From positions 2,524 through 66,523 of the forward strand of contig CALEAC010000027.1 in NCBI GenBank assembly GCA_937944095.1: 64,000 nucleotides of DNA. Reading direction: 5' to 3'. Shown here in pieces: positions 1-64,000 of this stretch (positions are counted from its first letter, which is position 1; the number at the start of each line of letters is the position of its first letter). Below the pieces are notes generated by a model. That model searched no databases, was not told where the DNA came from, and saw only the letters and a list, made by a program, of their open reading frames with translations. Made by a program: the position numbers and the translations under genes. This stretch comes from an uncultured Saprospiraceae bacterium. Its GTDB lineage: Bacteria; Bacteroidota; Bacteroidia; Chitinophagales; Saprospiraceae.

Positions 1-2490
1 TATGCTATGATTTCCCGCTACCGTGAATATCATATCATCTACTTGGTGATCATGGGCTTTCAGCAGGACCTTTCCATCCTTGATATCAAACCAGTTCTTC
101 GAATCTTTAATATTCCACTTTTTAAGTTGATCTATCCCTAGGGCATTTGCTATTTTTTCGATTGGTTCGAAACTCTGTAATTCACCTTTGATGGTTTCTA
201 GGAACCCAGAGGCTGTCACCTTGTATAAGTCAGGCGTCATGTCCTTCTTAATGGGGCCAGCCATGACAAGTGTAGAATTAAAGATGCCTTCTAACCTCTG
301 AGCTATTGGTGCTAAGGCACGGAAAGACTTAGAGTTTTCGAACATCTTCCTGAACTTGATATCAGACATCTTGTATTTCATGTCGAATAGTAAGTTGTTC
401 GGGTCACTCGAATCATACCTGCCATCTAGGTCTATACGGCCATCCATGGTGTTAGCTTGACCTTCAGTCAGATTTGCTTGGGCATCAGCAATAGCAATTT
501 TACCTTCGACGTCAGTCAATACATATTTGTCATAGGTGACAGTACCTATCTCCGGATAGACATCTATTTTGACTTTTTGTGGTATCAGTACTGGTTCGCT
601 AATACTTTCGTCGTCGGCACTTTCTTTAGTATAAGCATCTAGGTTTAAGTTTTTGGCATTTAGATACATCTTTCCGTTAAGTGTACCATCATCATATAGA
701 TAGGTGCCTATATCCGAAACTTCTCCTCTCAGGGTGAGTGGTTCTTTGTATGAAGTGATAGTGGCAGAACTGATTTGCATACGATCATCGTCTAAGCTCA
801 TGTTAATTGCAAGCTTTTCTAGTTCATATTCTTCGTAATTAATCTTGTCCGCCTTATAAGACCCTTTTAGAGAAAGTGTCTCTATAATATTATCGGTTAC
901 TGAAGTCGTATCAATATCAGTCGTCTTACTTTGCTCACTTAGGGTAGAAATCTCATCTAAGTCCAGTAGCTCACTCTTCATATCTATATCAAAACTCGAA
1001 TCCATAGAATCACTCATTAGTGCCAGTGGATCATCGATCATGATGTTACCAGAGAAATCCGATTTTCCAATTTTACTATTGACGACAGTTGTCTCTATCG
1101 ATTTGGGATCTAAGTTCATTTTAACCTGCTCCATACTGATAGGCCATTGGTCATATAAAAAGTTGACATTAGTACCGACAAACTGACCTTGGAGATTTGT
1201 TTTTTCATAGGCTTGTGCACTGATGTCAGCAGCCTTAGCATCTACCGTTAGGTCTATTTTGATCAGACCTGATTCCATCTTAATACCATTCAGCGGATAA
1301 GCTTTTGCTAGTTTAGCGAAATCGAGTGTCCCATTCATGAAGCCCTTGACATGAGGGTTGTCTAGTGCTTGGCTGATAAGTAGCTTACCTGCCATGCGGT
1401 CCTGATCGATAAGAAAGCTCAAAGCAGATAAATCTAGCTTTAGATCTGACCAATCATTACTGTTACTAACTGCTTTGAGATCCAATGTAATATCTTCTAT
1501 TGGCCACTTTAGATCTGGGTATTGGATTCGACCCTTGTCTATCTTGACATCCATGTCGATATGTGGATAGATTTTCTGATCACCAGCGTACGTTCCTTTG
1601 ATGGTACCCTTCAGAAAACTATTGCCTTCAGACTTTATTTGCCCATGACCTCCAGCGTATTCTAGAGGTATCATAGACAGGATAGAAGAAACACTGTTGT
1701 TAGGTGCAGCTATATTGAGATCCAGATCTAAGGCTTCATTTCGTTGAGTGACAGTCCCTTCTAGAGACAGGTCTAAGTCATTCAGTTGGATAAGGTTCTT
1801 TTTGAATTCATAACTGCTCTTGTCCATATCGATGCCTAGGTCCACCTCTGCTTTGACTTGTGCTTGGTTGAGATACCTGACACCACCAGAACTCATACTG
1901 ATTTCTTCTATCGATGTATCCGTTGACAGATCAAAAACAATATTTTCGAAATGACCAGAGCCTGTGTGGTCAAGATTCTTGATAGATAATGAGGTGTTAT
2001 TAAGTTTGTCCTTATAACGTATATTTCCATTTCTGATTTCATACTTTTCTATCTGTCCAAAGAAGCTATGATCACTGCTAGATTCTTTCGATTCTGGCGC
2101 TATATCATAATTGCTGTTGCCTGACTGATCTACAATTAGATTAATCTGGGGTTCATTAATCAGAATCGAGCGAATATTAATACCTTCTTTTGGTTTAATC
2201 ACTGAGCTAATATCCGTGCCGATGACGAGTTCTTCAGTGGAGAGCAGTTGTTGGCCTTCGAACGAATCGATACCTACGACACTTAACTTAACTAGGCTTA
2301 GGGAGATAGAAGGGAAGTCACTGAATAATGAGATGTCTAAATCTTCGAAATCGACTTTGGCTTCCACTTGTTCATTGATTTCTTTTTTAAGAAATTCGAG
2401 TAATTCTCCTTTAAATAGATAAGGCACTAACATCAAAGCAATGATGAGACCTATCAATAGTAAGACTAGTATCTTAATGAGCTTTTTCAT
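1..2490 (-). CDS. AsmA family protein (3' end lies beyond window start)
   Basis: Hand translation from ATG at 2490-2488 to position 1 shows no stop; it is absent from the ORF track because it has no stop in the window. N-terminus MKKLIKILVLLLIGLIIALMLVPYLFKGELLEFLKKEINEQV is a single TM anchor. A long beta-rich body follows, with a distal ...KNWFDIKDGKVLLKAHD... segment typical of the AsmA-like C-terminal region. Confidence 0.7.
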   Translation of the reverse strand, partial: MKKLIKILVLLLIGLIIALMLVPYLFKGELLEFLKKEINEQVEAKVDFEDLDISLFSDFPSISLSLVKLSVVGIDSFEGQQLLSTEELVIGTDISSVIKPKEGINIRSILINEPQINLIVDQSGNSNYDIAPESKESSSDHSFFGQIEKYEIRNGNIRYKDKLNNTSLSIKNLDHTGSGHFENIVFDLSTDTSIEEISMSSGGVRYLNQAQVKAEVDLGIDMDKSSYEFKKNLIQLNDLDLSLEGTVTQRNEALDLDLNIAAPNNSVSSILSMIPLEYAGGHGQIKSEGNSFLKGTIKGTYAGDQKIYPHIDMDVKIDKGRIQYPDLKWPIEDITLDLKAVSNSNDWSDLKLDLSALSFLIDQDRMAGKLLISQALDNPHVKGFMNGTLDFAKLAKAYPLNGIKMESGLIKIDLTVDAKAADISAQAYEKTNLQGQFVGTNVNFLYDQWPISMEQVKMNLDPKSIETTVVNSKIGKSDFSGNIMIDDPLALMSDSMDSSFDIDMKSELLDLDEISTLSEQSKTTDIDTTSVTDNIIETLSLKGSYKADKINYEEYELEKLAINMSLDDDRMQISSATITSYKEPLTLRGEVSDIGTYLYDDGTLNGKMYLNAKNLNLDAYTKESADDESISEPVLIPQKVKIDVYPEIGTVTYDKYVLTDVEGKIAIADAQANLTEGQANTMDGRIDLDGRYDSSDPNNLLFDMKYKMSDIKFRKMFENSKSFRALAPIAQRLEGIFNSTLVMAGPIKKDMTPDLYKVTASGFLETIKGELQSFEPIEKIANALGIDQLKKWNIKDSKNWFDIKDGKVLLKAHDHQVDDMIFTVAGNHSI

Positions 2491-2665
2491 CTTGTTTGAT
2501 TTCGGTTACAAAGATCGTCTATCCTGTGACAATAAACGCTAGGACCAGAGGATTAGTCAGATTAGAAGTCAAAATTATGATTTTGTTAATGTTATTAATG
2601 GTTAACCCTCACTAATACTAGTTGTTTCTACTTATCCTTTATAATTTTCCGTTCGATAAGAATCT

Positions 2666-4126
2666 ATGCCAATATTGCAACTCGAGAAGTATTGCCTCAC
2701 TAGGACTTCCACTGACCGTTCGTGGACTATACTAAGAGATATAAGCCTGGAAGTAGAAAGAGGAGAAATTGTTGGTCTGGTCGGACATTCTGGATCAGGT
2801 AAGTCCATGCTTCTAAGATCGATCTTAGGACTAAATGATTTATTATTCAATGTGTCTGAATCAGGTAGTATAAACTACTTCTATAAGGATGGAGCTCAGA
2901 TAGATATTCTACAAGCTGGAGATGATCTCAGAAACCTTAGAAGATTTGAAATTGGACTGATCTTCCAGCATTCTCAAGAGATTCTTAATCCGCGCCAAAC
3001 TATAGGACATCAGATCATCGAGAAGATCGGAAGTGTAGATAATAATACCCAAGTACAGATTTATGAATTATTAGAGGAAGTAGAGTTAATACCAGGGGAT
3101 TCTTATTATAAGAGGTTTCCACATGAACTATCTGGCGGTCAGATCCAAAGAGCATTAATCGCGATGGCCTTAGTTAATGACCCAGACCTCCTTCTTGCAG
3201 ATGAACCCGTATCAGCATTGGATAAAGAGACGCAGTATAAGATGTTAGATCTAATTAGGAAGTTGTCTGTTGACCGTGGCTTATCATTGATTCTTGTTTC
3301 TCATGATGGGGGTTTGGTTAGGGATTATTGTAATCGGATTATTGCTATAGAAGATGGCGAGCTTATACCATATCGATATGCAAATACTGATCTCGTAGAT
3401 CCTAGACCTGCGTCGCCCCAGTCAATAGAGAATAAAATTCTCTTTGAGTTAGACAAGGTAAATATGACTTATAACTCTCGATCATTATTCGGCAAGAACA
3501 AAAATGGGGTAGAGGTATTTAGTAGCTTGTCTATGAAAATTTATGAAGGAGAAATTCTTTGTGTTACTGGAAAGACCGGTTCTGGAAAATCGACCCTAGG
3601 AAAGTTATTAGTTGGACTCGAAACCTCGGATAGTGGACAAGTCAAGTATATGGGCAAGTCGATTTATAAGATGACTAGAGATGAGGTATTTCGTTTCAAG
3701 CATTCTTGTCAGTTTATCTTCCAAGATCCGCTGAGTTCTATGGCACCACACCGGACTATGGTAGCCTTTCTTGGGGATGTTTTCTCAGTAAAAAAGCAAC
3801 CGTATGATGAAACTATTGTAATGGAGCTATTAACTAAAGTCGCCTTAGATTCTAGCCTTCTATCTCGTCGACCAAAGGAATTATCTGGCGGACAACGACA
3901 AAGATTCATGATCGCTAGAGCCTTACTTATGGGGGCTTCGTTTCTTATTTGTGACGAGATATTGGCTTCCGTAGATTCTCGGGTTTCAGATAAAATCATT
4001 CAATTATTAATTGACTTAAATAAGGATGAGGGCATTACGTTTCTGTATATCACGCATGACATAGAGATGGCAAATAGAATTGCGCACAGGATAATTAACC
4101 TAGATACCGAGATCCGTTTAGGTTAA
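2666..4126 (+). CDS. ABC transporter ATP-binding protein with two fused ATPase cassettes (DppD/YejF-like)
   Basis: 486 aa. Walker A GHSGSGKS and GKTGSGKS, ABC signatures LSGGQIQR and LSGGQRQR, Walker B LLLADEP and FLICDE. No permease or binding-protein gene is adjacent. Confidence 0.85.
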   Translation: MPILQLEKYCLTRTSTDRSWTILRDISLEVERGEIVGLVGHSGSGKSMLLRSILGLNDLLFNVSESGSINYFYKDGAQIDILQAGDDLRNLRRFEIGLIFQHSQEILNPRQTIGHQIIEKIGSVDNNTQVQIYELLEEVELIPGDSYYKRFPHELSGGQIQRALIAMALVNDPDLLLADEPVSALDKETQYKMLDLIRKLSVDRGLSLILVSHDGGLVRDYCNRIIAIEDGELIPYRYANTDLVDPRPASPQSIENKILFELDKVNMTYNSRSLFGKNKNGVEVFSSLSMKIYEGEILCVTGKTGSGKSTLGKLLVGLETSDSGQVKYMGKSIYKMTRDEVFRFKHSCQFIFQDPLSSMAPHRTMVAFLGDVFSVKKQPYDETIVMELLTKVALDSSLLSRRPKELSGGQRQRFMIARALLMGASFLICDEILASVDSRVSDKIIQLLIDLNKDEGITFLYITHDIEMANRIAHRIINLDTEIRLG

Positions 4127-4179
4127 GAAAGTTTCCCTCGTTGTAACTTTTAAGGTAGATATAACGTTAGTGTTAATGA

Positions 4180-4419
4180 ATGCTCAACAATTCTCAACCA
4201 ATCATGAATATGACTAAATATCAGCGGGTATTATTATCCTCGTTAGTCTTGCTTAGTTTTTTATCTATAATTACCTTATGTGTCCTTGATTATAAGCATA
4301 CATATACCGAAGCAAGTCTAATGATTCAGGATGTCAGCCAGACTCAGACAGAGATTATGTTGAAATTTGATCTCTTTAATAGTGCTTTGCATACTGTCTC
4401 TGACATCCTCCGTCCCTAA
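4180..4419 (+). CDS. hypothetical small membrane protein (weak call)
   Basis: 79-aa ATG ORF with one hydrophobic helix (LLSSLVLLSFLSIITLCVL). No recognisable family. Its 3' end overlaps the convergent fmt stop by 4 nt. Confidence 0.25.
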   Translation: MLNNSQPIMNMTKYQRVLLSSLVLLSFLSIITLCVLDYKHTYTEASLMIQDVSQTQTEIMLKFDLFNSALHTVSDILRP

Positions 4420-5342
4420 GCAAATTGGTTAACATCGATGTTATAACCATTGAGTAACTCTCTCACTTTCATTCTTTTCTTACCGCTTAGTTGTAATTCT
4501 AAGATATCAAGATAGCCATCCGAAGTGGCTATTTTTAGATAGGTTTTGTTATCTGTTTCGATAAGCCCTGGGGGCTGATTATGAGCTGATATGCTTGGAA
4601 TAGCCGCGTAGAGCTTAGTCTTCTGTCTATTAATGTGACACCAAGCAGTCGGATAAGGGCTGAGACCCCTAACTAGATCATGTACTTGTTTTGTTGGTTT
4701 ATGAAAGTCGATCTTGGTATTGTCCATATTCAACTTAGGGGCATGTGAGACCAGTGCTTCGGTTTGTTCTTGTAATGCTAAGTCTTCAGTTTTTAGCTTC
4801 TGGACGGTGTCATAGACAACCTCTGCGGCGACCCATTTCATTCTATCATGCAAGTCACCTGCGGTATCGTCAGGGTATATAGGTATTTCTTTTTGTAACA
4901 ATATAGATCCAGTATCTATCTCATGCTTGAGTTTGAAGCTGGTAACCCCAGTTGTCGTTTCTCCTTTTATTATTGCCCAATTAATAGGCGCGGCACCTCG
5001 ATATGCTGGTAAGAGGGATCCATGGAGGTTATAAGTGCCTAATGATGGCCTATTCCATACCATTTCTGGGAGCATTCTGAATGCGACAACCACCTGAAGG
5101 TCAGCCTCTAATGCTGCTAGGGTCTCGTTAAAACCCTTCGACTTAAGATTGGTAGGCTGTAATATATTGAGTCCTTTAGACACTGCATACTTCTTAACAG
5201 CGGATTCTATTAAGGTTTTTCGACCTCTACCACCATATTTGTCTACTGAAGTAACCACACCGACGACGTTTTCACGAGCTTGGACAAGTATATCTAAGCA
5301 GGTAACAGCAAAATCAGGTGTCCCAAAAAATATGATTTTCAT
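4416..5342 (-). CDS. fmt: methionyl-tRNA formyltransferase
   Basis: 308 aa. MKIIFFGTPDFAV N-terminus, formyltransferase core NLHGSLLPAYRGAAPINWAI, and a C-terminal Fmt-type domain. Confidence 0.95.
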   Translation of the reverse strand: MKIIFFGTPDFAVTCLDILVQARENVVGVVTSVDKYGGRGRKTLIESAVKKYAVSKGLNILQPTNLKSKGFNETLAALEADLQVVVAFRMLPEMVWNRPSLGTYNLHGSLLPAYRGAAPINWAIIKGETTTGVTSFKLKHEIDTGSILLQKEIPIYPDDTAGDLHDRMKWVAAEVVYDTVQKLKTEDLALQEQTEALVSHAPKLNMDNTKIDFHKPTKQVHDLVRGLSPYPTAWCHINRQKTKLYAAIPSISAHNQPPGLIETDNKTYLKIATSDGYLDILELQLSGKKRMKVRELLNGYNIDVNQFA

Positions 5343-5426
5343 TCAGAGTATCTAATTTTGATTTATATAAATTGGAATTGCTAATTTGTTGTAATAATAG
5401 GGACTATAATTAATAGAGATTGCGAT

Positions 5427-7223
5427 ATGAACATATATAAATTTATCACCTTACCATTGCTGGGATTATTAATGTTTTCGGGCATCGTTGCCCAGAATAT
5501 TACGGTAGAAGGCTATGTTTTCGAGTCTGGTAACAGGGGTTTTCTTAATGTCGTTCAGATGGACGTAAAGAGTTCATCAGGACAGTTACTGGGAACAACT
5601 TTTACTGATGTAAATGGCTACTTCAGTGTCGAAGTACCAAAGAAAGACAGTTATCAGCTGACGGCGTTCAAGGACATGTTTGAGAGCATGGAGCTAGAGT
5701 TGGATGCAAAGAGTGTCGCTGAAGGTGGAAAATTATTCTCTAAGATTAAAATGAAAAGGGCACCTGGCTACCAGTTCGAGATCACCTTGGCTGAGAAGCG
5801 AGCAGAAAAATTTGCTCCAAGAGATGCAATAAAAGGCGCTCGAATCGAAGTCTATAACAATACAACAAAAAAAGAGGTGCTTGTCTTAGAGAAACACCCG
5901 CAACCTGAGTTCAATGTATCATTGCTCAAAGGAAATCACTATACCATCCTAGTTAGAAAAGATGGCTACATCAATAAGCGGATGGAAGCTTTTGTCAATG
6001 TAGAAGGCTGTATCCTCTGCTTCGAGGGCATTGGGTCTATTGAACCAGGGGTTTCGGACAATCTAAGCGAAGGCAATCAGATGGGTGTGTTATTGGCTAA
6101 TGTAGAACTAGAGCCTTTGTTCGAAGGAAAAACACTGACGATTAATAATATCCTATATGAAGTCAATGAAGCTAGGTTGGATCCCAATGAAAGAAACGGC
6201 TTGAATAAGTTGGTCATTCTGATGAAAGATAACCCCGATATAGATGTGGAGATAGGCTCTCATACAGATGCCAATGGCCCTGCTGAATACAATATGAAAT
6301 TATCCAAGCAGCGTGCCTCAAATGTGGTAGAGTACCTAGTCGATAAAGGTATCGAAGAGCGTCGCCTGATTTCCAGGGGTTATGGCGAAACTCAACCACT
6401 TAATGGGTGCCATGATGGTGTAAAGTGTACGCCTGAGCAACATAAGATGAATAGAAGAACGGAGCTCAAAATCTTGGGTATTACGGCAAGTGGTCTTCCA
6501 ATCCGCTCTCTCGCTAAAATCAAAACGATTGAACAAGGTGAAGCTTTACTGGAGGAAATTCAGTTTGGCGGGCAGATTCAGGTACCTCTAGACAGTACGC
6601 AAGTGGATAGTACTACCCTAGAACGAATTGCAAAAGAACTAAAGACAAAACAACCTGTAACTGAAATGGAGACTGACGTCGAATTAGAAGTGGTTACAGA
6701 AGAAATAGAAGTGGCGAAGGAACAAGTCCAAGTAGAGGTAGAAGAGTCTATAGTCTTAGCTAATACAAATCCGGATACTGATGAGAGTGACAGATCAGTA
6801 GATTCAGAGAAGACCATTATCGATAGCTCTACAGTTGCAGTCGTCGATCCCCCTGTATTGATACTCAAATCTATATTAAAGGAGGACAAAGATGTAGAGC
6901 TCGCCCCGAAAGAGACTGAGGTCGTGATAGAGAAGGAAGCAATGGAAGAAATTACAGATCAGAATAAGGTCGGAGCGCCGTCTGAGACAAAGTATAGTAT
7001 CGTCGTTATGGAATCAGAGACGGCATTGGCTATGGATCATGCACTATTTGATAAGCATTCGAATTTACGTGTCATGAAAAACGAGGTTGGCATTTATTTA
7101 TACATGATAGGTATGTTTGATACCTTGGACCAAGCAGAAAAATTCTACAGATCTGCGGCTAAGTTGGCTTATCCAGATTGTTACTTGATTAAGGAAGAGG
7201 GGAAGACAATTACGAAATTATAG
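5427..7223 (+). CDS. OmpA family protein with N-terminal carboxypeptidase-regulatory-like domains, acidic linker and SPOR-like C-terminus
   Basis: Signal peptide. VEGYVFESGNRGFL...DVNGYFSVEV matches the CarboxypepD_reg pattern. OmpA_C core NILYEVNEARLD...GSHTDANGPAEYNMKLSKQRASNVVEYL...NRRTELKILG lies at about 6132-6480. An E/V/T-rich linker spans about 6580-6990. The last ~70 aa (YSIVVMESE...YLYMIGMFDTLDQAEKFY) look SPOR-like. Confidence 0.85.
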   Translation: MNIYKFITLPLLGLLMFSGIVAQNITVEGYVFESGNRGFLNVVQMDVKSSSGQLLGTTFTDVNGYFSVEVPKKDSYQLTAFKDMFESMELELDAKSVAEGGKLFSKIKMKRAPGYQFEITLAEKRAEKFAPRDAIKGARIEVYNNTTKKEVLVLEKHPQPEFNVSLLKGNHYTILVRKDGYINKRMEAFVNVEGCILCFEGIGSIEPGVSDNLSEGNQMGVLLANVELEPLFEGKTLTINNILYEVNEARLDPNERNGLNKLVILMKDNPDIDVEIGSHTDANGPAEYNMKLSKQRASNVVEYLVDKGIEERRLISRGYGETQPLNGCHDGVKCTPEQHKMNRRTELKILGITASGLPIRSLAKIKTIEQGEALLEEIQFGGQIQVPLDSTQVDSTTLERIAKELKTKQPVTEMETDVELEVVTEEIEVAKEQVQVEVEESIVLANTNPDTDESDRSVDSEKTIIDSSTVAVVDPPVLILKSILKEDKDVELAPKETEVVIEKEAMEEITDQNKVGAPSETKYSIVVMESETALAMDHALFDKHSNLRVMKNEVGIYLYMIGMFDTLDQAEKFYRSAAKLAYPDCYLIKEEGKTITKL

Positions 7224-7228
7224 GCTTA

Positions 7229-7792
7229 TTAGAATTCGAGTCCTAGAGTCAGACCGACCATATTTGGATTTTGTCTTATTGATAGACTTAAATCATCGCT
7301 GACATCAAATTCGATTAGGTGTCGATTGACAAAAGCCTCAGCCATCTGGAATATGTGTACAGCAACTAGGCCCATGATTGCATAATCACGTAATTGCATC
7401 CTACTGTCTCGGACTTCCTTCACTTGTTCTGGACTATCTCGACCTTCGAATTCAGTGATACTACCTGAGGCCATATCCGCTAGGCCTTGATTCCAATATC
7501 TGAAGCTACGCGACCGCTGGACAAGAAAATTAATTGCGGCACCTTCTGCAGCCAGGACAATAGGTATTTTCCAATATTTCTTATTATAGAACTGACCAGC
7601 TCCGGGTATCACACCTGAATAGAGTGCTGCTCTTCCGGGATTACCTTTGAATAAGCTAAGCAATGCGAATGGGTCTCCTTTGGTATTTGATGTTTTGGTG
7701 TTGGATGCATTGGTTGTTGAATCTGAAAATTGGGCCTGAGAAGTGAAGCTCAGGATAACAAGTATCACAGTAATGCTAAAAGTCCTTAACAT
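7229..7792 (-). CDS. DUF5683 domain-containing protein
   Basis: 187 aa with a signal peptide. The SGVIPGAGQFYNKKYWKIPIV motif and a position directly downstream of parB are typical of this Bacteroidota family. Confidence 0.7.
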   Translation of the reverse strand: MLRTFSITVILVILSFTSQAQFSDSTTNASNTKTSNTKGDPFALLSLFKGNPGRAALYSGVIPGAGQFYNKKYWKIPIVLAAEGAAINFLVQRSRSFRYWNQGLADMASGSITEFEGRDSPEQVKEVRDSRMQLRDYAIMGLVAVHIFQMAEAFVNRHLIEFDVSDDLSLSIRQNPNMVGLTLGLEF

Positions 7793-7831
7793 AAATACCT
7801 AACGCTGTGGTTATCTCTATTATTCTTCGAA

Positions 7832-8728
7832 TTATTCAGCTTCGATAAGCTCGATGATATCATTGAATTGGTCATCAGAAGCGAATTGTAGCGTAATCTT
7901 TCCCGAACCACTCTTTTTTCTACTGATTTCCACTCGACATCCTAATTGATGTGAAAGTCTATCTTTGATTTTAGTGATTTCAGGATGGACGGTAGGCTTC
8001 GTTTTTTTAGGGGATGATTTAGGCTCCTTATTATTTCTGACCTCAGCCTCTAATTGTCTGACAGATAGATTGTCTGACTTGGTCTGCTTAAATAAAATCA
8101 GTTGCTGAGCTGAATCAGAAATCGATAAGAGGGCCTTAGCATGTCCCATGCTGATCTTTTTCTCTCTGAGAGCTGCCTGGATATCCGGAGGTAACTTCAG
8201 GATTCTAGTATAGTTAGTGACTGTACTTCTATCTTTTCCGACTCGCTTAGCCAGTTCTTCGTGCTGTAAGTTACATTCGTCGATAAGTCTTTGGTATGAG
8301 ATAGCGATCTCTAGTGCATTCAGATCACTTCGCTGGATGTTTTCTACAAGGGCTAGTTCGAGCATTCCTTGGTCATCAGCAATTCTGATATAGACTGGGA
8401 CTTTTTTTAATCCGGCTAATTTAGACGCGCGCCATCTTCTTTCTCCAGATATGATTTGATATTTAGAAGTTGATATTTTTCTGACAGTAATAGGTTGGAT
8501 TAGTCCGTAGGACTTTATAGATTGTACGAGTTCTAGTAGCTCTTCTTTTCTAAATTCAGTTCTGGGTTGGAATGGGTTGGCTTCTATGGCAGTGATATCT
8601 ATTTCGTTAGCCGTGCTAGATATCTCAGCAATCGCCTGTTGCTTCTCAGCCTTAGGGGTATCAGTATTATCTATTTTAGTAAGTAAGGCTCTTAGCCCTT
8701 TTCCTAATTGTTCTTTCTTCTTACTCAT
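7832..8728 (-). CDS. parB: ParB/Spo0J chromosome partitioning protein
   Basis: 298 aa. [17 protein letters not shown]-terminus, ParB box [12 protein letters not shown], and an HTH segment. Its start overlaps the parA stop by 4 nt. Confidence 0.95.
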
Positions 8729-9510
8729 GCATTGCTAATTGATGTAGGCTCATTTTTCTTGATGAATTCATCTGCTAGATTTAAGAAATTTTTGGATCCC
8801 TTGCTGGATACATCATACAATATGACAGGCTTGCCTACACTAGGCGCTTCTCCGATTTTGGAATTCCTGTGTATAATTGTATCGAAAACCTTGTCAGAGA
8901 GAATCTCATGGACTTCCTCGACAACCATTTTGGCGAGTCTTAGCCTTTTGTCAAACATAGAAAGAATAATGCCCTCTATTTCTAATTTTGGATTCAGTGA
9001 TTGATTCACTAAGCCGATGGTGTTTTTCAGTTTGCCTAATCCTTGCAATGAGAAGACCTCACATTGTACAGGTATAAGGACAGAATCAGAGGCACATAAT
9101 GAATTGATTGTTATGATACCTAAAGACGGTAGACAGTCAATGAATATAAAATCATAGTCATCTCTGACTTCAGCAAGAACCTTGGCCATAACAAATTCTC
9201 TATCACTTACGCCTGCTAGTTCTAGCTCGGCACCTACCAGATCAATATTAGATCCTAATACATCCAGATAGGGTATCTCAGTAGACACAATTGCAGATCG
9301 GGCACTTTGCTCATTAATCAGACAATCATAGATACTATACTTTAGACTATCAGGATTTATACCTAGACCTGCTGTTGCATTAGCCTGTGGGTCAGCGTCT
9401 ACTAAAAGCACCTTGTATTCCAAGATAGCGATTGCAGCTGCTAGGTTTATTGCTGTTGTGGTCTTTCCGACTCCACCTTTTTGATTTGCTATGGATATAA
9501 CCTTCGACAT
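8725..9510 (-). CDS. parA: ParA/Soj chromosome partitioning ATPase
   Basis: 261 aa with the deviant Walker [20 protein letters not shown]. Confidence 0.95.
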
Positions 9511-9514
9511 TTGA

Positions 9515-10195
9515 TCAGATTTCTATGCTATTACCAATCTCTAATAGGATCAGTTCCTTTCCTTTCTTTCTAAATGCTTCTAATGCAGCATTCTTATCTA
9601 TCTCGATATATCCAAAAGTATCATAGTGACACCCTATAATCCGATCACATTCTATAAATTCAGCAGCAATGGCTGCATCTTCATAACCCATAGTGAAGTT
9701 ATCACCTATGGGTAGGATAGCCACATCTAGCTTAGGACAGGTCATCGGTATTAACTTCATATCCATTGTCAGCGCTGTATCTCCTGCAAAATAAAAACAA
9801 GCACTATGATCCCAAACCACAAAACCGCCGGGATTACCACCATTAGAGCCATCAGGCAAACTACTGGTGTGAATCGCATTGACATATTTTATGGTCAATT
9901 CATCAAGTGACATTTTGCCACCATGATTTAGAGGATGCCCTTTGAGACCTTTCTCGCCAAACCATGTTGTGATCTCGTAATTGGAAATCACCAGTGCATC
10001 ATTCGCCTTTGCAATACTTTCTACATCTGCTACATGATCAGAATGCCCATGAGATACTAAGATCAATTCAGGATCGAATCGATCCAAAGATTTATCGGTC
10101 AGAATAGGATTGGCTGAAATAAAGGGGTCAATAAGCAGTTTTTTACGACTAAGCTCTATCATAAAGGTAGAATGACCATGATAAGTAATTTTCAT
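9515..10195 (-). CDS. UPF0173-type metal-dependent hydrolase (beta-lactamase fold)
   Basis: 226 aa. [14 protein letters not shown]...LIDPFIS and the HGHSDH metal motif. It lies 4 nt upstream of parA on the same strand. Confidence 0.85.
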
Positions 10196-10276
10196 ATGAG
10201 ATATCGTATAAAATTAGTGGGCCAAAGATAATTCGAATATGGTCTTTGGCACAGATAGTTATTAACATACTACCAT

Positions 10277-10308
10277 AAAAAAAAAGAGGCTATCTCAGTG
10301 AGACAGCC
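10277..10308 (-). terminator. rho-independent terminator after the 1407-aa adhesin gene
   Basis: A 9-bp stem (ggctgtctc / gagatagcc on the minus strand, one G-U pair) with a 3-nt loop is followed by tc and then a 9-nt T run on the minus strand (A run 10277-10285 on plus). Confidence 0.6.
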
Positions 10309-10333
10309 CCTTTTATTACTTTCAATTATTTTA

Positions 10334-13300
10334 TCAATGCTGTATAATCAATCTTTCAGTGTGAATCGATCCATCAGAGTAGTTTACTCTTAAGACATAG
10401 ATTCCATTATCTAGATCACTCACATTAAATGTATTCATTCTATCTCTGACACTTAAGGTCATTACATCTTTACCTTCTATGTCATATAATCTCATATCCG
10501 AGATGTTTTCTGTATTACCTAGTTCGATAGTCATGATGCTATTGACAGGATTAGGGTAGACTGACACCTCATTTTCTGAGATATACTCTTCTCCTATAAG
10601 TGTCGCATTAGCAAATTGACTACTTCTCTGACTCAACTCTCCACCATCTTGAGGTTGGAAGTCTCCCCCAGTAATATTGACACAGTAATCTTCTGTCTCA
10701 CCATAAGTGTAGATCTGACATGGATCAGTAGCGTAGCCACCGTGCTTCATGATAACTCTCATTCTAGTAGTCCCATTCCAGATATTATATGGCACAGGTA
10801 CTGAACCCGAAAGTGTCTTATTTCCACAACCATAGGCTACGAACTCATAGTTGTCATGGAAATCACCATCCATATTGTAATCAATCCAGACAGTCCAGTA
10901 TACCTTATGTGGCTTACCACCACCGTAACCTGGCGTTAATTGCAGAGGATATGTTGTTCCTGCAGATATATTAGTACACATGTTCGTATAGTCATGATAT
11001 CCACCGTTATTTCCAGATACATTACTAATCTGTGCAAATCCACAAGATTGGATGTAGTGATGAGTTGATATCTGGCCACCTGACTGACAATAGTTTCCGC
11101 CAGTAGTAGGAGGCGCAGGGCCATCTACGGTAAGACCAAATGAACAAGTCTCTACATTATTACAACCATCTGTTACTCTATAGCTCACAGTATAATTACC
11201 AGGTGCTACGATAGTACCTGCCTGAGGACCAGCTGTCTGTGTTATTGTAATACACTGAGATATTTCCATCACATACTCTAATTTTAAGCTGCAATATTGA
11301 TCGTTCCATTTACCTGTGTTAAGTAATTCAACACAATCTTGGTTACCGTTGTAGTTATTAGGCTGGCCTGTATACCAGTTGCTGTAAGTGACTGCTGAGC
11401 CGTCTACCCACTGGTTTTGGCCTTCTGTGTTTACATCAGATAACCCTATCCAAGCTGATGATAGTGGTAATAAGCTAGCCACATATGAATTCTCACCAGC
11501 ACTATTGATAACACACAGGTTACCGCCGTTATTGACACAAGTCTGCTGAGCAGTAGCCCAAGTCGCACTTGCAACAGAGCAATAGTAGTATGATCCATTA
11601 TATGATCCCATGTATATGAATCCAGGTATGTTAGCTCCACCATTGTTACAGTTAGAGCAACAAGAATTGGCTTGAGGCTCGTTCCAGTTTACTTGTATAC
11701 CAGTGCTGTTAGTTGCTGCTACATGTATGTTATTAGGACAAGTAATACTTAGTCCTGGTTCTACTGTTATGTCAAAAGAACAAGTTGCAAATGAGCCACA
11801 TGCATCTTGCACATTGTATACGACTGTATGCGTACCAGTCTGTAGAAGTGTGCCTGGTGTAGGACCAGATACTTGAGAGACATAACTACATGGTATTTCC
11901 ATGATATACTCTAGTGAGTAAGTGTTATACTGATCATTCCAGTGTCCGCTGTTGAGCATCTCGACATAGTCCTGATTGTCGTTATAGTTATTTGGTTGAC
12001 CTTGATACCAATTTGTGTAACCAAGTTCATTGCCATTACACCATTCGAAGTGACCTTCAGATTCTATATCAGTAAGACCAATCCATGCAGACTGTATAGA
12101 CAGTTGCTGAGCTAAGTAAGCATTTTCTGCAGCGTTATTGATTACAGCAAGTTGACCACCTCTAGCAGTACATATCTGCTTAGCCATAGGCCATGTTGCT
12201 GTAGATAATGAGCAGTAGTACTGAGACCCGCCGAACGACCCCATATAGATGAAACCACTCATGTAAGCACCATTATCACAAGCAGTACATGCACCATTAT
12301 ATTGTGGTGCAGTCCAATTAGCTACAGCGCCACCATTAGAACCACACTGTAATACCATATCATTAGGACAATTAATAAAGCCACCTGCTGGAACATCTAC
12401 AGTAACAGTGAATGAACACTGACTTGCATTGCCACAATTATCAGTTGCCGTGTAAGTCACCGTCGTCGTCCCATTAGGGAATGAAGTTCCAGGGTTATGT
12501 GTGCTGCTAAAGGTAACAGTACCACATCCATCTGATGCTGTCGGTACTGCCCAAGAAATAGGCGCAGTTGAACTAGTTACAGTCATATTTTGAGGGCAAG
12601 TATGAATAGTTGGAGGTGTATTATCCTTTACACTAATCATCTGAACACATGAGGCAGAATAGCCAGATACACCGGCATAAGTGGCTGTCCATGTTCTTTG
12701 TATTTCTCTTGCACCTGCACAAGGTCCTGTAGAGACATTCACATCATTGAAAGAGACTGATGGTGTCGGGCAGAATGCACCGCCATTTGCTGTTGCTGAC
12801 CCATTAGCAGCAGGTGTTGTGTTACCATTAATACATACGACTCTGTTGCTTGGGCACGATATAATCGGATTTGTATTACAACCTTGGCAGTTAACTGTCA
12901 CATTAAAGGCGCAAGTAGTAGCATTACCACAAGCATCAGATGCAGTGTAAGTAATTAGTGAACTACCTTGTCCAAAGGTGCTACCAGAACTGACTGACTG
13001 TCCATTAGAATTAGCAGTCACCGATACATTTCCAGAGCAGTTGTCTGTTGCGGTTGGAATAGTCCAAGTTGCGACAGCACTACAATTAGTTCCTGTACCT
13101 GTAAGGGTAATACTATTAGGGCATTGTTGTTGGAATTGTGGTGGTGTATTATCCACTAAATTTATCATTTGGACACATGAGCTGAATAATGATGTATTAT
13201 TCTGATCAGTTGCCGTCCATGTTCTTTGTATAACCTTAGAACCGACACAACCACTTGTACTTGACATTACATCATTGAAAGTCAGTATAGGGTTACCACA

Positions 13301-14557
13301 ACCAGTGCTACTAGATGCTGTCGCATTGCCAGTAACATTGACTCCCGGTATGCCATTAGTCGGACAGATATTAACTGTTCCTGGGCAAGAAATACTTGGT
13401 GGCGTGTTACAAGGAATCTCACATTGTATTGTTATTTGGAAGGCAGCAGTTGTCTGATTACCACAGTTGTCTAGAGCTGTATATGTAACTAGTGTTGACC
13501 CTTGAGGGAAAGTCGTACCACTGTTGTGTGTTGATGTAAACGAATTGATACCACAATTATCAGTAGTAGTAGGTATGTTCCATGTTACCGGAATAGCACA
13601 ACCTGCACCAGTACCTTGAATCGTCATATCTGAAGGAATATTCATGATAACTGGATTCTGACTATCTATTGTATTAATAGTTTGTAGGCAATTAACTGTT
13701 GCGTTAGTTCCTGACTCTACTGCTGTCCATGTTCTTTCGATCAGAGTACCACAGTTTCCATTATTATTAACGACGACATCACTAAAGGATACAGTTAATG
13801 CACCACAAGAAGGATCCATGTTAGAAGCAGTAGCCATACCAGTCACACTGGTATTGGTACTAGAGCTAGGACAGTCAACAACGTTAGCAGGACAGAAAAT
13901 TGTTGGTCCTGTACAGCATGAACCTACTACAGTAACATTGAAGTTACAAGTAGTTTGAAATCCACACTGATCCGTGGCAGTATAAGTAACAGGTGTTGTA
14001 CCTAGACTGAAATTCGACCCGCTAAAATGAGTTGTTATAAACGATTGCAATTGGCAAGCATCATTAGCGACTGGAATTGCCCAGGTAGCACTACCTGCAC
14101 AGTTATTAGCGAGGTCCACAGTTATGTCAGATGGACATCCTGAAATTACAGGTGCGGTATTATCCTCGAGGTATAAGGTTTGCTGACAAGTAGAATGTAA
14201 CTTAATACTTGCAGAACCCGGTGGATAAGAAGCTTCCCAAGTTCTATGCACAATCATCAAGCAACTAGAATTCATCGTGACGACATCTTCGTAAGATAAT
14301 GTCGGTGTAGGACAAAAAGCATCTCCTGGTGTTGCTGTTGCCATACCTGCGACAGCAGGATCTAAATTGGCATTTGGACACGCTAGATAAGTAGAAGGAC
14401 ACATTATAAATGGAGCAGTCAGACACATAATCTGAGACTCCTCTATATCTGCATCAAAACAAAAATTGTCATTGGGGTCATTTCCATAGACATTGCCACT
14501 GAATATGCCTAAAAGTAAAACCAAAGCAATACAGTTGGTTAAGATGTTTTTCATCAC
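10334..14557 (-). CDS. secreted multidomain adhesin-like protein: 4x (Cys-rich RTWTA module + HYR), 2x (HYR-like + C-type lectin domain), further HYR-like module, GEVED domain, T9SS type A C-terminal sorting domain
   Basis: 1407 aa with a signal peptide. HYR-like segments such as APVISGCPSDITVDL...TYTATDQCGF..CNFNVTV. CTLD hallmarks WIGLTD/WIGLSD, QPN and WND appear twice. The GEVED-like end is YGETEDYCVNI. The C-terminal VSVYPNPVNS...GIYVLRV is a T9SS CTD. Confidence 0.9.
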   Translation of the reverse strand: MMKNILTNCIALVLLLGIFSGNVYGNDPNDNFCFDADIEESQIMCLTAPFIMCPSTYLACPNANLDPAVAGMATATPGDAFCPTPTLSYEDVVTMNSSCLMIVHRTWEASYPPGSASIKLHSTCQQTLYLEDNTAPVISGCPSDITVDLANNCAGSATWAIPVANDACQLQSFITTHFSGSNFSLGTTPVTYTATDQCGFQTTCNFNVTVVGSCCTGPTIFCPANVVDCPSSSTNTSVTGMATASNMDPSCGALTVSFSDVVVNNNGNCGTLIERTWTAVESGTNATVNCLQTINTIDSQNPVIMNIPSDMTIQGTGAGCAIPVTWNIPTTTDNCGINSFTSTHNSGTTFPQGSTLVTYTALDNCGNQTTAAFQITIQCEIPCNTPPSISCPGTVNICPTNGIPGVNVTGNATASSSTGCGNPILTFNDVMSSTSGCVGSKVIQRTWTATDQNNTSLFSSCVQMINLVDNTPPQFQQQCPNSITLTGTGTNCSAVATWTIPTATDNCSGNVSVTANSNGQSVSSGSTFGQGSSLITYTASDACGNATTCAFNVTVNCQGCNTNPIISCPSNRVVCINGNTTPAANGSATANGGAFCPTPSVSFNDVNVSTGPCAGAREIQRTWTATYAGVSGYSASCVQMISVKDNTPPTIHTCPQNMTVTSSTAPISWAVPTASDGCGTVTFSSTHNPGTSFPNGTTTVTYTATDNCGNASQCSFTVTVDVPAGGFINCPNDMVLQCGSNGGAVANWTAPQYNGACTACDNGAYMSGFIYMGSFGGSQYYCSLSTATWPMAKQICTARGGQLAVINNAAENAYLAQQLSIQSAWIGLTDIESEGHFEWCNGNELGYTNWYQGQPNNYNDNQDYVEMLNSGHWNDQYNTYSLEYIMEIPCSYVSQVSGPTPGTLLQTGTHTVVYNVQDACGSFATCSFDITVEPGLSITCPNNIHVAATNSTGIQVNWNEPQANSCCSNCNNGGANIPGFIYMGSYNGSYYYCSVASATWATAQQTCVNNGGNLCVINSAGENSYVASLLPLSSAWIGLSDVNTEGQNQWVDGSAVTYSNWYTGQPNNYNGNQDCVELLNTGKWNDQYCSLKLEYVMEISQCITITQTAGPQAGTIVAPGNYTVSYRVTDGCNNVETCSFGLTVDGPAPPTTGGNYCQSGGQISTHHYIQSCGFAQISNVSGNNGGYHDYTNMCTNISAGTTYPLQLTPGYGGGKPHKVYWTVWIDYNMDGDFHDNYEFVAYGCGNKTLSGSVPVPYNIWNGTTRMRVIMKHGGYATDPCQIYTYGETEDYCVNITGGDFQPQDGGELSQRSSQFANATLIGEEYISENEVSVYPNPVNSIMTIELGNTENISDMRLYDIEGKDVMTLSVRDRMNTFNVSDLDNGIYVLRVNYSDGSIHTERLIIQH

Positions 14558-14860
14558 TTAGTATTTTTTAAAATATGATTATTAGTTAGAATAACTTGTT
14601 GGAAATTCAAGATAGGCGGTTGATTCCAAATGGGATACGTTTATTTATACGTAAACGCTTCTCGAAGTCTCCAAAAAAAGTGTTAATACCGAAGAATTTC
14701 CGCTGTAAAGTAGAACTTTAACACATTTAGGTCTATATACACTCGACTTAGTCGTGATTTTCTGAAAAATACATATTAAAGAAAATCATAATACGAAAGT
14801 AGCTATAGTTCGCTTAAAGCACAATGGCTAGATATTTAAAGCTGAAAAATTCTTTATAGT

Positions 14861-15901
14861 CTAAAAACCATTTAAATCACCAATTTTTATCGCTTTTAGA
14901 GTAAGGTTAGTGCTTTCTCCTGGTGTAATAGTCAACGGAAATTGGTTAGGCTCTATCTGATAGCTATTTATTGGGAAAGCCGTAAAGATACCTAGAATAA
15001 CCTTCTGTAAGACTAACATATCCAATGGTGTAATAATGCCATCACCATTCGTATCGGCTGCAGTTAGCATATCAGGATTGGAAATCGGAATAATGTTAAG
15101 TATGTGTTTTCTAATTAGAAGGATATCTAAGGGGGCTATTCTATCTCTGATGCCGTCATCTTTGCTGAAATTAAGCACCGGATTAGCAATACCAGGATAT
15201 TCTGTATTCAGGTCAGTAATACTGAGAGGAACAGAAGCATCTATCGGATAGCTGATAGACGAATTATTCGCGTCACTTAACGATATATCCAGACCACTAA
15301 TCGAAGTACCAAAAGCATCTTCTGTACTGATATCGATGACATATGGCTCAGGTGCAATAGGTGCCCCAGTCGCTCCCGTCGCAGTAATCGCCGCATTTAG
15401 ATTAGCGATTCGGCCTGAATTGCCAGATCCACCTGTGTTATAATTGACAGTTCTGTCAGGTGCAATGACAGCAAAAAGAGGTGTACCAAACCCTGGACCG
15501 AAGGTCCCACTTAGATAAGGTTCTAAGGCAGCTAGTGCCCCACCATCAAATCCAACACCCGGAAAAGTGAGGTTAAGGTTGTTTTGATAGAAATCGACAC
15601 TTGCATTGAGGTCATTCTCACTGTTCGAAAATTCGATGAATTGTACATCATACTGACCTGAGCCCCATTCCTCATAAGCGGCCTGTACGTCTGGAGCGAT
15701 GCTAGTACACGGTGGACAACCAATAAAGAATATCTTAAATGCAACAGTTATACCTTTGTCCAAGTAATCTTCATAGAGGTTATGTTCCACACCGTCAGCA
15801 TCTGTCACCGTAAAATTTGGAACTGTCTGGCCGATGGATTGGCCAAAAGAAATTAGAAGTATAATCAGAAGACTGAGAATAATTGGCTTTCTTATATGCA
15901 T
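14861..15901 (-). CDS. secreted thioredoxin-fold (redoxin/TlpA-like, CPPC) protein with C-terminal dockerin-like module
   Basis: I place the start at the internal ATG 15901 (MHIRKPIILSLLIILLISFGQSIGQ is a signal peptide) rather than at the track start 16036. Redoxin core FFIGCPPCTSIAP. The C-terminal DTNGDGIITPLDMLVLQKVILG, preceded by a degenerate copy (RIAPLDILLIRKHIL), forms a dockerin-type repeat pair. Confidence 0.75.
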   Translation of the reverse strand: MHIRKPIILSLLIILLISFGQSIGQTVPNFTVTDADGVEHNLYEDYLDKGITVAFKIFFIGCPPCTSIAPDVQAAYEEWGSGQYDVQFIEFSNSENDLNASVDFYQNNLNLTFPGVGFDGGALAALEPYLSGTFGPGFGTPLFAVIAPDRTVNYNTGGSGNSGRIANLNAAITATGATGAPIAPEPYVIDISTEDAFGTSISGLDISLSDANNSSISYPIDASVPLSITDLNTEYPGIANPVLNFSKDDGIRDRIAPLDILLIRKHILNIIPISNPDMLTAADTNGDGIITPLDMLVLQKVILGIFTAFPINSYQIEPNQFPLTITPGESTNLTLKAIKIGDLNGF

Positions 15902-15916
15902 GATAACAAGGTTAGA

Positions 15917-16627
15917 ATGGAAAATGGAATCAAACTCCAGTATCACAAAATTAACGCAATTTACTATCAAAGTGTTTGGGATTTCCAGCAACAATTGCAC
16001 AATAGGCTGAAGCAGCACAAGAGAAGTTGTAGCCAAGACAAGAGTTTAACGCCGTCTCTAGGTCACCTGATTATGTGCGAACATCGACCTGTCTTTACGA
16101 TGGGGAAGAGTGCTTCCAAACAGAATTTGCTTTTAGATGCAAAATCATTGGCTGATCATAGCATAGAGCTTTTTGAGATTAATAGGGGCGGAGACATCAC
16201 TTATCATGGCCCAGGACAACTAACAGGTTACTTGATTATGGATCTGGAACTCTTATACAGAGACTTACACCTGTACATCAGGAACTTAGAGGAGGTTATT
16301 ATTAGAACCCTTAGTGATTATGACCTAATTGGTATCCGAATACCAGAGTATACTGGTGTTTGGATTGAGAGAGACTATAAGCTATGGAAGATTTGTGCAA
16401 TAGGTGTCCATATGAGTCGGTGGATAAGTATGCATGGATTTGGATTTAACATAAATACGGATTTATCTTATTTCAAGCATATTGTGCCATGTGGTATTGA
16501 AGAAACAGATAAGGAGGTTACTTCACTTGCTCAGGAACTTAATAGATCAGTGGCTACTGAAGAAGTGGAACTGAGCTTACGAAAACATATTTCTGAAGTA
16601 TTTGGTCTCCAGATAATCAAAGTGTAA
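15917..16627 (+). CDS. lipB: lipoyl(octanoyl) transferase
   Basis: RGGDITYHGPGQL motif and WKICAIGVH (catalytic Lys/Cys region). The start is ATG 15917 (MENGIKLQY...), chosen by N-terminal length of other LipB proteins. ATG 15896 is the alternative. Confidence 0.9.
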   Translation: MENGIKLQYHKINAIYYQSVWDFQQQLHNRLKQHKRSCSQDKSLTPSLGHLIMCEHRPVFTMGKSASKQNLLLDAKSLADHSIELFEINRGGDITYHGPGQLTGYLIMDLELLYRDLHLYIRNLEEVIIRTLSDYDLIGIRIPEYTGVWIERDYKLWKICAIGVHMSRWISMHGFGFNINTDLSYFKHIVPCGIEETDKEVTSLAQELNRSVATEEVELSLRKHISEVFGLQIIKV

Positions 16628-16638
16628 TTCAAAAAAAT

Positions 16639-17160
16639 ATGGAAGCAAAGAAAGTAGCCGATAGTAAAACCATTATGACAGAACTCATCATGCCTAATGA
16701 TGCAAATCCGTTAGGCAATCTTATGGGAGGTAATTTGATGAGATGGATGGACATAGCTGGAGGTATCTGTGCTGCTAAGCATTGCGAAGCTCACGTGGTC
16801 ACGGCATCAGTTGATCATGTGTCCTTTACTGAGCCAATTAAGGTAGGTGATGTTATTCAGTTGACCTCAGTTGTCACTAGAGCATTTAATACCTCTCTAG
16901 AAGTATTCATAGAAGTCCATGTGACAGATATAACTGGTAATAACACCATTAGATCTAATCATGCCTATATGACTTTTGTTGCTTTAGATTATGCAACCAA
17001 AAGGCCTAAGAAAGTGCCTGCACTGGAGCCCACTACACTTGATCAGAAAAAGCTATTTGAGAGTGCACCTCGGAGAAGAGAACTGCGACTTATACTAGGC
17101 GGTAGATTGAGACCAGAAGAAGCCAAAGACTTACGCGCTTTCTTCAAGGAGTTGGATTAG
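16639..17160 (+). CDS. acyl-CoA thioesterase (hotdog fold, YciA/BFIT-like)
   Basis: 173 aa. MTELIMPNDANPLGNLMGGNLMRWMD...ASVDHVSF is typical of this family. Confidence 0.85.
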   Translation: MEAKKVADSKTIMTELIMPNDANPLGNLMGGNLMRWMDIAGGICAAKHCEAHVVTASVDHVSFTEPIKVGDVIQLTSVVTRAFNTSLEVFIEVHVTDITGNNTIRSNHAYMTFVALDYATKRPKKVPALEPTTLDQKKLFESAPRRRELRLILGGRLRPEEAKDLRAFFKELD

Positions 17161-17921
17161 ATGCGTCCTTTTCGATCTATTAGATAGCAATTCGCTTGCT
17201 GACTGCCCATGACTAAGATATCTTGGATATTGACATGTTTTGGTTGAGAGGTCATGAAATAGATTATCCGAGCAACATCTTTCGAATTGATAGGCGTAAA
17301 ATCTTCGTATATCTTGGATTTCTCTTTATCACCATCATATCTCACAAGAGCAAATTCAGTGGCTTCTACATGTCCTGGCGCGACTTGTCCGACCCTGATG
17401 CCATAAGGATGCAAATCGATCCGTAGCGCTTTCGTAAGCGCATCTACTGCATGTTTAGTTGCACAATACACGTTTCCACCAGGGTAGACTTCCTTTCCTG
17501 CTGTGGATGCAATATTGATAATATGTCCTTTATTGGCTTTGACCATCCATGGAGCAACGATTCTGGTCATATATAGCAGTCCTTTGATATTTGTATCTAT
17601 CATCGTTTCCCAATCGTCGAGCTTACCCTTGTGGATCGGTCCGAAGCCCTTAGCTAGGCCTGCATTGTTGAGCAGGATATCAATCTTTCGCCACTTTCCT
17701 TTCAGACTGTTGAGCTTGGTTTTAACTGCTTTGTAATCTCTCACATCGAAGCAGAGGGGCATTACCTCGACCTTGTATTTGGTAATTAATTGTTTGGTTA
17801 GGGTCGCTAATTTTTTTTCCCTCCTGCCAGTAAGAATTAGTCTATAACCATTCTTCGCGTATTCTATAGCCGTTGCTTTTCCAATGCCCGAAGTTGCGCC
17901 AGTTATTAATATTGTACTCAT
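17157..17921 (-). CDS. SDR family NAD(P)-dependent oxidoreductase (YdfG-like)
   Basis: 254 aa. TGATSGIGKA cofactor motif and catalytic YCATK. Confidence 0.9.
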   Translation of the reverse strand: MSTILITGATSGIGKATAIEYAKNGYRLILTGRREKKLATLTKQLITKYKVEVMPLCFDVRDYKAVKTKLNSLKGKWRKIDILLNNAGLAKGFGPIHKGKLDDWETMIDTNIKGLLYMTRIVAPWMVKANKGHIINIASTAGKEVYPGGNVYCATKHAVDALTKALRIDLHPYGIRVGQVAPGHVEATEFALVRYDGDKEKSKIYEDFTPINSKDVARIIYFMTSQPKHVNIQDILVMGSQQANCYLIDRKGRI

Positions 17922-17927
17922 AGAATT

Positions 17928-19232
17928 CTATTTTAGCAGCTGGTCCAATTTAGCTCTGAAGTCCTTGTCGAAATCCTCAAACACTGAGGTTGCAGGTCCA
18001 TTGAAACCTGTATGAATGTGCTGAATATTATTTTGATTGTCTATGACGATCAGAGTCGGATAAGAATAGATCTTATCTAGAAAGCCAAACGTCTCACTGG
18101 TTTCTTTTTTATTGGCATAACCACCTAATAATAATGGCCAGTCAAAATCCATTACTTTCTGGAAATTATCTAATTGCAGCAGCGCTTTAGCTTCCTCTCG
18201 ATATCTCTCAAATGCAATAGAATAAATGTGCAAATCTTCGTTTGCGTAAGCTTTCTGTATTTCTTTGAGATATTCTATTTCATCTCGGCAGTTGGGGCAC
18301 CAAGTACCCATGATATTGACCAAGGTGAGTCGATGGTCGTTCGTTGATTTATTGAGGGAGACGAGGTCACCTTTCGAGTTAGGAAAGCTGAAAGACACTT
18401 CTGAGTCTGCTGTACCCTTAGTCATATCGTATGGATCCGGTAAGACATAAGATGGTTCGCGATAGGCTTTCCATTTGGACTTGTAATGGCTGCCACTCCG
18501 AAATTCTCCATAGATGGTATCCTTCTCTATGCTACCCGAAAAGAGGAAGGCATGTGCACCGTCGAATACGGATAGACGCATTTTATCTTGGTAGCAATTG
18601 CCGGATAAGAATCTGTAATCGCCAGTTTCTGTCCTAAAGGTGCCATTTAGCTCATTGCCTTTCTGAATGAATTCTGCTATTGCTGGATAGCTATCTGGTT
18701 GATCATAATTGAACATAACCTTCCATTGACCTGTGAGGTCAGTTGTGGCCGCTTCATTATTCTTAAGAAATCTGTGGTTCTGTCCATAGGTAGCGAGAAA
18801 CGGAATCTTATAATTATCCTTATAGTTAACGACCCAGTATCCTTCTATATAATTATCCTCATAGTAGGCATCTATATAGGTGTCAAAGGCGGTCATCTCT
18901 AGTCTCAATGTATCTTTGGCTGTAGCCGGATCTCGGCCATAATAAACCTTTTCTATTGGTATGAGTTCTTCTCCATTCTTAAGTGAGACGACAAGTTGAC
19001 CATCTTGGTATTCTACGTTCAGGTTAAATGGCAGTTCGAAGTAGTCTCTCAAAATCGATTCTGGGTCATTGATATTATCTACAGGAACGGCGTCTGGATC
19101 AGTTAGCTTTAGGACACCTCGCCAGGGTCCAGGAGGTAATTTCGTATATGAGTTAGGTTGCTCGATACAGCTACTAAAGCACATGGCTAGTCCTAGGAGA
19201 AGAGTTGCTATAAGAAGGATTTTTTTTATCAT
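17928..19232 (-). CDS. TlpA-family thiol:disulfide oxidoreductase lipoprotein with large N-terminal domain of unknown function
   Basis: I place the start at ATG 19232 (MIKKILLIATLLLGLAMCFSSC is a lipoprotein-type signal). The C-terminal thioredoxin fold carries WCPNC. It lies 11 nt downstream of the PorP/SprF stop and 6 nt upstream of the SDR gene. Confidence 0.8.
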   Translation of the reverse strand: MIKKILLIATLLLGLAMCFSSCIEQPNSYTKLPPGPWRGVLKLTDPDAVPVDNINDPESILRDYFELPFNLNVEYQDGQLVVSLKNGEELIPIEKVYYGRDPATAKDTLRLEMTAFDTYIDAYYEDNYIEGYWVVNYKDNYKIPFLATYGQNHRFLKNNEAATTDLTGQWKVMFNYDQPDSYPAIAEFIQKGNELNGTFRTETGDYRFLSGNCYQDKMRLSVFDGAHAFLFSGSIEKDTIYGEFRSGSHYKSKWKAYREPSYVLPDPYDMTKGTADSEVSFSFPNSKGDLVSLNKSTNDHRLTLVNIMGTWCPNCRDEIEYLKEIQKAYANEDLHIYSIAFERYREEAKALLQLDNFQKVMDFDWPLLLGGYANKKETSETFGFLDKIYSYPTLIVIDNQNNIQHIHTGFNGPATSVFEDFDKDFRAKLDQLLK

Positions 19233-19243
19233 GGTCAGATCGA

Positions 19244-20299
19244 TCAGAAGGTAGGACAAAGTGCACCTGTGTCAGTATGGACACCACTGAATCTAATAGA
19301 GAATTCAAAAGTATTAAAACCGAAAACTGAATCTAAAGCATCTCTCATAGATAGGTCATAAGAGAATCCAAATATGAATTTATTTTGTCGAATCCCTAAC
19401 AGCGGTGTTATGTTCTCTAGATGATAACCATCTAGGTCATCAGTAGTTGTTAACCAGAGACCTAAGATTAAGGCATTAGTCCTAGATTTAAATATGTATT
19501 CTAGATTTGTTCCTAAGTCGATTTGTTTATGGACACCTTGCTTCTGGTAGATGATTCGAGGCTTGATGATTGTAGAATAATTCAGATTCTTGTCGTAACT
19601 GGCATGAACTGAAATCTTAGGGTATAATTTCTGAGATATATCTATACTCGGATTAGGCAGATCCTGCCTATTAAAGTAGGAGAACGAAGGACTATTGACA
19701 TGATGCAAAGCTGCGCCGATATAGAAAGCTGATTTAGGTAAATCAATCGCATAGTTGACGCCTATCGATAAATCGAAACTCCCAAAGTTATTTGGTGGAA
19801 GATCTTCTCTGGTCGGAAGGTTGAACTGATCTACTTGGTCGAATTGGTCACCGAAGTTGATATTGTCATAATTGATATTCCTTTGTATAATACCGAATTT
19901 TATCCCTGCGCCCAAGTAGGATTTGCCTTTGTTTCCTAAGCGCTTATGATAGGCCGCATAGGCTGATAATTTATTAACATTAGATTGGTATAATGAGACT
20001 CGATCACTAATAAAGAACATGCCCACTCCTAGCTTATCTTCAGATTTATTCTGGCGATTCTTCAGCGCAATATTCGTATCGCCGCCTGCAGCAAAGGTCT
20101 GATAGGGTGTATCTAAGCTATTATTCCACTGGTCCCTGTATATTGCCGTCATCCGATAAGTGCCTTCATAGGCGCCAGTCAGAGCTGGATTCATGTGCAT
20201 CGGGATAGCATAATATTGAGAGAAGTGTTCATCTTGTGCAGAAGAACTAATTGCAATTAACACCATTGCAACGACGGAGATATAAGTGAAAAACCTCAT
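19244..20299 (-). CDS. type IX secretion system membrane protein, PorP/SprF family
   Basis: 351 aa with a signal peptide. The mature N-terminus QDEHFSQYYAIPMHMNPALTG is the family hallmark. The sequence has beta-barrel-like alternating character throughout. Confidence 0.85.
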   Translation of the reverse strand: MRFFTYISVVAMVLIAISSSAQDEHFSQYYAIPMHMNPALTGAYEGTYRMTAIYRDQWNNSLDTPYQTFAAGGDTNIALKNRQNKSEDKLGVGMFFISDRVSLYQSNVNKLSAYAAYHKRLGNKGKSYLGAGIKFGIIQRNINYDNINFGDQFDQVDQFNLPTREDLPPNNFGSFDLSIGVNYAIDLPKSAFYIGAALHHVNSPSFSYFNRQDLPNPSIDISQKLYPKISVHASYDKNLNYSTIIKPRIIYQKQGVHKQIDLGTNLEYIFKSRTNALILGLWLTTTDDLDGYHLENITPLLGIRQNKFIFGFSYDLSMRDALDSVFGFNTFEFSIRFSGVHTDTGALCPTF

Positions 20300-20415
20300 G
20301 TTTACAAAGCTACAATTATATTATTTACTAGAGCCTAGATAGAAAATCTTGATTGTTACAATCCTAACGATAGACACGTAACAAACTGTATCTTTATACA
20401 CTCAAATTTCAATTC

Positions 20416-21219
20416 TTGGGTAGGCCAAAACTTATTCCTTACGGTATCTGTAGACTTAGCGTCGCTTCCATCAGAAAGCTGCCCTCTGATGATGCACCCT
20501 TAATAACCCAAGCCTTGTTTGGGGAGTACTTAGAGATCTTATCCAAAAAAGACAAGAATTGGTTCAGAGTGAGATGTACTTGGGATGATGTAATCGGCTG
20601 GATGGATCCTAAGCAACTGTATATACTAAAGGAAAAGGATGCAAGTTCTCTTAAGCCATGTACAACCTACACCATGGAACACCTGTATGGTATTAGCTCT
20701 GAGTATGAGACGATACCTATCCCAATTGGGTCGAGTCTACCCGGTTTCGACGGGATTAATATTTCCCTTCCTTTCGGTCGGTATACCTATAATGGTGGGA
20801 TAGTGGATACAAAGAAAATTAGTAACAGCGCAGCTCTATTGATTAATATTGCTAAAAGGTTGATACACAGTCCGTTCATGAAGGGGGGGCGATCTGTCTT
20901 AGGGATAGACAATAGTGGTTTTGTCCAATTAGTCTATAAGATGACAGGCATCGATCTACCTCGCACCTGTGCTGAGCAAGCCAAGTTAGGTGAAGACATC
21001 GGGTTTATCCTAGAAGCAAAACAAGGCGACTTAGCTTTCTTTCAAGATACTTCCTCTCAGATAATCCATGTCGGTCTGGTAATGGATGGTGATGAGATTA
21101 TACATGTTCATGGCCGCGTACGCATCGATAGATTAGACCAGCAGGGTATCTACGACAAGAAAAAAAGAAAATATATCTATAAGTTAAGGACGATAAGATC
21201 TATTCTAGGCAGTAAGTAG
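20416..21219 (+). CDS. NlpC/P60 (C40) family protein with N-terminal SH3-like domain; catalytic Cys replaced by Asn
   Basis: TTG start. The C40 core GIDNSGFVQLVY...GDLAFF...IIHVGLVM...IIHVH aligns with the G-x-D-C-S-G-F motif of MepS/LytF-type enzymes. Codon 20911-20913 is AAT (Asn166). Confidence 0.8.
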   Translation: MGRPKLIPYGICRLSVASIRKLPSDDAPLITQALFGEYLEILSKKDKNWFRVRCTWDDVIGWMDPKQLYILKEKDASSLKPCTTYTMEHLYGISSEYETIPIPIGSSLPGFDGINISLPFGRYTYNGGIVDTKKISNSAALLINIAKRLIHSPFMKGGRSVLGIDNSGFVQLVYKMTGIDLPRTCAEQAKLGEDIGFILEAKQGDLAFFQDTSSQIIHVGLVMDGDEIIHVHGRVRIDRLDQQGIYDKKKRKYIYKLRTIRSILGSK

Positions 21220-21220
21220 C

Positions 21221-21670
21221 TTATTCGCTCGAACTTGGATTCTTTAGTAGCATACAGTTTCTGAGCCAAAACTTATCTATCAGTTCTATCAGTTCAAAAA
21301 TCTTGTCGATATCAACAGGCTTCGTGAGATAAGCATTGGCACCATATTGATAGCACTTTTCTATATCGCTACGTAGCTTAGAGGTTGTAAATACGATGAC
21401 TGGAATCTTTTTGAAGATAGAATCCTGTTTGATGACTGATATGACTTGCTGTCCACTTATTTTAGGAAGGTTAAGGTCAGAGATAATCAAATCTGGTAAA
21501 TCCTTATAATGGGCTTTTTTGGATGCTTCGAAATAATTAAGCATCTCCTGACCATCAGTGACATACTCTAGTTCGATGGCTAATTCATTGAATGAGATAG
21601 CTTCCTCAAATAGTTTGATATCAGCTATATTATCCTCGATGTATAGTACTTTTTTTACTTCCTTATGCAT
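21221..21670 (-). CDS. stand-alone response regulator (receiver domain only)
   Basis: 149 aa. Acidic pocket YIEDN, phospho-acceptor IISDLNLP, VFTTS, and YLTKP. No output domain and no adjacent histidine kinase. Confidence 0.85.
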   Translation of the reverse strand: MHKEVKKVLYIEDNIADIKLFEEAISFNELAIELEYVTDGQEMLNYFEASKKAHYKDLPDLIISDLNLPKISGQQVISVIKQDSIFKKIPVIVFTTSKLRSDIEKCYQYGANAYLTKPVDIDKIFELIELIDKFWLRNCMLLKNPSSSE

Positions 21671-21854
21671 AACGCGTAATAGTTCACTAAAGTAACGTAA
21701 TACAATATTTAAAGGGAAGTTTTACCTAAAGAGTTCTAGAAGAGTCACTTCTAGATAGGTGTTAATAAGATTTAGACTGATTACAGTAGTCTAAGTCACG
21801 TAAAACAAAACAAAAACCTTGCTAAAAAAATTGCGTAGACCGAAGCGACTCGTG

Positions 21855-22076
21855 TTAGTACTCGTCTTCATTGAATAAGAAATCATCTTTTCTAGGGAAG
21901 TCAGGCCAGATTTCTAGCATATTCTCATAGGCATCTCCCTCATCTTCCATCTCTTGTAGGTTCTCTACGACTTCTGGTGGAGCACAAGTTCTTATTGCGT
22001 AATCGATAAGTTCGTCTCTTGTAGCAGGCCAAGGTGCATCTTCTAAATGGTGTGCTAACTCTAAGGTCCAATACAT
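21855..22076 (-). CDS. DUF2795 domain-containing protein
   Basis: 73 aa with a WPATRDELIDYA...PPEVVENL pattern. Confidence 0.65.
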   Translation of the reverse strand: MYWTLELAHHLEDAPWPATRDELIDYAIRTCAPPEVVENLQEMEDEGDAYENMLEIWPDFPRKDDFLFNEDEY

Positions 22077-22287
22077 CTAAAGCTGTTAATTTTTTTTAAG
22101 ACAATCAGAAGGTCTTCCTCCAAAATCGTCGCAAAACTATTAAAAATTAGATAAGAGCAAAGTAATCTGCCACATTACTTTATTGTAATATGTAAGCTGC
22201 TGCTTATCAATGATTTACTAAACAAGAAAGTGATCTTGGTCAGTATAATTGCTAAACCCCAATAACAATTGAAAAATTCCCCAGTTA

Positions 22288-23352
22288 CTATAAAATTAAC
22301 ATCGCATCACCATAACTGAAGAATCTGTAGTTCTTCTTCTTAGCTTCTTCGTAGGCTTTTAGCAATAATTCATGTCCAGCAAATGCAGATGCCATAATCA
22401 TCAGGGATGACTTAGGAAGATGAAAATTAGTGATCATGCAATTGGCGATACTGAATTCAAAGGGGTGGTACACGAATAAGTTCGTCCATCCTTCTGATTG
22501 CTTTAGTGTACCTGTAGCAGAGACTGCAGACTCTATTGTACGCATAGAAGTGGTACCTACACTGCAGACCTTGCGACCAGCAGCCTTAGACTTGTTGACT
22601 GCCTTGACAGTTTCGATAGGAATAGAATAGTATTCAGCTTCCATCTTATGCTTAGACAAATCTTCTACTTCTATATCTCTAAACGTGCCTAGACCGACAT
22701 GTAAGGTGACTTTAGGTAAGTGTACCCCTTTTATTTCGAGCCTTTTGAGCAACGTCTTACTGAAGTGAAGTCCAGCAGTCGGCGCTGCAACAGCACCCAC
22801 TTCAGAGGCATAGACCGTTTGATATCTTTCGGTATCTATCGCTTCAGGCTCTCTGTCCATATATTTAGGGATAGGTGTATTACCTAGTGTTCTCAGTATC
22901 GCATGATACTCTTCGTCTGTCCCATCGAAGAAGAATCGAATCGTTCTACCTCTCGAAGTGGTGTTATCCACGACTTCAGCGACTAGTATCTCATTGTCTT
23001 CCTTATCAGTGAAGTAGAGCTTGTTACCTACTCTGATCTTTCTAGCTGGATCGACTAGGACATCCCATAGGCGAGATTCCTTATTGAGCTCTCGGAGAAG
23101 GAATACTTCTATCTGAGCTCCAGTCTTCTCTTTCTTACCGAAAAGACGAGCAGGAAATACCTTCGTATTATTGAAGATCATACAATCATCTTCATCAAAG
23201 TAATCGATGATATCCTTGAATACTTTGTGTTCGATCTCGCCAGTATCACGATGGACAATCATAAGTTTGGACTCGTCTCGAACATCCACAGGATATTTAG
23301 CAATAAATTTTTCCTTTAATTCGAATTCAAATACTGATAATTTGGTCTTCAT
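22288..23352 (-). CDS. queA: S-adenosylmethionine:tRNA ribosyltransferase-isomerase
   Basis: 354 aa. F(E/D)[12 protein letters not shown]...DESKLMIV N-terminus, and AAPTAGLHF...[10 protein letters not shown] core. Confidence 0.95.
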
Positions 23353-23501
23353 ATATTTTTTTATAGAGCGTGCAAAAATAGGAAATTGCAGCCAATATTG
23401 TGTTGAGGAGTTTTTTAAGAAAAAATGCTCATTAAAGAGGGAATCATATCATTCGTCTAAATAAGCAGGGTACTCTGTCATAACTCACTAACTTTATTGC
23501 T

Positions 23502-24755
23502 ATGGTCACCTTACTTAAAGTTTTATTAGAAAGCCAGAGACAGGCTTTTGGTTCACTTAAAAGCAATAAGCTTAGGACATTCTTATCCTTAGTAGGTATT
23601 ACAATTGGCATATTCTGTATCATTTCGGTAAAGTCAGCTGTCGATTCCTTAGAGACCAACGTCAGAGCAGGCATCTCTGAAATTGGTACAGGCACTGTAT
23701 ATATAGAGAAGTATCCGTGGAATGAGGACTGGGAGGATAATTACTTCAAATACATGAAGCGACCAGATCCTGACCTGAAAGATTATGAAGTCATTCGCGA
23801 TAAATCAAAATTAGCTGGTAATGTGGCCTTTACAGTATTCTCAGGCGGCAAGACCCTTAAGTATAAATCAAGTTCTGTCTCAGGGCTATTTGTCATGGGG
23901 TCAACCTATGAGTTACAGGAGATCCAGAATTTAGAGATAGAACAAGGCAGGTATTTCTCTAATTCGGAGTATAATTCTGGTAGTAATAGGGTGATTCTAG
24001 GCAGTGTGGCAGCCAAAGAGCTATTCGGTAGTCTAGATCCTATCGGCCTACAAGTCAAGCTTTTCGGGCAAACTTATCAAGTTATAGGTGTCCTCAAGGA
24101 GGAAGGAGAGAGCATGTTCAATTTTATAAATTATGATGATGTCATCTGGGTATGCCTGACTAATGCTAGGCGATTTATGAATATCAAGAACAGTCGACAA
24201 GTAGGGGAGTCTCTAGTGGCTACTGCCAAAGCTGGTGTTGATATAGAAGACCTCAAGAGTGAGCTGACTGGGTTGCTGAGATCTCATCGGGGACTGAGAC
24301 CGAAAGACGATGATAACTTCAGTGTGATGGAAATGTCGTCTTTGAATCAAGTTCTAGAGGGTTTCTTCGGCACTTTGAATATTGCTGGACTTGTGATAGG
24401 GGGATTTGCGCTTATCGTCGGCATGTTTAGTGTCGCTAATATCATGTTCGTCTCTGTCAAGGAGAGGACGAATATTATTGGCATCAAAAAAGCGCTGGGT
24501 GCGCAGAAAGGGATAATTCTTATGGAATTCTTAATAGAGGCAATTATCCTATGTCTAATTGGAGGTGTGCTCGGCTTAGTCGTATCCTACGCACTAATCC
24601 AATTTATTTCCACAGCCTTAGACTTTGAGATGACGATGACCATCGGCAATGCGATTGCAGGGGTCGTTGTATCTATCCTTGTCGGTGTTTTGTCTGGTTT
24701 TATACCAGCATTAATCGCATCTCGACTAGACCCAGTTGTCGCAATGCGACAGTAG
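23502..24755 (+). CDS. ABC transporter permease, MacB/FtsX-like
   Basis: 417 aa. An N-terminal TM, a periplasmic MacB_PCD-like domain, then a C-terminal FtsX 3-TM bundle (KERTNIIGIKKALGA). No adjacent ATPase. Confidence 0.9.
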   Translation: MVTLLKVLLESQRQAFGSLKSNKLRTFLSLVGITIGIFCIISVKSAVDSLETNVRAGISEIGTGTVYIEKYPWNEDWEDNYFKYMKRPDPDLKDYEVIRDKSKLAGNVAFTVFSGGKTLKYKSSSVSGLFVMGSTYELQEIQNLEIEQGRYFSNSEYNSGSNRVILGSVAAKELFGSLDPIGLQVKLFGQTYQVIGVLKEEGESMFNFINYDDVIWVCLTNARRFMNIKNSRQVGESLVATAKAGVDIEDLKSELTGLLRSHRGLRPKDDDNFSVMEMSSLNQVLEGFFGTLNIAGLVIGGFALIVGMFSVANIMFVSVKERTNIIGIKKALGAQKGIILMEFLIEAIILCLIGGVLGLVVSYALIQFISTALDFEMTMTIGNAIAGVVVSILVGVLSGFIPALIASRLDPVVAMRQ

Positions 24756-24808
24756 GTTATACTTACAAGCGTAATAGGGATTAACTTCTATAAAGCTGTG
24801 CTGAAGTC

Positions 24809-25153
24809 TTACTTGACCTTTGCGACGATTGCTTTGAAAGTATCTGGCTCATTGAGCGCTAGGTCTGCTAGGACTTTACGATTTAGGCCAATTTCAGCCT
24901 TAGATAGAGCATGCATGAATCTAGAGTAGGAGAGACCTTCTTGTCTAGCTGCTGCATTAATCCTTGCAATCCATAGTCTTCGGAAAGCTCGTTTTTTGTT
25001 TCTTCTATCTCGGTATGCATAGCACCATGCTTTCTCGACAGCATTTTTGGCAACTGTGTATACCTTACTTCTTGCTCCAAAGTAACCTCTGGCAGCTTTT
25101 AGTATTTTCTTTCTTCTTCTTCTGGAAGCGACAGCGTTAACTGATCGTGGCAT
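24809..25153 (-). CDS. rplT: 50S ribosomal protein L20
   Basis: 114 aa, [26 protein letters not shown]. Confidence 0.97.
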
Positions 25154-25213
25154 AATGTTCTTTTTTCATACTAAGGGAAATCTGATTTCTTGGCCTCAGT
25201 ATAAGGTCATCAA

Positions 25214-25408
25214 TTATTTACACAAGAGTTTCTTGATTCTTGGCGTATCTGCAGCAGATACAAGGGTGGAACCGCGAAGATTCAACTTCGCTTTCCCGGT
25301 CTTTTTCCGCAGCAAGTGTCTCTTTCCAGCCTGGAATCTCTTCACTTTACCGGATCCAGTTATCTTAAATCTCTTCTTCGCACTTGAGTGCGTCTTCATT
25401 TTAGGCAT
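25214..25408 (-). CDS. rpmI: 50S ribosomal protein L35
   Basis: 64 aa, [24 protein letters not shown]. Confidence 0.95.
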
Positions 25409-25477
25409 GGCTAAACTTATTAGGCCTGCAAAAGTACGATAAATATTAATATATAAAGTTGCTTTTTAGTCCTGAGA

Positions 25478-26068
25478 TTATTTACCCTTAGGTTTCTTCG
25501 TTGGCGCAATCATAACGATCATCCGACGGCCTTCCATTTTTGGCATTTCTTCAGCTGCTCCTAAGTCTGCAAGTTCATTGAGGAATCTCAATAAAAGGAG
25601 TTGGCCTCTATCCTTGAATACAATGGTTCTCCCTCTGAAGTGGACATAGGCCTTGACTTTGGCACCTTCACCAAGAAATTTCTGAGCGTGTTTAAGTTTG
25701 AAATTGAAATCATGATCATCGGTATTTGGTCCGAATCTAATTTCCTTGATGACCGTCTTCGCAGACTTGGTCTTGATTTCTTTCTCTTTCTTTTTCTTTA
25801 GATATAGAAATTTGTTGTAATCCTGAATCTTAGCGACTGGCGGGACGGCCTTAGGACTTATTTCTACCAGGTCAAGTCCTAAGTCGTTAGCCCATTGTAT
25901 GGCTTCTGACGTAAGGTGGATGCCTGTCTCAACGGTTTTTCCTGCGACTTTGCTGATATCCTCAAAGTTCTCACCGACTAGCCTGATTTTAGGCGCGGAT
26001 ATCCTTTCGTTGACGTTAAAGTTGAATTTTGGTTTTTGGAATTTTTTGAAGTTTCTTCTTTTACCCAA
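25478..26068 (-). CDS. infC: translation initiation factor IF-3
   Basis: IF3 N and C domains (LDLVEISPKAVPPVAKIQDYNKF...KEIRFGPNTDDHD). The track start is TTG at 26068. An in-frame ATT lies 5 codons upstream (26083-26081). Confidence 0.93.
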   Translation of the reverse strand: MGKRRNFKKFQKPKFNFNVNERISAPKIRLVGENFEDISKVAGKTVETGIHLTSEAIQWANDLGLDLVEISPKAVPPVAKIQDYNKFLYLKKKKEKEIKTKSAKTVIKEIRFGPNTDDHDFNFKLKHAQKFLGEGAKVKAYVHFRGRTIVFKDRGQLLLLRFLNELADLGAAEEMPKMEGRRMIVMIAPTKKPKGK

Positions 26069-26164
26069 TTGGTTTTTTTTAATTATAAATGTGATGCACT
26101 TTGGCGTATCTTATATAAAGTTAATATATAAGTCGCAAAAGGGAGTTCCCGAGAACGATTATTC

Positions 26165-28696
26165 TTAGATATCCTCCGATTCTACTGTTGTGGCTGATTT
26201 GATAATAAGACCATCTTTTTCCTTGTTAATCACTGCTTTCAGTGCAGTGCCTTCTGCTGGACTCTCGTTCAGGATATATTCGGCTAGTGGGTCTTCTATA
26301 TATTTCTGGATAGCTCTATTAAGCGGTCTTGCACCAAATTGAGGGTCAAAACCCTTTTCAGCGACAAACTTTTTAGCAGCGGTACTGAGGACTAATTTGT
26401 ACCCCATACCTTCTAATCTGCTGTAGAGATCCTTCAGTGATATATCTATAATAGTGAAGATATGTTCTTGCTCTAAACTATTGAAGATGATAACATCATC
26501 AATCCGATTAAGGAATTCTGGTGCAAAAGTTTTCTTTAGCGCTTTTTCTATGACACCTTTCGATAATTCATCTGATGATTCTTCACGTGCCTTGGTATTG
26601 AATCCTACACCTGTGCCGAAGTCCTTCAGTTGACGTGCGCCTATGTTAGAGGTCATAATGATTAGGCTATTCTTAAAGTCAATCTTTCGACCAAGTCCGT
26701 CTGTCAGTACACCATCATCAAACACTTGGAGTAGGACGTTATAGATGTCTGGATGTGCTTTTTCTATCTCATCTAATAGGATAACAGAATAGGGCTTTCT
26801 CCGTACTTTTTCTGTTAATTGGCCGCCTTCTTCATAACCGACATACCCCGGAGGTGCACCGATTAATCGACTCAGCGAGAATTTCTCCATGTACTCCGTC
26901 ATATCAATCCTAATCAGAGCGTCATCAGAATCGAAGACATGCTTAGCAAGTGCCTTAGCTAATTCCGTCTTACCGACTCCTGTAGGGCCTAAGAATATGA
27001 AAGTCCCTATCGGTTTAGATGGGTCTTTCAGTCCGAGACGGTTTCTTTGGATGGCTTTAGTAATCTTATTGACAGCGTCATCTTGTCCGACGATGTGCTT
27101 TTTCAGTTCGTCAGCCATACCGACTAACTTCTTGTTTTCTTTCTGAGCGACTCTGGTGACAGGGATACCTGTCATCATTGCGACCACTTCAGCTACATCC
27201 TCATCATTGACAGGATACTTAGCTTCTTTAGCTTCTTCTTCCCATTCTTTCTTAGAATCGTTCAGTTTCTTAATGAGCTTGGATTCTTGATCCCTTAGGT
27301 CAGCAGCTTTTTCGTACTGCTGATTCTTAACAGCCTGATTTTTAAGCTCTTTGACACCTTCTATCTTTTGTTCTAGATCCTCGATATACTTTGGTACATG
27401 TATATTCTTGAGATGGGTTCTAGCACCGACCTCATCTAAGACATCAATTGCCTTATCCGGTAAGAAACGGTCGGTTATATATCTATTGCTTAGTTTGACA
27501 CAAGTCTTAATTGCTTCGTCAGAGTACTGGACATTATGGAATTCCTCATACTTTGACTTGATATTTTCTAGAATGTGGACTGCTTCTTCTGGCGAAGGTG
27601 GATTCACGAGTACTTTCTGAAATCTTCTGTCTAGAGCACCATCTTTTTCGATATACTGGCGATATTCGTCTAACGTACTCGCACCGATGACCTGCAGTTC
27701 GCCTCTAGCTAAAGCTGGCTTGAAGATGTTAGAGGCATCTAGAGAACCAGTTGCGCCTCCTGCACCGACTATCGTATGTATCTCGTCTATGAATACAATC
27801 ACATCTCTGGTCTTTTCCAGTTCGTTCATGATTGCTTTCATCCGTTCTTCGAACTGACCTCTGTATTTGGTCCCTGCGACGAGTGCAGCGAGATCGAGCA
27901 TAACAATACGCTTATCGAAGAGTGTTCTACTGACTCGTTTCTGAATAATTCTAAGGGCTAGACCCTCTGCGATTGCAGTCTTACCTACACCAGGCTCGCC
28001 TATCAGGATTGGGTTGTTTTTCTTTCGTCTACTCAGAATCTGGGAGACACGTTCTATTTCTATCTCTCTACCTATGATAGGATCTAATTTGCCCTCTTCA
28101 GCCAGTTTAGTTACATCGCGTCCAAAGTTATCTAGGACTGGCGTTCTCGATTTAGAATTTCCTTTTCGTCTAGAGAATGAATCATCGCGCTCTTCTTCGA
28201 GTGGTAAGTCAGAATCACTAGACGATACGATGTCCGAGTAGTTAGAGTTATCTTCTTGATTGACGTATTCTAATTCATTTTTATAGATGGCATAGTCCAC
28301 TTCGAAATCATCTAGGACCTTGGTTGCATTGTTTTCGCTCATCTTAAGAATTGATAACATTATATGTTCAGGATTGATCTCTGCTTGCTTCATTGACTTC
28401 GCTTCTAGAAACGAAACTTTGAGTGCTTTTTCGGCATGCTTGTTAAGCGGTATACTGCCCACATTGAGCTCTGACTTGGTGCCTCTTTTGTTCTGGACTG
28501 TTGCTTCTATTTTGTATTTTAACTCGTACAGGTCGACATCTAGCGAATCTAGTACTCGTAGGGCTAGACTTTCTTTGTCCTTTATCATTCCTAGAAGAAG
28601 ATGCTCGGTACCAATGAAGTCATTGCCTAAACGGATAGCCTCGTCTCTGCTTAGTGAGATAATCTTTTTGACTTTGGGCGAAAATTTACTATTCAT
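26165..28696 (-). CDS. clpC: ATP-dependent Clp protease ATP-binding subunit ClpC
   Basis: 843 aa. Clp_N repeats, two AAA+ modules ([18 protein letters not shown]), and a UVR-like [13 protein letters not shown] linker. Confidence 0.95.
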
Positions 28697-29155
28697 CTCT
28701 AATTAGAGTTTGTTCTAAGCTTAGACCAGCTAAGGACTAGCAATGTTTTGAAATATGTGACTTTTACGATAAAATTCACAACTCGTTCTAATCGGTACTG
28801 ATATTAATAAAATATAATATCATTAGCACAATCTATATTGAGATACCAATATTAAACTCCCCTAAAACACGTGAAAAACCATACCAGTTATCAATATTAT
28901 GACATTATGGCATGAAATCAACTTTTAATTGAATAGGAGCTGACTAATTCTGCAAGGCAAGGGACATTCTGGATCGCTTCCAGTTAACAGAGCTAGTTTT
29001 CGAAATGATCTTTGAGTTTTTTGTTTTGATTGGACTACTTTAGCGACTTTTATACTTTGTTCTAAAGGGAATGACTGTATGTACTCATTAGCTAAAACAA
29101 CTTAGCAAGTCATACAGTATGACTCTGACTGAAAACCAATGAAATTTTGCAGCCT

Positions 29156-29533
29156 ATGAAATTTGTAATAGACAAGCAGGAAAAGTACTCTTTACTTCAA
29201 TTGAATGAAGATAATCTGAATTCTCTGATCGCTCCTGATCTCAAATCTGAGTTTGTTTTTCTGTGCAACGAGGGTGTGAAGAACCTAATTCTAGACCTAT
29301 CTGAAGTTAAATATGTCGATTCTTCTGGTCTGAGTGCCATACTCACAGCAAATCGATTATGGAATGATCAGGGCACTTTTGTTCTGACGGGTGTCGCTCA
29401 TCCTAGTGTCAAGAAACTAATCGAGATTTCAAGATTAGAGACTATATTCAAGATTATCCCGACGGTGGTGGAATCAATTGATTTCATATACATGGAGGAC
29501 ATCGAGAAAGAATTGAGTTCAGAGCAAGAATAA
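29156..29533 (+). CDS. STAS domain protein (anti-sigma-factor antagonist family)
   Basis: The start is ATG 29156 (MKFVIDKQEKYSLLQL), in frame with the TTG at 29147 used in the track. The conserved VKYVDSSGLSAIL segment is present. Confidence 0.8.
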   Translation: MKFVIDKQEKYSLLQLNEDNLNSLIAPDLKSEFVFLCNEGVKNLILDLSEVKYVDSSGLSAILTANRLWNDQGTFVLTGVAHPSVKKLIEISRLETIFKIIPTVVESIDFIYMEDIEKELSSEQE

Positions 29534-29541
29534 GACTTACC

Positions 29542-30462
29542 ATGAGCATAGGTCGGATGACCCTAACCATATTGGGTTGCAACTCTGCAAAGCCCTGTCA
29601 TGGCCGGTTCCAGACCTCACAGATCTTACAATTAGGAAATGAAACATTGCTTCTGGATTGTGGCGAAGGTGCCCAAATCAGAATGATGGACTATAAGGTC
29701 AAAAAATCTAGGATTAGCACCGTCCTAATCAGTCATATGCATGGAGATCATCTCTATGGCTTACCTGGGTTTATCGGATCTCTATCACTCGATAAAAGAA
29801 ATGCGCCACTAACAATCTACGGACCAGTCGGCATAAAGACCTACTTATCGGCCGTATTTACAGCTAGCCAAGCCCATTTGTCTATAGATTTAGTGATTCA
29901 TGAGATTGCCCCAGTCGTTGCTGAAAGAATATTTCTTAGCAAAGACTATCAAATCACAGCCTTTCCTGTCTCACATCGCGTCCCGACCTACGGTTACCTA
30001 GTAGAAGAGATTAATCCGACTATAAATGTGGAAAAATCTGCAATCAGTCGCTATTCCCTCACGATTCCAGAGATTAAGAAGCTCAAAGCTGGTCAAGATT
30101 TAGTTAGAGGTGATCAGATAATAGATCATAGACAACTGACCTTAGGTTCAAAACCATTGAGATCATATGCCTATTGTGCTGACACGACTGTTGCTGGTTG
30201 GAATACCAGTGTGATAGAAAATACCCATACCCTCTATTTCGAAACAACCTATCTAGATGAATTGAGGACAAAAGCGCATCAGCGAAAGCATAGCACAGCA
30301 CGAGAGGCTGGTGAGCTAGCGAAGCAACTAGGGGTCAACCGCTTAGTTATAGGACATTACTCTAGTCAATACAGGGATATTCAGCCTTTGCTCGACGAAG
30401 CAAAAGCTTATTTTGAGAATACTGTAGCGGGTTATGATGGATTGATTTTAGAAATTGAATAA
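29542..30462 (+). CDS. rnz: ribonuclease Z
   Basis: 306 aa. ILGCNSA...LLDCGEG, and metallo-beta-lactamase motif SHMHGDHLYGLPG. Confidence 0.9.
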   Translation: MSIGRMTLTILGCNSAKPCHGRFQTSQILQLGNETLLLDCGEGAQIRMMDYKVKKSRISTVLISHMHGDHLYGLPGFIGSLSLDKRNAPLTIYGPVGIKTYLSAVFTASQAHLSIDLVIHEIAPVVAERIFLSKDYQITAFPVSHRVPTYGYLVEEINPTINVEKSAISRYSLTIPEIKKLKAGQDLVRGDQIIDHRQLTLGSKPLRSYAYCADTTVAGWNTSVIENTHTLYFETTYLDELRTKAHQRKHSTAREAGELAKQLGVNRLVIGHYSSQYRDIQPLLDEAKAYFENTVAGYDGLILEIE

Positions 30463-30479
30463 AACATTGCTTTCCTATC

Positions 30480-30509
30480 TTGCTAAATAGGAAATAGAAA
30501 CTATCTTTG
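30480..30509 (+). promoter_or_regulatory. Bacteroidota-type promoter for tRNA-Lys (-33 TTG, -7 TATCTTTG)
   Basis: TTG at 30480-30482 and TAnnTTTG match TATCTTTG at 30502-30509, with a 19-nt spacer. It lies 19 nt upstream of the mature tRNA 5' end. Confidence 0.45.
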
Positions 30510-30527
30510 CACAACTTTTTTAAGTGG

Positions 30528-30600
30528 GGTCGGTTAGCTCAGTTGGTAGAGCAACGCCCTTTTAAGGCGTGGGTCCTGGGTTCGAGCCCCAGACCGGCTA
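30528..30600 (+). tRNA. tRNA-Lys (anticodon UUU)
   Basis: Hand-folded cloverleaf. Acceptor ggtcggt/accggct (two G-U pairs), D arm gctc-agttggta-gagc, anticodon arm acgcc-CTTTTAA-ggcgt, 5-nt variable loop, T arm ctggg-ttcgagc-cccag, discriminator A. CCA is not encoded. Confidence 0.9.
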
Positions 30601-30608
30601 CTCCAAAA

Positions 30609-30637
30609 AGCCTCTGAATTATCAGGGGCTTTTCTTA
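30609..30637 (+). terminator. rho-independent terminator after tRNA-Lys
   Basis: A 9-bp stem agcctctga/tcaggggct (one G-U pair) with a 4-nt loop, followed by tttcttattt. Confidence 0.5.
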
Positions 30638-30694
30638 TTTGATAAAGTTCTAAGCGCCTTTGAAAAAAATTATCTTTATTCAAAATAACTTCCG

Positions 30695-31294
30695 ATGAAG
30701 CAACCACTTGTTAGTCCTGTAAACAGCCAGGATTCTTCTGAATTACAGGAAATGAAAGATTTTTATAATGAGACACTCGGGTTTACGCCTAATAGTCTAT
30801 TCACAATGATGCATAGACCACGTATTTCTAACGCCTTTCTAGAAATGAATCTAGCTGTCATGGAAAACAAAGGTCGTGTCACAAGTTCACTAAAACGCGA
30901 GCTCGCTTACCTCTCTAGCCATGCAACTGGCTGTAGATACTGTGAGGCGCATACGATACGTGCTGCAGAGCGATATGGATCGACAGCAGATCGATTAGCA
31001 CATATTTGGGATTATAAAACTTCAGACTTGTTCTCAGAGGGAGAAAGAGCCGTTTTTGATCTGGCTATTGCCGCATCACTAGTACCTAATGCAGTAACGG
31101 ACGAAATCGCTGAGGAAATGCGGCAACACTGGGATGAAGGTGAGATTGTCGAGATTATGGGTGTTATAGCCTTATTTGGTTATCTCAATAGATGGAACGA
31201 CAGTATGGGGACCCAGCTAGAAGATCCTGCAGCAGAGGACGCGGAGAAACATCTCAGTGTCAAAGGGTGGAATAGAGGAAAACACCAATACTAG
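30695..31294 (+). CDS. carboxymuconolactone decarboxylase / AhpD-like peroxidase-related protein
   Basis: 199 aa with the CMD-family redox motif HATGCRYCEAH. Confidence 0.8.
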   Translation: MKQPLVSPVNSQDSSELQEMKDFYNETLGFTPNSLFTMMHRPRISNAFLEMNLAVMENKGRVTSSLKRELAYLSSHATGCRYCEAHTIRAAERYGSTADRLAHIWDYKTSDLFSEGERAVFDLAIAASLVPNAVTDEIAEEMRQHWDEGEIVEIMGVIALFGYLNRWNDSMGTQLEDPAAEDAEKHLSVKGWNRGKHQY

Positions 31295-31296
31295 AG

Positions 31297-32541
31297 ATGG
31301 CATCACTTAAGATTTTTGGTCCATTTGCTGAGTTACTTAGCTTTCAGGATGCCTCTAATAAAGGCCCATTGCAAGATGAAGAACTCACGATACACAAGGC
31401 TTATGGTATCCTGGTAGATGGGTCTATTATAAAATCGATCGCTCTCTACGAAAGCTTAGTGGCTGATTATCCGAGCATCGAGTTGATTGAATTACCTAAG
31501 TCTTGTACGGTAATCCCTGGCATGATAGATTGCCATACGCATATCTGCTTTGGTGGAACTAGGGCAAGGGATTTTGCAATGCGTAATGCTGGGAAGACCT
31601 ACTTGGAAATAGCCAAAGAGGGTGGTGGTATATGGGATACAGTCAAACAAACTAGATCAGCGACAGAACAAGAACTAGTCGATCTCACAATCAAGCGTGC
31701 AACGGTCCTCTTGCAAAGAGGTATTACAACGATCGAAGTCAAATCTGGTTATGGTCTTTCTGTCTCAGAAGAGCTCAAAATGCTAAAGGCAATTGCTAAG
31801 GCTAACAAAAAGACAGCTGCCGAACTGATTCCGACCTGTCTCGCAGCTCATATCAAACCCAAAGATTTCCTGGGGGACCATGCTCAATACCTCAATGTAA
31901 TTGCTCATGAATTGTTACCTGAGATTGTTTCTCAAAAACTCTCTAAGCGACTAGATGTCTTTGTAGAAGAAGAGGCCTTTAGTCAGGAAGTGGTACATCC
32001 TTACTTTGCTGCGGCTAAGATGATGGGCTTTAATCTGACGGTACATGCGGATCAGTTCCATACCGGTGGGAGTGTGGTTGCCGTAGAGCACCAAGCTCAG
32101 AGTGCCGATCATCTAGAAGCGAGTGGTCCAGAGGAGATTCAGTTATTAGCAGGGAGTGAAGTGGTTGCAGTGGCTTTGCCCGGCGCATCGATAGGGTTGG
32201 GTGTGCGATTCACACCAGCGCGTCAGTTGTTAGATGCGGGCTGTAGTCTGGCAATAGCTTCAGATTGGAACCCAGGATCAGCTCCGATGGGAGACCTTAT
32301 GGCTCAGGCGAGTATCCTAGCGACTTATGAGAAACTAAGCAATGCAGAAGTAATAGCAGGGGTGACTTATAGAGCAGCACATGCTCTTGGCATCACAGAT
32401 CAAGGTCGACTTAGTTCTGGATACCAGGCAGACTTCAATGTATATGATACAGGAGACCATAGAGAGATCACCTATCAGCAAGGACAATTAAGACCAATTA
32501 TGGTTATCAAAGGGGGCGAGGTCGTGTTTTCAGCTGTATAG
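31297..32541 (+). CDS. hutI: imidazolonepropionase
   Basis: 414 aa. GMIDCHTHICFGGTRARDFAMRNAGKTYLEIAKEGGGI is highly HutI-like, and the fold is amidohydrolase. Confidence 0.88.
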   Translation: MASLKIFGPFAELLSFQDASNKGPLQDEELTIHKAYGILVDGSIIKSIALYESLVADYPSIELIELPKSCTVIPGMIDCHTHICFGGTRARDFAMRNAGKTYLEIAKEGGGIWDTVKQTRSATEQELVDLTIKRATVLLQRGITTIEVKSGYGLSVSEELKMLKAIAKANKKTAAELIPTCLAAHIKPKDFLGDHAQYLNVIAHELLPEIVSQKLSKRLDVFVEEEAFSQEVVHPYFAAAKMMGFNLTVHADQFHTGGSVVAVEHQAQSADHLEASGPEEIQLLAGSEVVAVALPGASIGLGVRFTPARQLLDAGCSLAIASDWNPGSAPMGDLMAQASILATYEKLSNAEVIAGVTYRAAHALGITDQGRLSSGYQADFNVYDTGDHREITYQQGQLRPIMVIKGGEVVFSAV

Positions 32542-32645
32542 CAATTAGATGCCCTATTTGAAACAAAATATTGTACTTTTGCGTTCTTTTCAAAGCAAGA
32601 GTTACAGACCATTTCTGGAAATCATTGCATATTTTCTGAAAAAAA

Positions 32646-32678
32646 ACGCTTAGTCAGAGCTGCTTATCTCCTAAGCGT
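32646..32678. terminator. hairpin between hutI and the 74-aa ORF (possible bidirectional terminator)
   Basis: An 8-bp stem acgcttag/ctaagcgt with a 17-nt loop. It is flanked by A8 on the left and tatttct on the right, so the U tract is much stronger in the minus orientation. Confidence 0.35.
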
Positions 32679-32700
32679 ATTTCTAAACTAAATTCATATT

Positions 32701-32925
32701 ATGGCAAGACCTAGGACGAAAAAATTCGAATATGGAAAAGGTATTTATTATTTCAATATCAAGAAAGGTTATAATAACAATATAACAATCAAAAGAACTG
32801 AGTTGAAAAAAGCAGTCGATGCCTATAAGAACTATCTCAAGACACAACCAGACAATTGCGAATGGTTGGGTAAGTGGGATGGTAAGAAATTCATAGAGGA
32901 TAACTACGACAAACTAGGAATCTGA
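32701..32925 (+). CDS. hypothetical small basic protein
   Basis: 74-aa Lys-rich ATG ORF followed by a strong terminator. I recognise no family. Confidence 0.5.
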   Translation: MARPRTKKFEYGKGIYYFNIKKGYNNNITIKRTELKKAVDAYKNYLKTQPDNCEWLGKWDGKKFIEDNYDKLGI

Positions 32926-32946
32926 TCCGTATTATCAGATAAACAA

Positions 32947-32981
32947 AACCTTCATTGATTCGCTCGATGAAGGTTTTTTTT
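32947..32981 (+). terminator. rho-independent terminator after the 74-aa ORF
   Basis: Stem aaccttcat(tga)/(tcg)atgaaggtt, about 12 bp, with a 5-nt loop, followed by T8. Confidence 0.65.
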
Positions 32982-33039
32982 GTGGCTATTTTCTAGTTTT
33001 ACTTGTGTGATAATTTTGTAATAAGCTAACTATAACAAC

Positions 33040-34326
33040 ATGAATAGCAAGTACTTAGAATTAGTGGTGATAATTTTAGTTATGCTCGCCTCGAACTGCC
33101 GGATGCTGGCGCAGAAGTGGGTTGTCGATGAGTTAGAACCCATGCCGCAAGCCATCAGTAATAATTCAGTGGTTGGTCATAAGGGCTATGTCTACTCATT
33201 TTCTGGAATCGATAATACTAAGATCTATTCGGGTATCAGTAATGCCGCGTTTAAGTATGATATATCAACTGACACTTGGTCTGCTCTTCCAGACTTACCA
33301 GATGACAGGACTAAGATTGCAGCTGCGGCTTCTGTAGTCAAGGATAAAATTTACATCATCGGAGGTTATACAGTATTAGCAAGTGGCAATGAAATTTCAT
33401 CTGCTAAGACTCATGTATTTAATACCCTGACAGATCGTTATGAGACCGATGGACTAGATATTCCGATACCTATAGATGACCAGGTGCAAGCAGTCTATCG
33501 TGATAGCCTAATATACGTTGTTACAGGATGGAGCAATTCGAATAATGTAACAGCAGTACAAGTGTATGACCCTGCGCAGAACACTTGGTCGGTCGCCACA
33601 CCACTACCAGCTAATACTTACCGTGTATTTGGTGCTTCGGGAACAATTGTAGGTGATACCTTATATTATCTTGGTGGTGCAGCTAATGGGTCGTTTGCTG
33701 CAGCTCCATATCTGAGAAAAGGCTACATCAATCCTAATGATCCAATGGATATTAGCTGGGAAGAAGAACAATCTAATGATGCGATAGGGTATAGGGCTGC
33801 TGCTTCAGTATGGGGTGACAATCCAATCTGGTTTGGTGGCAGTTCAGTGACTTATAATTTTGATGGCATAGCGTATAACGGGAGTGGCGGTGTCGAACCT
33901 AATATGCAAATTATTAATTACGATAGGCAAGCAGGGAGCCTAGGTGAACCAATTATTGTCGAAGACCTAACATCGATGGACTTAAGAGGTATCGCGAAAA
34001 TCGGTCCGAATGAATACCTAATAGCTGGAGGGATGACTAATAATCAAACAGTCACAAGTAGAACCTTACGAGTTAGTTATAATGAGACTTCATCAGTAAC
34101 GCCATTAAAAGAAAATAAACATAGTATCTGGCCGACGGTCGCCAATCAACAACTATTTGTTTCCGCTCAGCCAGCTGCGCGTTATAGGATAATTCATAGC
34201 AATGGATCCCTATGCTTAGAAGGTCATTGTAAAGGTGAGTTAGAACAACTTGATGTTAGCCAGTTGTCATCTGGGATTTACTACGTAATTATCGAGCAAG
34301 AGTGTCATGCCTTTACGAAGCGATAG
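33040..34326 (+). CDS. Kelch-repeat beta-propeller protein (NanM-like) with T9SS type A C-terminal domain
   Basis: 428 aa with a signal peptide. Repeated Kelch signatures (KIYIIGGY, LIYVVTGW, TLYYLGG, PIWFGG). The C-terminal IWPTVANQQLFV...SSGIYYVII resembles a T9SS CTD. Confidence 0.75.
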   Translation: MNSKYLELVVIILVMLASNCRMLAQKWVVDELEPMPQAISNNSVVGHKGYVYSFSGIDNTKIYSGISNAAFKYDISTDTWSALPDLPDDRTKIAAAASVVKDKIYIIGGYTVLASGNEISSAKTHVFNTLTDRYETDGLDIPIPIDDQVQAVYRDSLIYVVTGWSNSNNVTAVQVYDPAQNTWSVATPLPANTYRVFGASGTIVGDTLYYLGGAANGSFAAAPYLRKGYINPNDPMDISWEEEQSNDAIGYRAAASVWGDNPIWFGGSSVTYNFDGIAYNGSGGVEPNMQIINYDRQAGSLGEPIIVEDLTSMDLRGIAKIGPNEYLIAGGMTNNQTVTSRTLRVSYNETSSVTPLKENKHSIWPTVANQQLFVSAQPAARYRIIHSNGSLCLEGHCKGELEQLDVSQLSSGIYYVIIEQECHAFTKR

Positions 34327-34352
34327 TATTCGCGTTAGGCGTAAATAATAAA

Positions 34353-34407
34353 GCAGAATTAACAACCAAAGGATATATATAAATTGCCCTTCTGTTATTA
34401 ATTCTGC
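34353..34407. terminator. long hairpin between convergent T9SS cargo genes (possible bidirectional terminator)
   Basis: A perfect 10-bp stem gcagaattaa/ttaattctgc, extendable by 3 bp after one mismatch, with a loop of about 27 nt. Confidence 0.35.
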
Positions 34408-34461
34408 AATGATTAATGCAAATGAAACGATTTTCCGTGATGCCAGATTAGTGGTTATCGT

Positions 34462-36495
34462 TTAGTTTTGTATTTGTAATTTTTTGACGATTTGCTGGTC
34501 ATCTAACTGGATGGTAACCAAATAGATTCCATTCCAGTCATTACTTGCGTTAATTGGTAATATCTGAGCACCGTTTAGTAAGCCATAAGCTTTCGTTGCG
34601 AGCACCTGACCATTTAGATTTGAAATTTTCACACTGACCTCCGTTGCTTTTTTTAGCTGTAAGGTCAATTGACTTGTAGAGTTTGTTGGGTTAGGGAATA
34701 GCCTTACTGCGAGATCTTCGATGTGGTCTTCTACAGAAACACCTGTTAAGTCTAGGCTTTTGGAATCAGCGTTTAAGATTTGCTGAGTGCTGCCATCGAG
34801 TAACATAGCGACGATATGTAAGTTCCTAAGGTCTAATTCTTCTGGAATCATATAACTAGTAGAGTAGGCATACTCTTCACCATAATTCATATCAGTTGGT
34901 AGACTACCTTCTTCACCTCTTACCCCGCCTATAACTGCTCTAGCGACGTGGTTATAAATCATATCAGCTGCTGGTACTGGATTAGGAAGCACTTCATATC
35001 CACCCATTACACCAGCAATTCCTCCAGCATAAAAATTTGCCTGATTATACTGAGAGAGTGTTCCAGCAACCTCATCCTCTGTGATGACAAAGCTTAATCT
35101 ATAGTCTCCGGATAAGGCTAGAGCTGGGACAACTTTAGCTTCGATAGTGACGGTTCTTGTTTCATGGTCATAAATTATTTCCTCAGACACTGAGGCGCTA
35201 GGAATATTAGCAAGAGAAAGTCTTTCCTCCACATAGAATTCTGCGGCGGCAGGTGAAATGCCTGTCCCTAATAGAGTCCGGTCTACATGACAACTCGGAA
35301 AGCCTACAAAACCAATTCCACTGTCATATTCATCGACGGTCATTATATCTCCATTATGGACAGCAATTCCAATAAATTCATCCGGATAGTTTTCTTGCAG
35401 TAAATCTAAAGCAACGGCACCTCGAGGGCACCAGCCACACCATGTTCCTGTGCCTTCTTCTATGACGACTTTTCTATTAGGTAAGAAATAATAAGCAGCA
35501 ACCTGGTCATTACCGCTATTGTTAGTTAATACTTCATCATCACCACCATTGACATTCATAACCTCTGCATTGACAGTTGTGATGTCGCCGACCTCTAATT
35601 TGAGCTGTAAGTTTTCTTCAATGAGGTAAGTCTCATATGGATCTAATGATATGTTATCAATTTCTAACACACCTGTTGTATTGCCGTTATCCCAAGCAAT
35701 ATCAAATGAGGTTATAGGGTCTAAGCCGTTATTAAATAAATGAGCAGTCATTAAGTTTTCTTCCGCGCTAGCTAACTGAATCTTTTCCATATCCATGTTA
35801 AGAAATACTAGATCTAATTGTAGAGCCTGATAGGTTTTATCCTTAAGTGCCATAATCTCCTCCGCACTCAATGCGGATGAATAGACGTAAACTTCATCTA
35901 CATAACCGTTGTAGTTTGGCACTGCGCTATTGCTTTGAGCACCAATAGAGAATGGAACGGTATTGCTTTGCAATTCACCTTCAGCGGGTTTAGAGTTGAC
36001 CAAATTGCCGTCTCTATATAAGTTCAATACCTTTCCATCATAGGTAGCGGCATAATGTACCCACCTATTTATTGGCATAGGTTCAGTATCCTGTATGTTG
36101 TCATAGAAGCCGTTCCATCTTACGGTTTGGTTGTCGGGGTTGATTCCTAGATAGTAAGAACCTTCTGTACCTAACCATTTGTTAATCAGAGGAGTCCATT
36201 CTCCATTGAAAGAAAGCATATTGAACCAGCCAGAAACGGTAATCCCCTCATCCATGTTTAGGAATTCTGAATTTTCGTGATACAGATAACTTTGATTTAG
36301 TAGAATTGCTCTGCCTGCACTCCCATCTTTATCATCTGCAGCAGAAGTATTTCCATTGGTTAATAGTGTATTTTCATTTCCAGTTTCGTCATAAGTGCTT
36401 CCCATATTGAAATGATACTCAGCTGTAGGGTTTTGAGCAGCTAAGAATAGACTAAAACAAGACATACATAGTAAAAAGATTGTAAAGTGCTTCAT
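34462..36495 (-). CDS. LamG-domain + Omp28-related/thioredoxin-like + T9SS type A CTD secreted protein
   Basis: I place the start at ATG 36495 (MKHFTIFLLCMSCFSLFLAAQ); ATG 36510 is the alternative. LamG pattern ITVSGWF...WVHYAATYDGKVLNLYRDG...GYVDEVYVYSSALSAEEI. Mid-domain GTGTWCGWCPRG. C-terminal VRLFPNPTNS...GIYLVTI. Confidence 0.8.
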   Translation of the reverse strand: MKHFTIFLLCMSCFSLFLAAQNPTAEYHFNMGSTYDETGNENTLLTNGNTSAADDKDGSAGRAILLNQSYLYHENSEFLNMDEGITVSGWFNMLSFNGEWTPLINKWLGTEGSYYLGINPDNQTVRWNGFYDNIQDTEPMPINRWVHYAATYDGKVLNLYRDGNLVNSKPAEGELQSNTVPFSIGAQSNSAVPNYNGYVDEVYVYSSALSAEEIMALKDKTYQALQLDLVFLNMDMEKIQLASAEENLMTAHLFNNGLDPITSFDIAWDNGNTTGVLEIDNISLDPYETYLIEENLQLKLEVGDITTVNAEVMNVNGGDDEVLTNNSGNDQVAAYYFLPNRKVVIEEGTGTWCGWCPRGAVALDLLQENYPDEFIGIAVHNGDIMTVDEYDSGIGFVGFPSCHVDRTLLGTGISPAAAEFYVEERLSLANIPSASVSEEIIYDHETRTVTIEAKVVPALALSGDYRLSFVITEDEVAGTLSQYNQANFYAGGIAGVMGGYEVLPNPVPAADMIYNHVARAVIGGVRGEEGSLPTDMNYGEEYAYSTSYMIPEELDLRNLHIVAMLLDGSTQQILNADSKSLDLTGVSVEDHIEDLAVRLFPNPTNSTSQLTLQLKKATEVSVKISNLNGQVLATKAYGLLNGAQILPINASNDWNGIYLVTIQLDDQQIVKKLQIQN

Positions 36496-36699
36496 GTTGA
36501 AATTTTGCATTGAAAATAAGGATATTAACCCAATATAGTTACATGGTATGTGTGGAATATTAATTGGACATGCGGTGATCATTTTCTTTGACTTGAGCCT
36601 ATCATTTCCAGGTCCATCATTAGTCAGCCAATAATCATATACGACGACCATTCACTTCGACCATTCATCAGACTAACTCTTCCGTTTGCCCCAAGTTTG

Positions 36700-36730
36700 T
36701 TTGCCACTAAGCTCTAACAAGGTATATTTG
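36700..36730 (+). promoter_or_regulatory. Bacteroidota-type promoter for glpX (-33 TTTG, -7 TATATTTG)
   Basis: TTTG at 36700-36703 and TATATTTG at 36723-36730, with a 19-nt spacer. It lies 16 nt upstream of the ATG. Confidence 0.45.
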
Positions 36731-36746
36731 AACCAAAATTTCCATT

Positions 36747-37700
36747 ATGAAAAGGAATCTAGCATTAGAATTCATCAGAGTAACTGAGATTGCAGCCATT
36801 AATTCCGCAAGGTGGATGGGTAAAGGCGACGAGAAATCTGCTGATCAAGCTGCTGTAGATGGTATGAGAAAAATGCTCGATACTATAGACTGTAAGGGAG
36901 TCGTCGTTATCGGCGAGGGAGAGCGAGACGAAGCACCTATGTTATACATAGGCGAAGAAGTCGGAACTGGGAGTGGACCAGAAATCGAGATCGCTCTAGA
37001 TCCTCTCGAAGGCACGACAATCTGTGCTAAAGGGACTCAGAATTCCATCTCAGTCATGGCAATTGGTGGGAAAGGCAGTTTACTCAACGCACCAGATATC
37101 TACATGAAGAAAATTGCGGTCGGTCCTGATGGTGTGGGCGCAATAGATATCATGGACACAGCGACAAATAATCTCAAAAGGCTAGCCCAAAGGAAAAAAT
37201 GCGAAATACAAGACCTCACAGTTAGTATCCTAGATCGACCTCGTCATGAGGAATTGATTAAGGAAGTGAGGGAGGCTGGTGCTCGGATATACCTAATCGG
37301 CGATGGAGATGTCTCTACGGCGATAGCAACAGCCTTACCTGACACGGGTATCGATATGATGATCGGTACAGGCGGGGCACCTGAGGGCGTCATAGCAGCT
37401 GCAGCTCTAAGATGTATCAAAGGGGACTTCCAGGGCATACTCGTTCCACGTAATGATGATGATATAGCACGTGCAAAGAAAATGGGTGTCGATGATATCA
37501 ATAAAATATACACCATGGATGAACTCGCCAAGGGCGATGTCATGTTCATAGCTACAGGCGTTACAGACGGTTCGATGCTCAAAGGTGTTAAGTTCAAACC
37601 GTGGGGAGCGCTGACGCATTCTATTGTTATGCGAAGTAAGTCAGGAACAATCCGACACATAACGGCTGAGCACCACTTCGATCGTAAGCCTGTGTACTAA
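36747..37700 (+). CDS. glpX: class II fructose-1,6-bisphosphatase
   Basis: 317 aa. LALEFIRVTEIAAINSARWMGKGDEKSADQAAVDGMR and DPLEGTT motifs. Confidence 0.95.
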   Translation: MKRNLALEFIRVTEIAAINSARWMGKGDEKSADQAAVDGMRKMLDTIDCKGVVVIGEGERDEAPMLYIGEEVGTGSGPEIEIALDPLEGTTICAKGTQNSISVMAIGGKGSLLNAPDIYMKKIAVGPDGVGAIDIMDTATNNLKRLAQRKKCEIQDLTVSILDRPRHEELIKEVREAGARIYLIGDGDVSTAIATALPDTGIDMMIGTGGAPEGVIAAAALRCIKGDFQGILVPRNDDDIARAKKMGVDDINKIYTMDELAKGDVMFIATGVTDGSMLKGVKFKPWGALTHSIVMRSKSGTIRHITAEHHFDRKPVY

Positions 37701-37741
37701 TTAGTTGGAAAAGTAAGTAGTTAAGGTGTCCTTAAGAAGAT

Positions 37742-38158
37742 TTAAATCACGCTATCGAATCTTTCATCGATAGAGTACTTACCTGAGCCTAAGAGGTATA
37801 TAGCAAGGAAGCCTATGAGATAAATCATAGCAGGTTCTTTAGACCCACCATCAGTACCTTGCATGAAGAAGGGGTCACCACCATGTACCATAAAAGCTGC
37901 GACGGCCATCGTGATAATGAGTGGTAATGCAGCGAGGCGTGTTTTATACCCGATGATGATAAGTATAGCACAGACAAACTCACCTAGGACGGTTAGAGTA
38001 AGGCATATTTTTGGCGAAAGCCCGAATAGAGCTAAGAACTGAATCTCATCTCCAGACATTAGTTTCATCAACTTGCTATATCCATGACCGAATAGCATAT
38101 AACTACCAAAGCCTAGCCTTAGTAATAATGCTGCTAAATCGGGGTATACGACTGTCAT
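37742..38158 (-). CDS. DoxX family membrane protein
   Basis: 138 aa with four hydrophobic helices. AALLLRLGFGSYMLF-HGYSKL is a DoxX-type start. Confidence 0.8.
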   Translation of the reverse strand: MTVVYPDLAALLLRLGFGSYMLFGHGYSKLMKLMSGDEIQFLALFGLSPKICLTLTVLGEFVCAILIIIGYKTRLAALPLIITMAVAAFMVHGGDPFFMQGTDGGSKEPAMIYLIGFLAIYLLGSGKYSIDERFDSVI

Positions 38159-38179
38159 TTTAGTAAAAAATTAGAAAAA

Positions 38180-38557
38180 TTAACCACCACAAGCTAATCT
38201 CAGCTCTTCTATCTGAGTGCTCCATAAATCCTGTTGTTCTTTAGATTCGTCATCATCACTAAAGTCTGTGATCTCAAGTATTGTCTGACGCGTAATATCA
38301 GAAATGTACATTCTGAACTCGTAATACTCTTCTGGATCAGAGTCATTCCACTTAAATCTAAGTCGCTCCTCTTCTATATCATCAATTAATCTAGCTGATT
38401 CACTGCTTCCATCCCAGGTAAACGTATACTCGTCATCATTGATATCAACCCCTTCAGCAAACCATCGTACTAGGTTTTCTGGCTGGGTTAAGAACTGATA
38501 TATGATGTTGGGGGAAGCCCTGAATATAAATTCCATCTCTATTTTCACCCTACTCAT
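38180..38557 (-). CDS. START-like / SRPBCC-fold domain protein
   Basis: 125 aa. EMEFIFRASPNIIYQFLTQPENLVRWFA resembles the N-terminus of AHSA1/START-like proteins. This is a family-level call only. Confidence 0.55.
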   Translation of the reverse strand: MSRVKIEMEFIFRASPNIIYQFLTQPENLVRWFAEGVDINDDEYTFTWDGSSESARLIDDIEEERLRFKWNDSDPEEYYEFRMYISDITRQTILEITDFSDDDESKEQQDLWSTQIEELRLACGG

Positions 38558-38723
38558 TAAATAATCTTTTATTGTATAACTAATTGAAATTCTTCTTAAT
38601 GGGCGGAAAATATAATATTTAATCGAAGTATTATATAGAATTCTATTTATTAATAAAAATATCTAGGCACTTTATTTGCAATTGAGCCATTGTGTTACAT
38701 TATCTATCATGCGCTTCTATGAG

Positions 38724-38754
38724 TTGCTAATTGTGGTAGATAGTCATACATTTG
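38724..38754 (+). promoter_or_regulatory. Bacteroidota-type promoter for rpoD (-33 TTG, -7 TACATTTG)
   Basis: TTG at 38724-38726 and TACATTTG at 38747-38754, with a 20-nt spacer. It lies 34 nt upstream of the ATG. Confidence 0.45.
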
Positions 38755-38788
38755 AACCACCTAATTTGAGAATTTTAAAACACCGTAG

Positions 38789-39658
38789 ATGAGGCAACTG
38801 AAGATAACCAAATCCATTACAAACCGTGAATCCCAATCACTAGAAAAATATCTACAAGAAATAGGCAAAGTCGACCTATTGACACCGGAAGAAGAAGTAG
38901 ACCTCGCCAAGAAGATTAAAGAAGGAGACCAAAACGCTTTGGAGCAACTTACCAAAGCAAATTTGAGATTTGTTGTTTCAGTCGCCAAACAATACCAAAA
39001 TCAAGGCTTATCACTTAGTGACCTTATTAATGAAGGTAACTTAGGACTTATCAAAGCTGCACAGAGATTTGACGAAACCAGAGGTTTTAAGTTCATCTCT
39101 TATGCTGTATGGTGGATCAGACAGTCTATACTACAAGCACTTGCTGAGCAATCAAGAATTGTCAGGTTACCCCTGAACAAAGTCGGCTCACTTAATAAAA
39201 TTAACAGAGCATTCTCAGAACTAGAGCAAGAATATGAACGAGAACCGTCTTCTGATGAGCTCGCAGAGCTACTAGAGATAAGCTCGGATGAAGTAGAAAC
39301 GACTCTTGGTGTTGCTGCTAGGCACGTATCTATGGATGCACCCTTTGTCGATGGTGAAGATAATTCACTACTCGATGTACTAGAAAATAGTGGTACACCA
39401 GGTACTGATTCTAAGCTAGAGTACGCAGAATCACTCAGAAGAGAAATAGAAAGATCACTAAATACACTGACTGAAAGACAATGTGATGTCATCAAATTGT
39501 ATTTCGGAATAGGTATAGAACATCCCATGTCTCTAGAAGATATCGGCGACCGATTTGGTCTGACCAGAGAAAGAGTTAGACAAATAAAGGACAAAGCAAT
39601 AAACAAACTTCGGTCAGCTTCTAGAAGTAAGCTTCTAAAGCATTACTTAGGTGTATAA
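38789..39658 (+). CDS. rpoD: RNA polymerase primary sigma factor (sigma-70 family, Bacteroidota SigA type)
   Basis: 289 aa. [27 protein letters not shown] start, region 2 [10 protein letters not shown], and region 4 [14 protein letters not shown]...[11 protein letters not shown]. Confidence 0.95.
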
Positions 39659-39681
39659 GAACGAATCAAATAAATAAGTAG

Positions 39682-39712
39682 ATGGAGAGCAGAAATGTTC
39701 TCCATTTTTTTT
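39682..39712 (+). terminator. rho-independent terminator after rpoD
   Basis: A 9-bp stem atggagagc/gttctccat (one G-U pair) with a 6-nt loop, followed by T8. Confidence 0.65.
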
Positions 39713-39814
39713 GCCCTTGTAGCAGTTGTGACCCAAGGAAAAGTGAGCTGATGAACTCTATGAAACAATGATTATTGTAATTTGGGTGCACTGTAAATGA
39801 ATAATATTATTTGA

Positions 39815-41410
39815 TTGGCAAGAAGGAACAACATAGAATATAGGACTTGGGAGCCACTACTGATAGGTATCGCCGCTGCTATCGGGCTATTAGCGGGGTA
39901 TAATATAGATCTGAAAGATCGGGACGCGTCCTGGTTAAGTATCACTGATTCTGGAGAAAAGGTCCAAGCCTATACGAGTGATGGTCGCATAGAGGAGATA
40001 CTGCGGTTTGTAGAGAGCAACTATGTAGATAGCTTAGACATGGATGGTGTGACACTCTCTATTATAGATAAACTGCTAGCTGATCTAGATCCTCATTCTA
40101 GTTACATTACGCCTGAGGCGTATAGTGACCATAGAGAGAAGATGAACGGTTACTACACTGGGATTGGTGTAGAAACCCTAATGTATAATGATAGTCTATA
40201 CATATCTATGGTCAATAAAGATGGACCAGCCTATCATGCAGGTGTCCGATTAGGTGACCTTGTGATCAGCATTAATGATGAACCAGTATCAGGAAATGGT
40301 CGATCTCATGCCGAGATAAGAGGATTGCTGAAGAATAGTGACAATGAACGAGTATCGTTGCAAGTAAGACCATTAGGAGATTCAGGCACAGCTATTATAG
40401 AAATACATAAAGAAAGGATTAACCTCAACTCTGCTGACCTCGGTTATGAGGTCGATAAAGGCATCTTGTATCTAAAAGTCTCTCGATTCAGTGAGAATAC
40501 TTATGAACAATTTGTCGAATCTATAGATGCTCACCTCGGTTCTGATCAAGCGACTAGCCTGATTCTCGATCTACGTGGCAACCCCGGAGGTCCATTAAAC
40601 CAAGCTGTCAAATTACTATCTCAGCTATTTAGTGAAAAAGATAAATTACTCACTTACACAGAGGGTCTGAACAGAAAGAAAGCTGAATATAGAACGACAG
40701 GAAAAAACTTTTTCAATATCAAGAAAGTCGCTGTATTGATAGATGGCTATTCAGCTTCTGCATCTGAGATTGTCGCCGGGGCAGTACAAGATTGGGATAG
40801 AGGCATCATTATCGGAGAACAGAGTTATGGCAAAGGACTGGTCCAGGAGATCTTTCCTATGAAGAATAAAGGTGCACTGAGACTCACCGTAGCTAAGTAT
40901 TACACACCTAGTGGTCGGTCGATCCAGAAGGCTTATGATCCGAGTTCCTCTAGTATAGTCGCGACACGGTCTCCAGGCTCTAAATTGTTAGGAAGGCGGC
41001 TTACTAGTGGTGTAGGGATTATTCCAGACATACAACTCAGCGCTGAGCGCAACCCAGAATGTGGCATTTCAGATATCTACCTGGATCAATATCTCATAGA
41101 AGTGATGAAGCAGAAGGGGTCATCTGAGGTCGATCGAGCTGATTTGAGTTTTTCTGCATTTGTACAGTCTATGAGAGCTGCTTATAATGGTACAGACCTA
41201 GAACAGGAATTGTTAGGTATGGAATCAGAAACGGCTGAGACCTGTCGCCGACAGCTTATTTCTGACACCTATTTGAGATATAAGCGGATGGTACTAAGTG
41301 AGATTGATTACACACGATACAACAACCTTGATGACCCTCTTATGAAAGCGGCTTTGACATTCATCAATGATCAAAGAGAAACTACAGCGCTGTTATCTCA
41401 GGAAAATTAA
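39815..41410 (+). CDS. S41 family carboxy-terminal processing peptidase with PDZ domain
   Basis: 531 aa with a TTG start and an N-terminal TM. PDZ segment GPAYHAGVRLGDLVISIN. Catalytic GYSASASEIVAGA (Ser) and YGKGLVQ (Lys). Confidence 0.9.
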   Translation: MARRNNIEYRTWEPLLIGIAAAIGLLAGYNIDLKDRDASWLSITDSGEKVQAYTSDGRIEEILRFVESNYVDSLDMDGVTLSIIDKLLADLDPHSSYITPEAYSDHREKMNGYYTGIGVETLMYNDSLYISMVNKDGPAYHAGVRLGDLVISINDEPVSGNGRSHAEIRGLLKNSDNERVSLQVRPLGDSGTAIIEIHKERINLNSADLGYEVDKGILYLKVSRFSENTYEQFVESIDAHLGSDQATSLILDLRGNPGGPLNQAVKLLSQLFSEKDKLLTYTEGLNRKKAEYRTTGKNFFNIKKVAVLIDGYSASASEIVAGAVQDWDRGIIIGEQSYGKGLVQEIFPMKNKGALRLTVAKYYTPSGRSIQKAYDPSSSSIVATRSPGSKLLGRRLTSGVGIIPDIQLSAERNPECGISDIYLDQYLIEVMKQKGSSEVDRADLSFSAFVQSMRAAYNGTDLEQELLGMESETAETCRRQLISDTYLRYKRMVLSEIDYTRYNNLDDPLMKAALTFINDQRETTALLSQEN

Positions 41411-41968
41411 TTCTCCATCTTTAGTGTATCTCACGATGGTGGATTCATTAGATGCTTCATTAGATGACCTATAACTTTGGCAGGAATACTGGACTTGATC
41501 CTTGATGACGTCAGCTATTTCGTGATATAGTCTGGGTGTAGCTTGCCCTTCTAGATTAGCACTGGTCGAGACCAGTGGTCTTTCTAGCTGTTGTATTATA
41601 TCTTGGATTAGTGGATGCTTGCATACCCTAATCGCTATATGACCAGTCTGGTCAGGTAGATTTGCGGGTAATTCAGATGAGGCTTTGTGAATAATCGTGA
41701 GTGGCTGATTGTAGAATGAGATCAATGTTTCTATACGTGGATGAATGTCTGTCGCATATTGCCGAAGACGTGCTAAATTATCAACCAAGAGAATGAAGGG
41801 CTTATTCCGGTCTCGTTTCTTTATATCATAGATTTTCTCAACTGCTTGGCTATCCATTGCGTTGCAGCTTAGCCCCCAGATTGTATCGGTTGGGCATAAG
41901 ATGACAGCACCATCTGTAAGAAGACGAGTTATATGGTTAATATTATCTAGGTATTGGTCTCGTTGCAT
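41393..41968 (-). CDS. tsaC: L-threonylcarbamoyladenylate synthase (TsaC/YrdC family)
   Basis: 191 aa. ILCPTDTIWGLSCNA and STSANLEG motifs. Confidence 0.85.
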   Translation of the reverse strand: MQRDQYLDNINHITRLLTDGAVILCPTDTIWGLSCNAMDSQAVEKIYDIKKRDRNKPFILLVDNLARLRQYATDIHPRIETLISFYNQPLTIIHKASSELPANLPDQTGHIAIRVCKHPLIQDIIQQLERPLVSTSANLEGQATPRLYHEIADVIKDQVQYSCQSYRSSNEASNESTIVRYTKDGELIFLR

Positions 41969-42089
41969 TGGCGGATAGATGATCCATAAAACATATCTGC
42001 GGTGTTTTCGTTAGATAACCGTGTGTTGTTATACTTGGGTATAAACGATATATATGTAACTTTATTTTTATACAGAACAACCACCATAT

Positions 42090-44435
42090 ATGAACTGGCT
42101 TAAAATTTCACTAATTCATATTCGCTACATCTTTCTACTAGTCCTGATAATTATCGGGATTGGACAACAAGAGCTGTCCGCCGCGCACATTGTAGGGGGA
42201 GATATGACCTATCAGTTTGTGAGTTTTAATAGTGATACCACGCAAGTGACTTTCAGAATTACTGTAACGATGTATCGGGACAACATTAGCGGAGGTGCAC
42301 CTTTTGACACTGCTGGCGATACGGCCTTCGGTGTCTATAGGCAATCCACTGCAGGGACTTGGTTCTTATACCAAGATATTAGGAATATCAACCCTTCTGA
42401 GGCTCAGGAGGTCCCTCCTAATGATGACCCATGTGTAGAAGAGCCAGTCGGGACAGTTGGTGTGGAATGGGCCACCTACAGTTTTCCAGTAACCTTGGAT
42501 ATAGGATCTGCCGATTATATGATCGCTTATCAGAGGTGCTGTCGGAATGAATCTATCGGTAATATTCTGAGACCGGGAGAAACAGGGGCTGTTTTTGATG
42601 TCATTATAACTCCAGAGGCGCAGATAACTGGAAATAATAGTCCCAAATTCGGGAATCTCCTCAATGATAATTATCCACCTCTTTTCATCTGTGCCGGTTT
42701 TCCGATCACAATAGACCAATCGGCGACTGATATAGATGGTGATGACCTGAGATATACTTTTTGTGCACCATTTACTGCAGGTGGGGATGCCAATGCCCAG
42801 GCTGGCTCTAATGTTCCTGCAGGTTGCTGTGATTGTGTGCGACCTGATCCTGGACGATGTGGACCGCCTTTTGATAATGTGAGTTTCATGCCACCATTTT
42901 CTTCTACTGAACCATTAGCTGGTGACCCTGTGGTCTCTATCGATTTTGAGACTGGAATCATTACTGGTACACCAGAAATAGAAGGGCAATATGTTGTTGG
43001 CGTTTGCGTGGAAGAATTCAGAAATGGTATATCAATCGGAAAGATTAGAAGAGATTTCCAGTTCAATGTTCTAGCCTGCGAAAAACAGGTCAATGCTGTG
43101 CTGGATTCTGATGATGAAATTCCGATGGAGGGCCGAAATCTATTTGTAATAAACTCCTGTGGAGATAGCACGTTGAATATCAAAAACCTAAGCACAGACA
43201 TAAGGTTCATCCAGAATTATCACTGGGAATTCTTTGATGAAAACATGAATGAAATCTTCGATATAGAGGGCACAGAAGAGGCTAGAGATGCCGATGTAAC
43301 CTTTCCGGGTATCGGTAATTATACAGGTATGATGATCGTCAACGAAGGTATCCCCTGTGCAGATACCGCAGAATTTGTAGTTAATCTTTATCCAGCTATC
43401 GAGGCAGGCTTTGACTTTGATTATGACACTTGCGTCGCTGGTCCGATTGCGTTTATAGATTCTAGCGAGACTGGCGGACTGGCAATTACAGAATGGGACT
43501 GGCGTTTTGATAATGAGGACAGCTCGATAGAACAGTTTCCATTTTACACTTTCCAAACACCAGGTGATAAAGAAATACAATTAATAGTCAAGGATAATAA
43601 TGAATGTTATGACACTATTATCGATAATGTTTTATATCAGCCTGCACCTGCTGCTATTATAGTGGAGCCATCTAGTTTTGTAGGTTGTGTACCAGCTGCT
43701 ATATTCTTGAAAAACCTATCAGCTCCGATAGACTCAACTTATGAGATTTTATGGGACTTTGGAGATGGAACGACTAGTTCGGAGATAAGTCCGACACATA
43801 CCTATGAGGAACCAGGTATCTATTCATTGTCCTTGGATATAATTTCTCCGATTGGTTGTGAGATCGCTAGAGGTTTTTCAGATCTAATTCGAGTCAAAGA
43901 TTCGCCTAAGGCAGACTTCGTCTGTAGTCCAGACCAATTCAATATTTTTAATCGGACAGCCAGCTTTACAGATCTGAGTACTGATGCTGGGAGTTGGCGA
44001 TGGGATTTTGGGACGGCTGGCAGTTTGTTCGAACAGAACCCTGTTTTTACTTTTCCAGATACAGGGATATATAAGGTTGTACTGAATGTTTTCCACCCTG
44101 TCACTAACTGCCCAGATACCTTGTCTAAAATCATCGATGTCTCACCGATTGTCAATTTTTATTTTCCCAATGCATTTTCACCAAATAATGACTCAAGTAA
44201 TGACTTATTCATAGGCAACGGGTACTATGATGGTCTTAAGGAATATAAGCTTACAATCTGGAATAGATGGGGTCAAATGGTTTTTGAGACCGACGATCCT
44301 AGGTCGGGATGGAATGGGAGAGAATACAATAGCGGCGCCGAAGCACCACAAGGTGTCTATGTGTATAAAGCCAATTACCAAGACCCAAGGGGAAAAACGA
44401 TAAAAACCGATGGTCATATAACCTTATTACGATGA
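42090..44435 (+). CDS. PKD-repeat surface protein with T9SS type B (gliding-motility-associated, CHU_C) C-terminal sorting domain
   Basis: 781 aa with a signal peptide. AHIVGGDMTY N-terminal module. PKD-like repeats (WDFGDGTTSSEISPTHTYEEPGIY, WRWDFG...FTFPDTGIYKV). The C-terminal FPNAFSPNNDSSNDLF...IWNRWGQMVFE...GWNG...GVYVYK is the type B CTD signature. Confidence 0.85.
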   Translation: MNWLKISLIHIRYIFLLVLIIIGIGQQELSAAHIVGGDMTYQFVSFNSDTTQVTFRITVTMYRDNISGGAPFDTAGDTAFGVYRQSTAGTWFLYQDIRNINPSEAQEVPPNDDPCVEEPVGTVGVEWATYSFPVTLDIGSADYMIAYQRCCRNESIGNILRPGETGAVFDVIITPEAQITGNNSPKFGNLLNDNYPPLFICAGFPITIDQSATDIDGDDLRYTFCAPFTAGGDANAQAGSNVPAGCCDCVRPDPGRCGPPFDNVSFMPPFSSTEPLAGDPVVSIDFETGIITGTPEIEGQYVVGVCVEEFRNGISIGKIRRDFQFNVLACEKQVNAVLDSDDEIPMEGRNLFVINSCGDSTLNIKNLSTDIRFIQNYHWEFFDENMNEIFDIEGTEEARDADVTFPGIGNYTGMMIVNEGIPCADTAEFVVNLYPAIEAGFDFDYDTCVAGPIAFIDSSETGGLAITEWDWRFDNEDSSIEQFPFYTFQTPGDKEIQLIVKDNNECYDTIIDNVLYQPAPAAIIVEPSSFVGCVPAAIFLKNLSAPIDSTYEILWDFGDGTTSSEISPTHTYEEPGIYSLSLDIISPIGCEIARGFSDLIRVKDSPKADFVCSPDQFNIFNRTASFTDLSTDAGSWRWDFGTAGSLFEQNPVFTFPDTGIYKVVLNVFHPVTNCPDTLSKIIDVSPIVNFYFPNAFSPNNDSSNDLFIGNGYYDGLKEYKLTIWNRWGQMVFETDDPRSGWNGREYNSGAEAPQGVYVYKANYQDPRGKTIKTDGHITLLR

Positions 44436-44466
44436 TTTGCAGGTAATAGGAATTGTACTATCTTTG
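44436..44466 (+). promoter_or_regulatory. Bacteroidota-type promoter for rplS (-33 TTTG, -7 TATCTTTG)
   Basis: TTTG at 44436-44439 and TATCTTTG at 44459-44466, with a 19-nt spacer. It lies 33 nt upstream of the ATG. Confidence 0.5.
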
Positions 44467-44499
44467 CAGCCCTAAATCAATAACTAAATTCCCTTCAGG

Positions 44500-44856
44500 A
44501 TGGACTTGATCAACTACGTACACGAGCAACTTACTAAAAAGACAGAATTACCTAGTTTCAGACCAGGAGACAATATTGATGTTAAATACAAAATAGTGGA
44601 AGGGGCCAAAGAAAGGATTCAGTCATTCAAAGGCAATGTCCTTCAGATTAATGGTGTTGGTTCCACTAAGACTTTTACTGTAAGAAAGATGTCTAGTGGT
44701 GTTGGGGTAGAAAGAATCTTTCCTTTTTCTAGTCCTTCTATCGTAGACGTAACAATCTTAAAATTCGGTAAGGTCAGAAGAGCTAAATTATTCTATCTCA
44801 GAGAATTAGTAGGAAAAAAGGCTAAGATTAAGGAGAGAAAGCAGATAAGAAAGTAA
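44500..44856 (+). CDS. rplS: 50S ribosomal protein L19
   Basis: 118 aa. FRPGDNIDVKYKIVEGAKERIQSFKGNVL...KFGKVRRAKLFYLR. Confidence 0.97.
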   Translation: MDLINYVHEQLTKKTELPSFRPGDNIDVKYKIVEGAKERIQSFKGNVLQINGVGSTKTFTVRKMSSGVGVERIFPFSSPSIVDVTILKFGKVRRAKLFYLRELVGKKAKIKERKQIRK

Positions 44857-44915
44857 GCGAAAGCTATCACTCTATTCTCTATTATTTACCTCTTGATATC
44901 TTCAGAACATACTAG

Positions 44916-45320
44916 ATGAATTTGTCACTCAGAGCATACTTCGGACCCTGTCTTTTGTTCTGTTGTCTAATTCTTTCTTTATATATTGGATGCAAACCCG
45001 AAAGCAAGTCAGTTAAGCTCATACAGCATACAGACCTAGAAGGTGAATGGCTTATTCATAAAGCTTACAAAGCCGAAAAAGAAACACGTCTGCTTTCCAA
45101 TGCTTACATCAACTTCGTTCCCGACCAAAAGCTCAATACGAATATCCTCCCGATACAAGAGTCTATGCCTTATTCTTTAGAAAAAGAGCAGATCACAGTC
45201 GCGGATAGTGAAAATACTGTATTTAATGTCGATCTGGTTACTTCAGATACCTTGGTAATGAGGACCAAGATCCGGAATATTGACTTTAAATTCATCTTCA
45301 CAAAGCCAGACAAGTCTTGA
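44916..45320 (+). CDS. hypothetical lipoprotein
   Basis: 134 aa with a signal peptide and LYIGC lipobox-like site. The stop overlaps the next start (TTGA). Confidence 0.5.
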   Translation: MNLSLRAYFGPCLLFCCLILSLYIGCKPESKSVKLIQHTDLEGEWLIHKAYKAEKETRLLSNAYINFVPDQKLNTNILPIQESMPYSLEKEQITVADSENTVFNVDLVTSDTLVMRTKIRNIDFKFIFTKPDKS

Positions 45321-46765
45321 TATTAGTCCGAACCTTCCTATTTATACTCCTCTCCTTAGGCTCTAGCTCTATAATTCATGCCATAGATGTTAGTATATCG
45401 ACTGTGAGTTACCCCAGCGAGACCAGCTACGTCGAGGTATATGGTCGATTTATCGGTCAGAGTGTGCAGTTTCGGCCTACATCTCCAGGAATAGCTCTAC
45501 AACAAGCAAGGATATCTGTGTTAATGACAATCAGTCAGAACGGTGATTATGTTTTTGCAGAAAAAAATGAAGTCTCGAGTCCGGCTTCTGAGGCGATAAC
45601 AGATTTCTGGTATTTCAAAAGAATCAAACTCGAACCGGGGCAATACACTCTAGACTTGACCTGTATAGATCTGAATAATCCGACAGACTCTCTCAAGTAT
45701 AGCAAGCAACTTATAGTAGACCAATATAGAGCTACTCAGTCTGTCAGTTCAGACTTATTATTGATGTCAGAAATCGATAAGGATATTTCTGTATACCCAT
45801 TCGAAAGAGCTGCGTTTTCGTTTGAGCCTTTGTTATTTGATACCTATGGACCAGGGAATAAGGAGCTCATATTCTATGCAGAGATCCTAAGCAAACAAGA
45901 TGAAGCAGAACCATTGTATTACAGATATTATGTGTCCCTACCAGACTCTTCAGCTTATATAACTAAGCCAGCTTATAAACGAATTAAGTCCTCTGACCTT
46001 GGGATACTAGAAGACTTTGACATTAGTGAGCTAGGGTCAGGACAGTATATCTTAAACTTAGAAGTCATCACTAAGACCGAAGAGTTAATAACCCATAAGA
46101 CCAAGAAATTTTCTGTCTATCATCCTCTAACTGATTATCGACAGACATATAGAAGAGATGATAAATTCGAGACCTCTTTTGTCCAATTATTAGATGAAGG
46201 AGAGCTTAATTATGCGCTAAAGGCGATCTTTCCTGTTGTCGGAAATAGGCTAACTGGCATGCTCAATGAGTTGATCTGGAGTGATGACATCACCACGAAA
46301 CGTTATTTTCTATATAGCTATTGGTCTAGAGTCTCTCAGTCAGATCCTAAGGCAGTATATAACCAGTATATGGAAGTCGCGCGTGCAGTAGACAATGAGT
46401 ATGGAGCTAACCTAGGTCATGGATTCGAGAGTGATAGGGGATATATATTCCTGAAATACGGCAAGCCGAATAATGTGATATCTGTAGAAGACGAAGCGCC
46501 AGCGCCGCCTTATGAGATATGGTTGTATCATGAGTTACCAGAAACGAATCAGACAAATGTCAAGTTCTTATTCTATAATCCGACCTTAGCTGGTAATGAT
46601 ATGACCTTGCTGCATTCTACCTGTAGAGGTGAGCGACAGAATAAGCAATGGGAAGTGGAGTTATATCGAGATGACCCATCCAGTGTCATCGACAATAGTA
46701 TAGATGCCATCAATGTCGAAGATAGAATCAATCGAAAAGCAAGAAGATACTTTTCCGACATATGA
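45317..46765 (+). CDS. GWxTD domain-containing protein
   Basis: 482 aa with a TTG start and a signal peptide. The C-terminal ESDRGYIFLKYGKPNNV...PPYEIWLY matches the GWxTD-family pattern (the G-W itself is degenerate here: GFESD). Confidence 0.65.
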   Translation: MILVRTFLFILLSLGSSSIIHAIDVSISTVSYPSETSYVEVYGRFIGQSVQFRPTSPGIALQQARISVLMTISQNGDYVFAEKNEVSSPASEAITDFWYFKRIKLEPGQYTLDLTCIDLNNPTDSLKYSKQLIVDQYRATQSVSSDLLLMSEIDKDISVYPFERAAFSFEPLLFDTYGPGNKELIFYAEILSKQDEAEPLYYRYYVSLPDSSAYITKPAYKRIKSSDLGILEDFDISELGSGQYILNLEVITKTEELITHKTKKFSVYHPLTDYRQTYRRDDKFETSFVQLLDEGELNYALKAIFPVVGNRLTGMLNELIWSDDITTKRYFLYSYWSRVSQSDPKAVYNQYMEVARAVDNEYGANLGHGFESDRGYIFLKYGKPNNVISVEDEAPAPPYEIWLYHELPETNQTNVKFLFYNPTLAGNDMTLLHSTCRGERQNKQWEVELYRDDPSSVIDNSIDAINVEDRINRKARRYFSDI

Positions 46766-47541
46766 CGCCAGACCTAGCACAACTTAGAGTCGCACTGGTC
46801 CAAGGCCAACCCCTCTGGCATAATCCTGAGTATAACCTACCTCACTATGATGAGTTGGTAGGGACCATTAAGCAAGCAGATCTGATATTATTACCTGAGA
46901 TGTGGCCCACTGGTTATACGATACAAGCTCACAAATATCATGATACTGAGTCTACGGCGATAGACAAAATGAGGATTTGGGCAGCAGCCCAATCTGCTTT
47001 AGTGGTTGGGTCACTAATAGCTAAGGACGGTGATAGCTACTATAATAGACTTTATATTGTCGAGCCCTCAGGGCGGCTTAGTTACTATGACAAGAAACAT
47101 CTCTTTGGCTTTGCTGGCGAGGATCGCGTGTTTAGTCCAGGAAAAGAGCAATTAACCTATGATTATAAAGGATGGCGCCTCAGAATGAATGTTTGCTATG
47201 ATCTAAGATTTCCTGTATGGTCTAGGAATACAGACAAATATGATATCGTACTCTATTCTGCTAATTGGCCTGACAAGCGTATAGACGCATGGCGGACCTT
47301 ACTAAAAGCTAGAGCTATAGAGAACCAAGCCTATGCTCTAGGCTGTAATTGTGTCGGTGAGGATCTATGGAATAATACCTATTCCGGCCATTCTTCTATT
47401 ATAAATCCTCACGGTGAGGTACTGACAGAAATGGTAAAGGAAGAAGGGATTCTATATGCAGAAATGACCAAAGAGGCCTTGGCTGTAGTCCGAGCTAAGC
47501 TCCCATTTCTAGCGGACCAAGATCGATTTGAGTTACTGTAG
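46762..47541 (+). CDS. carbon-nitrogen hydrolase family amidase (YafV/omega-amidase-like)
   Basis: 259 aa. The Glu-Lys-Cys triad context is present: LLPEMW, KKHLF, NVCYDLRFP. Confidence 0.85.
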   Translation: MTPDLAQLRVALVQGQPLWHNPEYNLPHYDELVGTIKQADLILLPEMWPTGYTIQAHKYHDTESTAIDKMRIWAAAQSALVVGSLIAKDGDSYYNRLYIVEPSGRLSYYDKKHLFGFAGEDRVFSPGKEQLTYDYKGWRLRMNVCYDLRFPVWSRNTDKYDIVLYSANWPDKRIDAWRTLLKARAIENQAYALGCNCVGEDLWNNTYSGHSSIINPHGEVLTEMVKEEGILYAEMTKEALAVVRAKLPFLADQDRFELL

Positions 47542-47985
47542 TTAGATATTCTCTAGCCGAATGAATAACTCCAGGAGTTTGTCTGTCTGTTCTTTGTTCA
47601 ATTTGCTTTCTGGATGTAGCCAAGTATAAGACTTTAGTGGCATGCGGCCTTCATTTAAGACTTCCATACATTCTCTAAGATGGTGTGCTTTTTGGTTCGG
47701 ATCGTAGCTATTCCATTCAGAGAAATTCAGTTTCTTTCGTCCTGCTTTGACATGTCCTTTGGTCCACCATCCGACAGGCTGTATACGTGTATAACTAGGG
47801 TACGTTGTCACATTAGAATGACAGTTCATACAAGCGTTATTCAGCAATAATGATTCTGATTCTGATAGTTGGACAGTACTCGAAAAGCTAAGAGCTTCAT
47901 CGATAGGAGGGTTATTCTTGTCTATCGGGAAGAACTGCCAGACTAACAGGAGCAATAATGTCGCGAAAAGTAGCTTTTTGGTCAT
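47542..47985 (-). CDS. haem-binding domain-containing protein (CxxCH)
   Basis: 147 aa with a signal/anchor sequence. CMNCHSNVTTYPSYTRIQPVGWW...GRKKLNFSEW fits the Haem_bd family pattern with a c-type CxxCH motif. Confidence 0.7.
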   Translation of the reverse strand: MTKKLLFATLLLLLVWQFFPIDKNNPPIDEALSFSSTVQLSESESLLLNNACMNCHSNVTTYPSYTRIQPVGWWTKGHVKAGRKKLNFSEWNSYDPNQKAHHLRECMEVLNEGRMPLKSYTWLHPESKLNKEQTDKLLELFIRLENI

Positions 47986-48073
47986 CTAAATTAGCTTTCT
48001 TTGCGAAGCTACGTAATAGGCTTGTATTGGACGTAGTTATGATTCTTTTTGTGAGTACAAATATCTAATCTGG

Positions 48074-50377
48074 ATGCAGTCGAAGCAGAACTTCCTTAGT
48101 TTTTATCTTATCATTCTTTCTTTCACTTTTTTACCATTTTCTGGACTCTTAGCCCAGGAATCGGTGGGCCAGATTAGAGGACATGTCTATGACATTGCCA
48201 CTGGTGAGCCAATCATTTTTGCCAATGTGGTAATAGATGGCACTAACTATGGCGAGAATACTGACGAGTCGGGCTTATTTACCTTAACCGGTGTACCAGT
48301 AGGTTCTTATGACCTAAGGGTCAGTTATATAGGCTATGAAGATCAAGTAACTCCGATAGAAGTGTCTTCTCGAAAAATCAATTATTACAAAGTCGAAATT
48401 GCTGCTGGTGGTGTCCAATTAGGTGTGGTCGATATATCAGCAGAACGGCAACAAGCTAAGACAGAAGTTCGTATCTCTAAAATCCAAGTATCCCAAAAGC
48501 AAATCAAAGCACTACCTAGTACTGGCGGCGATGCCGATATCGTACAGTATCTACAGATATTACCGGGTGTCATCTCTACGGGAGACCAAGGTGGTCAGTT
48601 ATATATCAGAGGGGGTTCTCCAGTTCAGAATAAGATTCTCTTGGACGGATTGACCATTTATAACCCTTTTCATTCGATCGGATTCTATTCCGCTTTCGAG
48701 ACAGAACTGATACGTAATGTAGATGTCTTAACAGGCGGGTTCAATGCAGAATATGGTGGAAGAATTTCTGCAGTGGTCAACATTAATACTAGAGAAGGTA
48801 ACAAGAAAAGACTGGCAGGACAAGTATCGGTCAGCCCTTTTATGGCCAAAGCAATTATAGAGGCACCTCTGACTAAGCCTGGATCTGGAGGAGATCTGAC
48901 TATGATACTGACAAGTAAGAGGTCTCTAATCGGTTCTACATCTAAGTCATTATACAGTTACGCCGCAGAAGTTGATAGTATCGGTTTACCTTTTGGATTC
49001 CAGGATACCTATGGTAAGATATCATATGTCACTTCTAATGGGAGCAAATTCAATTTCTTTGGCTTTAATTTCGATGATCAATATAAGAATCCACTTGTCT
49101 CTGAAATCGAGTGGAATAACAAGGGTGGCGGTTTAACTTTTGATCTATTGCCTAATGCTAGTGCCTTGACTCTAGATGGGATTATTGGTTATACCCAATA
49201 TGAAGTGGGTATCGTAGAAACAGAAGGTGACCCTCGAAGTAGTCTAATTAGGGAATATGACTTAGGCCTCGATTTTAAGTATCTTACTAATGAGGCTTCT
49301 ATCAAGTACGGTGTCGATATTAAGAGTATCAAAACAATTTTTGACTTCACAAATCCATTTGGGCTGAAGCTTAGTGAAGAGCAGAATACAACAGAAATAT
49401 CTGGATTCTTATCATATCGTAGAGCGTGGGATAATCTGGTAATAGAACCGGGCTTCAGGTTACAGTATTATGCGTCGTTATCAGAATTCTATCCGGAACC
49501 TAGACTAGGTATCAAGTGGAATATCACTGATAAGACGAGACTCAAAGTCGGTGCTGGCTATTATAGTCAGAACATCATCTCTACATCTAACGAAAGAGAT
49601 GTGGTCAATTTGTTCAATGGCTTTCTGACTGGTCCGGAGAAACAATTTCAGGACCTCAACGGCGATCCAGTTACGTCTAAGCTACAGAAAGCAAGACATC
49701 TACTTGCAGGAATAGAACAGGATGTTTCTTCTAGTCTTCAGATTAATGTCGAAGCATATGTAAAAGACTTTTTCCAATTAGTCGTAATAAATCGGAATAA
49801 GACCTCGCCTGGTCAAGCCGATTTCACAACAGAAACTGGTCAGGCATATGGTATCGACTTTTCGGCTAAGTACGAAATACCGAAATGGTATTTCTGGGCA
49901 ACTTATTCATATGGTTTCGTCAATAGATTCGATGGCGAACAGACTTTTCCGACAGTATTCGATCGACGGCATAATGCCAACTTCTTAGCGACTTATTCAT
50001 TAGGCGCTAAGAATGATATCCTCCTGAGCCTACGATGGAATCTAGGGTCTGGGTTTCCATTCACAAAGACCCAAGCTTTCTACGATAATATTCCATTCAG
50101 AGAGGGACCTAATACAGCTTATGAGACTGACAATCAAGACCGTGTAGGCATTATCTATTCTGATACAAGAAATGGAGGCAGATTGCCTTACTACCATAGA
50201 CTAGATCTCTCAGCTCAGAAGACCTTCTATCTTAATGATCGGTTCAATGTAGAGGTGGTTGCTTCTGTTACTAATGCTTATGATAGAGCTAATATCTTCT
50301 ACTTTGATAGGATAAAATATGATAGAGTCAATCAGCTGCCTATTATGCCTTCTGTCTCTGCGAAATTCAATTTCTAG
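48074..50377 (+). CDS. TonB-dependent receptor with N-terminal carboxypeptidase-regulatory-like domain
   Basis: 767 aa with a signal peptide. IRGHVYDIATGEPI...GLFTL (CarboxypepD_reg). Plug segment DIVQYLQILPGV...LYIRGGSPVQNKILLDG. The C-terminal beta-barrel ends in ...SAKFNF. Confidence 0.9.
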   Translation: MQSKQNFLSFYLIILSFTFLPFSGLLAQESVGQIRGHVYDIATGEPIIFANVVIDGTNYGENTDESGLFTLTGVPVGSYDLRVSYIGYEDQVTPIEVSSRKINYYKVEIAAGGVQLGVVDISAERQQAKTEVRISKIQVSQKQIKALPSTGGDADIVQYLQILPGVISTGDQGGQLYIRGGSPVQNKILLDGLTIYNPFHSIGFYSAFETELIRNVDVLTGGFNAEYGGRISAVVNINTREGNKKRLAGQVSVSPFMAKAIIEAPLTKPGSGGDLTMILTSKRSLIGSTSKSLYSYAAEVDSIGLPFGFQDTYGKISYVTSNGSKFNFFGFNFDDQYKNPLVSEIEWNNKGGGLTFDLLPNASALTLDGIIGYTQYEVGIVETEGDPRSSLIREYDLGLDFKYLTNEASIKYGVDIKSIKTIFDFTNPFGLKLSEEQNTTEISGFLSYRRAWDNLVIEPGFRLQYYASLSEFYPEPRLGIKWNITDKTRLKVGAGYYSQNIISTSNERDVVNLFNGFLTGPEKQFQDLNGDPVTSKLQKARHLLAGIEQDVSSSLQINVEAYVKDFFQLVVINRNKTSPGQADFTTETGQAYGIDFSAKYEIPKWYFWATYSYGFVNRFDGEQTFPTVFDRRHNANFLATYSLGAKNDILLSLRWNLGSGFPFTKTQAFYDNIPFREGPNTAYETDNQDRVGIIYSDTRNGGRLPYYHRLDLSAQKTFYLNDRFNVEVVASVTNAYDRANIFYFDRIKYDRVNQLPIMPSVSAKFNF

Positions 50378-50510
50378 CAGGTCAACGATTAGCACAGATA
50401 GATGAACGATATTTTATCATCTTAGCCGATTAGATCACAAGTATTTTCAGTCATTTAAAAGTTTATATTTCCTTAGATTTGGACTTTAATTAAAATGTAA
50501 ATACTGAGTT

Positions 50511-51002
50511 GTGGTTAAGGGATTTGAAAATATAAGTGATGCGCAGTTTGGGATACTCAAAGATGCTATCGCGTGGATAACAGTTCTAATAGCAGGTGCA
50601 GATGGCCAGATAGACCCGAAAGAAACTGCATGGGCTGCCAAGGTAACTAAGATTAGAGGTTTCCATAATCCAAATGAATTAACGGACTTCTATAATGAAG
50701 TCGGTAAGGACTTCTCGGAGAAATTGGCAACTCTGATCGAAAACTGCCCAGATTCTGTCACAGAACGTACAGATATTCTCTCTCGACAACTATCTCAACT
50801 AAACGAAGTGTTACCTGCACTTTCTGAGAACAACCTAGGACACCTCTTGTATAAGAGTTATGTTTCATTCGCAGAGCATGTCGCTAATGCAGAAGGCGGC
50901 TTTTTTGGTTTCTTTAGAATTGGAAAAGACGAAGCCAAATTAATCGATCTTCCTATGATTGTGCCAGTAGAGTGGGTAGAACCTTCTGCTGAAGAAGAGT
51001 AA
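50511..51002 (+). CDS. hypothetical protein (possibly TerB-like)
   Basis: 163 aa with a GTG start. LIAGADGQIDPKETAWAAKV resembles the TerB/DjlA-N type ADG-x-D-x-x-E motif. A TAGATTTG box at 50474-50481 lies upstream. Confidence 0.45.
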   Translation: MVKGFENISDAQFGILKDAIAWITVLIAGADGQIDPKETAWAAKVTKIRGFHNPNELTDFYNEVGKDFSEKLATLIENCPDSVTERTDILSRQLSQLNEVLPALSENNLGHLLYKSYVSFAEHVANAEGGFFGFFRIGKDEAKLIDLPMIVPVEWVEPSAEEE

Positions 51003-51081
51003 TTACTTTTCCATATCGTGTGGATAACTTTCGTGTTTAGAAGGCATATCTCAGTGTATTTTTGGTCTATAGATAAGAGTT

Positions 51082-52119
51082 ATGATAGACTTCTCACAGA
51101 CCCGTATAGGCCCATTATCGATACATCACATAGGACGCATCTCCCATGAAGAATCTTGTCTTACAACAGCCATTCCTCATGAAATCATTGATTCCAGTGT
51201 ACACACCAGTATGTTGGCTTTTCTATTAGCTGGATTCAAAGAGCCTGCTTTCTATCAATTCAGACAAGGCGAAGAGATAGATACCCATTTTATAAAGGCC
51301 CAGATAGATAAAGTCCTGAGCGAAGAGGCACCACTACATGAAATATCTATCTCTATAGCCGAAAAGCTATACAATGACTCCCAGCATCCAGCAATCAAAA
51401 GTGGCGAATTCATGATGTGTCAGCTGACCGATGTCGTCATAGAAGATGAACTAATTGATTGTATCGGTCTCTTTAAGGTAGAGACACGAGATACGTTCAT
51501 CAAAATTTTACAACAGACAGCAGCCTATAATATCAAGACAGACGTGGGGCATGCCCTTAATGGCTTAGACAAAGCTTGTCTCATTCTTAATTCAGATTCT
51601 GAGACTGGTTATAGGGTATTAGTGCGTGATAAAGCCAGTCTTATAGAAGCTCAATTCTGGAAAAGAGGCTTTCTAGATCTTATAGAGAGAGAGGATAGTT
51701 ATCATCAGACCGCTCATTATATTAGCCTAACTAAGGACTTTGTGGAGGACAAACGAAAGAGAGAGGGGAGTATAACTAAGGATGATGAATTAGCCATCAT
51801 GAATAGTTCAGAAGCGTTCTTCTCATCACAAGAGACTTTCGATGAATCTTCTTATCTCGAGAATCTCTTCGAGGATGAATCTATGAAAAATGACTTCAAA
51901 GCTTATAAGAATCAAGTCGAAGCTGCTGGGGAATTCAGTTATGCTAATGACTTCGATATATCAGAGCCAGCTGTCAAAAAGAACAATAAAGTTTTCCGGT
52001 CGATACTTAAGCTCGACAAGAATTTCCATGTGTATATACATGGTGATAAGAATAGAATAGAAAGGGGAGAAGACGACGGTGGCAAATACTATAAACTCTA
52101 TTTCGAAAAGGAGGCATAA
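51082..52119 (+). CDS. nucleoid-associated protein, NdpA/YejK (NA37) family (tentative)
   Basis: 345 aa. The length, the N-terminal ...LSIHHIG pattern and the central AQFWKRGFLDL...YHQTAHYISLTKDFV resemble Bacteroidota NA37 homologues. Confidence 0.55.
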   Translation: MIDFSQTRIGPLSIHHIGRISHEESCLTTAIPHEIIDSSVHTSMLAFLLAGFKEPAFYQFRQGEEIDTHFIKAQIDKVLSEEAPLHEISISIAEKLYNDSQHPAIKSGEFMMCQLTDVVIEDELIDCIGLFKVETRDTFIKILQQTAAYNIKTDVGHALNGLDKACLILNSDSETGYRVLVRDKASLIEAQFWKRGFLDLIEREDSYHQTAHYISLTKDFVEDKRKREGSITKDDELAIMNSSEAFFSSQETFDESSYLENLFEDESMKNDFKAYKNQVEAAGEFSYANDFDISEPAVKKNNKVFRSILKLDKNFHVYIHGDKNRIERGEDDGGKYYKLYFEKEA

Positions 52120-52127
52120 GGACCACT

Positions 52128-53114
52128 CTAACAAAAGTGGAAATAGCTATGAACTGGATTCTGACTCTTAATAACTTCTATAGCTGGTAGTGCAGCAGGC
52201 TGACTGATTGCAATGATTATTTGCGAAGAATTATAGGTGGAAATAAGCTCGACGCTTTGCATAATGATACCATATATCTGGTGACCAACCTTATTGGGAT
52301 TATTGCAGATCCATGTAAACTTTATTTTCTGATCCGATAAATATTTAGCAATTGCCTTTCCTTTTTTGCCACCACCCCAGATGATTAATTTTCGATTTGT
52401 ATCCCTATCAGCATTTAGAAAATGCTTGAGTTTTATGGAGATGAACTTGTTGTCTGCATAATTCGGATCTGTCCTGGATGACCTAGATGAATGATCGCGC
52501 CAGTAGTGCGTGATGCGCGTAACAGGAGTGATTTGCAGCTTGGCAGTTCTAAACCGGAATGCAAGATCATAATCCTCCGGATAGAGCTCTCCAGCAAATG
52601 CTCCAGCTTTCTCAAAATCTGATCGAAGACATAACCAGTTAGGTGAAGGGATCGAACATTCCTTATAGATGTCACTATAATTACTGGCCTCTAGCGTCAT
52701 TGCATTTAACCAATCTTGGTAATGTAGGTAGCCTTCCCCTATTTTATTATCCGAGAAGTATTTGACTATCCCGACAACTAAGTGTCCAGCGCCGGCGTTG
52801 TCTAGAGCACCACACATTAGTTCTAACTTATCGGAGGACATGTAATCATCAGAATCCATCCTGGTTATATACTCTCCTACAGATGCCGCATAGCCAGTCT
52901 GTAAGGCTGGGATGATGCCTTTCCCCTTATTACGAAGGACTACAATTCTATTGTCCTTATAGTCCGATAGAATCTCGTAACTCCGATCTGTAGAGTGATC
53001 ATCTACAGCGAGTAGTTCCCAGTTATCATAGGATTGAGCGATGATAGAATCTAAGCATTCTTCTAGGAATAACGCCGTATTCCTAACAGGCATGATGATG
53101 CTAACTATAGACAT
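52128..53114 (-). CDS. family 2 glycosyltransferase with extra C-terminal glycine-rich (Rossmann-like) domain
   Basis: 328 aa. GT2 N-terminus IIMPVRNTALFLEECLDSIIAQSY, VDDHSTD, and DxD RMDSDD. The last ~100 aa carry KLIIWGGGKKGKAIAKYL. The start overlaps the GtrA stop by 14 nt. Confidence 0.85.
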   Translation of the reverse strand: MSIVSIIMPVRNTALFLEECLDSIIAQSYDNWELLAVDDHSTDRSYEILSDYKDNRIVVLRNKGKGIIPALQTGYAASVGEYITRMDSDDYMSSDKLELMCGALDNAGAGHLVVGIVKYFSDNKIGEGYLHYQDWLNAMTLEASNYSDIYKECSIPSPNWLCLRSDFEKAGAFAGELYPEDYDLAFRFRTAKLQITPVTRITHYWRDHSSRSSRTDPNYADNKFISIKLKHFLNADRDTNRKLIIWGGGKKGKAIAKYLSDQKIKFTWICNNPNKVGHQIYGIIMQSVELISTYNSSQIIIAISQPAALPAIEVIKSQNPVHSYFHFC

Positions 53115-53496
53115 AATATCTGAACAATGGAAAGCTCACGAAAATCCCAATAATAAATGCAATGAACAGCTTAGACACCATATATTGGAAATTAAGAAAC
53201 TCTGTGAAGCAGTATATACCCACCACATTGAGTACCAATATGATGAGGCTCGCGACACCGTACTTTATAGCCTGATAAAACCAGGTTTTGTCTGTTCTCC
53301 TAAATGCCCAGTGCCTTAATACAAGGAATCCGACAACGGCCCCTACACTAGACGCCATAGCTGCTGATACAACGTAATAGATGCCGGCCCATTCTGTCAG
53401 AATATAGAGACTGCTAAAATCAAAAAGAGTCGCCAATGAAGAGCCTAATTGCGATTTGATGAACGACTGTAAGAAAGGTACTTTCTGATCATTCAT
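53101..53496 (-). CDS. GtrA family membrane protein
   Basis: 131 aa with four TM helices and an HWAFRR-type motif (LRHWAFRRTD). Confidence 0.8.
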   Translation of the reverse strand: MNDQKVPFLQSFIKSQLGSSLATLFDFSSLYILTEWAGIYYVVSAAMASSVGAVVGFLVLRHWAFRRTDKTWFYQAIKYGVASLIILVLNVVGIYCFTEFLNFQYMVSKLFIAFIIGIFVSFPLFRYYVYS

Positions 53497-53499
53497 GAT

Positions 53500-53973
53500 C
53501 TAACCGAAAAAATTAGCTTGTAGATAGATGATCAGATGTAAGGAGGCACAAGCGTAGATTCCAGCTAGAACATCATCGAGCATCACGCCCAAGCCGCCTT
53601 TAATATTTTGATCTAGGTATCTAATACCGAAAGGCTTAAGAATATCAAAAAATCTGAAGAGGATAAAGCCAGCCAACATCATCTTGTAAGAGAAAGGTAT
53701 GAGAAGCATAGTGATCATATAGCCGATGAACTCATCTATGACTACTCTAGAAGGATCTTCTCCCCATTCTGCCGTCAATGCATCCGTGCTGATCATACCG
53801 GCGAAGAATAGTACGATAGCAGTTCCTAGAAGAATAAGAGTCGTCGAGCTACCAAAAAAAGTGCAGCTAAGGTAATAGTATAGAACTGCGCCTATTGTCC
53901 CGAATGTTCCAGGGGCAATAGGCGCAAATCCAAGGCCCATAACTGTTGTTATGGCTTTATGTATTGCAGTCAT
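53500..53973 (-). CDS. pgpA: PgpA-family phosphatidylglycerophosphatase A-like phosphatase (candidate phosphatidylinositol-phosphate phosphatase)
   Basis: 157 aa. GLGFAPIAPGTFGT start and DDVLAG near the C-terminus. It abuts the inositol-phosphate synthase stop with a 0-nt gap. Confidence 0.85.
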   Translation of the reverse strand: MTAIHKAITTVMGLGFAPIAPGTFGTIGAVLYYYLSCTFFGSSTTLILLGTAIVLFFAGMISTDALTAEWGEDPSRVVIDEFIGYMITMLLIPFSYKMMLAGFILFRFFDILKPFGIRYLDQNIKGGLGVMLDDVLAGIYACASLHLIIYLQANFFG

Positions 53974-55326
53974 TTACTGCTCATCGTAATCTTGACCTAA
54001 ATGATCTATCAAGTCATGACCACCAATATATCTTAAGGTATTCTCGAGTTTGACAAGCTGCTTGAAAATATCATGTATTGGATGTCTTCCCTTAGGAGCT
54101 TGTGGCGACTTCAGATAGAACCCTAACCATTCTTGGATACCACCCATGCCAGCTCGCTTAGCTAGATCTAAGAAGATCGCAAGGTCTAAAACAATAGGAG
54201 CAGCTAGTATAGAATCTCTACAAAGGAAATCAACTTTAATCTGCATCGGATAATCTAACCAGCCTTTGATATCGATATTGTCCCAGCCTTCCTTATTATC
54301 TCCTCTAGGTGGATAATAGTTGATCCTAACTTTATGATAAAAGTCTTTATATAATTCTGGATATATTTCTGGTTCTAATATTTGTTCTAACACACCCAGC
54401 TTAGATACTTCCTTCGTCTTAAAGTTATCAGGATCATCTAAGACTTCTCCATCTCTATTTCCTAAGATATTAGTAGAGAACCAACCTTCGACACCTAGAG
54501 CTCTTGCTTTGAATCCAGGCGCAAGTATGGTCTTCATTAGTGTCTGACCAGTCTTAAAGTCCTTCCCCGCGATAGGTGTGCTCGTATCTTTGGCAAGTTG
54601 TACTAGTGCTGGAATGTCACATGAAAGGTTAGGTGCCCCATTAGCATAAGGTATACCCATCTTAATAGCTGCATAAGCATAAATCATACTTGGCGCGATT
54701 AATTTGGAATTCCCTTTTAAGCCTTTCTCAAATGCGTCTATTGATTGATGTACAGCGGACTCTTCTATATAAATCTCAGTCGATCCACACCATACCATAA
54801 CGATACGATCACATTTATTATCCTTCTGGAATTTTTTGATGTCAGCCATCACTGCTTTGGCTAGATCCATTTTGGTCTTGCCTTTCTTGACATGGGTACC
54901 ATCTAATTTTTTGACATAGTTTTTGTCAAAAACAGCCTTCATAGGCTTAATCTTAGAAAGTGGTGTTTTGAGTTTTTTTAGTAACTCCGGCTCTAGGACA
55001 TTCGCGTGGACAGCAGCTTCATACATATTGTCTTTGAAGATATCCCAGCCCCCGAATACCACTTTCTTTAGGTCCTGAAGAGGCACGACCTCTTGGATGA
55101 GCGGCTTGTTTTTCTTAGTTGTTCTTTTACCAATCCTAACTCTTCCCATCTGAGTAAGTGAGCCAATAGGATTAGCCAGCCCTTTGTTGACTGCCATGAC
55201 ACCAGCAATAAAGGTCGTTGCAACTGCGCCCATCCCTGGTGTTAGAATCCCTAGTTTGCCCTTAGGGTCTGAGGCAAGAGATTGTGATTTAGCTCTTTTT
55301 TTTGTAGCTGCTTTCCTAGCTTTCAT
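53974..55326 (-). CDS. ino1: myo-inositol-1-phosphate (inositol-3-phosphate) synthase
   Basis: 450 aa. YANGAPN, AGKDFKTGQT and STNILGNRDG motifs of the MIPS family. It has a Lys/Arg-rich N-terminal extension. Confidence 0.92.
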   Translation of the reverse strand: MKARKAATKKRAKSQSLASDPKGKLGILTPGMGAVATTFIAGVMAVNKGLANPIGSLTQMGRVRIGKRTTKKNKPLIQEVVPLQDLKKVVFGGWDIFKDNMYEAAVHANVLEPELLKKLKTPLSKIKPMKAVFDKNYVKKLDGTHVKKGKTKMDLAKAVMADIKKFQKDNKCDRIVMVWCGSTEIYIEESAVHQSIDAFEKGLKGNSKLIAPSMIYAYAAIKMGIPYANGAPNLSCDIPALVQLAKDTSTPIAGKDFKTGQTLMKTILAPGFKARALGVEGWFSTNILGNRDGEVLDDPDNFKTKEVSKLGVLEQILEPEIYPELYKDFYHKVRINYYPPRGDNKEGWDNIDIKGWLDYPMQIKVDFLCRDSILAAPIVLDLAIFLDLAKRAGMGGIQEWLGFYLKSPQAPKGRHPIHDIFKQLVKLENTLRYIGGHDLIDHLGQDYDEQ

Positions 55327-55337
55327 CTATAGTCTTT

Positions 55338-56330
55338 TTATAGTAAGTTATTTTCTTTACACCAAAGAATCGTTTCTGTAAGTCCAGACCTGAGGTCATA
55401 AGCGGGTGCAAAGTTAAAATCTTTTTCCAAGTCCGTGATATCTACTGAAAATGACCTTGCAAAGTATTCTTTAACCTTATTTCTGTTTAGTAAAGGTGTT
55501 TTGCCTTGCAAATTACCCAGAAACTCACTTATAGCTGCAATGAGCTTAATGATACTGAACGGTATTACAATCTGACGTGGCCTCTTACCGAGAATATCCC
55601 CGATAATATTATTCATATCTTCTATAGGATAGGTCCGCCCATCACTAACAAAATAGGCCTTATTGTACACGCGATTAGGAAGAGAATCTATCACTAAGCG
55701 GGCCAAGTCCTTAACGTGGACAAAGCTAGTCTCCATACGACCTCTCCCTATCTTAGTGCCGATACCAGCTTTGATGGTTTTGTAGACAGGAAGCATTTCT
55801 GTATTCCTAGGACCATAGACAGCGGTCGGTCTGAATATAATCGATGGAATCTTGCTAAAATTGGTAATAAATTGTTCTGCTTGTAGTTTGGATTCTCCAT
55901 ACCAAGTTATTGGATGGGGTAGACTATCAGCATCTAGGGTTTGATTCATTTGGTATTCAGCAGGACCATAGGCTGCTAGACTACTGATGTAAACCAACTT
56001 TTGTGGAAGGATGTTTTCTTCGATCAGAATGCGACAGAACTTTCTAGTGTAGCCCGCATTTATCTTGAAGTAGGTTTCTTTGTTTTTGGCAATGGTCACA
56101 CCAGCGTTAAGTACGATATAGTCGAACTGGTGAGCAATCAGTTTCTCTCTTAGGCTGTCCTCTTCCTCGAAACTGTAATACAAAAAATTGATTCTGGGGT
56201 CTGATAGCTTAGCTAAGTCACTGTTTTTCCTGACTCCTGCATACACTAGGTATCCCTGCGCTATGGCTTCTTCTACGACCCAACTACCTACGAAGCCATT
56301 AGCACCTGTGACCAATATTTTTTTTGACAT
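55338..56330 (-). CDS. extended-SDR NAD-dependent epimerase/dehydratase-fold reductase (candidate ceramide/3-ketosphinganine reductase)
   Basis: 330 aa. VTGANGFVGS cofactor motif and catalytic YGESK. The role is assigned from context only. Confidence 0.8.
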   Translation of the reverse strand: MSKKILVTGANGFVGSWVVEEAIAQGYLVYAGVRKNSDLAKLSDPRINFLYYSFEEEDSLREKLIAHQFDYIVLNAGVTIAKNKETYFKINAGYTRKFCRILIEENILPQKLVYISSLAAYGPAEYQMNQTLDADSLPHPITWYGESKLQAEQFITNFSKIPSIIFRPTAVYGPRNTEMLPVYKTIKAGIGTKIGRGRMETSFVHVKDLARLVIDSLPNRVYNKAYFVSDGRTYPIEDMNNIIGDILGKRPRQIVIPFSIIKLIAAISEFLGNLQGKTPLLNRNKVKEYFARSFSVDITDLEKDFNFAPAYDLRSGLTETILWCKENNLL

Positions 56331-56335
56331 AGAGG

Positions 56336-58668
<2,333 letters not shown>

Positions 58669-58673
58669 TTAGA

Positions 58674-59606
58674 TCAACAAATATATGCCATAGCTCTTTG
58701 GTACCATGCAGGACTTCGAGAACCATTTACCCAAGTTTCGGTAAGAAATATACCAATAATCCCGCAACCTATGCCCATTAATACATCAATTAAGTAATGG
58801 TGATTAGTGTAAATGGCTGCAAACCAGATACTTATAAGACTGATTATAAATAAACCACTTAATAATTTATTGCCATATCTCAAACTATAAAAACTAAGGA
58901 TTAATGGGAAAGCAGCGTGCATAGATGGCAATGCCCCAAAGGTATTAGTCCCTTGGCTATACATATTATGATAAATAGGTATCCCAACCATGGCATCGAA
59001 TCGGGCTAGACCTGCAGCTTCACCTGGTGCATTCGTTAGTAATTGCTCCCCATATTGCAAGTAATACCAGGGGGGTGCTGCAGGAAGAACGATGTATATT
59101 ATGAATCCCAAAATATTAGCGATTAGGAAACAGATCCAAAAATCAAAGACCAGTTTCCTTCTTTTTTTGATGAAGGCATAGAGACCAAATAGGATGGGGA
59201 ATGGGGCCCACGTAATGTAGAAGCTGCCAGATATTACATCAAGGGCCGGGTGTATGTGCTGATTAGCATATTCGCATAAAGTGATCTTAGTCCCCTCAGA
59301 TTCGATACCGAATAACTTTAGCTCCCAGTCGTATAAGACCTTATTTAGGATTGTAAAGGGGTTATAGTCATGTAATATTTTCAGTGAGCTATAACAGATT
59401 AGATAGATGAATAGAGGCATAAAGGCTATCCCTAATTGTCGAGTATAGCCACTACTAAAATAGAGGATCAATGCGAGTATGTAGAAACCAACCGCCATCG
59501 AATCCATACCGACGACAAAACCAAACCATAGCAGATATAATAGGGAAAGTCCGATTCCCCAGATCACCCAATTGCTAGCGAATCTGTTAAAGCCAGTTTT
59601 ACTCAT
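58674..59606 (-). CDS. PAP2-superfamily polytopic membrane protein, AUR1-like (candidate inositol-phosphoceramide synthase)
   Basis: 310 aa with about 6-8 TM helices. The lipid-phosphate-phosphatase-like motifs are LPSMHAAFPL and NHHYLIDVLMG. Confidence 0.65.
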   Translation of the reverse strand: MSKTGFNRFASNWVIWGIGLSLLYLLWFGFVVGMDSMAVGFYILALILYFSSGYTRQLGIAFMPLFIYLICYSSLKILHDYNPFTILNKVLYDWELKLFGIESEGTKITLCEYANQHIHPALDVISGSFYITWAPFPILFGLYAFIKKRRKLVFDFWICFLIANILGFIIYIVLPAAPPWYYLQYGEQLLTNAPGEAAGLARFDAMVGIPIYHNMYSQGTNTFGALPSMHAAFPLILSFYSLRYGNKLLSGLFIISLISIWFAAIYTNHHYLIDVLMGIGCGIIGIFLTETWVNGSRSPAWYQRAMAYIC

Positions 59607-59615
59607 ACTTACTGG

Positions 59616-60137
59616 CTAAAATTGAAGTTTTTTATAGAAAGGGAAAGTCTCTTCAACTGTATATCCGAAGAATTCTAAAAATTTCACTTGAGGGAAAGCG
59701 CCGAATTCTTCTGCATATACATAGATGTTAGATAAGACAATCATCTGATCATCTAACTTAGTATATACTCTATAAGTACCAGCGTCATCCTTATTAAGAA
59801 AGAAGTTTTGGTCTGAATAGGCTAGGAATTGAAATTGGTAAGATTCATTATTAATCCGCCAGCTTCGATAACCATAAGCTAAATTAAACTGAATAATATT
59901 CAGTTCTTTTCTGACTTTACCTTCATCATATTTTAACCAATAGACGTCGATTGGTTTGCTTGGATTAGGCAGGCCTGAATCATCGGTATCCAGAGTATAG
60001 ACAATCGTATTGCAGTTGTGATTTCGTTGGATGTAGAATAGTGTATCCACTGCATCTGGTATAGGATAATTCTCAGGGAGGCCTTGCTGGCCAGTATAGC
60101 TAAATTTGTGTTTGATGTTATTAAGATGGTTGAGCAT
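59616..60137 (-). CDS. hypothetical cytoplasmic protein (possibly DUF4833)
   Basis: 173 aa with no signal peptide or TM. LFYIQRNHNCNTIVYTL...PIDVYWLKY resembles what I recall of DUF4833. It is embedded between the two lipid-synthase genes. Confidence 0.5.
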   Translation of the reverse strand: MLNHLNNIKHKFSYTGQQGLPENYPIPDAVDTLFYIQRNHNCNTIVYTLDTDDSGLPNPSKPIDVYWLKYDEGKVRKELNIIQFNLAYGYRSWRINNESYQFQFLAYSDQNFFLNKDDAGTYRVYTKLDDQMIVLSNIYVYAEEFGAFPQVKFLEFFGYTVEETFPFYKKLQF

Positions 60138-60184
60138 ACCCGTTTTTGCTGTAGCAATATTAATACATATAAGCTACTCTGAGG

Positions 60185-60886
60185 TTACTTCTCAGCAGTC
60201 AATTTTGTTCGAGAGAAGGTTAGTCTCCTTATTGCTGTGATATTAGCTCCTATTGCTAAAATGAAGACAGGCCAACTGAAAAACGATATCGTCTCAAATA
60301 AGGGCTGATCTAACCAAGCTACTTTATACTCATAACCACCACCTATCTGGCTAGAAATCACTGCTGTCACCAAACTAGAAATCGCAATAAGTAGGATTCG
60401 TTCGGGCCGTTGCATGATACCGACGCTAGCGGTTACACCTAAGCCTTCTGCACGAGCTCTGGTATAACTGACCATAATCGACCCAATCATCGCTATAAAA
60501 CAAAAGATGGAGGTCATGAGATAGTCCTGCGTAACTGTATAATAACAGAAGCCAAAGAACATGATTAATTCGCTGTATCTGTCAAGTACTGAATCGTAAA
60601 GCGCACCGAATGGATGGGCCGTGCCACTGAGCCTAGCTAGACGACCGTCTACCATATCCATCGCACCTGCAATGAGTATAATAAGGCCAGCATAGCCTAA
60701 GTACTGGTGGTTATTCCGATCACCGACTTCGGCGCCATAGATGAGTAAGACTGTCGAAAGGACATTCAGTAAAAGTCCAAATGAGGTCACCATATTTGGT
60801 GTGATACCTAGTTTCATGAGGACTTTGATAAAAGGGTCCATTAGAGTGTAGGCAAACTGTTGGAGGTTCTCTTTGACTGTGTACAA
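60185..60886 (-). CDS. CDP-alcohol phosphatidyltransferase (candidate phosphatidylinositol-phosphate synthase)
   Basis: DMVDGRLARLSGTAHPFGALYDSVLD fits D-x2-D-G-x2-A-R-x8-G-x3-D-x3-D exactly. The protein is multi-TM. The track start is TTG 60886; an in-frame ATG at 60841 is the alternative. Confidence 0.85.
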   Translation of the reverse strand: MYTVKENLQQFAYTLMDPFIKVLMKLGITPNMVTSFGLLLNVLSTVLLIYGAEVGDRNNHQYLGYAGLIILIAGAMDMVDGRLARLSGTAHPFGALYDSVLDRYSELIMFFGFCYYTVTQDYLMTSIFCFIAMIGSIMVSYTRARAEGLGVTASVGIMQRPERILLIAISSLVTAVISSQIGGGYEYKVAWLDQPLFETISFFSWPVFILAIGANITAIRRLTFSRTKLTAEK

Positions 60887-60911
60887 GTGGATCAGACAAT
60901 TGGTTCAGCCT

Positions 60912-60919
60912 CAAAGCTA
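60912..60919 (-). promoter_or_regulatory. candidate -7 box (TAGCTTTG) upstream of the ten-gene lipid operon
   Basis: Plus-strand caaagcta equals minus-strand TAGCTTTG, a TAnnTTTG match, 25 nt upstream of the TTG start. I saw no clear -33 TTG. Confidence 0.35.
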
Positions 60920-61030
60920 GTAATTCCAGCTGTTTGTCAGTGATATAACGCAGGTATATCTATAAACTTCAATGGCTCTGAGTTACTAAGGGTCTATTAA
61001 TTTCCTTTATTTTGTTAAAAATCAAGGAAT

Positions 61031-62083
61031 ATGCCCAATTCGAAAATAGGGGGCCTCGGTTACTATGTGCCTTCTAATGTATACACGAACCATGATCTGA
61101 CCCAATACATGGATACATCTGATGAGTGGATACAAGAGCGTACTGGTATTGTAGAGAGGCGCTATGCAACAAAGCATAAGGAGACGCCGACGACCATGGG
61201 TGCTGCAGCTGCTCGTATTGCCATAGAACGTGCTGGCATCACTAAGGAGGAGGTCGACTTTATCATCTTTGCGACTCTGAGTCCTGATTATTTTTTTCCA
61301 GGCTGTGGTGTGCTATTACAACGAGAATTAGATATCACTAAGACAGAGATAGGTGCTCTAGATATTAGAAATCAATGTTCTGGATTTATCTATGGTCTTT
61401 CTGTAGCGGACCAATTCATTAAGTCAGGTATGTATAACAATATCCTATTAGTAGGTGCTGAGATGCATTCGATGGGCTTAGATTACTCCACTGCTGGACG
61501 GAATGTGAGTGTGATATTTGGTGATGGAGCTGGTGCTGTCTTGTTGCAAGCGACTGATAAGGAAGAGGGCATCCTCACCACACATCTCCACTCTGATGGG
61601 ACCTATGCAGAGGAGTTGGCCATGATTAACTTTGGTTCTCATGGTGGATATCATGATGATAAAGATTATGGATTCTCGGTAACTGATAAGCCAGGTGGTA
61701 CCTTTGTCACAACTAAGATGGTCGAAGATGGTGCTTATCCGCAAATGAATGGACAGTTGGTATTTAAAAAAGCAATCGTCAAGTTTGTGGAGGTTATCAA
61801 TGAAGCACTAACAAAAACGGGCTTGGAAAAATCAGATATAGATATGTTAATTCCTCATCAAGCCAATCTAAGGATTAGTCAATTTGTGCAGAAGTCTATG
61901 GGTCTATCTGACGATCAGGTCTATAATAACATTCAGAAATATGGAAACACGACAGCCGCATCTATACCGATTGCTCTATGCGAGGCCTGGGAGGCAGGGA
62001 AGATTAACTCAGGCGATTTGGTTTGTCTTGCTGCCTTTGGTAGTGGATTCACATGGGGAAGTACACTTATAAGATGGGCATGA
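61031..62083 (+). CDS. fabH: 3-oxoacyl-ACP synthase III
   Basis: 350 aa. Catalytic Cys NQCSGFIYGL, His IPHQANLRI, and Asn YGNTTAASIP. Confidence 0.92.
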   Translation: MPNSKIGGLGYYVPSNVYTNHDLTQYMDTSDEWIQERTGIVERRYATKHKETPTTMGAAAARIAIERAGITKEEVDFIIFATLSPDYFFPGCGVLLQRELDITKTEIGALDIRNQCSGFIYGLSVADQFIKSGMYNNILLVGAEMHSMGLDYSTAGRNVSVIFGDGAGAVLLQATDKEEGILTTHLHSDGTYAEELAMINFGSHGGYHDDKDYGFSVTDKPGGTFVTTKMVEDGAYPQMNGQLVFKKAIVKFVEVINEALTKTGLEKSDIDMLIPHQANLRISQFVQKSMGLSDDQVYNNIQKYGNTTAASIPIALCEAWEAGKINSGDLVCLAAFGSGFTWGSTLIRWA

Positions 62084-62799
62084 TGAAATTAGATGTAATG
62101 GCAATAGGTGTCCATCCTGATGACGTCGAATTAGGCTGTGGTGGTACAATGCTCAAATTAGTGGCTCAAGGCTATAAAGTAGGTATCGTGGATCTGACTA
62201 AAGGGGAGCTCGGGACCAGAGGGACGGCCCAGACACGTCAGAAAGAAGCAACGAAAGCCCAGAAATACGCTGGTGCAGTCGTCAGAAAGAATCTAGGCAT
62301 GGCCGATGGATTCTTTGAGAATAACGAAAAAAACAGATTGAAGTTGATCAAAGTGATTCGTGATTATCAGCCCGATATCATCCTCGCTAATGCAATCACT
62401 GATAGACATCCGGATCATGGTCGAGCAGCCCAGTTAATCTATGATGCCTGTTTCCTAGCAGGCTTAATTAAGATCAAAACGACCTCGAAGCGCAAGAATC
62501 AAGCAAAGTGGAGACCTCGTAAATTGATGAATTACATCCAAGACCATCATCAGAAGCCAGATATCGTTGTGGATATTTCTGACTTCATGGAGAGGAAGAT
62601 AGAGCTCGTCCAGTGTTTTGATACTCAGTTCTATAAAGCTTCGGCCAAAGGACCTCAGACGCCTATTTCCTCCAAGTCCTTTCTAGATGGTCTTCGCGGC
62701 AGGGCACTAGATTACGGTCGCCGTATAGGTGTCGCATATGGAGAAGGATATACTTGCAAGGAATATATCGGTGTCGACGACATCATGAGTGTACTGTAG
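62080..62799 (+). CDS. bshB1: bacillithiol biosynthesis deacetylase BshB1 (PIG-L family)
   Basis: MMKLDVMAIGVHPDDVELGCGGTMLKL...DLTKGELGTRG. The start is among ATGs at 62074/62080/62083, overlapping the fabH stop. The track's 62053 start is less likely. Confidence 0.85.
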   Translation: MMKLDVMAIGVHPDDVELGCGGTMLKLVAQGYKVGIVDLTKGELGTRGTAQTRQKEATKAQKYAGAVVRKNLGMADGFFENNEKNRLKLIKVIRDYQPDIILANAITDRHPDHGRAAQLIYDACFLAGLIKIKTTSKRKNQAKWRPRKLMNYIQDHHQKPDIVVDISDFMERKIELVQCFDTQFYKASAKGPQTPISSKSFLDGLRGRALDYGRRIGVAYGEGYTCKEYIGVDDIMSVL

Positions 62800-62830
62800 T
62801 CTTAGTCACAGCCAATATAACGTGAGCGTC

Positions 62831-63157
62831 TTATTTGTTTTCTAGCTTATTCACATAATCTAGATTGCCTAATCGGAACCGGACTTGTATAGGAGTTGTC
62901 ATGTCCATCTGATTATCCATCTTACAGAACATGCCTAATTCTTGATGATAGTACTGGAGATAATTATCTCTATAGAGTATAGAGGTGCTTAACTTGTCTA
63001 GCTTGGGAATAAACTTTAGAGTTGCAGTATTTAGTTTGATTTCGGAGGGTGTAGCGAGTATAGTTGATCCAGTAGCTTGCCCAGCTAATACAATAGGACA
63101 GATGCAGCTACTTATCAGTAGGATCTGGTACCACCACATTTTTTTTGCTGCCTTCAT
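62831..63157 (-). CDS. hypothetical small secreted protein
   Basis: 108 aa with a signal-peptide-like WWYQILLISSCICPIVLAG. I recognise no family. It overlaps the 3' end of the upstream methyltransferase gene. Confidence 0.4.
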   Translation of the reverse strand: MKAAKKMWWYQILLISSCICPIVLAGQATGSTILATPSEIKLNTATLKFIPKLDKLSTSILYRDNYLQYYHQELGMFCKMDNQMDMTTPIQVRFRLGNLDYVNKLENK

Positions 63158-64000
63158 AGATATTAAAGTTAACTAATTTACTCTTGATGCCACCATTATC
63201 TAGGTTTATTGATTGGTCTGGGCTAAGACCAAAGCTGGCTTGGACAGTTGGGTCAGGATGAATCATCCAAGCTGAGCATTCCTGCCAATTACTCTTTAGC
63301 CTGTCTCCGATAGCTAGGTATAGTTCATTGAGATTCTCTACTCTGATACGTTTGTCATAGGGTGGGTTAATAAATACTTTGCCTGGTGTAGTTGGTTCTA
63401 GTTTGAAGAAATCTTTTTTCTGTATCTGGATGCGAGACTTGTAAGTTAACTTTTGGAGATTCTTCTTGAGGTCTCTTACAGCAAAGGCATTAAGATCGCT
63501 CGAAAAAATCTCACACTCGGGCTTACGAATCTGAGCCTCTGCGGTTTGCTTTATTTTCTTCCAGATTTCAATATGGAATTCTGGCCATTTCTCAAAACCG
63601 AATTTGTAGACGAATTTGCCAGACGGGATATTGGCCGCTATCATCAGCGCTTCCGTTGTAAAGGTCCCAGACCCACACATTGGGTCATAGAGTGGTGATT
63701 CTCCTTTCCATTTTGAGTGGGCTAGAATGCCAGCTGCTAGGACTTCATTAAGAGGCGCTAAGAAGGGCCTGTATTTATAGTTCCTAAGGTGAAGAGATTG
63801 TCCAGAGCTATCTAGTGCGACAGATAATTTGTTTTTAGAAAGATGGATATTGATGCGGATGTCAGGATTATCTGTATCGACATCGGGTCTGAACCCTCTG
63901 GATTCTTCGAGTCTATCGACGATGGCATCCTTTGCCCTATAGGTTGCAAATCGACTGTTAGAAAATATATCACCAAAAATTGTTGTGTCGACTGCGATTG
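63108..64000 (-). CDS. THUMP-associated class I SAM-dependent RNA methyltransferase (5' end beyond window end)
   Basis: Hand translation shows the frame stays open upstream of the track's internal Met: ...HLRNYKYRPFLAPLNEVLAAGILAHSKWKGESPLYDPMCGSGTF (motif I). FINPPYDKR is motif IV. Confidence 0.8.
   Translation of the reverse strand, partial: IAVDTTIFGDIFSNSRFATYRAKDAIVDRLEESRGFRPDVDTDNPDIRINIHLSKNKLSVALDSSGQSLHLRNYKYRPFLAPLNEVLAAGILAHSKWKGESPLYDPMCGSGTFTTEALMIAANIPSGKFVYKFGFEKWPEFHIEIWKKIKQTAEAQIRKPECEIFSSDLNAFAVRDLKKNLQKLTYKSRIQIQKKDFFKLEPTTPGKVFINPPYDKRIRVENLNELYLAIGDRLKSNWQECSAWMIHPDPTVQASFGLSPDQSINLDNGGIKSKLVNFNIYEGSKKNVVVPDPTDK

Follow-up and report, generated by a model that had tools for sequence, protein, structure and literature searches.

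Does a single row of genes in an uncultured Saprospiraceae bacterium encode the whole of inositol-phosphoceramide (IPC) synthesis? The question is raised by a locus in a 64,000-nucleotide stretch of its DNA (the window), whose ORF list contains ten co-directional, tightly spaced minus-strand ORFs at 52128-60886. Homologues of every known step of IPC synthesis are found in this one gene row (Table 1); the novelty is the arrangement, the enzymes themselves being already known. Judging from sequence, we consider it likely that the locus serves the de novo synthesis of IPC (PI-DHC), with phosphatidylinositol (PI) as an intermediate, in Saprospiraceae-like Bacteroidota.

Table 1. Predicted genes, numbered in their direction of reading, and candidate promoter boxes
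Feature	Position	Strand	Basis or remark
g1, phosphatidylinositol-phosphate (PIP) synthase, CDP-alcohol phosphatidyltransferase, BT_1523-like, TTG start	60185..60886	-	PF01066 (CDP-OH_P_transf) 61.5 bits, NF052561, motif
g2, DUF4833, predicted soluble all-beta protein	59616..60137	-	PF16117 119 bits
g3, AUR1/BT_1522-like IPC (PI-DHC) synthase, PAP2_3, polytopic	58674..59606	-	PF14378 76.7 bits, NF052609, motifs
g4, serine palmitoyltransferase (Spt), CFB type	57457..58656	-	NF047600 SerpalmtaseCFB
g5, bacterial ceramide synthase (bCerS) candidate, tandem GNAT, YghO/CC_1154 family	56336..57460	-	homology, predicted fold
g6, ceramide reductase (CerR) candidate, extended SDR, CC_1164/ECD_02852 type	55338..56330	-	PF01370 98.9 bits, homology
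g7, myo-inositol-1-phosphate synthase (MIPS)	53974..55326	-	PF07994 336.8 bits, PF01658 114.2 bits
g8, PgpA-family phosphatase, candidate PIP phosphatase, BT_1525-like	53500..53973	-	PF04608 145 bits
g9, GtrA-like small membrane protein, BT_1524-like	53101..53496	-	PF04138 57.2 bits
g10, soluble GT2 glycosyltransferase, C-terminal Rossmann-like domain	52128..53114	-	PF00535 110.8 bits; weak PglD_N and CoA_binding matches at residues 240 to 311
fabH (KAS III), divergent context gene	61031..62083	+	367.6 bits vs cutoff 249
TAGCTTTG, candidate Bacteroidota -7-type promoter box for the whole row	60912..60919	-	ends 26 nt 5' of g1 TTG
TATATTTG, candidate internal -7 box in g3 3' end	58678..58685	-	22 nt 5' of spt ATG

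The gene row and its recurrence

The spacers computed from the ORF coordinates are, in order, 47, 9, 17, -4, 5, 11, 0, 3, and -14 nt; every spacer is thus at most 47 nt, and two of the nine junctions are overlaps. The recomputed coordinates and translations agree exactly with the genes, spacers, and motifs of the original prediction, and profile searches match all ten of its family calls, the 173-residue protein listed there as unknown being DUF4833. Its locus end at 60919 is the start of the promoter box and not of a coding sequence, as the interval 60185-60919 has no clean translation, with stop codons inside, and the first coding sequence begins with the TTG at 60886. This start is supported by ATG-started homologues, which have the same N-terminus at the equivalent position, and by the NF052561 alignment, which begins with residue 5 at model position 2. 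Hydrophobic-segment prediction indicates polytopic products for g1, g3, g8, and g9, with four segments each in g1 and g9, and no such segment in g2, g5, and g10.

Many public Saprospiraceae MAGs and metagenome contigs share the fused layout, which takes two gene orders among them. The whole row is found at 40 to 90% protein identity at 9 genome loci and 10 complete metagenome loci, and a second, permuted architecture at at least 13 loci. The conservation of the same order in many independent assemblies argues against an artefact, and the recurrence of the whole row speaks for the linkage being under selection.

As originally predicted, the row is flanked by a divergent fabH. The 3' end of fabH overlaps bshB1 (62053-62799), and the pair adjoins the cluster in Saprospiraceae loci, including two (L015 and L016) where PIP synthase and IPC synthase genes are absent beside spt. 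Since the pair is kept even there, its position reflects conserved synteny and does not imply membership in the pathway.

Predicted ceramide and inositol modules

The g4 protein scores 688.6 bits against the NF047600 model, passing the cutoff of 640, and is 38% identical to the alpha-oxoamine synthase of the Escherichia coli spt cluster. A grouping with BioF or Kbl, named in the original prediction as an outcome that would speak against the proposed system, is not borne out, since both scores are below the cutoff (388.6 versus 426 bits for BioF, 412 versus 460 bits for Kbl) while the CFB Spt equivalog is passed.

The g5 protein is similar to E. coli YghO (31.9% identity across 99% of the length, E value 4e-42), which is encoded within the spt-acpR-epimerase-aasR cluster, and to a Roseomonas homologue (34% identity, E value 4e-65). 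Its AF2 model (pLDDT 88) has a tandem-GNAT fold (Foldseek E value 5e-12). The g6 translation contains the motifs TGANGFVG and YGESK and matches the epimerase/dehydratase encoded in the E. coli spt cluster at 29% identity over 325 residues (E value 3e-39). YghO is listed as the E. coli counterpart of Caulobacter CC_1154, and the YghO/epimerase pair has been equated with CC_1154 (CerS) and CC_1164 (CerR) (PMC9386255), both of which are needed for dihydroceramide (PMC9386255, PMC11324152). In loci whose labels span 10 or more phyla or candidate phyla, the Spt, GNAT, and SDR genes are neighbours, the GNAT gene directly following spt. The homologies support the predicted ceramide module, in which Spt would convert serine and acyl-CoA to 3-ketosphinganine, g5 would N-acylate this product, and g6 would turn it into dihydroceramide by reducing its 3-keto group; in Bacteroidota, acylation may come before or after reduction.

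In parallel, MIPS would form inositol phosphate from glucose-6-phosphate, g1 would join it to CDP-diacylglycerol, and the candidate phosphatase g8 would release PI, from which g3 would move inositol phosphate onto dihydroceramide, each step being assigned from homology. The families of g1, g3, g7, g8, and g9 indicate an inositol module of the Bacteroides type. The top NCBIfam match for g1 is the BT_1523-type model NF052561 (PIPSynBT1523, 286 bits, cutoff 350), with just 33 bits for PgsA, and the sequence DMVDGRLAR-LSGTAHPF-G-ALY-D-SVL-D fits the motif DxxDGxxAR-x8-G-x3-D-x3-D. The g3 protein carries PSMH and HHYLIDVLMG, and its sole NCBIfam match is NF052609 (PhinosDhcerSyn, 252 bits, cutoff 480). 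As both scores are below the equivalog cutoffs, the substrate and head-group specificities are assumed.

The shortfall of g3 would also suit a different role, either with another head group or as a lipid phosphatase, so that the inositol module would stop at PI and ceramide would be used elsewhere. Two related loci (L018 and L019) have a distant PAP2_3-like gene (25% identity) after Spt-GNAT, where the roughly 10 kb to each side yielded none of the inositol genes, and other dihydroceramide head groups are known in Sphingobacterium, namely phospho-mannose and phosphoethanolamine besides an inositol form (PMC4587543). We nevertheless regard such a role as very improbable, given that NF052609 is the only NCBIfam model matched (E value 7e-75 over 274 residues), that the catalytic H/H/D motifs are intact, and that g3 is kept with the MIPS, PIP synthase, and PgpA genes in both architectures. 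The synthesis of IPC as the role of the locus is further suggested by the Spt score above the equivalog cutoff, the BT_1523- and BT_1522-type models as top matches for g1 and g3, the similarity of g5 and g6 to the E. coli pair together with the tandem-GNAT fold, the Spt-GNAT-SDR adjacency, sub-blocks like those of BT_1522-1526, the whole-row conservation, the fitting pattern of membrane and soluble products, and the tight spacing.

DUF4833 would be an accessory of the IPC synthase; its gene is located immediately 5' of the PAP2_3 gene in both architectures. The AF2 model (pLDDT 86) is all-beta, and a structure search with it against the PDB gives no match. A signal peptide is absent from the DUF4833 protein of the window and present in that of the second architecture, and the literature searched contains no mention of the family.

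The 3' end of the row

GtrA had been regarded as part of a novel tail, which does not hold, as the BT_1522-1526 operon already includes the GtrA-like BT_1524, whose deletion lowers IPC and raises PI (PMC8791184). By analogy, g9 would help the PI-to-IPC step, perhaps as a carrier of a lipid substrate through the inner membrane.

The GT2 gene was taken to suggest a possibly glycosylated product; on this reading, g10 would glycosylate the inositol head group of IPC or PI on the cytoplasmic side, and GtrA would flip either the product or a lipid-linked sugar. Consistent with this, g10 has a DSDD (DXD) motif, and GtrA is grouped in Pfam with the DPM synthase membrane domain. The genes g9 and g10 overlap by 14 nt, and their counterparts also overlap at L002 (11 nt) and L004 (4 nt), at just 46 to 51% identity. 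In relatives, the 3' slot holds lipid-tailoring genes such as a DAGK-like lipid kinase, which is commoner there than GT2, making a tailoring role plausible for any gene in this slot, and a fatty-acid hydroxylase gene is inserted elsewhere in the row. However, GT2 follows GtrA at only five loci, all in the window's subclade (the window, L001, L002, L004, and L092), against 12 related loci with a DAGK_cat/YegS_C kinase in its place. GT2 homologues at an equal 50 to 55% identity stand alone in all five contexts sampled from Flavobacteriia and other Bacteroidota, next to neither GtrA nor inositol or sphingolipid genes. Known IPC glycosyltransferases belong to GT32, GT8, and GT64, not to GT2, and the literature searched yielded no bacterial glycosyl-IPC. 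Furthermore, the phenotype of BT_1524 in an operon without a glycosyltransferase already explains GtrA (PMC8791184). We find no good evidence for glycosylation of the lipid and consider a glycosylated end product unlikely; g10, which would be co-transcribed in the window's subclade, is a member of a widespread Bacteroidota family, probably with a role independent of IPC.

The overlap kept at L002 and L004 is left unexplained by a view of GT2 as an unrelated passenger.

Transcription

The predicted -7 box ahead of the first gene, TAGCTTTG, is located at 60919..60912, as a candidate in function. Such a box lies 10 to 60 nt upstream of just 1.6% of the positions in the window, and 8 of 15 related loci show a TAnnTTTG box 22 to 36 nt 5' of their g1 homologue. 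Transcription would most likely start from this box and read through the row, possibly with an additional internal start before spt. The claimed lack of room for internal promoters is not implied by the spacing, because promoters may sit inside the upstream coding sequence, where TATATTTG precedes spt. A single operon without internal promoters is beyond what sequence can show.

The row might instead comprise at least two transcription units, for example PIP synthase-DUF4833-IPC synthase and spt onwards, a division that is compatible with the proposed pathway and that we consider quite possible, if somewhat short of probable. Besides TATATTTG, a box TAACTTTG lies 83 nt 5' of the MIPS gene, and 12 of 20 related loci carry a TAnnTTTG box within 120 nt 5' of spt, against about 4% per locus predicted by the density of such boxes across the window. 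The spt-GNAT spacer is widened to 85 to 170 nt in L005 and L006, and an 845-residue DUF5686 gene splits the modules in the second architecture. Against a division stand the short or overlapping junctions of the window and the non-independence of the related loci counted, and the box recurring before spt, lying within g3, may reflect coding constraints. Terminator-like sites are likewise absent from the spacers, and their count is not significantly above that in shuffles (12 versus 6.5, standard deviation 2.9).

Comparison with known systems

The sub-blocks MIPS-PgpA-GtrA and PIP synthase-IPC synthase match the genetically characterised BT_1522-1526 operon of Bacteroides thetaiotaomicron (PMC9246714, PMC8791184), the order of g7, g8, and g9 being equal to that of BT_1526-1525-1524 (PMC9246714). 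The reduction of 3-ketosphinganine is assigned in B. thetaiotaomicron to BT_0972, a classical SDR (PMC9278070), whereas an extended SDR is found here. The B. thetaiotaomicron Spt, BT_0870, is encoded remote from BT_1522-1526 (PMC9246714), and the three ceramide genes are reported to be non-adjacent in sphingolipid-producing Bacteroidota (PMC11334938). By homology and gene order, the ceramide and inositol modules are joined in one row at the present locus, as originally predicted, an arrangement not described for the model organisms.

Organization and transcription of the gene row

The ten minus-strand genes, numbered g1 to g10 in transcription order, are listed in the table together with their family matches. 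The spacers first proposed between consecutive genes (47, 9, 17, -4, 5, 11, 0, 3, and -14 nt) are identical to those recomputed from the ORF coordinates, and the motifs quoted in the original prediction are found in the translations, being DMVDGRLAR-x8-G-x3-D-x3-D in g1 and PSMH and HHYLIDVLMG in g3. The hydropathy scan fits the expected topology, with g1, g3, g8, and g9 being polytopic and g2, g5, and g10 having no hydrophobic segment. The proposed CDS end at 60919 had to be revised: the translation of 60185-60919 contains internal stop codons, and the coding sequence is placed at a TTG start at 60886. This start appears credible, since homologues starting with ATG have the same N-terminal "..LQQxAYxLxxPFI" at the equivalent position and since the alignment to the BT_1523-type model begins at residue 5.

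Coordinates of the row genes (from the ORF list) and of lipid kinase genes in related loci, with family matches; kinase coordinates are those of the respective locus
Feature	Coordinates	Strand	Pfam match	Other model match
g1, putative PIP synthase (PIPS)	60185-60886	minus	CDP-OH_P_transf	NCBIfam NF052561 PIPSynBT1523, top match, 286 bits, E 2e-85, below 350 equivalog cutoff
g2, DUF4833	59616-60137	minus	DUF4833, 119 bits	NCBIfam none
g3, putative IPC synthase (IPCS)	58674-59606	minus	PAP2_3 PF14378, 76.7 bits, above 27-bit cutoff	NCBIfam NF052609 PhinosDhcerSyn, 252 bits, cutoff 480
g4, Spt	57457-58656	minus	Aminotran_1_2	NCBIfam NF047600 SerpalmtaseCFB, 688.6 bits, above 640 cutoff
g5, GNAT (putative bCerS)	56336-57460	minus	weak GNAT	NCBIfam none
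g6, extended SDR (putative CerR)	55338-56330	minus	PF01370 Epimerase-type extended SDR, 98.9 bits	NCBIfam weak matches only, best HpnA-like, 88 bits, cutoff 368
g7, MIPS	53974-55326	minus	MIPS PF07994, 336.8 bits; PF01658, 114.2 bits	NCBIfam weak only, TIGR03450 mycothiol INO1, 33.6 bits, cutoff 638
g8, PgpA-like	53500-53973	minus	PgpA PF04608, 145 bits	PRK11068 PgpA, 107.6 bits, cutoff 226
g9, GtrA	53101-53496	minus	GtrA_DPMS_TM PF04138, 57.2 bits	NCBIfam none
g10, GT2	52128-53114	minus	GT2; weak Rossmann-like C-terminus	NCBIfam generic GT2 matches, N-terminal part only
Lipid kinase (~298 aa, after GtrA or PgpA), locus L008	8324-9220		DAGK_cat/YegS_C	
Same, locus L011	14352-15251		DAGK_cat/YegS_C	
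Same, locus L013	5625-6512		DAGK_cat/YegS_C	
Same, locus L082	14713-15609		DAGK_cat/YegS_C	
Same, locus L083	10026-10904		DAGK_cat/YegS_C	

A -7-type box (TAGCTTTG, 60919..60912) ends 26 nt upstream of the g1 start; its position is plausible, and it is found again before the g1 homologues in 8 of 15 loci. Window-wide, TAnnTTTG is not enriched on the row strand (20 occurrences, 28 expected). Two further boxes lie within upstream coding sequence, one ending 22 nt before spt and the other 83 nt before the MIPS gene. A box at most 120 nt upstream of spt recurs in 12 of 20 related loci, which we read as only a hint of an internal promoter, since the loci are akin and the box lies inside coding sequence. 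No significant enrichment of terminator-like sites was seen, and none of them lies within a spacer. The sigma-70 promoter scan, giving 30 sites with 32.5 expected, is uninformative for Bacteroidota. Co-transcription of the row from the predicted start at 60919 is likely, and it may not be the sole transcript.

The row is flanked divergently by fabH, as originally described, which overlaps bshB1 by 31 nt (the pair spanning 61031-62799); bshB1 encodes the bacillithiol deacetylase, with a match above cutoff. In Saprospiraceae the two genes stay next to spt, even in two loci (L015 and L016) where the spt-adjacent PIPS and IPCS genes are missing. The possibility that the PIG-L neighbour acts together with the GT2 as a GPI-like GlcNAc-PI deacetylase was rejected, as 62053-62799 encodes BshB1 (288 bits, cutoff 182.5), and its presence beside spt in the two loci lacking PIPS and IPCS also argues against it. 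On the other side, a gene of the nucleoid-associated NA37 family (51082-52128) is convergent with the row and ends 8 nt from the g10 stop, so that any row terminator must lie within neighbouring coding sequence. A weak hairpin with a T-run is located near the g10 end, at 52043..52026.

Ceramide and inositol modules and the proposed pathway

The original prediction had asked whether g4 groups with BioF or Kbl. It does not, with the Spt model being above its cutoff and the NCBIfam models for Kbl, BioF, and ALAS each under their own; g4 shares 38% identity with the E. coli alpha-oxoamine synthase. The g5 protein has no match among PDB sequences and NCBIfam models. A tblastn search of plasmid records aligns it to E. 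coli YghO (31.9% identity, 99% of g5 covered, E 4e-42), given as the counterpart of CC_1154 (PMC9386255), where CC_1154 is cerS and CC_1164 is cerR (PMC11324152). The E. coli locus is ordered LptF-LptG, then alpha-oxoamine synthase-ACP-epimerase/dehydratase-fatty acyl-AMP ligase, then yghO, and the epimerase of this spt cluster (ECD_02852 equivalent) matches g6 with 29% identity over 325 aa (E 3e-39). A Roseomonas homologue of g5 (34% identity, E 4e-65) is neighboured by LptF/G paralogues, an NTP transferase, a DAG-kinase-family gene, and a CDP-alcohol transferase. In its AlphaFold model (pLDDT 88), g5 folds as a tandem GNAT, for which Foldseek (E down to 5e-12) indicates resemblance to glucosamine N-acetyltransferase, MshD, N-myristoyltransferase, and FemX. 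The contiguous genes g4, g5, and g6, joined at -4 nt and 5 nt, are taken as putative Spt, bCerS, and CerR homologues, the Caulobacter link running via E. coli YghO and its neighbouring epimerase.

The E. coli record carrying the yghO/spt cluster, the non-mobilizable 353-kb "plasmid unnamed" (NZ_MG591698.1), also contains lptF/lptG and the glc operon, and is apparently a piece of chromosome submitted under a plasmid label.

Among the inositol genes, g1 has the complete DX2DGX2AR...GX3DX3D motif and is BT_1523-type at the family level, the equivalog cutoff not being reached. For g3, NF052609 is the sole NCBIfam match and the catalytic His/His/Asp motifs are present. The g8 gene lies directly downstream of the MIPS gene and is a candidate PIP phosphatase, and g9 follows PgpA in the same position as BT_1524.

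Based on these homologies, Spt would make 3-ketosphinganine, which bCerS would N-acylate and CerR would reduce to dihydroceramide. MIPS, the PIP synthase, and the PgpA-like phosphatase would provide phosphatidylinositol (PI), from which the PAP2_3 enzyme would move inositol phosphate onto dihydroceramide, the product being inositol-phosphoryl-dihydroceramide (IPC); GtrA may assist this transfer, with DUF4833 as a putative accessory protein. Acylation before reduction is the Caulobacter model (PMC11087976). In Bacteroidota either step may come first; there, the classical-SDR 3-ketosphinganine reductase BT_0972 reduces free 3-ketosphinganine (PMC9278070).

Recurrence of the fused cluster and the DUF4833 family

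The closest relatives of g5 are found in Saprospiraceae MAGs, and an ENA metagenome contig (L001) contains the exact window Spt sequence. We searched the 80 genome loci retrieved with g5 by tblastn with the ten window proteins. The full g1-g10 order is found in L002 and L004, g1-g9 in L003, L005, L006, and L008-L011, a truncated or partial row in L007, L012, L013, L022, and L026, and g4-g5-g6 alone in other Saprospiraceae (L014-L017). In other loci, labelled Ignavibacteria, Nitrospirota, Bdellovibrionales, Myxococcaceae, Zixiibacteriota, and Verrucomicrobiota, among others, the homologues of Spt and g5 are direct neighbours in that order, and a g6-like SDR usually lies alongside; Spt/GNAT/SDR adjacency extends over loci whose labels cover at least 10 phyla or candidate phyla. 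Clusters of this type have been described (PMC11334938).

A metagenome survey, consisting of a scan with the DUF4833 alignment followed by tblastn, yielded ten further complete copies of the window architecture and a second architecture (13 loci and 3 partial ones), with the order (PIPS)-MIPS-PgpA-GtrA-[845-aa DUF5686 protein]-Spt-GNAT-SDR-DUF4833-PAP2_3. The proposed synteny check thus recovers the fused ceramide/inositol layout in genome and metagenome loci and in two gene orders. The presence of both architectures in many loci indicates that the fusion of the two modules is recurrent and under selection rather than a one-off arrangement.

The loci with the second architecture (L132, L139, L141, L144, and L151-L170; e.g., L141 1013-9414) come from metagenome lineages; their 845-aa protein is a CarboxypepD_reg/DUF5686 protein, and their GNAT is just 27-32% identical to g5. 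The TonB-receptor-like gene at 48074-50377 was considered as a counterpart of the BT_1527-like protein seen close to inositol clusters, and this was not supported; its product has the N-terminal CarboxypepD_reg domain alone in common with the DUF5686 protein.

The near-identical L001 contig has 99-100% protein identity to the window across g1-g5, then 95, 92, and 87% at g8, g9, and g10, and 94-97% in the next genes, and another strain contig has the reverse pattern to L001 (GT2 98%, DUF4833 90%), a picture resembling mosaicism or recombination confined to the GtrA-GT2 end (52128-53973). In the cultured Saprospiraceae species Aureispira anguillae, the 122-kb plasmid pAUEa (NZ_AP026868.1, 4320-8149; locus L171) encodes a trio of SDR, Spt-like aminotransferase, and GNAT, the GNAT being 33% identical to g5, which hints that the ceramide module is mobile. 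A contig labelled as a Deltaproteobacteria MAG (L021) has an Spt and a GNAT 72% and 51% identical to those of the window, far above other proteobacterial loci, which points either to mis-binning of a Bacteroidota contig or to a recent transfer. Some relatives include a fatty-acid hydroxylase family gene (PF04116) in the cluster (L022 7182-7796; L096 ~8489; L112 ~8522; L108 ~5591), located after DUF4833 and before IPCS in L096 and L112, and between PIPS and IPCS in L022, where no DUF4833 was detected. This insertion is probably a hydroxylating tailoring step.

The g2 protein matches no PDB entry by sequence or by fold, its predicted model (pLDDT 86) being all-beta, and the DUF4833 family is not mentioned in the searched literature. 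In both architectures DUF4833 immediately precedes the PAP2_3 gene, except that the hydroxylase gene separates them in L096 and L112, and this pairing in two gene orders makes it a candidate by association with the IPC synthase. All second-architecture DUF4833 proteins (L132-L170) have an N-terminal signal-peptide-like hydrophobic stretch, whereas those of the window clade (59616-60137 in the window) have no signal peptide and a hydrophilic, disordered N-terminus, so members of the family appear to sit in different compartments. A third group (L110, L116, L117, and L145; e.g., L116 7959-11620) has no sphingolipid or inositol genes nearby. It is flanked by pyrG and a TrmH-like gene on one side and by an OM-like 250-aa protein, a Kdo transferase (PF04413), and a PfkB kinase on the other, which is an LPS-core context. 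The signal-peptide difference and this third group complicate a simple reading of DUF4833 as an IPC synthase partner; the theme common to its contexts is envelope-lipid assembly.

The GT2 gene and comparison with known systems

The original prediction described a GtrA/GT2 tail in a candidate (glycosyl)IPC system. GtrA is already present in the known Bacteroides operon as BT_1524 (PMC8791184), where the BT1524 mutant has decreased IPC and increased PI (Sartorio et al. 2022, PMC8791184), so the window GtrA is part of the known module rather than a novel glycosylation tail, and the locus strengthens the case for GtrA as a component of the pathway.

Only the window, L001, L002, L004, and L092 have GT2 after GtrA, with contigs of matching length implying two further linked cases. 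The slot after GtrA contains a DAGK_cat/YegS_C lipid kinase in twelve related loci (L008, L011, L013, L082, L083, L094-L096, L098, L104, L112, and L113), suggesting that these lineages make a phosphorylated sphingolipid or PI derivative, and a YitT-family gene in L009. No DAGK-like kinase or fatty-acid hydroxylase homologue was found elsewhere in the window. The g10 family is large (1666 matches at E <= 1e-10); its homologues in the Flavobacteriia Vicingus and Allomuricauda are 50-55% identical, the same as the cluster-linked copies, and those outside the cluster are stand-alone in all five contexts sampled, having no GtrA, inositol, or sphingolipid neighbour. Similarity to DPM synthase or ArnC is confined to the first ~110 residues of g10, and the weak PDB match to the DPM synthase 5mlz (E 5.5e-5) to the N-terminal 100 aa. 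The narrow linkage, the other genes in the slot, and the stand-alone homologues speak against the glycosyl-IPC reading, and g10 is probably just transcribed along with the row, its function being independent of IPC.

We consider it unlikely that in this Saprospiraceae subclade the soluble GT2, through translational coupling with GtrA, adds a sugar to the inositol head group of PI or IPC and that DUF4833 is a new obligatory partner of the IPC synthase. Head-group glycosylation is retained at this low level on account of the conserved GtrA-GT2 start-stop overlap, which still needs explaining. If true, this would be the first bacterial glycosyl-inositol-phosphoceramide, with the whole precursor supply in one 8.8-kb operon; the searched literature contains no description of bacterial glycosyl-IPC.

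An AUR1-like PAP2_3 enzyme and a glycosyltransferase gene in one locus invite analogy with the fungal and plant conversion of IPC to MIPC/GIPC, in which the glycosyltransferases acting after AUR1 belong to GT32, GT8, or GT64. The window enzyme is instead a soluble GT2 from a family widespread without sphingolipid genes, homology to the eukaryotic IPC glycosyltransferases is neither seen nor expected, and g10 is not co-inherited with the IPC synthase in the manner of an IPC-dedicated glycosyltransferase. The mycobacterial PI/PIM pathway (Ino1, PIP synthase, PIP phosphatase, and PimA) makes PI in two steps through PIP, as predicted for the window. PimA is a GT4 and g10 a GT2, and the window has no acyltransferase or further mannosyltransferases, with the acceptor lipid predicted to be ceramide and not diacylglycerol alone. 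In PIM synthesis, a cytoplasmic glycosyltransferase acts on PI (PMC4587543). The GtrA/GtrB/GtrV and DPM-synthase-type polyprenyl-phosphate systems resemble the window in having a GtrA-family membrane protein beside a GT2. However, g10 has no transmembrane segment, a Rossmann-like C-terminus replacing the membrane part, and no GT-C/GtrV-type transferase was found among the ten genes or their neighbours, so the pairing of a membrane-anchored GT2 with a periplasmic GT-C transferase is not seen here. GtrA is also present without any glycosyltransferase in the B. thetaiotaomicron operon.

The enzyme families are all known already and no new biochemistry is involved; the novelty is that Spt, a YghO-type ceramide synthase, and a CerR-type reductase occur together in this Bacteroidota lineage, fused to the inositol head-group genes. 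Such loci are already in public MAGs, unremarked, and neither an spt-linked inositol cluster nor Saprospiraceae sphingolipids are described in the searched literature. The three ceramide genes were reported not to be clustered in Bacteroidota (PMC11334938), and the locus is evidence that some Bacteroidota do cluster them, which bears on whether this phylum uses the Caulobacter-type bCerS/CerR or a eukaryote-like route. It predicts inositol sphingolipids, so far linked mainly with host-associated Bacteroidota, in Saprospiraceae, which are common in activated sludge, marine, and freshwater samples. The compact 8-9 kb cassette also offers a testable means of reconstituting bacterial IPC synthesis in a heterologous host.

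The ceramide cluster of Caulobacter crescentus and E. coli BL21 (spt, acpR, cerR CC_1164, aasR, and cerS CC_1154 = YghO) is, like g4-g6, a single locus, and its E. coli version encodes full-length homologues of g4, g5, and g6 (38%, 32%, and 29% identity). Unlike that cluster, the window has no dedicated ACP, acyl-ACP synthetase, or LptF/G paralogue; acyl-CoA is the substrate of CFB-type Spts (PMC11324152). The head group is predicted to be inositol phosphate in the window, whereas it is of the phosphoglycerate type in Caulobacter.

The B. thetaiotaomicron operon comprises BT_1526 (MIPS), BT_1525 (PgpA-like PIP phosphatase), BT_1524 (GtrA motif), BT_1523 (PIP synthase), and BT_1522 (PI-DHC synthase, PI-DHC being IPC), with the SPT gene BT_0870 elsewhere in the genome (PMC9246714). 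All five gene families of BT_1522-BT_1526 (Heaver 2022, PMC9246714; Sartorio 2022, PMC8791184) are also present in the window, although g1 and g3 do not reach the NCBIfam equivalog cutoffs, which derive from the B. thetaiotaomicron proteins. The two clusters have the sub-orders MIPS-PgpA-GtrA and PIPS-then-IPCS in common, whereas in the window the two sub-blocks are permuted, the Spt-bCerS-CerR trio is inserted between them, DUF4833 lies between PIPS and IPCS, and GT2 is appended.
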